Shown piece after piece: positions 1 to 64,000 of a stretch of 64,000 bases of DNA. Below the pieces are notes generated by a model, which ran no database searches, was not told the origin of the DNA, and saw nothing but the letters and a program-made list of their open reading frames with translations. Both the position numbers and the translations under genes were made by a program. The DNA lies in contig NC_047062.1 of NCBI RefSeq assembly GCF_902459465.1, positions 29,698,001-29,762,000 on the forward strand, in the 5' to 3' direction. Position 1 is the first letter of the stretch; every line of letters starts with the position of its first letter. Source of the DNA: Asterias rubens (lineage: Eukaryota).

Positions 1-357
1 TTTCCCCGCAACTTCGATGATCGATTGAGCCCAAATTTTCACAGGCTTACTGGCATAAAAACTTACTTGGTAATGAGAAATTGAGAACTGTTGAAAGTAT
101 AAACATTGTGATAAACAAACTCCTGCTGAAGTTATGTAGTTTTGGGGTAATTTCTCACTCCAATGCTAAGACTTCAGTTGAAGCCTTTTGTTATGCATCT
201 GAAAGCACACAAAGTTGTGCAACCAGTCTTTTTTCTTCTCTCTTACAACTTTGATGACCAATTGGGCCCAAGTTGGGGAGTTGATGCAGTTGTTAGGATA
301 CACAAGTGCAAATACTGTTCTTTGATGACAACTACCAAGTGTTGACAGTGCCTTTAG
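1..357. mobile_element. Partial/rearranged Kolobok-like MITE; other partial copies at ~10636-10910, 31770-31868, 34860-35020, 47355-47600, 54481-54630, 57860-58193, 59936-60170
   Basis: Family internal motifs (CGCAACTTCGATGA, AAACTTACTTGGTAA, GATACACCAAGT) and one TIR end. Confidence 0.7.
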
Positions 358-2886
358 TCTAGGTGTTCACATCGTCTTGTGTTCCTTGTGTTCACAGTGA
401 CTTGCATAGTACAAGTAGTGACACATTTTCATGTATGTGGCTTGAGTGACACTATGGGTTTTATATCTAGCCTTGATGACCATGGCGTTCTCTACCTGTA
501 GCTTTTATACCTCCAGATTGTCTGAGGTAAATGTGTGTGATGTGACATGTGACATCTGACATTCCATGGCAAACAATTTGTGTGGGCTTAAGTACATGTA
601 AGTGTGTTTGAGTGGTTCAATGAGGTGTTTGTACATGGTACATGATTTGGTACTCTCTCTCTCTCTCCCTGTTGAGAGTCCTTAAACTTCTAAAAAAATC
701 AACTTCATCAACTTTTGAACAAAAATCACAGACTGGTACTGCCATTTGAGAACATCATGGCCTCTAGTATTACATGGGATGGTTTAACCATGTGTTCTCT
801 AAACACAAATGACTGCATCCGAGTTACCAAAGAATTTGTTTGAAACTGTGTTTCCTGATGACCGTGTTTGTTCCCCACCGCTTTTATGTTATTATTTGTA
901 TTTACATCAAAGTAAAAAACAAATAGGCCTATAGCTTTGATATATTTCACTGACAACTCAGTTTTTTAAAGTATGTTTATATATTGCTACAGTATAAGCA
1001 TGGAGCTATAATTCCTATATACAAGTAGTGTTTGTTTGTATTGTCCTGATTTGGTCCCAAGGTTGTGTGGGGCCCCACCCTATTTACTTCTTTGGTGCCA
1101 TTTTTCCTCTCCAAAATACATAATTATGCACAAAACCACGTTGAGGCTTGAAAAAAAATAGTCTGGTGCCTAGTCTGGTACAATAACTATGAACTTAAAT
1201 CACACACAGTTATTCAAGGACGCTAAACAAAGATGGCCACAACATATCTTTCTGGTAATGAAGCCACAGCCCAAGTGTTCCATGTCTGAAGATACCTGCA
1301 GGGAACGATTTCATCCAGCAAGTTTGCTTAGCAAGAAATTTAGACTGAACCTGTTTTTGTGCACATATTGATTAGAAAATGGGGATTTCTCAGTAGAAAC
1401 TGAAAAATTGTGATTGAAAATAGCCAGAAAAGTCTGTTCAAAGGCTATACCATGTGAACATCTAGGTCAGCCTTTGTACTTGATAAAATGCTCCTACTTT
1501 TTTTTTGAAAGCTTGCTGTGATCAATCTTAGCTCTTTGTGAAATCCAGTGCAGGATTTGGACCCGGGTCACAGATGTGAAAGGCAGGGAATACACCACTA
1601 AGCCAACTATTGTATAAGTATTTAGACTGCTCCCTCTTGGGGCTATCAGTCAATTGTGTGTGTAAAACTGTGTAGTGTACAAAATAACCCTTTTTCTTTG
1701 TCAATAGCGCATACCTTGGCACTAGACCAAGCCTCGCAACCATGGGCAATGCACTGTATCAATACCTCTCATCGCTCACCCCTGGTAGGGAAGCACTGAA
1801 AATTAACGCTGCATGGTTCACCAAAAGTTACTGCTTTGGGCACATCCTTGTTAAATACATTAGCATAGTACGCGCAGTGTGAAAATGCACGTATTTCAAC
1901 ACAATATATTTTAAATGAATGTTTTTATATGGTCCAGGTACAAGATCAAATTAGATTTAGAGGGGGCCAGTTGCTCTATGACTAGGTGTGTCTTTTGACA
2001 GCATGTTCTCTGTGAAGTTCCTAACACAGAATGGATCAGCCCCAGGACAAATTTTAAAATATCCAATATATATATACTTGACAAGTTAATAGTCCGTCCA
2101 TGTATGTATTGTTGAATTTAAAGATTTTTGATGTAATTTATTGCCTCAATTAAAATGTGTAGAAATCCGTCCAGATTTTTATGTCGGTTCAGCTGTGTTG
2201 CTTAATGAATTCGTTATTATTGTGATCGAAAAAAAGTCGTTGCTTGAACGCAAGTTGTGTATGTTATTTTCTTTACTTTGTAGAAATAGTCACATCACTT
2301 TTAACAAGTTTGTTATTACTTAACCATACAAATGATTGTACTTTAGTTTATACTCCACATTTAAATTCACTCGCACTAATTAGTTTTACTGCATTAGGAT
2401 TTACTTCAAATTAACTTGGAACAACTAAACAAATTTCTATAGAATTGAATGTACTAACAGCTTGGACCAACTTTTAAAATTGTAAATTTTCTAAGTTTAT
2501 CTTGCCATTTTGATACAAATTGCTCACTCTTAGTTGTGGACTGAAAAGATCAACTATGCATATATGTTTTAAAAGTTGTTGCTGTGTTTGCATTATATAA
2601 CTTAATTAATTAAGCAACGACTTAATTTGTACATAGAAAACTTCTGAAGCGAACACAAGTGCCCATGTTTTGTTTGTACATGTATCTTTTACACTCAACT
2701 GCAGCTTTTGTCAGTATTCGAGGCAATGCACCGTTTTGTAAAACTTATATAATTCGTTACAAATGTATTGTATTTAAATTTGATTATGATGATATAACTA
2801 TTATTGTTTTATAATAAAGTATGTTTTGTCGTTCAATTTTTCTTTGTTTATGGTTTGTTTTATGGTATAAATCACTCACTAATTGT

Positions 2887-3025
2887 TTGGGTTTTGTATA
2901 CAAACAGCAAAGTGAGGTTGTCCTCGTTGGTTTTGTACACGGAAAGCGAAGTGCGGTTATCCTTATTGGTTTTATACACGAAAAGCGAAGTGAGGTTTTC
3001 CTCGTTGGTTTTGTACACAAAAAGT
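2887..3025. repeat. 39-bp minisatellite, ~3.5 copies
   Basis: GGTTTTGTACAC..AAAGCGAAGTG.GGTT.TCCT.(G/A)TT recurs at 2890, 2929, 2968 and 3007. Confidence 0.85.
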
Positions 3026-3869
3026 GGGTCTTCACCCAGTCAAAACACATGGATCTCACCAAACCACTCAATACATTACCAAAATACAACTTTATTTATC
3101 AAGTTAAGGTATTTTCTTGGTCATGGCCCAACGTATGAAAAATATTATCTAGTGTGCGGCACTCTTTCATTTTGTCTCTACTAATGTGATTAATATTTAT
3201 TTGATAATTCCAGTACAAAATCTAAGTCACCACATTTTGTTCTCTGTTAGTCTGTAATGAGATTAAATCATTCAGATCTTAAAACCAAACATAACGCTTC
3301 AAAAACATGAATGATAAATACAAACTCATTGTCACATCTCGGAATCTAATCAAAGAGTGCTTCTGATTATTGATAAATGTGTTGTCCAAACAATGAGGCT
3401 TTGTCCCTGACTCAACACCCTATCACAATCTCGGCCATTCTGTTCACCCTGGTTAAAGTTCATGTTGTTTAAAATGTATCAACAATGGGGGGGGGGGACA
3501 TTCTCTTGGTGTGTCATCACCATTTTCACTAAAAGATAGACAATTCAAAGGTGTACACAAAATACTACAAAGCAAAGTTTTAATCAGGATTTAGTAAAAG
3601 GTTGTCCAAATTTGCTGGAAACTTAAAAACCTGCTTAGCCAAGAATCTTGCTTAGCAGAAGTTTCAAAATGACAGACCCCAATTTCATAGAGCTGTTTTT
3701 AGCAGGAAATTTTGCTGAAGCGGACATTTAGCAGATTAACACTAACAGTCACAAATTGCACATGTGACATGGTAGTTTACCTGCCAACTTTGTTTTGGTA
3801 AGCATAATAGTGTTATGCTGAGCTATTTCTGGGGGGTTAAGCTCTATGAAATTTGGCCCATCTGCTTAC

Positions 3870-4700
3870 CTTAATATTCCAAATCACTTAGATCAATCCA
3901 ATCCATACAACAGTTTGGTGTTCCCAGTTCTGTAATTTCTCAGAAATCAAATTCAGTTGCATTTTATGGGTGCTAACAAAGACCCCATTCTACAAGATGA
4001 CTTCAGTCTGTGCACTTTCTTGCAGAGATTGGTTGCAAAGTCTGTCTGCGATCCAACTCCTGGGAGGTATGTTGAATTGATGACATTTCCACTATTTGGT
4101 AAACCCTTGGCTAGAGTTATAAACTTGAAGTGGCACTGGTGTGGGATGTCAGGCTACATGCACGGGGAGGAGTCCAACCTCGAAGAAGCTTTCTGATGGG
4201 GAATAATCCTCACTATACTAGACAATTAAAACAGACAGAGTGAATTATTATTTTAATTGTGTGAAAAAAGGTATACAAATTTATCAACCCTGCTATTGTC
4301 AAGGTGGGCCTGAGAAACTGTTTTATTTGGCCTAGTAAAAAACAGACTGTACTTATAGGCCTATACGGCATAAAGGTTGCAAGAAGGAGGAAATGACTAA
4401 AGACGATCAGTATCGTCTTGGATAATGCCATTTGAAACAATTTCCGTATCCTGCCACCACTTTTTCATTCATGATGAAATAATTTAGGGTATATTTACTC
4501 AAAATAAGATATTCCAAACTTATCTAACCGGACGTGTCAGTGTCGAATACAACCTTTACGGGGAATAACACGAACAGCCTGTCCAAACCATGAGTAGTGG
4601 AATTCATTTGAACACCTGAATTGTGACCCGCCGAAACGTGCATGTGCCGCCATTTTGAATTTACCGGTTAAGAACAAGAAAAAAGCAGAGGCAGCCTGGC
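3870..4700 (-). other. Possible 5' non-coding exons of an unidentified minus-strand transcript
   Basis: YY1-like AAAATGGCGG near 4647-4657 (-) in a CpG patch. Candidate exon 4217..3870 with ttgtctag acceptor and AAG|GTAAGC donor; no long ORF in any frame. Confidence 0.25.
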
Positions 4701-7059
4701 AACTAAATAAATACCGTTGGTGTAGCCTACTTCTTGCGTTGGCATGCATGGATTCCGCATGCATGTGCAAGAAACATACACAACTTGGAAAAGAAGAATA
4801 TATAACAAAATGAAAAGCATTACCTGTATAAAGATGAGGATAATAGTTATGGAAGAAACATTAGGTCGAAACGTGGAAGACATGCATGTCTTCCCCACAC
4901 GGTGACTGGAAACTTCTGGACGTGGAGGGCGCTCGATAAATTGAGTTGAAATTTTAATAGGCACTATAAAAGACAGATAACCCGTGTTCCAGGGAAAAAC
5001 TTTCCATGAAGCATCGGAATTTAACTTGATAAGTGAGCGGCAGAAGGGGCAAGGTGCGGCATTTTTCTGGGGGATTTCTGGCCAAGGTTGCGGCTGAATT
5101 TGTTTACAAAACAACTTCATGTGATCACCCTGGGGTCTTAATCGTTTAAATCATATTACTCGATGCAGTCAATATTTGTTCATGAAAAAATAACACTACA
5201 ACCTTCTTACAAATACCGCCATGAACAGAAAGGGAACGTTTAAGTTCATTTGAAAAACAAAAGTGCCTCTATTCGGAGCAAGAGCAAGGACCTGGACCAA
5301 TTTCAAAGCTGTAAAGCAGAAAATACTGCTTAGCAAACTTCTTTGCTATGGAATTTTAGCTGGTATAACCAGTTTCCGTTAAGCAAGATTTGTCTCTGCT
5401 TAGCAAGTTTTTATGCTTACAAACTTTTTGAAATTGTCCCAGTTCGAGATTCACAATAAGTGGAAACGATATTTGAGGAATATTAATATTCTGAAATAAT
5501 ATAGTTTAATTAATAGACAACATAATACGCCTATAATGACGATAATGCAAAATACATTGAGTACTTATAATTTCAAAGAAAAACACAGTAAGCTTGTAAA
5601 AACATTAATCAGAAATGTAAATAATTGAGATAATAAATTGATTATTCTTAGGAAATAGAGATAAAGTAGGCCGGTACGCAACTTTGGCATTATTGACAAA
5701 ATGTATTAATATTTTATGGCCACCAACATTGGTGATACCAAGCCTACATGGTAAAACACAGCTGGTCAATCTCATCGCTCGATTTGCTTGATCTTTCAGT
5801 GTAGATGATTTGAACGATTTGACTGGATACTTTATGACATTTAAACCATAACATTTGGAAAACGGTTTATCTATATGGGCCACCAATAACAATCAACATA
5901 AAACAATTACATGCCACTGTATTTCAAACGGTGGCAGTTTAGTACAATACAAATGGCGCTTGAATAATTTTAGTCTCTATAACTGACCGTGCATTACTGA
6001 TGACTTAATTAATATACATAAGCATATTGGTTCAATCAACAAGAAAAATGTTTGTCCCATCAAATTTAACACTATAAAGTTAATGGAAAGATTATGTTTC
6101 TTTGGTAATATTTAAATGTACGGCAAAACAAAGCAGCTTTCGAAAGTTAAAAAAAGTTTAGACATTTCGCTTTTGAAGTTGTGTGGTTATGTAAAACAAA
6201 AATAACCGTTGCCCAAAAATAAATCTGAGCAGCGTTACTGTGGAGACGATTCTCAGATTGTTCTCAGTTTTATTGTATTACATCTACATTTGAACGGCTC
6301 CAAAACCAAAGGTATACCTTGCCTTTAAGTTCGTTTCCTGTGCTACCGGTACTATGGCATGCAAAAAAAACAGCAGGTAAATGAAACTTTAACAGTATTC
6401 TTTACACACGAAAATAAGTAAGTGTTTTCTGAACTGCCAGAAAGAAAATGTGTTGCACTCTATGTTACTGGTAGACCCCTATGCGTCAGCTTTAAAGACA
6501 TAAACAATTACATTTAAAAACATTTTCATCATTAAAATTTTCTGTTTCACACTTTCTAAAATAAATCATAATATTTATACATGTTTCTATAGAAGGCTAT
6601 AACTTTACGGGTATATTAAACCATCAAGCTTCCCTCCCTCTCAGCCTGTGCCCCGCCCCTTTATAAAAGCCACCAATTTCATTCATAAAATCTCCACTTA
6701 GTAAAAACACAGGGCAAGGACAGAGATGGTAGAAAATGGTTCGCTAGCAACAGCTTTAAAAGTCGTGGGTTCGAATCCCACCCGAGTAACATGCCTATGT
6801 GACTTTTTTTTCCACAGAACTCGGGAAGTACTAAGTATACAGTGCTACACACATCGATGTATATGGGTATAACCACAATTAAATACATGAACCAACCCAG
6901 AACAGACTGGACAACGGCCTTAAACCGACATGATGAAACATTTTAGCCACGACTTTTGTGAACTCTTTCGCCTTTAAAAATGTACCGTAGGCCTAAGGGT
7001 AGAGAAAATAATGGAGACAAACAAATCAAGCCATTTTACCATGGGAAAGTCTAAATATA

Positions 7060-10000
7060 CTACACCACAGTTTCTGGATCGTCCATGCCCTTTGGTTTGG
7101 TCTCCAGCACCACGATATCATGGGGTAACACCACATCATCTTCCACACCATTGGGTACCTTGCCGTTAATACCATTCTCCGGCGTCTCTTCGGCCAACTC
7201 GACCGGCTTGTAGTCGTACTTATCGCTCACGGACCTGAGCTCCTTTTCCCGTTTCTCGTTGCGTGTTCGCCGTCTGTTGATCGGTATGGAGGCGAGGATC
7301 ATCCCGATGCCGATGCTAACAGCTGAGATGGCAACGATGATCGGCATACGGGCCATGATGTCGGCCTCGGGCTGGTCGAAGGACAGCTTGATGAGGGAAA
7401 TTGCAATTAAGTTGTTCTGGACGCCTGTCTCGATGCTCACGGTGCAGGAGGAGTCGATCGGGAATCGAGCGATGAACCTTTTGGGGACAAATAAAACCAA
7501 AATTAGATGAGCATGGTCACTGAGATGGGGGGGGGGGGAGTAAAACAAGATTTGGTGTTTGTAAAACGTGTCTGGAAATTAACTCTTTCGTGTGCTGTAC
7601 TAAAAAGAGCATCGGGCAAAACCCACTACGCTTTTCTTAGTTTTATTACCTTTGTTGACAAATTAATCAAACCAAAATTTAGATGAGCACGTTCACGGGG
7701 GGGGGGGGGTACAACCAGATTTGGTGTTTGGAAAAGGTGTCAGGAGAACTATCTCTTGCTTTTGCTGTACTAAAAAGAGCATCATGCTCAATTAGGCCAT
7801 TAAGTTGCCTGGGTAGTGACAAATGAAACCAAAATTAGATGAGCATGGTCACTGGGGGGGGGGGGGGGTTGTAATGTGTCTTTCTTTTGCTGCACTTTAA
7901 GGAGCATCAGGCAATTATACCCATCCCACTTTTCTTAAGTAGTAGTAGGAAACATAGAGTAACCCCTGTGTATTTTGCAATTTGTCATCGGGGTCACTAT
8001 ATGCAAACTTCAAAGTTGATGTTCTCACGGTTTTTAAACTCCGAAGGTTTTTGGGCTCACCAAGTTTTTGTGAACTCCGGAGGTTTTTTTAGTCAAGGTT
8101 TTTTGAAATATTTTAAAGGAAGTTTCCACCACGACCGTGAAATTTTCACCGATCTTCAACAAACAAATTATCAAGGCTTTAACCAATTTCTAAATAACGA
8201 TTTGTGATAATCTTTAACAGATTCTCGATGGGTTAAACTAAAGTGATTGAATAAGTAACTGTCCACAGTAAATCAAACACTGGGTAAATGTGGCAATTTA
8301 GGCATTGCATGGTGAGGTATCGATGTATCATTTGGTGTAGTACCAGAGCCCAATTTCGTATACAAGCGACAAATTGCATAAAGCTGTTAAGCAAAAAATT
8401 CTGCTTGAACAACTTCTTTGCTAAGCAAAAATTGAAAAGTAGGGCCCCAGTCATAACAATATAAACTTAATGTAATTTTAGCTGGTGTTTCTGTAAAGCA
8501 ATAATCGTTTGCTTAGCACGTTCTATTACATTTGGCACTGAAGGTAGGAAATCGGCAGAGACTTGCTATACTTTCGCTTAGTAGATCGGGGGATTTCTCG
8601 TTATTAACTTCATTGCCGCGAAGTGAGTTCTGAATTGTTCAGAATGTGAATACGTGTAAATTCTACAAGGGAACCTCAGTTGAAGGAATTTGGACCAGAC
8701 GAAAAAGCATGGTAAAAAGGGAGTGTAAATTTTGCACTGGAAGGCTCAGTTTTTAGTGGATTTGGTTAGACGGTTTTATTAGGGAAGTATATTTTATTTT
8801 AGGAAACGAACTTACTTTGCAAAGACGAATCCGATGATGAAGCCGAGTGTTGGATGCAAGAAACCACCGAGGAGAACTAGTCCCGGGGAGTAGATGACAT
8901 AGACATTGGAGTATATCCCGATACCAAGGGTCAAGATCACCAGCGTAAGTGAGAGAACGTTGAGGGATTTGATGACATAATGGGCCACCTTAGGGAGCTT
9001 GTGTCGTATCAGCATCCCGACCAGGAGGGGGATGGTCAGGAAGAAGATCTGCATGACTATCTTGCTGATGGGGAGGTTCATCCCGGCTTCGCCTTCGGAG
9101 CCTTCGGGTATGAAGAACCGACCGTAGATGAAGAGGTTTAGTGGGAGCATTCCGAGGGCGAGGCAGGTAGAGGCGAACGTCATGGTGACGCTCATGATGA
9201 GGTCGGCGTCCACTAAGAGAGTGATCATGTTGCTGAGGCCGCCACCCGGGCAGGACCCTACCGTCAGGAGCCCCATTGCCGTCAAGGGGTCTAACTCCAA
9301 GAGTTTGGACAGACACACGGCGACGATGGGCATGCATATGAACTGGCACACAGGGCCGACTAGGACTGGGATGGGACGGCGAAGCTTCTCTTTGATGAGG
9401 TCCAAGTCGAGCTTGCATCCCATACCGCATGTCGCGATTAGAACCAGGGGCAGGAGCATATAATCAAACAGAGTGTCAATAAAACGCGGTATTCTCTTGG
9501 TTTTTACTAAATAGGTGAAGACGTCAGCGTCATCCACGTCGAAAGTGACTGGGTTTAGGAGTATGACCTGAAGGACGGTGACACCCAGACGAACCCCTTG
9601 CAGTGTCACCGTCATTGTGACGTTGTCGTCGGTGCCAATCGGAGTCATTAGGAAAGTGTCATTGCTGAGGATGACAAACATGGCTTCGTCGGTGCTCTTC
9701 AGAACCATGGCGCGTGGGGTTATTAATCCGGAGTAGGAGATGGTGATATTTATAATTTGGCCCTCGTGAACGTAAAGCACGGGAGGGTCGTATGTAAGAG
9801 TGAAGTTCAAACCCAGGCCTTGGTCGACCACCGGTTTGCATGGAGGCGCCTGGGGTACGGCAGCGATTCCCAGCATCCCATCATCATCAGTAGACCCCGG
9901 TGTTTCAGCAGTGGCGACGATATCACTATCGGTGTCTTCCGTTTCAATCGGAACTTCCTCGGTGGTAAGATTTTTCTTCTTTCCTTTCTTGTTCTTCTTT

Positions 10001-10206
10001 CCTTTCTTCTTGGGCTTCTTTGTTGTTTCCAAACTTTCTCCTCCATCATCAGTTGCTGTCTTGGATGTTACAGCCACATCACTTTGTCTTTTGTATCTCA
10101 CCAAGCCATCATCATTTGAGTTCGAGGAGGATGAGGAAACACTAACCGCTAACACAAATAGAACCAATGTGAGACAGGCGATGATACCCAACCATTTACT
10201 CGCCAT
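7060..10206 (-). CDS. SLC10-family sodium/bile acid cotransporter-like protein (SLC10A3/A5-type, long N-terminal ectodomain), 602 aa, 2 exons
   Basis: complement(join(7060..7477,8816..10206)). Phase-2 junction AA|GTAAGT ... aaaag|G joins FVFAK to FIARFPIDSSCTVSIETGVQN. SBF motifs QFICMP, SCPGGGLSN, SVTMT...LGMLPLNLFIY and IETGVQN; N-terminal signal peptide; 1809 nt, TAG stop. Confidence 0.93.
7494..7915. repeat. Degenerate ~160-175-bp tandem repeat x3 at the 3' end of the SLC10 intron
   Basis: AAACCAAAATT(T)AGATGAGCA + G12-13 run at ~7494, 7669 and 7826; GCTG(T/C)AC..AA.GAGCATC follows in each unit. Confidence 0.75.
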
Positions 10207-11396
10207 GTTGACTCAGGTATGCTTGAAAAATGTTCTCAGAAAACACTCTCTTTCTCAGCTCAGTGAACGGCTACCACCAAACCGACGGGGGAGCGAAATG
10301 CTAGTGATTACGGCGTGTAACAAACAACATCAGAGAGCCTTGAGATTTTGGACCAGTTCTGATGGGTCCTTGGGGTTAGGTAGTGCACATTGATGGGGGT
10401 GTCTTGAAGGTAAACTAACAGGTGTCGTGGACTATTGGGAAATTACATGCAGATAGTCCTGGGAGAGAGAGCAAAACAGTGATATGAAGATTACATGGTG
10501 GCAATTGACGGCACTGGTGACCTTTGTGAAAGTTTGATGCAAAGGGCTGTCAAAAATTAAAGTTTTGTGTTAGTTTTATTTGTTTCCTCAATATGACCAC
10601 ATACATTTAAAGCATGGAGGAAACTTACTCCATGCTTAAAGGCACTGGACACTATTGGCAGTACTCAAAATAGTTGTTGCCTAAAAACTTACTTGGCAAC
10701 GAGCAAGGGAGAGCTGTTGATAGTAAAAAATATTGTGAGAAACGGCTCCCTTTGAAGAGTTAAGGGGTACTTCTCACTCGAGCCTTTTTTCGGCATCTAA
10801 AACACAAATGTGTGCAACAAGGGTGTTTTTCTTTCATTTTTGCCTGTAGAAGTTCCCTTACCAATTTTCATTCAGGGCTAACAATTATTTTGAGCAATTA
10901 CGTCATCTTGAATGGAGGCTACCACATTTTGAGCAAGTATACGTTTAATGCGAGTACTGTGAAGGAATGCCGATACGGATAGTCGTGTTTCAAAACAAAA
11001 CTCTGTTGTTTCACGAGGCCCTTTTTGGTGTCTCCTTGCGTCTCCATTCAACAGGTGTTTTTTCTTTCATGTCGAATGTGATTACTCGTGGCTCGCCAGT
11101 TGTCAAACCTTGAAATGACCACATGCCCGTAATTGAAAATTTACGAGACGAGCAACACTTTGGACCACTTCACTTTTATTGGTATGTGGCAATGCAATAA
11201 GACGTGTCCCCCGGTTTTTGTTTACAAGGATTTCATTTCCATTTATTTAACTCTGGTTGTGAAGCCATGGACTCTCAGAAAAGTGAACTTCATCGCTATA
11301 CAACTACACAGCGATGTTGCCAAGAACTCCATGGAGAGAACGAATAAAGTTTTAACTTTTGCCTAGCAAAGAAGTTTGTCACCAAGCAGTATCTGC

Positions 11397-11768
11397 TTAA
11401 AGACACTGGACATCACTATTGGTAATATTGTCAAAAACTAGTCTTTACAGCTGGTGTATCTCAACACATCATCATAAACAAAAACCGAGCTCAACCGGTC
11501 GTCGAAGTTGCAAAATATTAATGAAAGAAAACAACACCTTTGTCGCACCATGGTCACACGAAGTTGTGTGCTTTCAGATGCTTGATTTCGAGACCTCAAA
11601 TTCTAAATCTGAGGTCTCGAAATCAAATTCGTGGGAAATTACTTGTTTCTCGAAAACTACGTCACTTCAGAGGGAGCCGTTTCTCACAATGTTTTATACT
11701 ATCAACCTCTCCCCAAGTAAGGTTTTATGATAATAATTATTTTGAGTAATTACTAATAGTGTCCACTG
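11397..11768. mobile_element. Kolobok-like MITE (TTAA target, ~370 bp)
   Basis: TIR ttaaAG(A/G)CA(C/G)TGGACACTATTGGTAAT ... ATTACTAATAGTGTCCACTG; internal 17-bp hairpin TTGATTTCGAGACCTCA/TGAGGTCTCGAAATCAA. Confidence 0.8.
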
Positions 11769-12676
11769 ATGAAATTAGCCAGTCATTTTCAGAACTGTTG
11801 TTTTTTGGCACTTATACATCTCATTATTAGACAATGTGTGCATCTAAAAAAGTATAACAGGCCTACACCATGGATAAGGAAGAAAAACAGTGAAAAACGC
11901 ACAAGAATGTGCACAAAAATCAAACTTACCCATATAAAGTCCATTGGGTGGTAAGTACCGCACACAGGATGTTGCACTCTGCACTGGGTCTCTATGCCAC
12001 AACTGAACTGCCCCCGTTTCGCCGAGTTCGGTTTTTATTTAATTTCATAATCTCATCTAAATCTTATCTGGAATAAGTTAAGCTCCTGCATGATTATTGC
12101 GTATAATCCTCATATCTCTATTTATGAAAACACAAGGTTTGATAGTATTAGGCCTACCTTTTACCACACGAACCCCAAAATGTAGACCGATGCAGAGGAG
12201 GGGTTGTTAAACTAGTTGATCACATTAATTTTAAGCACTGTTGTACTTTGGTGCCTAGATTTAAGTTGTAAAGAAAACAACCCCAATGTCACGTTGATGC
12301 CCGTTCAAACCAACACTAGATCAATGGTGAAGTACGGGTCACATTTTCTTTGTTGAAAAACTGGGTCGCATATTTATTTTGGCTCACGTGCTGCTGGGGC
12401 CAATTCATATAGCTCATATAGAAAATTCTGCTTGACAAATTTCTTTGCAAAGCAATTAAGTTGGTCATCACAACACAACAATGTAGGAATGTATGTTGCC
12501 TATTTCTGTTAAGCAATGCCTTTCTGTGTTTAGCAAGGTTTTTTTGTGCTTACAGGCTTTATGAAATTTAGCCCAATTATCGTTTTTTTCTGCTTTGGAT
12601 CAGTTTATTTCCTTCCAGTAAAATGCCACAGACTAATATTTCAAGATGTACATGTATGTTGTTGTTGTTCACTAGT

Positions 12677-13061
12677 AATAGGCAGTGGACACTGTTGGTA
12701 ATTACTCAAAACAATTGTTAGCATAAAACCTTTCTTGGTGACAAGTAATGGGGAGAGGTTGGTGGTATAAAACATTGTGAGAAACGGCTCCCTCTGAAGT
12801 GCCATAGTTTTCGAGAAAGAAGTAATTTTCCACGAATTTGATTTCGAGACCTCAGAATTAGAATTTGAGGTCTCGAAATCAACCATCTAAACGCACACAA
12901 CTTCGTGTGACAAGGGTGTTTTTTCTTTCACTATTATCTCGCAACTTCGATGACCGGATGAGCTCAAATTTCCACAGGTTTGTTATTTTATGCATATGTT
13001 GAGATACACCAACTGTGAAGGCTAGTCTTTGACAATTACCAATAGTGGCCACTGCCTTTAA
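12677..13061. mobile_element. Kolobok-like MITE copy
   Basis: Same TIR and internal hairpin; ends CACTGCCTTTAA. Confidence 0.8.
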
Positions 13062-13699
13062 TTATGGGAAGTGGTTTGGGGCACTTGGACTCAGAATCCT
13101 AATTGCCCCTCCCCCTTGTCCCCCACCACGAAAAGAATGCAGGCACTCGGAATAAACATTCATTCTGCATTCTGTCTCAACTGTGCGTTTAAAATATACA
13201 CGTACAACCTATATATTTCTTATAATGAGATCCAAGCTATTTTCATTGTAGAACGAACTTGACTTAACATTAACGTGTGAGATAATGGTGGGGGTCTGAG
13301 AAGGATGGCTGCCGCATAGGCCTAGCTTAAATTTGATTTCGTCAAACCATGGAGGTAGTCAAACTCGATTGAAGTAATACAAAATTACCTGGTCCCGAAT
13401 GCACAGCCTGTATTAAGCACAAAAACTTGCTAAGCACAGAAAAAAAGTTTCTATCTAACAGAAGAACATTACCAGCCAAAAGGCCTAAGTTAGCATTGAT
13501 TTGACTCGTGCCCCACTCATCTTTTTCTTAGCAAAGAAGTTTGTTGAGCAATATCTGCTAAACAGCTTTATGGAGTTGGGCCCCGACTGGAGTAGGCCTA
13601 CCATTATGGTGCTCTGCACGAGAGACTACGAAACTCTAATACAGTCCCGCGAAAGACATTGAACGACTTGTACACAAGTCTAGAGCTATTAGCTGCGAA

Positions 13700-13765
13700 C
13701 TTTGTCATCCCAGCATGCATTGCAATAAAGCAAGATGGCGGCGCGTTGTGGTTGTCTAGGAACCG
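13700..13765 (+). promoter_or_regulatory. Probable FSIP1 core promoter: Staf/ZNF143-like, YY1 and RFX X-box motifs
   Basis: ATCCCAGCATGCATTGCA (13707-13724), CAAGATGGCGGC (13731-13742) and GTTGTCTAGGAAC (13751-13763) in a CpG-enriched patch 1.3 kb upstream of the acceptor at 15047. Confidence 0.55.
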
Positions 13766-15057
13766 TCAATCGTACGAATAGAGGCAGTTGAATTTGGGCT
13801 GAAAATTCATCATTTTGTTAAGTTTGTTTGCGTTTATTAAATGTGAGTGATCAAAGGGGGTATTTAGAAACATTATGGTCACGAGATTACTTCCGATACG
13901 TTGGTGTCGCCTGTTGGAACAGTGTATTTTTAAACCGTTCTCGAACGCGACCGACCGGCGATTTCTCCACGATCAATCTTACGAACTTTAGAAAGTTTAG
14001 TTGCGATGATCGTTAGTTTTTTCAAAAAAGAATGTCCCGTTAAAGGGATTAGTAGTGTTAGTAATATTATATTTAAATGCCAACATCTGTGGATAAATCC
14101 TTTCTGATTTCAGTTACTTACTAAACCCTTATTACAAACAAAGTGTTATTATTATTATTATTATTAATATTAATATTATATACTTTTTTTTCTGACAGTG
14201 ACACAGCAGTGGTGACACTGACAGATACTTTCTAACATTTTATTTATAAATATATGTTCTACTCTTCTCACATTTACATTCAATTCAACAGTATTAAACA
14301 AATTTAAAAAAAATCTAAAATCAAATCAAATGGCATTAACATTCTACAAAAACATGACTTTGTTTTGTTCTTTGCAAATGAAATAATTATCTCATTTTTA
14401 AAAAGTGGATTAACCAACCAAGATAAATGAAATGGTTGTTTTTTACTTGTTTATTATGAATATGATATTTAATATGAATATGATATTTGAAAATCAATGC
14501 AGTCAGCTCTCCAGTCATATTCATAATTAACAATAACATTGTCGACTGGCGACTACCAACTCTTGGACAAGTTCAAATCTGGCCAAGCTAATCGCTGATT
14601 TCACAGTGACTAGGATATCATTGCCATCTTGTTACTGAATGAAAATCACTGCTCTCTAGCAATGCAATGGTTATGGGTTGGAATCCCTCCCGTCCTGTGA
14701 GATTTGCCTCGATCTTGATTAAATTATTTAGCAGTTTTTTTCTAGGAACAACACTCAATATAGGCCTGTGCATTTTTTGTTTACAGAACTCAGGAAACAC
14801 TGAGTATAGAACTACACATTTGTGTTTATAATCTTAGACGTTAAACCAATATTTGTATCAGAGAAATTGGCTGTCGCCAGCTCGGCGTTTTTATTCTTTA
14901 GGGGGAGCTTTGCCAAGTATCGGGAGGATCCTCTAAGTCTAAATGAACAAATAAACAAACAGAAAAATTGTTTACCTTGTCTTTGATACAGCCAGTTTCT
15001 TAAGCACTATCAGTATAATGAACTCCTTTTTCTCTTCCCTCATACAGAATTCTAGCG

Positions 15058-18000
15058 ATGGACATCACCAAGGGTAACCTAGATGAGATTTCTCGTCCAG
15101 CAAGCAACCATCGCAATCACCACAGACCGGGCAGTCGTGTCTCACTAAAGGCACCGTCGTCTGCAGGGAGCGCACGGCAAGGGATCGACATCAACAACTC
15201 CCTTGAGATATTACCACCCGAATCTCCTATTGTGGATCAACAGGTTAGAAGCAAATCAAATGCAGTTAGAAATGTAATGTTAGACCCTTGTCACACGAGG
15301 CAACTTTTACAGGCAACTTGGAGGCAACCTACCGCAGTGCATGCTACAGGACCACTTTGGTAGCACAGGAGTAATTTTTCTAAAATGTCTTGCAATCAAC
15401 AAACAAAATGCCTTTTCTTCTTGGAGATTGCCTGGAACTGGTTGCCTGTAAATTGCCTCGTGTGACATGACCCTAAGGCATGAACATTTTAAAGGCCATA
15501 GCATCCACAATCAGGTTGTACTAAAATGCTCATAAGGTCCACAAACTGTCGGAAGGTTTAACCTACTTCCATGACAAGTTCTTTCTCCTTCCTACAGGTT
15601 TTTGATCTGGAGGTCGTGGAGCTGTTTTCTTCTGATGGCGACAGTGAATGCGGTGACAACAGCAATTCTGATAACAATGAAGGTACAATGCAAATATTAT
15701 TTCATTTTCTTGGGAGCAAATTCATTTTGGCCCAAATAATAGTTTGCTTAATCACTGGGTCAAACATTTCAATCTTAAGACTCCAAAGAGGATATTGGAG
15801 GATTGAGGTCACCTGTAGGCAAGTGGTCCAGAAGCATTACGGCAGTAACGCTTCTCAGATTCAAATTTTTGCCATCAAAACTTACATCTTTTTACATAAA
15901 CACATTTCTTGAAAGGGAAATGTTTCTACCAAATGCTGCTGTACTCTTCTAACCAAAGATTTTTATTGCCATTTATTGTAAGAGTGGTTACCAAAGGTTG
16001 ACCTTCCCTTTAACACAAGTCACAATATCTAACCACGCATCTTCACTATGTCTCTGTATGCAAATTATCCCTTTATAAAGACAATAGTCCGCCACACACC
16101 AACTCAAACACTCACAACAACAATGGTTCGACGGAACACCCAAAGAGTGATAAAGACTCCCCTGAAGTCTCCTCAGCTAGATCCGACCCTTTGGATGAGA
16201 TACAAGACCCTAAGGTCCGAGAAGGGATGAGGAAGATGCAACAGCTTGATCGGATCCTGGCCAAGAGAGTTATCAAGGTGTGTAAAGAGTGTATTAACAA
16301 TAGTTATGATCATTGTTCTTGGAGTTTAATTTATAGCCTCAATATTAATGTTGGTGTACATATATCAAGCAGTCAAGCTCACTGGACTTGAGGTCTGAGA
16401 AGGGGTTCTCCCCAGTGTTTCTTTTTTGATTGGCTGCATATTGCGCCACAGAACCTTGTAAACGATTACATGGTGCTATGTTCAGAAAAGAGGTCTCAAT
16501 ACTGAATGTAGGAGCGCCATGGGCGTCATTGATTGACTGATATGAGCGCTATATACATGTAAGATACCGATATTGCTATTATTATAAACAAAATGTTAAC
16601 TTGATTTGAAAGTACACAGAGCCAACTGTAGACATTTCCACCTCTTGGCCAAACTAGGTTCCTATTTATTTTTTAGTTACGTTTCATAAAGCTGCTGACT
16701 CAATTTCTTGAGTTACTCATTACTCATTACAAAATCACTTCCACCTCTTGCCCATTCTGTGCTTTTCATGAAGCTGTTTCAAGACTCGATTTCTTGTTCT
16801 TATGCATAACTCATAACTCATTACTCATGATTTGTCTAGGAGAAGGAAGTGAAGCGGCAGAGGTTGAAAGCCCACAAGGATCTCGAGAGAGAGTTACAGG
16901 GTCTGAAGCCAGAGGGGCGCGACGAGCAGAGAGAGGTGACTGAGAATACCTGTCGCTTTCTAGCTCTGGTACCTCCCCCAAGTCACAGTGAAGGTAAGAG
17001 TAGAGATGCAGTCAAGATACTGTGACCCAAAAGAGCCATACAAATTTGGTGCGTTTGTGGTATGCGTAATCGGCGCCCGCTGGAGACATACGTGATCACT
17101 TGCAAACGCCCACATCTTGGTTTTTCTAAATTAAATGTGTTTAAAGTTTGCAGAGTTTTTTTAATGTGGAGTATCTAGACGACACCTGAACACACCTCTG
17201 GTGGGGTTCAAGTCCATCCTTGCCTGTGCACACTTTATTGAACCACTGGTTCCGCTCCCACCACCCAGTGCTGCTGCTTTGAGTTCAGACATATCACAAC
17301 CTGATCATTCTCGGATGTTGTCTACCCAGCGCATCTTTCGTTGTCCCAATGTGGTTCTGAAAACGTTTGAATATGCCGGGTATATTCCAGATACAATAGG
17401 AATCAAATGATTTTTGTTTGTTTGTTGTTCAGGTGTTGGGATTGAAGAGGAGCTGCTGGACCCTGTGTTCCAGACTCAGCCTGCTGAGATAGATTCTGCT
17501 CGGAGTGCTGCCGACTCCGTTAATACAAACCAAGGAAGCAAAGGGGGTAAGAGACTTAATACTGATGGACATCATAATTCTCTTGGGTTTTGCCTCCCAC
17601 ATCTAAAACAGTTTAACTTCCGTCTGTGTTGTTTCTCCATTTGGTTCTTGGCTAGTACAAGTATTAAGTTTGCCTTTCTACGGGTCGTTGGCTTCACAGC
17701 CAGAATAAATGACACTAAATCATAGAGCTATATATATTGACTAGAACGCTAACACCCCGTTACACACGCACTAAGGTTTTGAAGCTGTGTGGGCGCATCA
17801 ATGTTTATGTACAAATCAATACAAAAGCTTGAAATTTTGTACGCCAATTGTACGGCTATTTGCATGATAGTGCGTAAGTTCTTTTTTATGTGTCATCGAA
17901 CCAAAAAATGCAGCAAATGTGAACGCACAGTCTGCTGATGAGCGTACAAAACTGCGGCAATGTGTGTTCTCTTGAATTTAAAATCGTTCCGTAGTCACGC

Positions 18001-21000
18001 AACACATCAAACATGTCTGCGCTCAGGGTGGCTCCAAAATGCGGAGCAAGTTAGCGCTCTAGTCAATATATATAGCTCTATGCACTAAATGGAAATCAAA
18101 TGACATTAACATAGCGCCAGTATCTACCAATTGTGACGCCTATGGCATTTGAACACTACAACCCCCAAAACGGTGCCACTTATTTAAACCCTGAAACCAT
18201 CCCAGCACCCTGGGGAGTATAGCTTATGCTGCCAAATATGTAGCGCATCAGGCTAAATCAGTCACAAGAACCCTCTTTGCCCTCACAGGTACCCATTTAC
18301 CCCTGGGTGAAGAGACAAATATAGTTTTATTGCTCAATGATGCAAGTGTCAAGACCTGGTGTGAACCCACACCCCTATGACTTAGTAACAGAACTTAATC
18401 GGATTCACAATCAAAACCAAAGTTCAGGACTATGTGTTTACATGCTGAATATTGGCATTTTTTCACTATTTTCTCCTGAAAATTCAGCCCAAAATTTCCG
18501 CATGTTCATTGTTTCATGTATAACGGTTTGGTTACACAAACATTAACACTCGCTGCGACTCTGTCGCTTTCTATTGTTCCTTTGATATAACTAGGTTCTG
18601 GCTCCCAGCCTGGTAACAACACAAACAGGAGCAGCCAGGCAGAAGGTGGTGGTGAACACGCTGGCGACGCAAAGACCAAACGGAGAAGAAAAGGAGGTTC
18701 AAAGGGCAAAGGTCAAGATGGGAAACATGCAGGAGATAATGACTTTATTCAGAGGAATATAGATGTAGGTTTTCAGAATGTTATTCGCTTAGGGGACATT
18801 GCCCCAGAATATAATCATGAGGTGAAATGTGGACTTTTCCCATTTCAATGAAAAAAAAAATCAGATTTCACTTAGTGATCCTGTAGTCTGCCACAGTGCA
18901 TGAATGAAATGCATTTCGATATTTGTTTTTTAAAACAATCTTTTAAGATGATGTCACAATACAAATCACTATGGCAATACATACAACTCAATTTATAATG
19001 AGTCTTAGTGCTTGGTGAAATCGAACCCTGGACTCAAACTCTGTTATTTCTGATCAGCAGAGTGTTGGTTTGCATCCTGGTCTTGATACTTGTGTTCTTT
19101 TCTCAAGAAACACCAAATAGACACAGCAACTTGTGCACCCCACCTTTCAACAAAATTTCAGTTTAAGTTAAAACAACAAGTTTTTTGTTCAGAAATTGTG
19201 TGCAAGATTATATTGGGTTAGTTTTCGATTAAAGAATGGGATTTGTGACCGAAAAAGAAATGATATTTTAAAATAATAATAATATCAAATAATAATATCT
19301 AAGTCTCATATAGCGCACGTATCTACCAAACAAGGTACTCAAGGCGCTGAGTATATACAATCATTCAGAAAGATAGGATATTGCAGTGATGAATTCTGAG
19401 ACCCTATTATTTAGCACCTTATAAGGGTTTACAAGGTGCTACGGCACATACAGCAGCCACAGCCAGGAACACCGGGCGAACCCCTTCTCTTTTCGATAAG
19501 TGTACTGGGTTCTTTTACATGCATTACACAACACATGGGACCACGGCTTTATGTCCCATCCGAAGGACGAAGCAATGGTTAAGTGTCTTGCTTAAGGACA
19601 CAAGTGTCACAACTCAGGATTCGAACCCACACTCTGCTGATCAGAAACACCAGAGTTTGGATTCGGTGCTCTTAACAGCTCGGCCACGACACTTCCACAG
19701 AATGACTTGAGCTTCGCTTTCTTGGTTTTTGATTCTTTCTGTAGTTGGCCACTGATGCAGGGAATGTGATTGCAATGACCGATGATGAGAAAAAGCGTCT
19801 TGAAGAACTACTGCAAGATGTTGAGATGTTGGTTGACGATAACGAAAAGGTAATAATTGAATCTATGATTAAAGGCAACCGTTCAAAAAATAGTTAATGG
19901 CCTGATGTTTCGACCCTCGCATTCATAATTTCTTAAAGGCTAAATAACAGCACAGCAAACCTGAACAGGTAACTAAGTGTAACATAAGCAGTGAAGTGGA
20001 AATATGAATAGAGAGAGGGAGAGAGTCAGAAAGCAGACAGAAACAAGCAAAGGGTTAACAATGAAAATGGAGACGAAACAAAGTCAATTAACATATATAG
20101 CAAGAGAGTTCTCTAAATAACAACATCTACCTGGCAAACCAAATATATATTGATACCTCACCATGCAATACCTCAAATCCCATTAACAATGACTTGTTAC
20201 CAATTCCTTGTTCTGTTTTCCTAAGAACTGAAAGAAATAATAATATTGTGAAGCAATGCTCACTTCAGAATCCAAACAAAGTTTCTTCGAATTTGACCCT
20301 CAGATGGAGAACACTAGAGGCATGAACGCCCTTCAAGTATCGGCTGGGTTTGGGTACATACCTGATGCTAACGAGCAACAGGCTCTTCAAGATATTGATA
20401 ATAAACTCAAGGCGCTGCTACCTGCTGAGGACTTTGAACGAATCAGCACAACTCCCTCCCAGGTAGGCACAGTACACCATAAGATCATGGGCCAATTTCA
20501 TAGAGCTGCTTAAGCAAAAAAATTTGCTTAAGCACGAAAATAGCTCGCTTATTTTACACATGTTACTGGCCAAAATTTCATACCATATGCATTGCTTGTG
20601 ACTGGTATTTAGCTGTTGTTTACTTAGCATAACAATTGAGTGGAGTATTGGCCGGTAATCTGATTTTCTTAAGCAAGGATTTTTTTGCTTAAGCAAAATT
20701 TTGTGCTTAAGCAGCTCTATGAAATTGGCCCCATAAGGTCAATCTCGTCCCCAAGAGTGATCGATCTCGCCGCACCATTTTTTATCCCAGCATGCGCTGC
20801 TCGCTCTTATCCCCTGGTATTGGTTAATTAAAATGTGCCCTCTGGATAGCTGTTCGGTAGCTGTGAGCTCAGCGTCCCTGTAGAGTTTCTCGTTATGCAA
20901 GGGGTCTATTGATACAGTTTCAGCACGTACAAGCTTGTGCGCGGAGTGCCAATGAAACTAAGATGCATTTCCATGCGATTCAGCGTAAAGTGCACACACT

Positions 21001-24000
21001 AGTTGTACACAATGTATGCTGGTTATGGGGCCATTTATTCGCTAGTTTCCAGAGCTGATCTGTTTATCACTCACAATACAAGTGATCGGGTTTTGACCAA
21101 TCAGAGTCATGTAAAGTGCATTGATACTGCTGTAACATGCCCTATAGAGGAACTAGTTATTATTTAAAGATTTTTTTTTTCTCATTCCATTGTTTTTTTT
21201 GGGTTTTTTTTCAAATTTAGGAGAGGAGCTATTTCTACAAGGACATTGACCTTGGTGAGAAGATCCTACGAGATGCTAAGGGTGAGAGACTGCAGCAGGA
21301 CCGACTCAAGATTATTGAAGATGAACTGACGACCCTTGAAAACCGTGTAGAAAATGAGGTGAGTGAGAATAAGATATTTGCGAGTTAGATTTGAATAACA
21401 TGTGGTACAAGGGTTGTGAAACTAGCATAACAAATCCTGGAGATAGACATAGACGGGGGATGAAGTTTGTAAAGAAAGTGTGTCATGGTCGAGGGGTTCA
21501 ATGGGAGACTTTCTGGGACGATAGAGGGCAGCAGACTTACCGGGTAAATCCATTGTTCTCAGAATTATGCGCATGTTTAGAACTACGTAAACAATAGACC
21601 TTATCGCAAATACCAATGCGCAAGCGCAGACTGTTGAATGAGGTGCATTGTGGGATATATATGGATCAAATTTGGATACCAACTAGACCACAATGCACCT
21701 AATTCCAAGCTTTACGCGCGCGCCCCGGTATTTGCGAAAAGGTCTATGGAAATTTACCCGGTATGTCTGCTGCCACCTAGCGTTGGAAAGTCTCCTATTC
21801 CCAGTCATAACACCTGTGTCCTTAAGCAATAATTATAGACTTATAGACTCATGTACTTCCTTATTTTTATGGCTCCTTTGAGGTTCCTGGTTTCACTACA
21901 GTTCTGTGCAATATTCAAATAACTGTATTCTTCTTGGCTTTGTAGGTCTAAAAGTATTAAGGTATAAGGAAGAATTAGGGGGAAGATGATTGGCCTCGTA
22001 CCTTTTTGAAAGGAGCGAAGATTTGTGGTCTTTTCTGGTTGATCAATTTTTTATACAAATTTGCTGCCAGGCTCTTTTTGGAATTTTAATGAATTTTCTA
22101 TAGATTTTATGTGTATTTATATTTGATATGGTATTTGATGTGCTATTTCCCAAATTTTTATGACGTTTTTTATTGTCTGGATCGCCTTTAGATAGTGATT
22201 ATTTTCGCTTTTTGGTTATCCGAAAGGCTTGTTCTCTATGCTGTCATATTTTTATTGCCTTTTCTTTGTATAAACTGTTTGCCTGGAACTAAATAAATAA
22301 ATAAATAAATAAATAGATGCTTCTCTTTACCCAGGGGTGGAAATGGGTACCTGCAAGGGTATAGGTTGATATTGTGTTTGAAAAGCCTTTAGAGCGCCGC
22401 GACAGCAAATTAATATATATATTTGTTGTTTATTAAACACAAACAGTTGGTGACTCTGCAACTTATAAATGTTATGTTTTATAATTACATTGTGTCGCCA
22501 CGGACATCAATATTTTTTAATTTAGCAGACGACTGAGCCGTCTGTGGAAGTCCTGCCAACATTTGACTTTAGTTTTCAAGGGGCAAGCGAAAGTACCACA
22601 GCGCTCCAATTGCCTTGGTTATGGCTACCACAAGTGTAAAGAACTGGTACAAACAGGGAAGCCAATCAAATGCACCCAATCAGATTTGTGGGTGTTTGCT
22701 GTCTTTTACGTGACCATGCAAAAGCTTTCCTAGAATCCCGCGACTTAGTACACTGTAGAACATCTGTCAGAAAACCACAAGATTTGGCAAGTTTGTCAAC
22801 AGTTTCTCCTTCTTTGGTATTTGTCTTTTACTAGATCTACAAGTCTCCTCGTATGTCCCAAGAGAACCTGTCTGATCTGCTGGAGCAGTGTTCAGAGCTG
22901 AGCTCTAGGGCGGCAACAGAGACGGATTCAATCCTTCAGGTTTCACCACGGTCTGGCCGAGCCTTGTCTGCAGTCGACGAGGAAGATTATGATGCACAGG
23001 TGAGCTCTTGACTATGGAAGTCTTTTGTTTGGTAATACGTCACCGTCATATTAATTGGACAGAGGTCAGCGATTACAAAAAAGTAACACACTGTTTGGCA
23101 GGCCTGATACCACAATACTTCATGGAGGCAAGGAAGGCGATTGTCTCCATGCCGCCTGGTCAATGCCTTTGTGCCCTTGAAATGCTCCAGTAGGATTTCC
23201 TCATAGGGTGCCCTTTACCAAGGAGAAAATGCCTTGGTGCCCTTGCCCTTTCAAAAACGAAGCATACAGGCCTGGTTTGGCAATGTTCCACACCCTTGAG
23301 GGAACAACATACCCCATCACTCAGGGAACTTCATTGGCTACCAATTACAGAAAGGATTTGAACCCCTGAATGTGAGGTCAAACGCTCAAAAAGCACCCTT
23401 ATTGGGGTCAAAAAGCGCCCTCACTGGGGTCAAAGGAGGCAAATGATTGGACCATGGCTGTTCTTTGTGCTTAAAAATGTGCGCGTGACCTTAGCGTCCT
23501 TGTACATTTCGCGTTATGCAAGACATCTATTGGATCGAAGGGACTTCTCGTTACAAACTTCACTACCACAGAGTGAGTTCTTAATTGGTCTCAATGTTTC
23601 GACTAGCTTACTCTAGTCATCATCAGGAGACTGTCTCTCATTGTTTGTTGTTATGTTTCAGGAGGAAACTCCAAGACTATCAGATGATACACTGCAGAGA
23701 CTCTTGGCCGAAGCCAGGGAATCTTGTCTATCGGAGAGTCGACTCAGCGACCTCACCCCTGTGAGTTCGCTGGACACACAGCAGATGACTGCTAGGTCAG
23801 AGGACAGCAACCCAGCATGTAAGTACCTGCGTGTCAACACCTTGTTTACAAGAATGTAGTGCGTAAAGTTCTCACTTTTTACCAATGTGGCCCTGGTTTG
23901 ATTCCTGGCCAAGGCCATATGTGAGAAGAGTCATGCATTGGTTCTCTCCCACGACACAAACGGGTTTTGAGCTGTGCTCCGTGTTTATACATGTGTTGAT

Positions 24001-25081
24001 GTGGCTGGCTGTTGTAGGCGCCCTGGCATGCCAGCAGCTTGAACACGTTGTAGTAGCAGCATCCTTCGCAATTGAGCTTCTCAGCTGCAAGGAAGGATGA
24101 TTTAATAATAGCCTGCTAAGTTATTATTATTGTTATTTTATTTCAACAGATGCTGTGGTCTCCCAAAGCTCCATCAGAGAGTTGCTTAGAAACCCAAGGG
24201 CCACATCCACTGCCGTTTCTACAACCGGTCTGATCATGGACATCGCCGGAAGGAACCCAGATGCAGAGGAGGAGAATGACATCATGAGAAGGTCAATGGA
24301 AGAGGATGCATCCAGAGTACAGAATGGCATCGGCAATGGTTACAGTGAGCCAGCCGAGGGTCTTGGGTATGGTGCTTATCCAGACAGACCCTCTAGTAGA
24401 AATGGCGACAGGAAGCAGATGGTGACTGAGAAGCTATGGGAGGCTTCTTCAGCACCTCGACATTCCCTGCAGTCGCCACAGCCTCCAGCGTCCACCAAGA
24501 GAGTCTCAGATAAGCAGGCCTCGAGGCAAGCGGCCTCTAGCTTATCACTTAGAAGCTTTACAAATAGCACTGACTTTGGTGCTAGCTCGCCAGAACAAGT
24601 AACTCTTAGAAGTACCCTTCGGAGCACAGTTCCTGAAGCGTCGACATCTAAGAATCCAAGGAGGTCCATGGAATCACCTGAGCTCTCCACCACATCCTTA
24701 AGGAATTCTTCCATGAGATTCAGCTTAGAAGAATCCAATTCCCCACAGCCTCCGTCGTCAAGACAAACAAACCGCAGCGGGAGGTCTCGGAAGGCTAAGC
24801 AGCAAGCCCAGTCAAGTCTGGATTCCAGGATCACCTCCTCGATACGAACTGACTCACAGGCCTCAACCAACACGCTGGTTTCATCATCAGACTTTGAGTA
24901 TGAGGATGATGACGAGGTGTCTAACCAGCTGTTGACCCGGTCAATTGAGGTCAAAGATCAAAGGTCACAGGAAGCTGGTTTTACTAAAGCTTCAAGTATT
25001 CAGCAAAGTGTCACAAGAGGCATCGCCCGATTTGAGACGAAAGAGTTTGATAAAGAGAGATTTAGTCCTCCACTGGTCTGA
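15058..25081 (+). CDS. FSIP1: Fibrous sheath-interacting protein 1 homolog, 853 aa, 12 coding exons
   Basis: join(15058..15243,15598..15682,16081..16277,16840..16993,17433..17546,18595..18764,19745..19849,20304..20462,21221..21358,22835..22999,23662..23818,24150..25081). All GT-AG, phases consistent, 2562 nt. Blocks match vertebrate FSIP1 as I recall it: MDITKGNLDEISRPAS, KMQQLDRILAKR..EKEVK, ENTCRFLAL, NDFIQRNIDLA, DEKKRLEELL, LQDIDNKL, GEKILRDAK. Confidence 0.9.
17721..18082. mobile_element. MITE with ~33-bp TIR and 8-bp TSD (P- or hAT-superfamily)
   Basis: CACTAAAT-[CATAGAGCTATATATATTGACTAGAACGCTAAC ... GTTAGCGCTCTAGTCAATATATATAGCTCTATG]-CACTAAAT. Confidence 0.85.
19275..19697 (-). mobile_element. 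tRNA-derived SINE, near full length; relatives at ~18195-18400 (-) and 44295-44597 (-)
   Basis: Head GTGGCCGAGC..GTTAAG (A box) and GGGTTCGAATCC (B box), central GTGTCCTTAAGCAAGACACTTAAC, (TAT)n tail. Confidence 0.75.
20489..20731. mobile_element. PIF/Harbinger-like MITE, 3-bp TSD
   Basis: cat-GGGCCAATTTCATAGAGCTGCTTAAGCA ... TGCTTAAGCAGCTCTATGAAATTGGCCC-cat. Confidence 0.8.
21499..21800. mobile_element. ~140-bp foldback MITE family (interrupted copy); other copies at ~32980-33120 and ~48006-48145
   Basis: Arms GGCAGCAGAC(T/A)TACC(G/A)GGTAAAT / ATTTACCCGGTA(A/T)GTCTGCTGCC shared by three loci. Confidence 0.75.
21596..21745. mobile_element. ISL2EU-like MITE (AT TSD) nested in a foldback MITE
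   Basis: AT-[AGACCTTATCGCAAATACC ... GGTATTTGCGAAAAGGTCT]-AT. Confidence 0.75.
23588..23631 (-). ncRNA. Minimal type I hammerhead ribozyme-like motif (Penelope/retrozyme-type) in FSIP1 intron 10
   Basis: Minus strand reads GTCTC CTGATGA T GACTAG agtaag CTAGTC GAA ACAT T GAGAC: perfect 5-bp helix I, 6-bp helix II and conserved core. Confidence 0.65.
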
Positions 25082-26013
25082 CACTAAACTGCAAATCATA
25101 GTCACGCAGTAAGTACAAGTGATTTTGAAATCAATCTGTTTAAAAGAAACACAACTATCCTAGTTTATATAATTACTATTGTTTATGTAATAAGAACTGG
25201 ACTTGTACAGCACAACCAAAATACCAAAAGGATACAAAGTGGTATTAGCACGCATAATATTTGGCCATTGGAAAGATGTGGGACATGGTAGTAAAAGTGA
25301 TATGCATCACTACATCTGGCCTGAACATCTAATGTCAAACATACAATGTAGAACAGGCCTTGTACTTCACGGAGGCGATTTCCCCCATTCCCCTTGTTAT
25401 TGCCTTGGTGCCCTTAAAATGCTGCAATAGAATTTTACAACATCCTCATAGGGATCTTAAAGAAAAAAGTATATCTCTTCAGTTTTCAATCATCATCCAA
25501 ACAACCTGTATAAAATTAAATGTCACCAAATAAGGCGGCCATGTTTTGTTTTGTTTTTGAGGTATGTCTATCGATTAACTTGGCTGTTGTAAATTTGTAC
25601 CTTTTCACCCAGTGATGCAAATATTGTATGTTATTGTTGCAATTGTCTTCTTTTAAGTAACCATTTAAAATATATACTACAGTATGTGTGTATCACATAT
25701 TAAATTATAACAAGTTGTTGTATTTGTGTAGTTGAAAAATTGTTTGACTTCCATTTTTTTGTTTTACTACTCCTCCGAAACTATGGAATTGTAGATTCTT
25801 TGCTCAAGACAATTCTCGCAAAAACAAAAATCTACCTGACAAGTAGATATTTTTAAGTACTTTCACTTTCTTCAATTGCCTCATAACAAGCAAACATTGC
25901 CTTACCTTTGGGAAAACCCAAGTTTGCAATATTACAAAAGGAACTCAAGATGCTATTAATACAGAAATCATAACAGTTTCCAAGGTTGTTACAACACTCA
26001 TAGTTTGTAACAC

Positions 26014-26379
26014 TTAAAGGCACTGAACACTATTAGTAATTACTCAAAATAATTGTTAGCATAAAAACTTACTCGGTTACAAGCAATGGAGAGCTGTTGA
26101 TAGTATAAAACATTGTGAGAAACAACTCCCTCTGTAAGTTTTTGAGAAAGAGGTAATTTTTCTCACTAAAAAAAAAGAGATGACAAGCCTGAAGCCTTTT
26201 ATTACGCATCTGAAAACACCAATTTGTGCAACAATGGCGTTTTTTCTTTCATTGTTCTCTTGCAAATTCAATGACCAGTTGAGTCAGATTTTTTAGATTG
26301 TTTATTTATCCATTTGTTGGGATACACCAAGTGAGAATACTTGTCTTTGACAATTACCAAAGGTGTCCAGTGCCTTTAA
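26014..26379. mobile_element. Kolobok-like MITE copy
   Basis: TTAA-AGGCACTGAACAC ... GTGTCCAGTGCCT-TTAA. Confidence 0.8.
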
Positions 26380-26886
26380 AGGCAAATAACACCTAGTGTT
26401 TTTTGGAACTGTTGTTTTAATCCTATATAAATACAAATTTATACAAGAAAACTAACTTCAGTTCATTTCAAAAGGTGGTTGCATTTTTGAGATTTCACAC
26501 AAAAATATGGAGCAAGTACCATCCATGCCTAATACACAATCTGAGAAGTGTTACTGCAGTAAGGCTTCTCAGATTCAAACTTTGGGACAAAGAAAATAAC
26601 ACATTTTGACATTAACCAAATATTTTCTCAAAATGCTTTATACTTCCAAAAGCTGCTGTACGCTTCGAACCAAAAGTTTTCATTGGCCATTAATTATAAG
26701 AGTGATTACCAAACAAATACATTCCCTTTGATAGAAACCTAAAAAAGTGAAACCTTACACAATGTATTCTAGGTAGGCCTATGTACTTTATATTATTTGT
26801 TTAGACAGTGGGGAAATGATTTCTAGATCATCAAAAGACATAATAGTAGTAGTGCTTATTACTTAAAATATATATAGATATTATAA

Positions 26887-27024
26887 GTTATCACACAAGC
26901 GCCAGTGGAATACAAAAAAATATAGCGCTTCTGCGTCCCATATCCAACGAGGCCGAAGGCCAGTTGGATATGGGACGCAAACGTGCTATATTTTTTCGTA
27001 TTCCACATGCGTGCATGTGATAAC
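26887..27024. repeat. Foldback element with ~60-bp imperfect arms; left-half copy at 34752-34824
   Basis: GCGTCCCATATCCAAC-GAGGCCGAAGGCCA-GTTGGATATGGGACGC core; arms extend to GTTATCAC/GTGATAAC. Confidence 0.75.
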
Positions 27025-27760
27025 GAATTTATCTTCCAGTCTTACTTGCAGCGCGCAAAATTTAAAACCTCAGAGCGTTAGTTCACGCGCACAAAGTTTA
27101 GAATGTAATTTTTGCACTGTCCGTATACGGAGCGTGACAAAATGACATTTCACAATACGCACTGTGTAATAAAAACAGAGGAAGTAGGATATAAAACAGA
27201 GGTCGTAGCATATATGTTTTTATCCCCTAGTAGTTTGAGCTTCTGATTGGTGGATTAGCGCGTACTGGAAGATAAACATATATATATAGCTGTCAATTAC
27301 TGATGGACGTCTCAAAGCACTTCCAACATTACTAACCCTGGTCACATGTTTGTATTTTAACTTGCCTAAAGCCTATTCACGCCTATAGTGTTAAGTAAGT
27401 CAGCACTTATAAATATAAAGTGAAATAGGTACTTTTCTCCTCAAATACACTATATCATGCCTATGTTTATTGCAACATCAAGATTGCGTGACCAAATAAT
27501 AAGAATAAACCATGCATTTTCAAATTCCACTGTTTACAGAACAGCGAGATCCACTTTTCTTTCACTAATTGCAAGTCACATCCGTTTACTTTCAACTCAT
27601 ATTTCACTTTCAATTCCCTCAGAGTTTCTGTTTGCCGTGACAATGTTCTTTTAATGGCCTTTAAGTATAAATAGAAAAGAATGAGACTAGTGTTACTTTC
27701 ATTAGCACTGTGCGAAGCTGTAGTTACTGAGCTGGGTTGAAATCCCGATCTACTTACTGC

Positions 27761-28058
27761 AACATTTCTCCTGAAGACAATCTGATCATACTGAACGAAA
27801 CATTGAGTTGTCAACCAACAGCTCTTTTCAGAATCAACACTACTCAAAAGAGATTTTCTCAAAATATCTCCTGAAGACCATCATAGCATACTGATCGAAA
27901 CATTGAGTTGTCAACCATTGGCTCTTTTCAGAACCAACACCACTCAAAAGAGATTTTTTCAAAATTTCTCCTGAAGACCATCATAGCATACTGATCGAAA
28001 CATTGAGTTGTCAACCAACAGCTCTTTTCAGAACCAACACTACTCAAAAGAGATTTTC
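27761..28058 (+). repeat. Three tandem 100-bp units, each with a degenerate hammerhead core
   Basis: CTC CTGAAGA ... CGAAACATTGAG begins at 27768, 27868 and 27968 (exact 100-bp period). Confidence 0.85.
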
Positions 28059-28165
28059 ACATCGTGTTAACCACAAACGTCACCTAATTATCACAAAATT
28101 CCATTTTCGTAACCGATCAACTTTTTCGATACAAGCACACGACCATCTTTATCCTCAATACAATC

Positions 28166-30758
28166 ATGGCAGAGGTAATGTTCGGAGTACAATCATCTGA
28201 AAACACGGATACTTCACCGGTACCCTCAAGTCAATTGGCTGATAAGGAGGATGAAGACTGGTACCCAAGGAAGATTCAGCCCTTGCCACGCTCACTTGTC
28301 ATAACCCTCTGCATTTTGGGTTTATGGCGACCCAGGAGGGATGCCACCAGAAAACGGAGGGCAAGTAGTCAAGAATGGCCATCATGCCCCCAGCCATTAT
28401 GCCCCCAGGAAGCAGCACACTTCCAGGCTGGTCGAACCAGGACAAACTCCACCACTGAACTTATTGGCTACCCACCAAGTGCCACGAACAACAACTACGG
28501 AGCGACAGAAACTCTCCATGGGGTGTCGAGCTGTAGTACAACAACTGTTGAAACCGATGACAAATTAGGCTTGGATCACATGCACTGCAACATATGCAGA
28601 GATGAATTTGGAAATGAGCTGAGCCACGAGTCATCAGGTTTGTCACCTTTATTTTGTTTCACCCATTTTACCCCCACAAGAGTTAATAAAAAAATACTAT
28701 TCACTTTAAGGCACTGGACACTATTGATATTTACTCAAAATAATTGTCAGCATAAAAACTTACTTGGTTAACGAGCAATGGAGAGCTGTTGAAAATAAAA
28801 ACATTGCAAGAAACGGCTCCCTCTGAAGTAATGTAGTTTTTGAGAAAGAAACAATTTCTCATTAAAATATTTGAATTGGAGTTCCATGACCTCAGCTAGC
28901 TGAGATCTCGAACTCAAGCATTTGAAAGCTCACAACTTGTGAGACAAGGGTGTTTTTTTCTTCCATTATTCTCTCACAACTGAGTTTAAATTTTCACGTG
29001 TTTTTTTTTGTATGCATATGTTGAGATACACCAAGTAAGAAGACTGATCTTTGACAATTACCAAAGGTGTCCATAGTGCCCTTAACTACTTACGTAGATA
29101 CCATTAGTATTCATAATAATAATAATAGTGGCTGTTTATAAAGCGATTATGTCCCTCACTCAGTGACACTCAAGGTGCTTCAATATCCAGTTTTTTCCTG
29201 CAAGATATGTGGGACTACTTTTGAGTTATGTTATGAGACGTCCTTTTACACAGCACTATGTACAGATTTACAAGGTGATGTGGCGCAATATGCTGCCAGT
29301 CTAGTAATCTGAATTAAGTCTAGTGTTATTTTGAAATTTAAGATTTTCGGCAGTTGAACTCGGTGTACAGTTCTTGGTGTTTAAGGTTTAAAATAAGTTC
29401 TTCTACGTTCCCCACTCTCCACGGGTGGATTTAGGACTAGTCTCTAGGAGAAACTAAAAGCTTAAGTCTAGTCCTAAGGATGAGTTAGCGATAAGACTAG
29501 TCTTAACTCTTTGTGAAATCCAACCCAGAGTTAGACTAGTCTTATCTCCAGTTAGGACGAGTTACTTGTCCTAACTAAACTCTTAGGATTAGTCCCAAGT
29601 TAGGACCATCTTTGTGAAACCGACCCCTGGACCCCACAAATTGACTGTTTCCATCCTGAACTATTCCTCTCACTGTCTTCATTTCCAGCGGCAAAGACCA
29701 AGTTCTACCTTGTGCGAATGTTGATGCTCCTTTATCTGGTCAGCATGTCTGGATTAATGCTGTATGACTTTGTCATCTACTGTAAGTTCGGCTGGGGTAA
29801 ACGTGCGAGCACACTACTCCTAGTGTCATACTTCACCTATCTCTTCCAGGTCTTTGTGGTTCCAATATTTGGTCTGCTATCGGAACTCATGACCTTCCTT
29901 CAGACGGGGTCAAACTCCAGTGGTATATGGGCTGCTCTACAAACGAACTACATCTTAGAAAGAATTCAATACCTCAGAGGGAATTGTGTCCTATCCTGTG
30001 TGACCTGTGGACTGTTTCTGATCTGGCCGACAGGTAACGGCGTGTTGAGAATCATCTATGACTATGTCTATCGCCCGAATGGAGATGCTCATGCTAATAT
30101 AAGCCTCTGGTGTGCCCTTGTGTCCTACATCATGTATGGCTTCTTTTGCTTTCTCATTTACATCGAACGCAAGTCCTTCCAGAGTGAGTTCCGCGTGGTG
30201 GCACACTTTGTGGCGAGTAAGGCACCGAAGGGAATGCTTTTCATCGACTTGTGTAGGGACCATTTATCGGCAGTCTACCAGCGATTCCGCGTGATGCGGG
30301 ATTTCGTCGGGATCTGGATGGCGTTCACAATGGCTGTAGCGACTTGGGGCATCACAGCTCACCTCACTTGGAACTATGTCATCTTCACATATTGTGACGT
30401 CAGCCACGACAGTGACAATGTCGGACTACCTTTACTCAACGTGCTCATCTGGTCACAGAAAATCATGTTCTTTGTTCTGCCTTCACTGGCTGTAGGTGGG
30501 TTGAATATTGACTATGTGTGGAGGGAGTTCAGGTATATGATGGTGAGACATCAACGCCACTGTTACTCCGTCTTCTGGTCTCACATCAAGACACATATGG
30601 GGGATATCAATCTCTTCGCTAAAGGGTTGAGGGCTACTCTACTCTTCTCTGCGTTAGGGTTGTTTCTGGGTCTGGAACTGAGCAATGAATCGCAGAATGT
30701 AGCCTTTTGGAATGGACCTGGGGAGTACAACCTGACTGTTTTCTGTACACATCAGTGA
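28166..30758 (+). CDS. Uncharacterised multi-pass membrane protein, 513 aa, 2 exons; candidate gustatory receptor-like (7TMIC) protein
   Basis: join(28166..28637,29689..30758). Phase-1 junction G|gtttgt ... ttccag|CG is in frame with the 348-aa ORF. About 7 hydrophobic helices plus an N-terminal amphipathic LCILGLW segment; no signal peptide. The gene model is well supported; the family call is inference. Confidence 0.8.
28706..29085. mobile_element. Kolobok-like MITE copy in the intron of the 7-TM gene
   Basis: TTAAGGCACTGGACACTATTG ... CCAAAGGTGTCCATAGTGCCCTTAA. Confidence 0.8.
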
Positions 30759-30783
30759 TGTGGATGGTACGTTAATTACAAAA

Positions 30784-30985
30784 CTGGTTGGGGTAAGGCT
30801 GGGTTGGGGCAAGCCGCTAATGATCTGCCGCAATACTGGTTGGGGCAAGGCTGGGTTGGAGCAAGGCGTTAATGATCTGCCACAGTGAGATAATCGAGAC
30901 GTGGTGGTGGCATAATGAATCAGGTTTCCGCGATCGAATACTGCTCTCGCAAGATCGCTGCTCTCGCAAGATCGCTGCTCTCGTC
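30784..30985. repeat. 52-bp duplication and 17-bp tandem repeat downstream of the 7-TM gene
   Basis: CTGGTTGGGG..AAGGCTGGGTTGG at 30784 and 30836; CTGCTCTCGCAAGATCG x2.5 at ~30942-30983. Confidence 0.7.
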
Positions 30986-32229
30986 CAAAGCTGCTGGTTG
31001 TGGACTATCATGGGACTGTAGTCGTGGGAGCAGTAGTCTCGCAGGGGGCAGCAGTCTCTCGAGAATACTTCCAGTGTCGCAGGAATTGCAGGGAGATTCG
31101 GAATCGCGCAGGGGAGAGAGAGTCAGAATGCTTTCACCACGGCAGACATTTAACGACTTGTCCACAAGTGAGTGCATTCCAGGTATGGGGAGCCAAATGA
31201 GAGAAGGTGTGACTTGAAGCAGACTTGAGAAGCTTGACAGAGTTAGGTTCCATGAGTCGCAAGTAGTGTCAAATGCTGAGCAAAGGCTTGAGCGGCCAGA
31301 CCGGTGGAGAAACAAGCACATTCATACACTTTTATGCTTATTTCAATTTGACACATCACAATAAAGATTGCTGTATTTTTTTAGAATATTTGTTTTTTCT
31401 TTTGTTTAAATGGTATTGGTATTTCACATCAACAAAAAGAGTGCAGCACCAGCACGTAAACTTGGGTGTCACAGATTCGATTCCGGCTCTAGTCAATTTT
31501 TGTTTGTTCAACTCAAAATTTAGTCACCAGTTTCTGTAAATTACTTGATATGCAAACAGAAAGTAAGTTTCAGATTTCAACATAACAAATCATTAATTTG
31601 TTTTTGTGTGCCAGTTTACACTGATGTGTATTTTAAAAGTACTGTAAGTTGAAAATAAAAAGTAAAAAGTCAACAACCTTTGCCCTGCTGAAGGGAATGT
31701 CTCACCACAAAACCAAGCTAGCCCGGTGGCTATGCAGTCGTGGCAAGTCTCTGTCAGTGACTAATTGAGTCCCAACTATCACAGATTTGTTATTTTATGC
31801 ACGTGGTGGGATACACCATGTGAGAATACTGGTCTTTGACAAATAACAAAAGTGTCCAGTGCCTTTAAGTTGGTAGGTTAAGGGTGGAGTTAGGATGTTA
31901 GAAATTTTGGAAAGGGGTGAATGTGTGTGATATACATGGATGTGTAAATACTTAGTAACTGAAAAGAAAAGAGGTTAATTTTGAGGCATTTTGAACACTT
32001 TCAAATCAGCATTTATTTGCAATTAGTAACGTGATACAAAAAATTTGAAATTACTTTATTATTTCATAAGTCATTTAAAGCAAAGAGACCAAGAGGCACA
32101 AATAAAATGTCATAAGTAAATAAATTTTAAATAAAATCTCTTTTAATTTCTATTTGTCACATTGACAATTACTATAAAAAATGTGCAAAAACACAAAATG
32201 TCTGATTTTTTAAAACCATACAGCATAGT

Positions 32230-32557
32230 TTAAAAGCAGTGGTTTGGTAATTACTCAAAATTATATTGGCATAAAACCTTACTTGGTAACAAGTAGTGGG
32301 GAGCTGTTGATAGTATAAAACATTGTGAGAAACGGCTCCCTCTGAAGTAATGTAGTTTTTGAGAAAGAAGAAATTTTTCACAAATTTAATTTTTGAGACC
32401 TCAGAATTAGATTTTGAGGTCTCAAAATCAAGCATCTGAAAGCACACAACTTCGTGTGACAAGAAGGGTGTTTTTTCTTTCATTATTATCTCGCAACTTC
32501 GACGACCAGTTGAGTGACTGGTTTTTGACAATTACCAATAGTGTCCAGTGTCTGTAA
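32230..32557. mobile_element. Kolobok-like MITE copy
   Basis: Family-typical internal sequence and degenerate TIRs. Confidence 0.75.
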
Positions 32558-34330
32558 AGGCCTTATTGTCACACAGGGCAATTTTCAGGCAACTTGAAGG
32601 CAACCAACTGCACTGAACCCAATTTCATGGCTCCACTTACCACCGGATTCTGCGCTTACGATCACCATTCTCCGCTTGCATGGCAAACGCTAAACTTCTG
32701 CACAAGCTGTGTAAGGGTTGAGTTCCTAGTAACGTGGAGTACGCATGCCCACAAGCCACAAATTTACCTGCTAACCGGTGAAATACGCTTGACGTAAGCG
32801 CAAAATTCACTGCTTCCGAAAGCGCTGATTCTTTGCCCACGGTAGGCAGAGCCAAGAAATTGGTCCCCGTACACTCAGAAGCACAAGAGACATTCTTTCA
32901 GCTGTTAAGTCACTGTCCCCAAGAAAATAATGAGAAACTGATTGCAAGAGATTGCAAGGAACTGGCTGTTTGCCTGAGACTTTCCAACGCTAGGTGGCAG
33001 CAGACATACCGGGTAAATTTCCATTGTTTACGTAGTTCTGAACATGCGCATGATTCTGAGAACAATGGATTTACCCGGTAAGTCTGCTGCCCTCTATCGT
33101 CCCAGAAAGTCTCCCATTGCCACCTGTGACATGGCCGTGATGTTACCAGTGAAATTTAGTAGTAAGTGGTTGAAATAGTGTTAGTACTTAGTTGAGTAAA
33201 ACATGATCCTAAATAGCAAAGATCTTCACAAAGTAATTAAATGGAGATGGGCAGCTTATAATCACAACAGCATCGATGAAAACTCTTTGTTTCATATCAA
33301 CTAACGTAGAGAATTTTCCACATTCAAAATTCAAAACATTCAAGAAATTAAATTGAGATGTGCAGCTTATATTTTTATCTATCTGTTTGTTGTTAAATAA
33401 TTTTAAGCGTTTTTGTCTGTACTGTATGAATCATGGCCAGTTTTAATTTCCCCAGTGTGGGATAATAAAGTTCTTATCTATCTATAATCACACCAGCATC
33501 GATGAAACTTTGCTTCAAATCAACTAACGTAGAGATTTCCTTTTTCTAGAAAATGGCATGTCGTGGCTGAGCGGATAAGAACATCGAACTCTTGCTCTAG
33601 CGTTTCTGATCAGCAGAGTGTGGTTTTGAGTCCCAGTTATAGCACGCAAAAGTGTCTTTTAGAAAGACACTTCAAACCATTATTGCTGCATCCTTTGGAT
33701 GGGACATAAATCCGCAGGTCCCGTGTGTTGTGTTATGCACGTTAAATAACCTTAACACTTATAGTACACTTTTAAAGAGAAGAGGTTGGCCCTGGTGTTC
33801 CTATATTGCAAGATGCTTTACCATAATTGCTTTGTCCTTAAAGCCATTGGACACTTTCGGAACAGAAAAAAAAAAAAACTGTTCACAGATTTACAAATAA
33901 CTTACAGGGTTTACAGAAGGTAATGGTGAAAGACTTCCCTTGAAATATTATTTCATGAAATGCTTTACTTTTTGAGAAAACATCAAAACAATTATCAATT
34001 CTCGATATCGAGCATTACAGATTTATTTTAAACACATGTCATGACACAGCGAAATGTGCGGAAACAAGGGTGGGTTTTCCCGTTATTTTCTCCCGACTCC
34101 GATGACCGATTGAGCCTGGTGCAATCCGCCCCTGAAGCATGCGAGCTCAAAAACTTGCGAACGTGAAGCCCAATATTAACATTTATCTTTGGTTTTAAAA
34201 AAGCCCTACTCCACATTCTATGGTTTTAACTTCATTTTTTTTATGAATTTGTTTGGGGGGTAAAAAAAAACGGAATTTCTTTTGTTTGAGGGCAAAAAAT
34301 ACAACAGAATTCTGGTTAAAAACGGAGAAA

Positions 34331-37300
34331 TCACTCATAATTGGCGACAATTACGGAGCTGTTTTTCCGCAGATCAAAGTTACTGTAATACACCACTGGT
34401 TTTAAGCCCCACTCGTTTCCTCTGTACACCCCAAGATACGTAAAGACATCCGGCTTGTAATGCATGCTGCATCGGATCCCGATGGCTCGAAGTCGGCTTT
34501 CTAACTCCCTTACCTCGCCCTTGTCAGTGAAGTTGTTGTTGTACACACAGATGACTTGAGTTTCTTCATTTTCTTCCCATGTGCTGATTTTGGCGGACAC
34601 TCCGAGGCGACCGATGATTGTTGCACGGAATATCCTTTCCCAGGACAAGTCGGCGTGGATGCCTCGTCTCCGAAAGATCATCCACTTACCACATAAAGTC
34701 CTATAAACACAAAATCATATTAATAATTAATACCAGGTAGTTATACTAAACATTATCACACAAGCATGAGTAGAATACGAAAAACTATACAGTGCTTCTG
34801 CATACCATATCCAACGAGGCCGAACTTCAAGCAAACTGCAAGCAACGCAGAGGTCTCAGCTGAGGTCTCAACATCTTTCTTTCTCAAAAACTATGTTTAA
34901 AATCAGAGGGAGCCATTTCTCACAATGTTTTATACTATTAACAGCTCTCCATTGTTCGTTACCAAGTAAGTTTTTATGCTAACAATGAGTTTGAGTAATT
35001 ACCACTAGTGTCCACTGCCGTACAATACAAACATGGGTTTCATAAAAAGCACTCCAAATTTATACAAACTCACCCATGAGCCAGAGCAAGTTGCTGTATT
35101 TTCTGGAAGTTGATCTCTTCCCCTGATTCGTTGAGTTTTTCCCATGCATCTTTGAGGCCGAGTACATCCGTTCTCTTCCGTCTCTTACTACCCTCCTCTT
35201 CCTCCTCTTCCTCCTCCTCTTCCTCCCCCTCCTCCTCCTCCTCCCCATCATTATCCCCTTGAACATCATCTTCATCCTCATCGTCATCGTCATCCTCCTC
35301 CTCCGACGACGAGGAAGACAGCTCAAAATCTCCACGAGGAGCACAAACAAAGACCCAAGATATTCCATCAGATCTGTACAAATAGATTCCAAAATACTCT
35401 ATATTAGTGTTTGGGCACAACAAAATGATGACTAGGCATTTGTGAACAAACACATAGCTGGTCCCTGTTGTTTTGCTTCGATTAAGTGCTTCAAAGCTTG
35501 AAAGTTGATCTGATTTTAAGATGGAAGAGTATTTATATAGCACTTTATACACATGAAGGGCGTCTCAAAGCACTTCCAATATTAGTACCCCTGGTTACTG
35601 GGCCATTTAATTCATTCCTTAAAGGCAGTGCACACTATTGGTAATTACTCAAAATAGTTATTACCTTAAAACCTTACTTGGTGACCAGTAATGGGGAGAG
35701 GTTGATGGTATAAAACATTGTGAGAAACGGCTCCCCCTGAAGTGCCATAGTTTTCGAGAAAGAAGTTATTTTTCACGAATTTGATTTTGAGACCTCATCT
35801 TTAGAACTTGAGGTCTCGAAATCAACCATCTTTAATAACGCACACAACTTTGTGTGACAAGGGTGTTTTTTCTTTCATTATTATCTCGCAACTTCAACGA
35901 CCAATTGAGCTCAAATTTTCACAGGTTTGTTATTTTATGCATATGAGATACACCAAGTGTAATGTCAAAGACCCATATTCTCACTTGGTGTATCCCATCC
36001 CAACACGCATAAAATAACAAAGCTCTGAAATTTTGACTCAATTGGTCATCGAAGTTGCAAGAGAATAATGAATGGAAAAACACCCTTGCGATGCACAAAT
36101 TTGTGTCCTTTCAGATTCATTCATAAATACCAGTTTCGCTATTCCTATTGGTGGAGAGCGCATCACGTGGGTGTGTATAAACCTTTGTGACAGTAAAAAG
36201 TGTCGAAACACATGCGTGACCTGCGAGCTTGCACCTGTGCTTATACAGTTTCTTCATTCCTATTGGTCAAGAGCAACGGCCGGGACAGCCACATCACGCA
36301 ATACGCGCGACGCACACAGTATTCCCTTATAAGGAAATGTTTACATGAGGGCGGCGGAGGGCTTTACCATTTTATAGCTGGAGGGGTGTTGTGTTGAAAG
36401 AAATCATTGAACAATTATAATGGTTGCATTTATTTTACTTTTTGACCAAAAAGTGTCAATGTTTTTGACCGAAAAGGTATTTATGAATGGGAATCAAAGT
36501 GTGGTGAATCGGTTTTCAACTAGTGGTTTAAACCCGACAAGGCCTGGTTCTTGATAATTGACCTCGACTTCGTCTAGGTAAATTTATCAAGAACCAGGCC
36601 TCGTTGGGATTAAACCACTAGTTGAAAACCTCTTCACCACACATTGACTCCCTTATTTAAAGACACTGGACACTATTGGTATTTGTCAAAGACTAGCCTT
36701 CACAGTTGCATAAAATAATAAACCTGTGAAAATTTGAGCTCAATATTGGTTGTTGAAGTTGCTAGATAATAATGAAAGAAAAATCACCCTTGTCACACGA
36801 AGTTGTGTGCTTTAATATGCTTGATTTCGAGACCTCAAATTCTAAATCTGAGGTCTTGTAATCAAATTCGTGGACAATTAAATTCTTTCTTCAGAGGGAG
36901 CAGTCTCTCACAATGTTATATACTACCAACCTCTCCCATTACTCGTTACCAATAAAGGTTTAATGCTAATCATTATTTTGAATAATTACCAATAGTGTCC
37001 TCTGCCTTTAATAAAAGATTTTAGGCCCAAAGTCTTTTATTATTTGAGTGAGAAAATACGTCTTTCTCAAAAACTACGTTACTTCAGAGGGAGCCGTTTC
37101 TCACAATGTGATATACTATTAACAGATCTCCATTCCTTGTTCTCAAGTAATTTTGAGTAATTACCAATATTGTCCAGTGCCATTAAAATTTACAAACTAT
37201 CACCTTTTTAGTTTGGATGACCGACAATCCGTCAAGAACATGTTTGCCGCAACCTGCAACGCTGGTGGAGGAATCGCATCAGTGTAGAATTTGAGCCATG

Positions 37301-38344
37301 TTAGATTGTCGAGCTCTATTCCTTCTGCAGCTAGCTTTCTTCCTAGGGCTCCTAATAAAGTCCGAACTCCAGACTCCTGCTCATTTTTCTCAGATGTTGT
37401 GGTTCTTCTGGGTCTGGATTTGTGCAATTGTACAAAATGCTAAGTATTTGGCTGTGTCCATTTTATTTTATATTTTATAGGTATTGTACTGGAATAATTG
37501 TGCTGAACAAATAGTCACAGACAGTGTTGTAATACTGCTAGACCAATTTTAGTGGTGGGCTAAAATTCCAGATTTTTCGAAGTCCACCATGGGAAAGTGG
37601 ATAAACAAAATTATCCATGTTTACTTAAGGGGCCATTATTACTGGAGTGAAAGCTTCAGACATGATGCCAGGTTTTAAAACTGTTTGTGTTATGGGGCCA
37701 CGTAATTATGAATAAGTTGAATGGCATTTTGACTGTGTTCTTTCTTTCATAGCTGTGTCTCAGATCAATGCACAGTGGACAATATCTTGATTTATTCTAG
37801 GGGAAATCGGTGCGGCGCAATGTATTTTGCTCAGAGGACTGGGCAAAAATTGTGAGTCCTAGGCAGGCAGGCATGCCCAGCATCGCCCACCATGGCTATA
37901 CAACACTGCTGTTATGATTCCCAATTCTAAAATGAGCAATTAAAAGTGTTCACCGTCTTTTGTTGTCACTATTTTGTGCATTTCAACTCACTGATTAAGC
38001 GATACTACTTCAGCTTTCTCCCTCTCGTTTCTTCGACCACTGTCCACCATCTTGTCCTTCTGAGAAGACGACTGGGAAAACATAGATGAGCTTCCATGGC
38101 AACTCTCATCGCTGAAGTTGCGATCACTTCCTGGGACGCCAGCCCCTTCATGATTGTGTGTGCCTGGACTTTGAGAGATACAGTTGTTTCGTCCAACTGA
38201 GGTTGAATCTTTTTCCTCCACAACGTCTTTGTTTTTCTCTTTGGGTCGAAACGGGTTGCTATTCACACCTTTCTCACCGACTTTGAAGCGTGGATGAACT
38301 GGTTCTAGATCCGGCATATCATCAAACCTTTCTAGCCTTGCCAT
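34331..38344 (-). CDS. C11orf68: UPF0696 protein C11orf68 (Bles03, DUF1917) homolog, 410 aa, 4 coding exons
   Basis: complement(join(34331..34700,35074..35373,37204..37413,37992..38344)). All three junctions phase 2, 1233 nt. Motifs DVLGLKDAWEKL, LALAHGTLCGKWM, QVICVYNNNFTD and YKPDVFTYLGVYRGNEWGL match C11orf68. In-frame TAA upstream of the ATG; 5'-UTR acceptor at 38356. Confidence 0.9.
35619..35960. mobile_element. Kolobok-like MITE copy, right end truncated
   Basis: TTAAAGGCAGTGCACACTATTGGTAATT start with family internal sequence. Confidence 0.75.
36119..36655 (+). mobile_element. Unclassified ~540-bp element ending in a long foldback
   Basis: Near-identical to 60379-61133; the terminal ~170 bp folds on itself (GGTTTTCAACTAGTGGTTTAA/TTAAACCACTAGTTGAAAACC). 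Confidence 0.75.
36657..37011. mobile_element. Kolobok-like MITE copy
   Basis: TTAA-AGACACTGGACAC ... GTGTCCTCTGCCT-TTAA; a further partial copy follows at about 37020-37186. Confidence 0.8.
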
Positions 38345-38455
38345 GCTCAATTAATCTAAAAACAAAAGGAGCAATGGTATGTCATTGGTGGGAAACAGGT
38401 CAACTCGTACCTAAAGTCAACACAAACCCAGGTCAACTTGTACCCAAGTCAATTT

Positions 38456-39190
38456 AATAAATAATAATAAGACTTGTAGTGCGCACGTATCTACCCTGCT
38501 GGGTGTTCAAGGCGCAGTAAACCCCCCCCCCCAAATAAAAATTAAAAAACAGACACAACAAAAATTAGTCCTTGAAAACCTGTGACATAAGATAAGTTTT
38601 GAGAAGAGATTTGAATGTTGTGGTACAAAGACAAGTTCTAAGATTAAGTGGTAGAGAGTTCTAGATGCGTGGCGCAGCTGAAGAAAAAGACCTGTCTCCC
38701 CATGAGTGTTGAGACTTGGGTTCAATGAGAAGAAGTATGGAACTTGTTTGAAGATTTCTTGATGGAGTGTAAAACTTGGAGAAAATCAGAAATATAGAGG
38801 GGAGCCTTGCCATTAAGTGCTTTGTGGACAATGAGCATCAGCTTGAAGATGATTCGTTGAGAGATAGGGAGCCAGTGTAGTTGTTTCAGAATGGGGGTGA
38901 TGGAACAGGATTTCTTAGACATTGTCACAATGCGGGCAGCAGTATTTTGGAGGCGTTGAAGATGGGAAATCTGGTTGTTAGGAAGACTGTAGAGAAGAGC
39001 ATTGCTATTGTCAAGGCGAGAAGTAACAAATGCATGAATGACCTTTTCAGTGGCACTTTTGTCCAAGTACTTACGAATCTTACCAATATTCCTGATGTGG
39101 TATGATGACAACGAACGATGTTGTTGATGTGTGGTTGAAGTGTCATTGATGAATCAAAAATAACCCCCAAGTTCCGAGCTTGCAGCGAGG
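38456..39190 (-). mobile_element. 5'-truncated, frameshifted L2/Crack-clade LINE fragment
   Basis: RT C-terminal peptides LGVIFDSSMT and IHAFVTSRLDNSNALL..LQRLQNTAARI..ITPILKQLHWLPI; (TAT)n-type 3' tail. Confidence 0.88.
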
Positions 39191-39314
39191 GGGAGCTATC
39201 TGAGCATCACGTAGGCTACCCAAACTATCTAGGACAATTATTTGTACCAGGGTGAACTCATACCCAGATCAACTTGTACCCAGATCAACTCACACCTTGT
39301 TAACTCTTAACCAA

Positions 39315-39681
39315 TAAAGGGAAGGTACATGTTTGGTAATTACTAATAGCAAATTTTAATTTAAAACTGACTTGGTAACAAGCATTGGAGAGCTGTTGAT
39401 AGTATACAAAATTGTGGGAAACGACTCCCTCGGAAATAACGTAGTTTTTGAGAGAGAGGTAATTTCTCACTAAAATAATAAAAGACTTCTAGCTAGAAGT
39501 ATTTAGTTCTTTTCTGCAAGCACACAAATTTGTCCAACAAGGGTGTTTTTTCTTTCATCATTTTCTCGCATGACCAATTGAGCCCAAATTTTCACAGGCT
39601 TGTTATTTTATGCTTATGATGGGATACACCAAGTGAGAAGACTGGTCTTTGACAATTACCAAACGTGTACCTTCCCTTTAA
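39315..39681. mobile_element. Kolobok-like MITE, variant subfamily
   Basis: TIR AAAGGGAAGGTACA(T/C)GTTTGGTAATT / AATTACCAAACGTGTACCTTCCCTTTAA with the same internal sequence family. Confidence 0.75.
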
Positions 39682-42600
39682 GGGTTGTACGAGATGACCC
39701 AAATTCATTGGTGTGTATAGTTGCGATAATTGTAGCCCCACATGTGTGGCCAAGGTTATAGCTGAAGCCTTGGCCACACGTACAAGTGGGGCTACGGTAA
39801 TTGCAACCACCATCCCATACTGACAGTAGACGAACGCTCTGCTCTTCGACCGTCGGGGAGGATGGAGGGTTATGATTATCGCAATGGTGTGTATGGATCC
39901 TTGTGTATATAACTGTATAGATAGTTACACCACGGAGCTATACACAGAATTCTGACCAGTTCACCTGCTGCAGTCTTCGTCTCAATTATCTTAGCCTTAA
40001 TTGCTTCGAGTCAAGTTCAAGCTGTGTGTACCACAAGCTATATTATAGGCATTAATAAATCCTCCCCTTCCCCCAGATGCTATTGCTAGGTTGATTCATG
40101 GCCATGCGACCATGGTTGATTTGGGTCATCTTCCACTATACTAAGTATACAGCTAGCCCCACTTACACCTTGTGAGGCCAAACAAGGATAGCTGAATCCT
40201 ATCTCTTGGCCACACACACAAGTGGGGCTAACTTCCAGCTAATCTGTCCTTACTCTATGCTTCCAGCCAGCCTCTCAGAAAGTTTCCCATTTACTTTTAC
40301 AGCTCAAATCGTTGCTGCTGTTTAATCAACTTCAGTTCTACCGTTTCTCTATTGCATTGAACACCCTGTTGAAGCTGCATGCAGGGCAATCCAACACAAA
40401 GACCTGCCATTTAAAGTTGGGTTTTTCCCCACCCACCACACTCCTGCCTAGATCTCATGTCCCTGTTCGAAACGACGGCTTTATACCTCCAGCATGCACC
40501 CCCTCCGGCCTGCAACATCATCAAAGCGTACGTTGTTGACTGAACCGCCCGCATCCCGCCGAATCCCGCCGAATCCCAAACTCAAAGCCGTGGTTTCGAA
40601 AAGGCTCTACTCGCTCCACTAAGTATGACGCGCGCCCTCTGTTGTTATCATCCTGTAAAACAACTAAACTTCCCACAGTATGTTCACCTTCGCTCATCCC
40701 TATTATATTCCCATCACATACATATTGATTTTAAAACAATTCGAGCAAATCTCTTTAAAACTCAGTTACAAGATTAAGTGGAGATAGTTCTACTGCAGGC
40801 TACTCAAGTTAAACCACAAAGGAAAATTGCATAAACAACTCATATCAATAAATTGTGATATAATTTCCCCAAGTTAATTTTGGCTTGTATGACTCAAGCG
40901 GCAATCCATAAAGTGTTGGGTGGTGCCCGATAATTATTTTTTTAAAATATATTAAAGTGAAGTACTATTTTTTAGAAACCTTCTTCCAATCTCCAATACC
41001 ACCCTGCAATCCAGGGCCAAATTTCATTGCTTTTAAGCAGCTCTATGAAATTGGGCCCCGCTCTTTCCACTACTGTCTACAAAACTCCACATTTTCAAAG
41101 TTGGTCCTAAACACCTAAACAGTTTCACAATCTGGTATTGACATCATAGGGTGAAAAGCCTCATTAATGAAATAATTCAGTTCACGCCAAAACATTATTC
41201 ATGCCTATTGTTTAAAGCTGGTTTATTATACAAAAATATGTGTACATAAACAAATCCCACAGAAAAAAAGAATGGCAAAACATTGGAAAGCAAAATATTG
41301 TAATCCTCCAAGATCAAGACCAGGGCCCAATTTCATAGAGCTGCTTAAAGCACAAGAAATTGTTTTAAGCAGAAAAAAATGTTTAACATGTTTCTGCTTA
41401 GCAGAAATGAGCAGGATACCAGTAACCAAATGTACACCTAATGATTGACTGGTAAACTCATTCTACTTAATAGAGTACATTTTTAAATCCAAAATTTCAT
41501 TTCTGCTTTGTGTTTCTTCGTCTTTCTGTCCACTTATAACAATGTTGCTGTTGTAAAAAGGTACATTTTTGGCAAGTCCCATCGATCATCTTGTTACAAC
41601 AAGAGTCAACTGTACATGTTTGTTTACTGATGAAATATTATACTTAAGACATTCTTCTCAGTTTACTAAAGATAAAGTACTTCTCAACAAAGCTTTTTGT
41701 TATTACACTATGAAGGGTTAATGCCAAAACTTTACATCAAATAATGAGATCTTATATTACTCAAAGTATATGCCCCTTTCAGGGCCCAATTTCATTGAGC
41801 TGCTTAAGAACTAGCAAAATCATGCTTACCAGAATAAGGTTACCAGCCAAACTACAATGTCACATGTAGAAGTGGTGACTGGTATCCCGTTAGTTTCCGC
41901 TTAGCAAATACTTTTTAAGCAATAATTTCTGCTTGAGCAGCTCTATGAAATTAGGCCTAGTATGGCGAGGTTATACACCCGGTGCATATGATGTCTCATT
42001 CCTGAAAAAAGGTGCCTCACTGAGGCCAAAAAGCGCTCAAAACGAGACCAGAAAGGATCCTCACTGATTGATAGCTGCTCTTTGGGCTTAAAAACGTGTT
42101 CGTAACCTCAGTGTCCCTGTAGCATTTCGCGTTATGCAATGGGTCTATTGTTATACAATAGTTGAAGAGTTTAACATTAGTGTTTGTGAGTAATGACAAT
42201 TTTGTTTGCGCATGAAATATCTCACGATCATCCAAGTTAAACTTAATAACCAAAAAATAATATTAAACAGTTAACACAGGACAAAATATTTTGTTAAGGC
42301 AAATTGTTTTACGCTTATGTTTTCAAGTTGTGAAATAAAAGATACTTAAGGAAAGTTAAGGAAAAAAAAAAAAAATAGAAACTTCTTGCTTTATGAAGTT
42401 ATTTTAATCATGTAAATAGCATAGTCTACATGTAAACTACCGGACCAACAAGTACAAAGATTAAGGACACAGGGAGGGCGGTCACAATTCTTTTTTATTA
42501 TATATAAAGTCATATCATTGATCAAGCATGAATAGGAAGTAACTATTTATTAATCAGATGGAAAGGGACAGCCTTGTGTAAAAGTCTCGGAAGAAATGGT

Positions 42601-42691
42601 GGCTTCCAAAAGAGCCATTCAGTCCTGATACTTCACGGAGGCAACAAAGGCGATTGCTTCCATGCCCCCCCTGGTCAATGAATGCGTGACC

Positions 42692-43060
42692 TTAAAGACA
42701 CTAGACACTATTGGTAATTGTCAAAGGCCAGTCTTCTCACTTGGTGTATCTCAACGTATGCATAAAATAACAAACCTGTGAAAATTTGGGCTCGATTGGT
42801 CGTCAAAGTTGCGAGATAATAATGGAAGAACAAACACCCCTGTCACACCAAGTTATGTGCTTTCCTATGCTTGATTTCGAGACCTCAAATTCTAAATCTG
42901 AGGTCTCGAAATCAACTTCAAGGAAAATTACTTCTTTCTCGAAAACTACATTACTTCAGAGGGAGCCGTTTCTCACAATGTTTTATACTATCAACAGCTC
43001 CCCATTACTCATTACCAAGAAAGGTTTTGAATAATAACCAATAGTGTTCACTGCCTTTAA
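42692..43060. mobile_element. Kolobok-like MITE nested in a ~180-bp repeat
   Basis: TTAA on both sides; the host repeat resumes (ATGCTCCAG...TTTCCTCATAGGG) right after the second TTAA. Confidence 0.85.
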
Positions 43061-43281
43061 ATGCTCCAGTATATTTACAATTTCCTCATAGGGTGCCCTC
43101 TACCAAGGAGAATTCATTTTGGTTTTGAATCAATGTCACGCAAAATTAGTATTCGGTTTTTCACTATTGTCTCATGACCCAGATCTCAAAATTCTACAGG
43201 TTTGTCAGTTTATGTATATGGTGGTTACAGTAAGTGCTTACACTGCCAACAACTGTTTTGTTAGCACAAACTAATTCTGTA

Positions 43282-43582
43282 ATATAATAGATGTTAAATT
43301 TGCATCGGGGATAAAGAATATTAATTTTGGTTTTTACCCATACACCGATGTGTGTTAGCACTGTATACTCAGTACTTTCCCGAGTCCTGTGAAAAAATAT
43401 CACAGGCATGTTACTCGGGTGGGATTCGAACCCACAACCCGTGCAATTCTAGAGCAGTGTCTTACCAACTAGACTACCGAGGTTGCCCGGTAGCTAGAGG
43501 CAATTCGAATCCTACATTTTGGCAGCGGGTACCGCAACGATATAAGAGATGTTTAATTTGCATAGGGGATAAAGAATATTAA
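43282..43582 (-). mobile_element. tRNA-containing repeat with 43-bp terminal direct repeats; partial relatives at ~6740-6885, 14650-14830, 63870-63930
   Basis: tRNA-like cloverleaf at 43411-43483 (-); direct repeats at 43282-43324 and 43540-43582. Confidence 0.65.
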
Positions 43583-43665
43583 CTTTCAAGACCCTTGTAA
43601 TTCTGTAATGTTCCTTTAACTTATCTTCAGGTGATGATGCTCAAGGGTTATATGTGCAAGTTGAA

Positions 43666-43760
43666 GGCGGGAGGGTTGGGGGAGGGGAGAGGGAGGGGGG
43701 GGTAGCGGACAGGGAGGGGGGGAGCGGACCGGGAGGGGGGTAGCGGACAGGGAGGGGGCG
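43666..43760. repeat. G-rich ~19-bp repeat in the YIF1 3' UTR
   Basis: GGGAGGGGGG(T)AGCGGAC(A/C) x3 plus flanking G tracts. Confidence 0.8.
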
Positions 43761-43782
43761 TTGAATAACAGCAATGTTGGTC

Positions 43783-46700
43783 TCAGACTTTACCCTTGAC
43801 CGGGATGCCAGTGAGGTGGGACGTCAACCAATATATGAAGATTGGTTGTAAGGTAGCGATAAACAGGAGCAAGTACATACGTCGTTTGTTGCCGTGTCCG
43901 ATACTGTCTTCGTGGGACTCCGGCAAAATGATCAATTTCATATTCCGAACCTGCATTTCATTAAAAACAAAAATATATATATATATCAATATATTTAGAA
44001 ACAACTAGAGTAGAATGAATAGTTTCCTGGAATGAAAACTAAAAAAGTACAATGAAAAGTCGAAAGGAGAATACTAAGCGCTTTTTATTTTAAGCTTCCA
44101 ATTAACTATATCGGAAAGCAAACAAGGGCTTGGATTTAACGAGAATATTAACAACCAGCCGCATCTCTGCCGCAGCATTCACAAACAGACACCACAGAAA
44201 TATATATTTTCCACCAAATTATCAACACCATATTACTTTGAAGTGAATCCTTTCTCAACATAGTTCATACAGCTGTAGTGTTTGTTACCAAGTATGAGAC
44301 CTACTCCTTTTCATAGCACCATGTATACAAAGTGCTGTGGCGCAATTCGCTGCTGATCAAACCAGGGACACCATGGCGAACCCCTTTTTTTTTCGATAAG
44401 TGCACTGGGTTCTTTTACGTGTGTTACACAACACACAGGACCAATGGCTTTACGTCCCATTCGAAGAACGAAGCATCATGGTTAAGTATCTTGCTTAAGG
44501 ACTAAGGTGTCAAGGCTGGGACTCGAACCCACAATCTGCTGTTCAGAAACACCAGAGCTTGAATACGGTGCTCTTAACCGCTAGGCCATGACATACCACA
44601 TTTACCAGTATTTTGTATCAGTTTTCACTGAAGGAAGAGTTACGCTTGAGTTTAAGCAACTTACCAAAAAGAATATAATTGATATACTTGAGTAGAGAAG
44701 AGCAACATAGTACCCCAACGATTGAAATAGAATACTGGCAAGAAGACACACAATCATTCTGTAAAGAAAAAACAAATCAATGGAAACTTAAGTTAATTTG
44801 TAGGGTCACCATTTGTTTTTTTGTCAACTTAACCCTCCTACTCTGAGGTTGATTACGGAGGCCACTGTCTCACCATTCAAAACCATTTACACACTTCACT
44901 GATCATGCATGGTTGTGTTACGCTTTGGTCCAATGATAAAGCTATGGAGTGCGTACAAAGCAATAGCGGGGGTGTGGAATGGATTTTCTAATGGTTTCCA
45001 ATGGTCAGTCAGCAGGAGGGTTAATTGGCAAAACTATCAAGAAAGATACAACAAAAGTCACATGTGAAAGTTTCAGCTGAATATAGTGTCTACTTGTTAC
45101 ATCAAATCAGTCCACATTTAACGCGGTGACAGCGGGTACCAACCGCATCTCTGACCACAGCATTCACAAACGTACACCAACCCTCAGAAATCTTTGTAAC
45201 AAGTGAGCTTTAAGATAGAAATTACACACATTTTTCCCGGGGTGATACTTTGTAAAGCAGCTCTATGAAATCAGGCCCTGCTGGTTGCATTTGATCGTAC
45301 AGAAACTGTACAGTGCTACCTAAGCATCTGGATGAGTTTTAACTGCGAATCTCCAGGACCATGAAGACCATGTAAATGAATGTGAGGTCAAAGGTGATTA
45401 ATGACGTAGGCTCAAGGCAGATCTCTGGCATACTTCACAAATGTGACGTCAGATGTTCAGGCTAGGATGGGTTATGATTAAGAACACATTCAATGACTCA
45501 CCCCACATATTTGTAGCCGCAAAACGCTACCAGATCAAGTTTCCTAAGAGCACTATGGATGTTCATGATGTAGAGGGTGAGGAGGACGGCCACAATCTCT
45601 ATGATGAGCCAGACGAGTGCTGTACTTGCTTGCATCCCAAGCTGCTCCGGGGTAAACCTACATCACACCACAAAAAACAACAGGGTATCTTTAAAAATAC
45701 ATCTTATACAGTACATCTACAGGCCTGATACTCCACGGAGGCAAAACTCCGTTTCCCCCTTGCCATTGCCTTGGTGCCCTTGAAATGCTCCAGTAGAAAT
45801 TTACAATTTCCTCATAGGGTACCTTTTGCCAAAGAGAAAATGCCTTGGTGCCCTTGCCCTTACAAAAACGAAACATACAACCCTGCATCTATTTGACTTT
45901 TGGTTGAAAAATTGCAGTAAACGGGATGCTTCCGTTGTTGTACCACTATTCTCTTCTCCAGGGCTTAAACTTCGCTCTTGAAGAGGCCACAGCAATTTTC
46001 CAATGGTAAGGGGGCACTTCTAGGAGGAAAATGTGAATTTGTATTGGAACCTTGCAGAGGGCACCACAGCAAAAGCACAGGGCACCGCAGCAATTTCTGT
46101 GGGTGCTTTGGGTTATTTAAAGGCCTGGGGCCAATTTTATAAAACTGCTCAAGCAAACAATTTGCTGAAGCACGAAAATAGCTTGCTTATTTTACACATG
46201 TTACTGGACAAAATTTCATGACATATACATTGCTTGTGACTGGTAGTTAGCTGTTGTTTACTTAGCATAACAATTGAGTAGAGTCCTGGCCGGTAATCTG
46301 ATTTTACTAAGCATGATTGTTTTTGCTTAAGCATAATTTTGTGCTTAAGCAGCTCTATGAAATTGGGCCCTGCTATTCTGATGAAATCCTCAGTGGGGTA
46401 CCACTACAACAACAAAAAACCTTATGGGATAGAATTGTTCTATTGCTAAAACTACCCTACTAAGTACTAAGTTGGTGTATGTAAGGGCACTGCAAGCAGG
46501 TACGGTTGCAAACCCAATCCACATAATGCCCCCTGGTGGGATTTGAACCGGAGACCAGGAGATGGAAGGAGAGGAAAGACACCAACACGCCCGGCTGTTT
46601 TTTAGCCACACTGCTTTAATTAGATACCCTGTTCTATCTAATTGTGGATGGCCACCCTGTCTTCCATTATACAGTTAAAGGCAGTGGACACTATTGGTAA

Positions 46701-49700
46701 TTGTCAAAGACTAGCCTTCACAGTTGGTGTATGTCAACATATGCATAAAATAACAAACCTGTGAAAATTTGAGCTCAATCGGTCATCGAAGTTGCGAGAT
46801 AATAATGAAAGAAAAATAACCCTTGTCACACGAAGTTGTGTGCGTTTAGATGGTTGATTTCGAGACCTCAAATTCTAAATCCGAGGTCTCAAAATCAAAT
46901 TCGTGGAAAATCACTTCTTTCTCGAAAACTATGGCACCTCAGAGGGAGCCGTTTCTCACAATGTTTTAAACTATCAACCTCTCCCCATTACTCGTCACCA
47001 AGAAAGGTTTTATACCAATAATTATTTTGAGTAATTACCAATAGTGTCCACTGCCTTTAACCTGGACATTTCTGTACTTCTTCATTACTAAATATTAAGC
47101 AGACAGTGAAGTGAGTAAGGACTTACTTATCTTGCCGTCCTAAAGCCACACCTGCCAGCAGTATGTAGGTTACGAAGCCCATGACGGGGATATAAAGGTC
47201 AGGAGCGTTGACCGCGTATCTAGGGGCTACTGGTTCATTTTCTTGATTGTACTGAATCGTCCATTCCTATATGAAGAAAAGATACGAAAATCAATGGTGG
47301 TCAGACACTAAAAATAGATTACATTCAATATGGCAACGGTGTAAATGTTAACAAACTTAAAAAGCCTAAAAACTTACTTAGTAATGAGCAATGGAGAGCT
47401 GTTGATAGTATAAAACATTGTGAGAAACAGCTCCCTCTGAAAGTAACGTAGTTTTTGTGAAAATATTAAAATACTTCATGCCTAAAGCATTTTTTAGGCA
47501 TCTGAAAGCATACAAATTTGTGAGTCCAAATTTCCACAGGTTTGTGATTTTATGCATATGTTGAGATACACCGACTACCAAAGATGTCCAGTGCCTTTAA
47601 GTGCGCAACATTACACACAGAAGTATTGTGAAATTACTATACTTTCCCAAAGTACTTCTTATGTCCCATTCAAAAACCTGTATCTAAATTTGGCACATCG
47701 TGGCCAAGCCAAGTTCCAGAACTATTTCAACTTACAGTATGTGTGAACGGACAGAGAAGTATCGCCAGTTTCTTGAAGACGTACGCTGTGTCAACCGCAA
47801 AGTAGTATTTCAGCTTACTCACAGACATAAATCTGTCAATCTGTAACGAAGAATGCAAAAATCACTCATGGATTTGTAGTCATTTTGTAAATGTTGCGTC
47901 TTTACATGATGTGCTGCTTATGTGTTTGAGTATGACTTTCATCAGTTGATCTTGAACCACGGTCCAAAGAGTCCGATTCTTTACAGTTTCAACGGGGGAC
48001 TTTTGAACGCTAGCCTAGGTGGCAGCAGACTCACCAGATAAATCTCCATTGTTTACTTAGTTCTGAGCATACGCCCATGACCGTGAACAATAGATTTACC
48101 TGGCAAGTCTGCTGCCACCTAGAGTCCCCAAATGTCTCCCATTGCAAGAACCTAGACACCCTGCGTGGCGAGTGTGTCTAGGTGGAGTGCGCACAAGCAC
48201 AAGCAAAAATTCCCTGCTAACACAAAAAACACGTTTGAGGTAAGCGAGGAATTCCTGCTCCCGTAAGCCCTGGGCCCAATTTCATGGCTCTGCCTACTGC
48301 CGAATTCTGGGCTTACAATGACGATTCCCCGCTTAGGTGCAAGCGCTGAATTTCTGTGCTAGCCTTGTAAGCATTTAATGCCTAGTAACGTGGAGTACGC
48401 ACGCGCAGAAGCCAAAATTCGTCGCTAACCCGTGAAATACGCTTGCCGTAAGCACAAAATTCTCTGCCTCCGTAAGCGCCGATGCAGAGCCATGAAATTG
48501 GGCCCAGATCCTTTGCTTACGCTAAGCAAAGCCATGAAATTGGGCCAAGATCTTCAGCAGGTACCATTTCTTCCACCAATGCTGGACTTATAGATGGATT
48601 GCACATGATGACATTGAAAACCATCTTTGTTGAAACGTGCACGTATCCAAATCTATCATTGGCTGCGAGTTGTGCACACGTGTAATTCTCTATTGTTTAT
48701 CATCAAATACGGCAGTCGATGACGCTATGTGCAATCCATCTATTCCAAACTAGCCTGGAATTCCATACCTGTTTCTCCATGACTTCCTTCCCATGGTCGG
48801 CCAGGCCAGCACCATACTGCATTGCCATATTAGCCATGGGGTCATTCATCAACTGTTGACCAGGAAACCCCACGGGTTGTGGTTGCCCGTATGCCCCCTG
48901 AGCCTGGAAGTTTCCCCCTGGTCCCGGCTGCCCTCCTCCCATAGTACTAGTGTCATCAAAGAGCGGAGTGGGACCATCTTGACCCTGGGGTCGCTGGGGT
49001 CTTCTCTGATAACCCTGTGCTTGGCTGGCTAAATTACAACAAATTAATAAATGTGGAAAAACATTAGATTCTGCGCAACATAAATGATTCATTAAAAATT
49101 TATTTATTACAGGCAACAAATTTTAGTTTAGTTTTTTAGTCAATCCTTTTAATAACCTGCTTATAGCCCATCCACTTGTGCAATTTAAAAAAATTGTTTT
49201 TTATTCATTTACAAGTTTACTTGTTTATTTATTTATATATTTATTTTTTTGTTTATCTTTGCTTACTCTTGTTTTTCATTATTTATTTTCATTCTTAGTT
49301 ATTTATTATTGGTTTTGTGTAATTATCTGATTTTATTATTGCTTTGTTTACTATAAATTGGTTATCTATATTATTTATATTTGTGTGTACCCCAGACAGG
49401 TGTGGGGCAACAATTCTACGTATTTGCTTTTGTTGTCCCTCGCCCATCTTGGGGTATATTGTCTTTGTATTTTGTTTTGCACTGTCATGGTAAATAAAAT
49501 AATTATAACATAATCATAATATCTATAACCGGGGGGCAATTACTGGGGCGCTGTACTCCTTTCTTTCAAAATTTGTCATTATCGGTCGTACAATAGACCT
49601 TATGCACTGATGTCATCCAGCCGCCATCTTAGAGGAAAAATGGTGACGAAACAATCGAAACGCACAGATTTGTACGCGCTAAGCATAGCATCAGCCAATG

Positions 49701-50800
49701 AACAACCTCCTTTTGACCTCTAGGTGAGGGCGCCCTACTGAAATTACGTCATGTGCATTTATAAGGTCTATGACAATTTTGTTTAAAGCAGTACAGGCCC
49801 CCATCACAATAACTGGGCTGGGTCTATATAAATTGCCTACTCTGCCACAACCCCACAGTAATTGCCGCGGTGCTTGGTTTTGCTGTGGTGCATGCCCTTT
49901 TGCAGGTGCACATATGCACCTTACCGGAGGAAAATTGCTGTGCCGTTTCATTCAAGGGTATAAAGGCCTATTTTAATTATATATTTCATGTAATGAAACC
50001 AAGGATACAGCACAGGGAATCCCAGCACAGCCCACGCAACATTTTGCAAAACATTTTCCCCGAAAACAGCTAACAATAACATTAACAAATACATTTTAAC
50101 AACACAGCAAACTTATATTATAAACACAGCAAACATGGCACAAAAAAAACGAAATAATAGTAACTTGGATAATGAACATTATTTGTTTGTTTGTTTGTTT
50201 TTATGATCTTCCCATCGAGGGAACTCGGCAAACTCCCACATGGGGATATGGAAAACACCACGCTGGCAACAACCAATCTCTCTCATACAAACTTTGGTTT
50301 AGCGTCTACGATTATGAATTGCACAAATCAAGAAATTGTGGACCAGTAAGTGTAACTAGATGACAATATTTATTCTAGTCATTGTGAAATCAGCGGTTAG
50401 CTGGGGATTTGAACCCACAACCTTGTGATTGCAAGTCCTGCAGTCTAACCACCCACTTGACCATAATGATATTGGCATTACAATGCAAATGAATTTAATT
50501 TCATGCAAAACCATTTCAGTGAAATGGCACCATTTTCATTACATACAATTATTACACGACACTCAAAATGCAATTTCGAGGAAGGAGATAGACAGACGAA
50601 GATGATGTTGTCAACTGACAGGAGAGGAGGCAAAATCAAGGAATACCAAGAAATAAAATTAAAATTGTGAAAAGGCGGTCGGCGGGTCTTGCTTGCTGGA
50701 TGGCTGAACAACGGCGGGGGCATGCAACACCTATTTGCACACCTAGAGAATAAAATTGTAACATACACTTACGATTCCTGAATCCTGCCGGAACATCCAT
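43783..50800 (-). CDS. YIF1: Protein YIF1 (YIF1A/YIF1B co-ortholog), ER-Golgi trafficking, 316 aa, 7 exons
   Basis: complement(join(43783..43950,44665..44758,45502..45657,47127..47266,47736..47840,48769..49028,50773..50800)), 951 nt. Motifs [53 protein letters not shown]. The short first exon (MDVPAGFRN) is the least certain. Confidence 0.92.
45720..45885. repeat. ~170-bp dispersed repeat (CAGGC...CCTG ends); copies at ~23098-23277, 25355-25455, 42622-43110 (interrupted) and 54632-54807 (inverted)
   Basis: Shared TACTTCACGGAGGC, GCCTTGGTGCCCTTGAAATGCTCCAG, TTTCCTCATAGGG, AAAACGAAGCATAC. Confidence 0.75.
46128..46369. mobile_element. PIF/Harbinger-like MITE, CTG TSD
   Basis: CTG-GGGCCAATT ... 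AATTGGGCC-CTG; same interior as 20489-20731. Degraded relatives at ~3678-3859, 5295-5440, 8346-8453, 12394-12573, 13390-13584, 41782-41956. Confidence 0.8.
46675..47060. mobile_element. Kolobok-like MITE, near-consensus copy in a YIF1 intron
   Basis: TTAA-AGGCAGTGGACACTATTGGTAATT ... AATTACCAATAGTGTCCACTGCCT-TTAA, perfect ~24-bp TIR. Confidence 0.88.
48273..48504. mobile_element. Harbinger-like MITE, second subfamily (CWG flanks); relative at ~32615-32830
   Basis: CTG-GGCCCAATTTCATGGCTCTGC ... GCAGAGCCATGAAATTGGGCC-CAG. Confidence 0.75.
49595..49769. mobile_element. ISL2EU-like MITE (AT TSD) in YIF1 intron 1
   Basis: AT-[AGACCTTAT ... ATAAGGTCT]-AT. Confidence 0.6.
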
Positions 50801-53208
50801 GCTTACTTACAAATAAAATAGTGAAATCTTCAAATATTTATCGGCATTTTATGCAATTCAACGGTGAAGGATGGGTTTGACAAGTAATTTGTGCCACGAC
50901 AAAAATATTAACTGGCTACCCAGCAACCTTTTACAGGATACGTATGTCGCAGCACAAGGAACAGTCGGGAACCAGTGTAGCTTTCTGAACAAACAGACGA
51001 CTATTTTATGAACAAATTAATTGATAACCAACCAATATTTTCTGAACAATGCGATCAAAATTAACGCGATATAATCAAAACAGTTTTCATAAGTGGGAAA
51101 TGGATCAAATTGTGCACGTTTGCTTTATTTAGTGTCTTATTTCCAGAATTGTGAGCTGGTTTAAAATGTCAGCCGCTGTTCCAGATTATTTACTCAGCAT
51201 CAGCAGAAAACAGACGTCGGTGATGCGTCAATGGATGAAATAGTCAGGTTCCAATTTGCAAATCGGCGACCGTGTACTCTTTATCTACTGATCGATAAAC
51301 AATGATAAATCGAACACAAACATTATTTTGCGCACTGCCTGGGAGTACTGCCGGCCCGTCCCTCTTTATCAAAACCCTTGACAAAATTATAACCGGAGGA
51401 AATTTCAAAATGAAAAGAGGGGAATGTCCTTCCCGCCTGGCCAGAAATGCTTTTTTTAATCGCTGTTTTTTTTTTCTTTTTCTTTTTTTCCATAGTTTCA
51501 TTGTTATCGTATAAAATTGTTGTAAAAAGCACAACTCATTGTTTGATTTATCTAGTAAATTTCCAACTTACTTAAATTCTTTTATTGTTGGAGAGGCTTT
51601 TGCATAAGACGCTTTACAATTGTCATTATTATTATAGTTTGTATATTATTTTGAAACAAGAATAAAAAAGCATCCGTCCTTATAAAATTCTCCCACCCAC
51701 AATTTAAAAAGCCACCCAAACCCCATACCAAGCTACTCCGGAAAAATAGACAAGATATATAATCTGAAATGGATGAAACTTTATTCATTCAACGATTTGA
51801 ATCGGCCTGAATGTCGATAGGTTAATTTCTACTTGCACGCGCGTCACGATTGGACAAAAGTTCAAGCTCTTGTTGACACACACACCTTGTACACATTTTG
51901 GGCGTGGTCATCACAAAGTTCTGAAAGCTAGATGAGGGGGCGAAATTACCTATTTTTGTGCACACACATTGTCTACACTGCATAATCTCTGTCCTTACTC
52001 TATGATAAAACCCTTCCTCTCTACACATAAAAACCATGCATAAACATTGCGTAACGATCCGAGCGTTACGTTACTGATTGATTATCAATTATCACTATTT
52101 ACAAACTCGATGATACGAAAACAGTTTCGAACGTCTGGTCCCCTGTCTTCTTTCTCAACCATTGAGTTACACGTGTGGGATAGTCTTTTGTGGAGATAGA
52201 TGAGCTACTTGGTCAATAAATGTGACATGTGTGCGAAAAGGATCGGATGATCGCTATATGCGGCAACTGCTGAGAGCTCCGTTGATGCAAAGGCAGCCAA
52301 ATTACAGCACACCCATTTTATGTAAGCTGGTCAATCATTGCATCATATTCGTGAGCTCTTTTATGGACTGTCGGTAAAGTAAACTCACCTTTTATTTATT
52401 TTCACTGTTTTATGCGCCGTATATTGTTTTCAACCGATCGCCCGATGTGTGTGGGGTGATGTATGGGGTGCATAATGAACAAAAAATCTTGCCTACATAA
52501 CAAAACACTACACACAAATATAATTTAATTATGCACATATCGTGAAAAATACCGACTAAAAAATAGTTTCATGGAAACTGAATTAAAAACCTAACTAACT
52601 AAGCACTATACTAAGTGCATAAGTATAATAAATAAATGTAATTAATTTTTAAAAAGTTGTTCATTTATAAATATTATAAATAATTTGCTTTTTTATTTTA
52701 CTTAGTCACCATGGTTACTTATAATAAGTTTGGTTTGGTATATTTTTAGTAAAATAATCTAGAGTAGAGGAGTAGAGGGAATATAAGTAGTACCAACTTT
52801 GTATGTTTTGTAAACCTAGTAACTGGGGCGCTGTACTCCAAATTTTGAAATATTTGGTTATGCAATAACCGTATTATTACCCTCCATCCTCCCGACAGTC
52901 GCAGAGTCGCAGGGTTACGATTATCACAACTACTTACTATGGTCATACTACGACCGCAGATGTCAAATCTTTGTAAAGGTTGCAGCGACAACTGCTTTTC
53001 TGTCTTGGTTCAATAAAAAGAGGAAAAGTTTCCGTATGGCGCCACAACTTTTTCATTTGTTATGAAATAATATAGGCCCCCTAGTATCTAATTTACCTCA
53101 ATGAGATATCCCTTTTTGTAGAAATGAGTGAAAAAGTGGTGGCGCCATACGGAAAGTTATCCTAAAAAAAATAATGATCACCAATAAAAAAAATGATTAT
53201 ATTTCCAG
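50801..53208. promoter_or_regulatory. Divergent (head-to-head) YIF1/GNPAT promoter region
   Basis: YIF1 starts at 50800 on - and GNPAT continues on +. CpG-enriched patches at about 50900-51450 and 52050-52400. TSSs not located. Confidence 0.45.
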
Positions 53209-53225
53209 AGAGAAGTGTCACCAAA

Positions 53226-56200
53226 ATGACAGGACCCACTGATGAATATCAAGATCTTCTGGATCCCAGACGGAAACAGTTTGACATAAACTTCGCATTC
53301 AAGCACAGAGCTTCACTGTTGCCAGAGTACCAGTATGTCACTCATATGTCCAATGCAGACATTAAGAATATGGTGTTGAAGTCACGACGATTGAAGCATA
53401 CCATAGAAGAGGTACGGTTACAATTAAGTGTATTTAATAAAAATGACACTCTGAACAAAGATTTTGACAAAATAGGGAACCCAACAACATAGGGCTAGAT
53501 AGCTCAGTTGGTAGAGCGCAGGCAGGTTCATCTGGAGGTTGTTGATTCAAGTCATCCCACTCCAGTAAATTTTTCTTTGTTTTACACCAAATCATAAATG
53601 TTTTTTTTTCCTGGTAATGAAACAAGAATGCCTCATAAGTTTACACAATCACTGTAAACAAGAGTGCTTGCGGTTTGGGAGTATACCACTCATCTTATAT
53701 ACCGCCCTCTAGTGACAACTACACGCCATACACTTATCACACTCGGCCAAAGCCTGAACATCTGACGTCACACTTCGAGGCTCGTGAATAACGCCAGAGA
53801 CCTGCCTTGAGACCGGCGTGTATATTCACCTTTGACCTACCCTCATTTCACATAGAGATACGCAGTCAAATTCTATTGCGGGCGTGACAGCAGTGACTGT
53901 TTGGGCATCTATGTCACTGCACGTTTATCAAATGATATCATTGCATCCAATGGAATCACTGGATCTAGCGGCAGGGACCTGTCTTTATAAAGACAGGGGC
54001 CCAGTCTAACTCGGCCATGGCACTCTTTTTGGACCTGACATCACCGAGTGCACTCAAATTGTAAGTGCTTTAAAGATAATACAAAATACAAGGTTTTGTA
54101 TAATAACTGATCCGTTTATTCGTAAATAGCCTAAAAATAGTGAAAAATAAATGGTTAATTTTACAGTCTGTTTTTGTTATAGATTGTTGCTTGTGAGGAT
54201 CGAACAGAGAATGACGTCTTCAAAGAAGCCAAGGACATCTTGGAGGAAATGGCCCACAGTTATTCTGAAAACAATATCCGCTTCTTGTCTTACTTTTTCG
54301 CCAAAATATTTAAGAAACTCTACGGTCACATCTACGTCAACAAGGCAGGCCTAGAAAAGGTACGCACATCCTTATCAGCATTCTCATTTAACAGTGGTTC
54401 GCTGGCCCACACCTGAGAACCAGTCAAAATTTACTCCATGTGGTTCGGCCCGCAAGTTCAGTGTTGACCCCATCCCCTATTTAAGGACACTGGACACCTT
54501 TGGTAATTGTCAGATACCAGTATTCTCACTTGGTGTATCCCAACATATGAATAAAATAACAAACCTGTGAAAATTTGGACTCATTTGGCCATCAAAGTTG
54601 CAAGAGACTAATGAAAGAACAAACACTCTTGCAGGCATGTATGCTTCGTTTTTCAAAGGGCAAAGGCACCGAGGCATTTTCTCCTTGGTACAGGGCACCC
54701 TATGAGAAAATTGTCAATTTCTACTGGAGCATTTCAAGGGCACCAAGGCATTGACGAAGGGGCATGAAGGCAATCGCCTTTGCTGCCTCCGTGAAGTATC
54801 AGGCCTGCTTTGTCATATCATTTCATTTATTAATTCTGGTTGTGAAGCAAATTTAATCATTGTACTAGCCAAGAACCCAATGGAGAGAAAACAAGGGAGT
54901 AAATTTCAGCTTGAGATGTGGGAGGAAAACCCTAGAGAATTATTTTTAGAGAAAACCCGCTCAGTCGGATAGGAACTGTTGTGGAAACCCAATCCACATA
55001 GTGCCCCCGGTGGGATTTGTACCAGGGTCCCAGAGGTGGGAGGCAAAGCATGGTATCCATATTAGGTTTTTCTTGATCTATTGCAATGTTGTATTTTGTG
55101 TTAGAATACCAAGGGATGTTTGTTTGCATCATTTATTCAGTGAACAGTAATACACAATTTAGTAGCCCCTGATAATTTTTCTTCTTCTAAATGTGGTTTC
55201 TTTTTCAGCTTCGTAATTGCTACCGAGATACTCCGGTTGTGCTGTTACCCACTCATCGTAGTTACGTTGACTTCTTGCTGATGTCTTACATGATGTTTGA
55301 GTACAACCTACCATTGCCTTACATAGCAGCGGGAGCTGGTATGTTTACCTTGGTCCAATAAGCTAATAATAATAATAATAATGCATTTGTAATGCGCAAT
55401 CTATCTAGTGAACAAGACCCTATTCCGAGGCGCAGAACAAACAAAAAAATACATATACAGTAAAAAGAAATGTAGAACATAATAAAAAATTATACAATGA
55501 ATAATTTACTGTCAAGACATGTAACGAGCTAAGTGTATGAGGATTTAAATAAATGAGTTTTCAGCAAGTTTTTAAACAATGGAACAGAATTACAGCATCT
55601 GATGTTGATCATTCCAAAGTTTAGGAGCACAAGCAGAAAAGGCACGATCGCCATACGGTGAGGAAGTTCTAGGAATAGTTAAAAGGGACTTAGCAGAAAA
55701 ACGAAGAGTGCGTGAGGGGGGTGTAAGGTACAAGGAGATTTGCAATATAAGACGGGGTTAAGTCAATCTGAGATTCAAATGTAATAAGTAGAATTTTGAA
55801 TCACCAAATAGACTTGAATAGGGAGGTCTTGATAAAAGACTTGCTTCAAAAGCCCCTTTCACACTACCCTAATCCCAGGGTTGTCCCTGGGAATAGCTGC
55901 TGGCCTTTTCACACTGTGATCATTGTACCCCCCGTCTGCCCGAGCAAACGGGCGTACCCCGGGAAATGCCACCCCTGCTCTGGAGAAGGGATAAGGGGTA
56001 AAAACCTGGGGTATCCTTGAAATGTGCAGCCGGAATCCTGTGGATCAGGAACCTAGGCGGGGACAGTGTGAAAATGCGCCAGGGTAATCTAGTTAGTTAC
56101 AATTCTTATTACCCTTACTTACGCTTGAAAGTATACTTTAATACTTAACAAAAGTACTTTTTGTTTTGCTGCAGATTTCAACGCCATGAAATTTGTGAAC

Positions 56201-59200
56201 ACTATTCTAAGGAAAGCAGGAGCCTTCTATATCCGACGATCCTTTGGGTCAGACAGACTCTACTGGGCGATATTCACTGAGTACGTCCAGATATTGGTCA
56301 TGAATGGAGAGGCACCGTTAGAATTCTATCCTGAGGGAACGAGAAGTCGAACGGGCAAATTCCTGCCACCGAAACGAGGTGAGTCAAGTATCCTGTCTTC
56401 TCTTGCATGCTTTTAAATGGCGCCTAGACCACAGTTCAGAAGTTCTTTACAAAATTGGAGTTTTGAGTAGTTCTTACCAAGGAGTTATGAGGAAATGTGT
56501 ATAAAGATTATTACCTACACTTTGAGTTGTTTGAACCATTGACTTGTTCAAGTTTTCTTACGGATTCTGGAATCTTGAATTGTTGTACACTCCTGAAGGC
56601 ATTGCTGCTGTCCTGGAGAGGGTGGGTTGCAAAATCCATTTGTGCTCTGTGGTTATGCTGTTAATATTGTTCTTATAAGATGTGGTATTGTCAGTTTGTC
56701 CTGAGAGAGATTGGAAGTTCGATCCCTCTTATTGTCCATTTCACCTGACGTCATCATCAGAAAAATCTTGAATCCGCCATACTGGTGGGTAATTTCACTG
56801 TACGTTTATATATAACCCTATGCTGTGCGTTATGCAGTGAAGTGTGCATTTTAGGCGACGCTGGGTTAATACACGTAAACCTAACTGCCCACCAACATGG
56901 TGAGCGTGGCATCAGTCGCCGCGTGTGACGCGCATGCAAGGGGTCAATAGCTGGCAGTGCTTTTCTTTGAAGCCCTTGTAGATTTACAGATTCAACCCTC
57001 TTATTATGTCAGGTCTGTTACAAGTGGTCGTGGAGCCATTCATGAAAGGTCGTGTACCAGACATTAGTCTGGTTCCCATCAGTATCAGCTATGACAGAAT
57101 ACTGGAGGAGACATTACATAGCAGGGAGATGTTGGGCATTCCGAAGCCAAAGGAATCTACATCGGTAAGATTGCCTTTCATGTATTGGTTTCAAACCTCG
57201 GCTTGGGCTCTGGCTATGACTGCAGGGTTTGTAGCTCAAAACATTTACAGAACCAGAGAGTTTGTTACAAGACCAAAATCAAAATGGGAATTATATCACT
57301 ATCTACACAGTTTCACTCTTGAGCTGTTTTTTTAAACAATAATAATAATCAGTTCTTATATAGCGCAAAATACAAAATAAAGTCTCTAAGCGCTTCTGTG
57401 ATTGAAGAGATGGGTTTTAAGTTGTGATTTAAATTGTTCTAGCGTGGCACAGTCTTTGAGATTGTTTGGAAGAGAGTTCCATAGTCTAGGTGAAGCAAAT
57501 TGGAAGGAACGTTGACCAAAGAACTTTGTGTGAACTGGAACTGCTGTGAGAAGACCTTTCGAACTGGTCCTATAAACCTGTGAAATCTGGATAGACATCT
57601 CAAAACAAAACTTTGTCAGTGCTCAAATATCCTTGTTTTAGATTAGTAACTCTTTGCCTAATCTTTGCCTAATCTTTGTTCTGTAGGGTCTGTTCAAAGC
57701 AAGCTCAATCTTTGGAGAGAATTATGGTAACATCACAGTGCACATTGGAGACCCTGTATCACTCAAGCAGATGTCAATCGTCAGCGGAGTGGATCGAAGT
57801 GTTCACAGTTTAGCACCAAGGTAAATATCACTGCATAGTTAATAAGGATAGAAAAGTGGAGTGAATCGTGTATCCCAACTATGCATATTATAGCAAATCT
57901 GTGACAATTTGGACTCATTTGGTCATCGAAGTTGCAAGAGAGTAGTGAATGAAAAAAACACCCTTTGTGCACAAATTTGTGTTCTTTCATATGCCAAACA
58001 AGATACTTCAGGCCTGAAGTCTTTTCAAATTTGAGTGAGAAATTACTTCTTTCTCCAAAACTATGTTACTTCAGAGGGAGCAATTTTTCACAATGTTTTA
58101 TACCATCAACAGCTCTCCTTTGCTCGTTACCACATAAAGTTTTTATGCTAAAAATTATTATGAGTAATTACCAACAGTGTCCAGTGCCTTTAAAGCAATG
58201 TTTGTCAGAACCATAGGTTCTCTTTAATGTTCAGAATAGACCAGCCGTCGATTTCACCAAACTCTTCCTAACTTCCCAGGTCGAAATTCCAGTTGAACCT
58301 AGTTAAACTGGAACTAGTTGAAACCAGTTGATAAACTAGTTAAACACAGTTAAAACCAGTTGGTTTAATATGGAAAACGGACAGAAACCAACTGGTTTAT
58401 AATTTCAACCTAGTTGAACACAGTTAAACCTAGTCCGAACCAGTTGGTTGATATGGAAAATGGACGAGTTTGGTCACTTTCCAGTTGAACCAGTTGACCC
58501 AGTTAACTAGGTTCAACAGGAATTTTGACCTGGGTTAGGATTAATCTTAGGACTTAGGACGGGTTCAGTTCCGTATCCAAATACGTAGGACGAATTGAAC
58601 CCATCCTAAGTTAGGACGGGTTTCCCGTAGGATTAATCCTAGCGTTTCGTGAAATCGGCCGCAGAGACAATCTATTTGGCAGAAGTTTCCCTTTCTTTCT
58701 GCAGGTTCATCTTCTCCATGAACGCACAGGAGCAGCAGTTTGTCCAGGAGCTTTGCCTGAGCATCCAGCTGATGCAGCAACGCCATATGGTGGTCTCACC
58801 GTGGGTACTGTGTGCAGCTATCCTAATCCAGCGTCCAGGGTACCAGACTAACATTCCAACATTGTGCAGTGAGTTGGAATGGCTGAAGGGGGTGGCTGTG
58901 GGTCTGGGAACCAATGTTCACTGGCCAGGTATGTGTTTAGAGGATAAGGGATAACTCAGAATTGATAATCCTGAAAAATGCACATCATTGTTTGGTTTTG
59001 TTTCCCCCCCCCCCTTTTTTGTAAATTAAAAAATATTACATAAATTTTGATATGTAGTTTATTAATTCGCATGTAAGGTGATCCCTGGCTGACGCTTCCC
59101 AGTTTGTGTCATCCTTGGCTACATGACAGCTTATGGTTTTATGGCTTCACAGACAAAGATATTGACTGATAGGGAGACCGCCAACGTATGGTTAGACAGC

Positions 59201-62200
59201 TCAGTTGGTAGAGTGCATGTACGTTAATCGGAGGCTCCTGTAAATTTTTCTTTCTTCAACACCCAAAACTATTTATAAAACCTACCGAGTCAGTATATTA
59301 CTCGTGGCCGATAGAATAAGAGGACCGAACTCAAGCTCTGGTGTTTCTGTTCAGCAGAGTGTGGGTTCGAGTCCCAGTCATGACACAATTGGGTCTGAGA
59401 GCAAGACACTTAACTATAATTGCTTCTCTCCACCCAGGGGTAAATGGGAACCTGCAAGGGCAGAGATGGTTCTTGTGATTGATTTAGCCGAGTAGCGCAT
59501 ATTTGTTGCACAGACTGTATACTCCCCAGGGAGCTGAGATGGTTTTAAGGACAAATTTAATGGCCCAGCGACCAGGGGTAATAACGTTGAAAGCCCTTTA
59601 TGACACCCTTCGGGTGTGTAAAGCACTGAATAAAAACCGATTAATATCATTATTAAATTTTCTATTCTTTGTTCTGTTTTATAGCAGGGAGGACGGTCAA
59701 TGCTGTGCTTGATGACCTGCTTGCCGTCCATCGTGATATGGTCATCGTTAACGGAAGAAGCTTGAGTCTCAATGTCCCCCAAAATGTCCAAACAAAAGAA
59801 GAAGTCATGGAGGTAAGCCATGTGTTGTAGCATACCTATGTTCGCCTGTACACCCTGTTTTTACCCCCACTCTATTTGGTTTGACTTGATGGTACTTCCA
59901 TATAACGTTTACTGGGAACCATGGATTTCTTACTGTTAAAGGCGGGGTATACTTTGGTAAACTGTCAAAGACCAGGTATGCATAAAACAACAGACCCTTG
60001 AAAAATGTTGGTGCAATTGGTCACTGGAGTTGCAAGAAAATTATGAAAGAAAAAACACCCTTGTTGCATAGAATTGTGCCTTTAGATGCCTTTGAAAGGC
60101 TTCAGGCCTGAAGTCTTTCACAGATTCAAATGTTTTAGTGACAAATTACCTGTTTCTCAAGAACTCAACAGGAGTCGTTTCTCTTAAAATGTAGGCTGCC
60201 GCTGTGTGTATCATGCTAGGTGCTTATCGGAACCAACTCATGCCATCATTGGCTCAACCAGCCCTGGTAGCTTTGTCCTTCTGTGGTATGAAAGTTGCAA
60301 CTAAAGGTATGGTATCATTTTAGCATAATAGTAATAATAGTGTACAATTATAGCATGCCAAATGTCTTAAATTATCAATTCATAAATACCTCAGACAGTT
60401 TCGCTATTCCTATTGGTGGAGAGCGCGTCACGTGGGTGTGTATAAACCTTTGTTTATGACCAGTAAAAACTGTTGAAACATGGGCGTGACACGCGAGTTT
60501 GCACCTGTGCTTTTAAGACAGTTTCTTCATTCCTATTGGTCGAGAGCAAAGGCCGAGACAGTTGTGCCACATCACGCGATACGCGCGACGCCCACAGCAT
60601 TCCCTTATAAGGAGTTGTTTACCCGAGCCCGAGGGCCTTGACTGGACCTTACCATTTCATAGCTGGAGGGGTGTTGTGTTGAAAGAAATCATTGAAAAAT
60701 TAGAATTTTTGCATTTGTTTTACTTTTTGACCATAAGTGATGATGTTTTTTGACTGAAAGGGTATTTATGAATGGGAATTAAAGTGTGTTGAATCGGTTT
60801 TCAACTAGTGGTTTAAACCTGCCGAGGCCTGGTTCTTGATAATTTACCTCAACTTCGTCTCGGTAAAATTATCAAGAACCAGGCCTCGTTGGGATGAAAC
60901 CACTAGTGGTTTAAACCTGCCAAGGCCTGGTTCTTGATAATTTACCTCGACTTCGTCTCGGTAAAATTATCAAGAACCAGGCCTCGTGGGATGAAACCAC
61001 TAGTGGTTTAAACCTGCCGAGGCCTGGTTCTTGATAATTTACCTCGATTTCGTCTCGGTAAAATTATCAAGAACCAGGCCTCATTGGGATTAAACCACTA
61101 GTTGAAAACCTCTTTACCACACATTGATTCCCTTAACTATACCAAACCATAGTAATAATTGGGGAGGCTAATCATCCTTAATCACGGCTGAAAAGCTGAG
61201 TTGCGAAGGATGTGGCTACAACGTGTTCGAGCCGCATGAATGCAAGGGGCACCTTTGGCAGTGCGGTCTTCCTCAGGCCATACAGACTCCCCCCATTAAG
61301 TGCACGAATGTTATCTGTCCACCTCGCCTTTGGCCTTCCTCTGCTGGCGCGACCAGCAACACGCTCGTCCATACATTGCTTCTCCAGGTTATCCCCTTCT
61401 CTTCTTGCAATGTGCCCAAAATACATAAGTTTCTTCTGTAGCATGGTATTGGTATTTACTTATCGAACAATATATGACCACAAAGAACAGCCAAAGATCA
61501 AAGTGTTGATTTTTCCAGAGGGAGGGACGCCAGAGAGCACAGAGAAAAACCCTCATGGCATAGGAGAGAATCAACACACATATCTACTCACATACGGCCT
61601 GAACTGGGAATTAAACTAGGGCCACATAGTGAGGGGCGTTTTTAAAGACACTGGACACTATTGGTAATTGTCAAAGACTAGTCTTCTCACTTGGTGTATC
61701 TCAACATATGCATAAAATAACAAACCTGTGAAAATTTGGGCTCGATTGGTCGTCGGAGTTGCGAGATAACTAAGAAAGAAAAAACACCATTCTCACACGA
61801 AGTTGTGTGCTTTCAGATGCTTGATTTCGAGACCTCAACTTCTAAACTTGAGGTCTCGAAATCAAATTCGTGGAAAATTACTTCTTTCTGGAAAAATATG
61901 TCACTTTAGAGGGAGCCACTTCTCACAATGTTTTATACTATCAACCTCTCCCCATTACTCGTTACCAAGTGAGGTTTTATGCTTATAATTATTTTGAGCA
62001 ATATTACCAATAGTGTCCACTGCCTTTAACCAGTGCTGTAACAACTCAAAGTGTTTAAAACTGTAATGTGACAATATCTGGATTAATTAATATTCTTTCC
62101 GTTTCTAACAGATGAGTTGTTTAGTCAGTACCAGTTTCTAGTGTCTCTCTTCAATGGAGAACTGACATTCCACCCCAAGACAACTGTTGATGTGAGTAGG

Positions 62201-62988
62201 TATACATATTCAAACCGAGGACCTACAACAAAAGAGGACAATAGAGTCCCTGGTTCGTGAAAGGTCCCTGGTTCGTGAAATATGTACAAAACCAATGGGA
62301 GCTGTTGCTAAGAAGTTGGAGTATAAACAAAAGAGGGACAATAGGAGTTCCATGGTCGCAGGCATATACACACTTAAAGGATTTGGGTATCTTCAAAATG
62401 TCCACTGATTTACATTAAACTTGCACGGTTTGAAGATGATGATAGTAGAAAGCTTCCCTTCAAATAATACTTACTGAGGTGCTGTAGTTTTTGAGAAATG
62501 AGTAAAACAATCACAGAATAATTTTCGTCTCACTGAGACGAAAATTATTTTAGCATTTAAAAACCCATTAACCAGGGTTATAATGGCCGGCCTTTCACAC
62601 TTGGATCGCTTTACTCCTGATCCACCCCGGGCATACCTGGGGAATAGCCACCCCTGGGGAATAGCCACCCCTGCGGTAAAACCCCAGGGCTTCTTGTAAC
62701 ATGTAACAGAACCCTGTGGAATAGGGACCTGGGGCCTCCTGACAACTTATGAAAGATGACGCTGTTTCATAACAAGAAAAAACATCAAAAGTTTTCAGTT
62801 TGATACGGTTAGCGTTATGTAAGGGTTTCTTGTTGTTTTCTTGGCAGGATTTCCAGTATGCTCTACGGAAACTGCAGAATTCCAGCACCCTCTCTGAGAT
62901 GACCTGCCAGTACACTATCACACCATCTGGAGAGAAACTCATGACGTTCCTATGCAGTCTGTTACAGCCATTCCTCCTGGGTTACTGG
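53226..62988 (+). CDS. GNPAT: Dihydroxyacetone phosphate acyltransferase (glyceronephosphate O-acyltransferase), 3'-partial, 556 aa in window
   Basis: join(53226..53411,54183..54359,55209..55338,56175..56378,57013..57164,57687..57820,58705..58928,59685..59812,60195..60306,62112..62191,62848..>62988). Acyltransferase motifs PTHRSYVD (HX4D), [37 protein letters not shown]. Remaining exons lie beyond the window; an upstream exon splices to the acceptor at 53208. Confidence 0.93.
53493..53585 (+). mobile_element. Short tRNA-derived SINE head; relative at ~59190-59260
   Basis: TAGCTCAGTTGGTAGAGC A box, degenerate B box, GTAAATTTTTCTTTG tail shared between copies. Confidence 0.6.
53700..54066 (+). 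promoter_or_regulatory. Promoter/enhancer-like cluster in a GNPAT intron
   Basis: CTCF-like CGCCCTCTAGTG (53703-53714), CRE TGACGTCA (53763-53770), DR1 TCACCTTTGACCT (53826-53838), CCAAT (53947-53951), TATAAA (53986-53991), gccATGG (54017), donor GTAAGT (54061-54066). Confidence 0.35.
55365..55830 (-). mobile_element. Degraded L2-like LINE 3' fragment
   Basis: (ATA)n tail with GCGCAATCTATC...GAGGCGC tail motif and decayed GDRAFS-type coding remnant. Confidence 0.55.
55851..56080. mobile_element. Harbinger-like non-autonomous element; partial relative at ~62588-62700
   Basis: GCCCCTTTCACACT ... AGTGTGAAAA termini, CCCTGGG-rich interior. Confidence 0.5.
57338..57600 (-). mobile_element. L2-clade LINE 3' fragment
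   Basis: [28 protein letters not shown] plus (TTA)n tail. Confidence 0.8.
58245..58660. mobile_element. Harbinger-like MITE hosting the EnSpm-like insert; uninterrupted copy at 63562-63725, relative at ~29416-29630
   Basis: Ends CGTCGATTTCACCAAA / TTCGTGAAATCGGCC; TTAGGA/TCCTAA-rich interior. Confidence 0.7.
58275..58534. mobile_element. EnSpm/CACTA-like MITE (CCCAG termini, 2-bp TT TSD)
   Basis: 32-bp TIR CCCAGGTCGAAATTCCAGTTGAACCTAGTTAA with 2 mismatches; interior made of CAGTT/AACTG subterminal repeats. Confidence 0.75.
59304..59655 (+). mobile_element. tRNA-derived SINE; relatives at ~63023-63240, 33558-33660, 22320-22400
   Basis: GTGGCCGA..AAGAG A box, GGGTTCGAGTCCC B box, GCAAGACACTTAAC..CCCAGGGGTAAATGGG central domain. 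Confidence 0.75.
60379..61133 (+). mobile_element. Second copy of the foldback-ended element, with the hairpin module triplicated
   Basis: ACTAGT junctions at 60804, 60902, 60999 and 61097. Confidence 0.8.
61170..61445 (-). mobile_element. RTE-clade LINE 3' fragment
   Basis: [20 protein letters not shown]...[16 protein letters not shown] is the typical RTE C-terminus. Confidence 0.82.
61642..62029. mobile_element. Kolobok-like MITE copy in a GNPAT intron
   Basis: TTAA-AGACACTGGACAC ... GTGTCCACTGCCT-TTAA. Confidence 0.85.
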
Positions 62989-64000
62989 GTAAGTTCATCA
63001 GTAGGCATCAGGTACGTAGGATGTCATGGCCAAGTGGTTTAGAGCATCAAATTCAAGTGCTGGTGGTTAAGTCATCGGTCATGACACTTGTGTCTTTGAA
63101 CAAGACGCTTAACTATAATTGTTTCTCTTCACCCAGGGGTATGAATGGGTACCTGCGAGGGTAGAGCTTGATACTGTGTTTGAAAAAAGCCTTCAGAGCG
63201 CCACTGCAGCGCAGGAAGCTGAGAAAAGATTACAGGAATAGTATTGGCTAAGCTTGGGCGATATCTCGATATAATCGAAAATCGCGATACCATTTCTAAA
63301 TGATTTCCATATTGTCTTGATTTTTTGTTAATTGAATTATCGGCATATCGTGGTTTTGATGAAGTATCACATGTCTTCCCTAATTGAGACGTCCTGCAAC
63401 CACAACTGGCTGTTTAAAAAAAAATATAAAGTACTAGAACCAACCCCAAGATTCCCCAATTGAAAAAAATTACATCAGAGACTTTAGTGCCCAGGCGGTC
63501 CACAGACACTTCAGAAGTAACACAATGTATCAATTACCTCCCCTGTGTGGGAAACTTGTGCGCCGATTTCACAAAATACTAGGATTAGTATGAGTTAGGA
63601 TGAGTAAGCCGTCCTAACTCCGGATGAGTTCAATGCGTCCTAACGTCTTTGGATATGGAACTGAACTTGTCCTAAGTCCTAAAATAAATCCTAAGTTTGG
63701 AAGAGTTTTGGGAAATCGACGGCTGGACACCAATGTAAAGCATATTGACACGGTTATTGTAAAGTGTGCTGTTTAAGAACTAGTTATTGTTATTGTTAAG
63801 TACTAACATCCTAACCTTTGTTTTTTGTTTGTGCTAAATATTGTTTAATGGATGTTATCCTGATCAGGATAAAGAACATAACTTGGTTTTACCAATACAC
63901 CGATGTGTGTAAAGCACTGTGTACTCACTACAACCAGTGGTAACAGTGGGCTCCAATTACCAAACATGAACAATCCCTTTAATGATGAGGTTGGTGTAGT

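Follow-up and report, generated by a model that had tools for sequence, protein, structure and literature searches.

A starfish protein with a predicted Or/Gr-like fold from an unnamed multi-copy family found so far only in Ambulacraria

A two-exon gene of the starfish Asterias rubens encodes a seven-helix protein whose fold, as modelled here, is very probably that of insect Or/Gr proteins. We consider the protein likely to belong to the 7TMIC superfamily (Or/Gr/GRL/DUF3537-like, Class A), and its sequence relatives form an unnamed multi-copy clade that has been found so far only in Ambulacraria. Membership of the animal GRLs in the narrow sense (Pfam 7tm_7, PF08395) was not found. To our knowledge, insect-type chemoreceptor channels have long been thought absent or nearly absent from deuterostomes, for which the record consists of a few sequence-recognisable GRLs together with GrlHz and PHTF.

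The coding parts of the gene are supplied by two forward-strand open reading frames, at 28166-28771 and 29712-30758 of the window (the whole stretch of DNA that was analysed, 64,000 nucleotides (nt), to which all positions refer). After splicing, 28166-28637 and 29689-30758 join into a coding sequence of 1542 nt, or 513 amino acids (aa) and a stop codon, with the following parts:

28166-28637, forward strand: exon 1, with 157 codons plus 1 nt for the predicted cytoplasmic N-terminal region and a phase-1 donor at its end
28378-28408, forward strand: 15-bp in-frame tandem duplication in the disordered insert of exon 1, from TRF and protein comparison
28638-29688, forward strand: GT..AG intron, full of highly repeated interspersed elements
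29689-30758, forward strand: exon 2, the whole 7-TM domain and the stop codon (30756-30758)

An earlier note on this DNA had proposed a 513-aa two-exon gene, and that model stands. Both splice sites are canonical, with a donor CAG/GTTTGT at 28637/28638 and an acceptor TTTCCAG/CG at 29688/29689 that combines a polypyrimidine tract with CAG. The protein reads ...SHESS-A-AKTKFY across the junction, which is identical in the annotated Asterias amurensis protein P0001 (508 aa), and the exon/intron structure is matched in that species. Exon 1 and exon 2 are 96.9% and 97.7% identical, respectively, to the A. amurensis locus (L001), and P0001 is 97% identical to the exon-2 protein; about half of the intron (581 nt) can be aligned, at 91.6% identity. 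With 16 synonymous and 9 non-synonymous differences in exon 2, dN/dS relative to A. amurensis is 0.15, and the gene is under purifying selection. This ratio, together with exons that are 97-98% identical against 92% for the intron, leads us to regard the gene as real and constrained. The difference between 513 and 508 aa is explained by the duplication at 28378-28408, which adds 5 residues; it also makes a second Cys (SCPQPLCPQ) that is missing in A. amurensis.

The structural evidence comes from an AlphaFold2 model of the exon-2 TM domain, built with an alignment (A3) of 64 homologs, that reached a pLDDT of 88.3 and a pTM of 0.87. It replaced a first run on 8 orthologs, which was weak (pLDDT 54) and whose matches pointed the same way, weakly. 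In a Foldseek search of the PDB, 18 of the 22 best matches were Or/Gr structures, whose probabilities were 0.85-1.00 and whose highest TM-score was 0.54; the remaining 4 of the 22 had probabilities of at most 0.23. The E-values of these matches were weak (5.7e-3 or worse) and the TM-scores were around 0.5, but the structural match spans all seven helices and lies far above background. Against Swiss-Prot, the 30 best matches were all Gr/Or, egl-47 or LITE-1. Among AFDB clusters, sea-cucumber members of the family itself matched best (TM-score about 0.8) and Gr and Or clusters came next, and two cluster representatives named ‘Gustatory receptor’ matched the model at TM-scores of 0.68-0.85; a fold search of the ESM Atlas returned TM-scores of about 0.3 only, which is noise. 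The comparison by AlphaFold and Foldseek that the earlier note had proposed thus returned best matches of the Or/Gr type in both the PDB and Swiss-Prot.

Hydropathy analysis finds seven hydrophobic segments, all within exon 2, and the model has seven membrane helices, the number that the earlier note had counted. They are arranged as follows:

29694-29897, forward strand: TM1 (exon-2 residues 2-34) and TM2 (38-69), from the model and hydropathy
29997-30071, forward strand: TM3 (exon-2 residues 103-127), from the model and hydropathy
30087-30392, forward strand: TM4 (exon-2 residues 133-180) and TM5 (182-234), long helices, from the model and conservation
30423-30548, forward strand: TM6 (exon-2 residues 245-268), GG-N kink (G269, G270) and cytosolic helix (274-286) with W277 and F280, from the model and conservation
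30558-30677, forward strand: TM7a (exon-2 residues 290-306, cytosolic) and TM7b (313-329, in the membrane, the putative pore helix), from the model and conservation
30678-30755, forward strand: predicted extracellular C-tail containing two sequons (NES, NLT) as well as the conserved residues Q335 and W340

Long TM4 and TM5, an anchor domain and a TM7 split into TM7a and TM7b are the criteria of the Or/Gr tertiary fold, and the model has all of them. TM4 and TM5 span 48 and 53 aa, and their cytosolic extensions would build the putative anchor domain; DYVWREFRYMMVR comes after the GG kink of TM6. The earlier note had read long TM4 and TM5 helices, a TM6 continuing into DYVWREFRYMMVR and a split TM7 from the sequence, and the model reproduces all three. 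The predicted intracellular loops (IL1 about 35-37 aa, IL2 53 aa, IL3 47 aa) are longer than the extracellular ones (EL1 8 aa, EL2 11 aa, EL3 15 aa), which is a criterion for 7TMICs; in the model and by hydropathy the extracellular loop between TM1 and TM2 is a very short WGK.

The N-terminus is predicted to be intracellular and the C-terminus extracellular, on the statistics of charge and sequons, in agreement with the N-in/C-out topology proposed earlier. In this protein, 19 Lys and Arg residues lie inside and 3 outside; across 64 members, Lys and Arg amount to 15.0 per 100 residues inside versus 8.4 outside. Sequons (N-x-S/T) show the opposite bias, with 2.30 per 100 residues predicted outside versus 0.42 inside, a 5.5-fold enrichment outside, and 43 of the 64 members carry one in the C-tail. 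The sequons listed in the earlier note, NIS in the TM3-TM4 loop and NES and NLT in the C-tail, are all present, but the list omitted two others, NST in the N-terminal insert and NSS in the TM2-TM3 loop, which would be cytosolic. As also stated there, the protein has no hydrophobic N-terminal signal segment and neither a DRY nor an NPxxY motif.

Despite the fold, the family is not connected to known receptors by sequence. The earlier note had proposed a search for a relationship to 7tm_7 or Trehalose_recp. In Pfam neither of these nor 7tm_6 was matched, and reciprocal searches recovered no Gr. Pfam searches of the starfish protein (TM domain and exon 1) at E-values up to 10 returned nothing credible, and none of 64 trimmed members and 8 further full-length proteins was matched at E up to 1. 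Profiles run against all PDB chain sequences retrieved only designed helical bundles at E above 0.1, and three large protein searches recovered the family itself and nothing else. Attempts to reach canonical GRLs, starting from the most remote members (P0161 and P0138) or by a permissive profile search, likewise yielded family members only. The only sequence-derived pointer to 7tm_7 is a protein-language-model comparison, in which the nearest clusters were 7tm_7/Gr, GUR-like and DUF3537, with scores of 0.93-0.96, those of 7tm_7 and DUF3537 being 0.95-0.96. In UniRef and the AlphaFold DB, three sea-cucumber entries automatically bear the name ‘Gustatory receptor’. Among these, P0161, so named in UniRef, aligns with the family profile over its full length (hhalign E of 4e-50) and has no 7tm_7 match in Pfam. 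Because no sequence method links the family to Or, Gr or GRL proteins, the case for homology rather than convergence rests on the fold and the language-model features.

Conservation within the family is concentrated in particular parts of the domain. The most conserved positions (exon-2 numbering) are R160 in the cytosolic part of TM4, which is nearly invariant, G269/G270, W277 and F280 in the link between TM6 and TM7a, and W296 in TM7a; W227 and Y229 in TM5 and Q335 just outside TM7b are further conserved positions. The cytosolic helix with W277 and F280 is the most conserved stretch, and TM6 and TM7b are the best conserved helices. In a study of the superfamily (bioRxiv 10.1101/2023.08.30.555482), the 7TMIC conservation pattern is described as comprising the anchor domain, TM5-TM6 and the pore helix, and the pattern in this family matches that description.

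The earlier designation of the protein as a GRL-like channel holds with respect to the 7TMIC fold but fails in three other respects, namely the lack of a 7tm_7 match, a TM7 motif present at two of four positions, and the absence of 3′ introns. The GRL TM7 motif is given as (T/S)Yhhhhh(Q/K/E)(F/L/M) in PMC7746228. The starfish TM7b, T316-L-LFSAL-G323-L324, agrees at 2 of its 4 positions, and the family consensus is (T/S)-h-hhhhh-(G/S)-(L/V/F/I); in the distant member P0138 the motif starts with SY. The stretch from TM1 to the stop codon is a single exon (29689-30758) and lacks the 3′ introns that are conserved in animal GRL genes. The echinoderm and hemichordate GRLs SpurGRL1 and SkowGRL1 (Robertson 2015 and Saina 2015, cited after PMC7746228) come from the same phyla and share the superfamily fold. 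The sequence of SpurGRL1, however, identifies it as a Gr relative, and its TM7 reads TFYAIISEF, a Y-to-F variant, in contrast to T-L-hhhhh-G-L here; whereas animal GRL genes share the conserved 3′ introns, the present family has a single-exon TM domain and lacks detectable sequence similarity to them.

Compared with insect Or/Gr proteins, the family lacks a Pfam 7tm_6 or 7tm_7 match, has an incomplete TM7 motif and has been found in deuterostomes only, and the starfish protein has very short extracellular loops and an insert of about 100 aa between TM0 and TM1. Identity to Orco (6C70), MhOR5 (7LIC), AgamOR28 (8V3D), BmGr9 (8VC2) and DmGr43a (8JM9) is 5-10% by VIA-align and 9-14% by Foldseek. 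The cryptic Grl proteins of Drosophila (Benton & Himmel 2023, PMC9998090) are fly-restricted and probably derived from fly Grs, whereas the present clade predates the echinoderm-hemichordate split and differs from them also in its N-terminal Cys-containing insert. GrlHz and PHTF are 7TMIC branches that, like this family, occur in deuterostomes. PHTF (Class B 7TMIC) has a long TM2-TM3 loop, and since IL1 is short here (about 35 aa), the protein is not PHTF-like, and we rejected this assignment. GrlHz is conserved across Holozoa, whereas the named members of the present family are all from echinoderms or hemichordates; its restriction to Ambulacraria, judged from 30 clusters looked up of 142, argues against an assignment to GrlHz.

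Ahead of the TM domain, exon 1 encodes two conserved elements:

28292-28327, forward strand: SLVITLCILGLW, candidate re-entrant TM0 helix (residues 43-54), conserved in echinoderm and hemichordate members
28586-28597, forward strand: CNIC, membrane-proximal CxxC, surviving half of the family CxxC...CxxC module, from the alignment

In Orco, the corresponding N-terminal region is the re-entrant loop TM0. We infer from sequence conservation that the N-terminal helix of the present family is likewise a re-entrant TM0; SLVITLCILGLW itself does not score as a TM helix, being too short and not hydrophobic enough, and the family motif at this site is [KR]xWP-hh..L.hLG[LIY][FWY]. The aligned N-termini of 28 members share a common plan, in which the candidate TM0 motif is followed about 10 residues on by a CxxC, then by an acidic variable linker and a second CxxC, which precedes [ST]-L-W-W-[ND], then ...IG..W and TM1. 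TM0 and TM1 are separated by as few as 3 aa (Ptychodera P0112) and as many as about 113 aa. The N-terminal motifs given for SpurGRL1 (…MAFFGLWHG) and SkowGRL1 (…MAILGLYRQ) in the supplement of PMC7746228 end in GLW and GLY, resembling the LG[LIY][FWY] of the present family.

The CxxC that the earlier note had pointed out as HCNICR is found at residues 140-144 (HCNIC). The insert of about 100 aa, described there as unusual, does lie between the N-terminal helix and TM1, but it is not peculiar to this gene; as far as the alignments tell, a Cys-containing insert between TM0 and TM1 is a family-level variant feature. Many paralogs have both CxxC pairs, the starfish orthogroup has lost the first and kept HCNIC, and the urchin orthologs have lost both. 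A Pfam search with ten N-terminal Cys-rich modules returned nothing credible. Two CxxC pairs could possibly form a four-cysteine zinc or metal site. A larger proposal, which we put forward tentatively and think rather unlikely as a whole, is that an ancient and expanded ambulacrarian clade of Or/Gr-fold channels was missed by GRL sequence surveys, that it ancestrally carried a cytosolic CxxC...CxxC-x-[ST]-L-W-W-[ND] metal-binding module between TM0 and TM1, and that this gene is a derived member from which half of the module has been lost. If true, the module would equip these proteins with a regulatory element of their own, sensitive to zinc or redox state, such as is not known from any 7TMIC.

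The protein is not the orphan that it had first been taken for, as it has orthologs in Patiria (60% identity), Acanthaster (58%) and sea urchins (about 40%) and a large family of paralogs. With an E-value limit of 0.001, a profile search of 1.84 billion representative proteins retrieved 142 clusters, and 49 of these reached 1e-30 or lower. We checked the species of 30 clusters spread over the whole ranking, and all species-named members among them were either echinoderm (Asterias, Acanthaster, Lytechinus, Diadema, Apostichopus, Holothuria and the crinoid Anneissia) or hemichordate (Ptychodera and Glandiceps). A quick maximum-likelihood tree groups the gene with other starfish sequences in an orthogroup that has good support and sits within a clade of 16 members. 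The named members of that clade are all echinoderm and several are unnamed; hemichordate sequences are in the other main clade. The family is therefore older than the echinoderm-hemichordate split, and it comprises several paralog lineages.

Other clades of the family may form tandem clusters, to judge from adjacent locus tags and accessions in Apostichopus, Holothuria and Lytechinus. A search of the 64-kb window found no paralog, and the gene is single-copy there. In Apostichopus japonicus, P0072/P0153 (722 aa) have two TM0 motifs and five CxxC ahead of a single TM domain and look like fusions with the N-terminal exon of a neighbouring paralog. Papers and supplements searched for ortholog accessions and sea-cucumber members yielded nothing; the gene lists of Robertson 2015 and Saina 2015 may include members of the clade.

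The surroundings of the gene are rich in repeats. Between 28649 and 29611 the intron is crowded with very high-copy interspersed repeats, with many partial joints, and its summed contig word depth reaches about 10^5-10^6 in all four sequencing runs mapped to the locus, whereas the exons have about 0-35. Within the intron, a joint to the opposite strand at 29492/29533 sits among GTTAGGAC...GTCCTAAC palindromic units with a MITE-like look. Upstream, at 27760-28058, three 100-bp units with 90% matches stand in tandem; the array ends about 110 nt before the ATG, and its units are also high-copy in the sequencing runs. A 52-bp unit present twice (30779-30881) follows immediately downstream of the stop codon, with a perfect 17-bp unit repeated 2.5 times (30941-30983) farther on; the 3′ flank is length-polymorphic, because one run has a 16-nt deletion at 30845. 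In A. amurensis (locus L001, 1-305 and 3238-14260), the gene lies downstream of FSIP1 within the span of a minus-strand gene (418-aa product) and appears to be nested in an antisense intron. A 308-aa GC-rich open reading frame at 24155-25081 of the window has no Pfam match.

Could the gene be decaying or mis-predicted, for example as two unrelated reading frames joined by chance? The repeat-packed intron would suit such an explanation, as would the RNA record: no contig crossing the splice junction was found among the four runs, of which the three with the best coverage look genomic, with contigs that continue over the exon-intron borders, and one possible RNA run has a single 174-nt contig inside exon 2. 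The low dN/dS, the canonical splice sites and the joint conservation of exons 1 and 2, including the TM0 motif of exon 1, in A. amurensis, Patiria, Acanthaster and sea urchin proteins make this explanation highly improbable. A G-protein-coupled receptor, or another unrelated multi-pass family such as a transporter or a PAQR-like protein, would account for seven helices and for the few GPCR chains that occur far down the Foldseek list, yet we consider it even less probable. Looking for a rhodopsin-like GPCR, we found neither an N-out topology nor DRY/NPxxY motifs nor a GPCR fold; the earlier note had named a GPCR fold, an N-out topology and a helix number other than seven as outcomes that would speak against its reading, and none of them was seen.

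The alternative that bears most directly on function is an Or/Gr-like fold without ligand-gated channel activity, in some other or structural role, or a fold acquired by convergence. It is consistent with the lack of a sequence-level link to Or/Gr and with the incomplete TM7 gate motif, and unlike typical chemoreceptors, which lie in fast-evolving tandem arrays, this gene has been kept as an ortholog in both starfish and urchins; moreover, the authors of PMC9998090 state that a different biological activity of PHTF or GrlHz cannot be excluded. Against it stands the concentration of conservation in the anchor region and TM7b, the tetramer- and pore-building parts of Ors, and the extent of the structural match over all seven helices. 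We therefore regard this alternative as unlikely, and the most likely reading, by analogy, would be a subunit of a tetrameric, ligand-gated cation channel of the Or/Gr type.

On the pattern of Orco, MhOR5 and BmGr9, four subunits would assemble through the anchor domain, TM7b would line a central cation pore, and a ligand bound in the extracellular half of TM1-TM6 would open it. The disordered insert of about 100 aa between TM0 and TM1 would then act as a cytosolic regulatory appendage, with two CxxC pairs and a plausible zinc site in many paralogs and the second pair only in this orthogroup. We give the putative channel function about an even chance. A putative chemosensory role is more doubtful and rather unlikely; this gene is a conserved ortholog and not a member of a tandem array.

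Echinoderm and hemichordate GRLs and the structure-first finding of cryptic 7TMICs have already been published, and the advance made here is incremental. As a separate ambulacrarian group of at least 142 sequence clusters, the family would enlarge the deuterostome repertoire of such proteins. It would offer marine chemical ecology new candidate receptors for cues such as those to starfish prey, spawning or settlement, and its N-terminal Cys-rich insert would be a natural variant for probing the influence of TM0 on gating.
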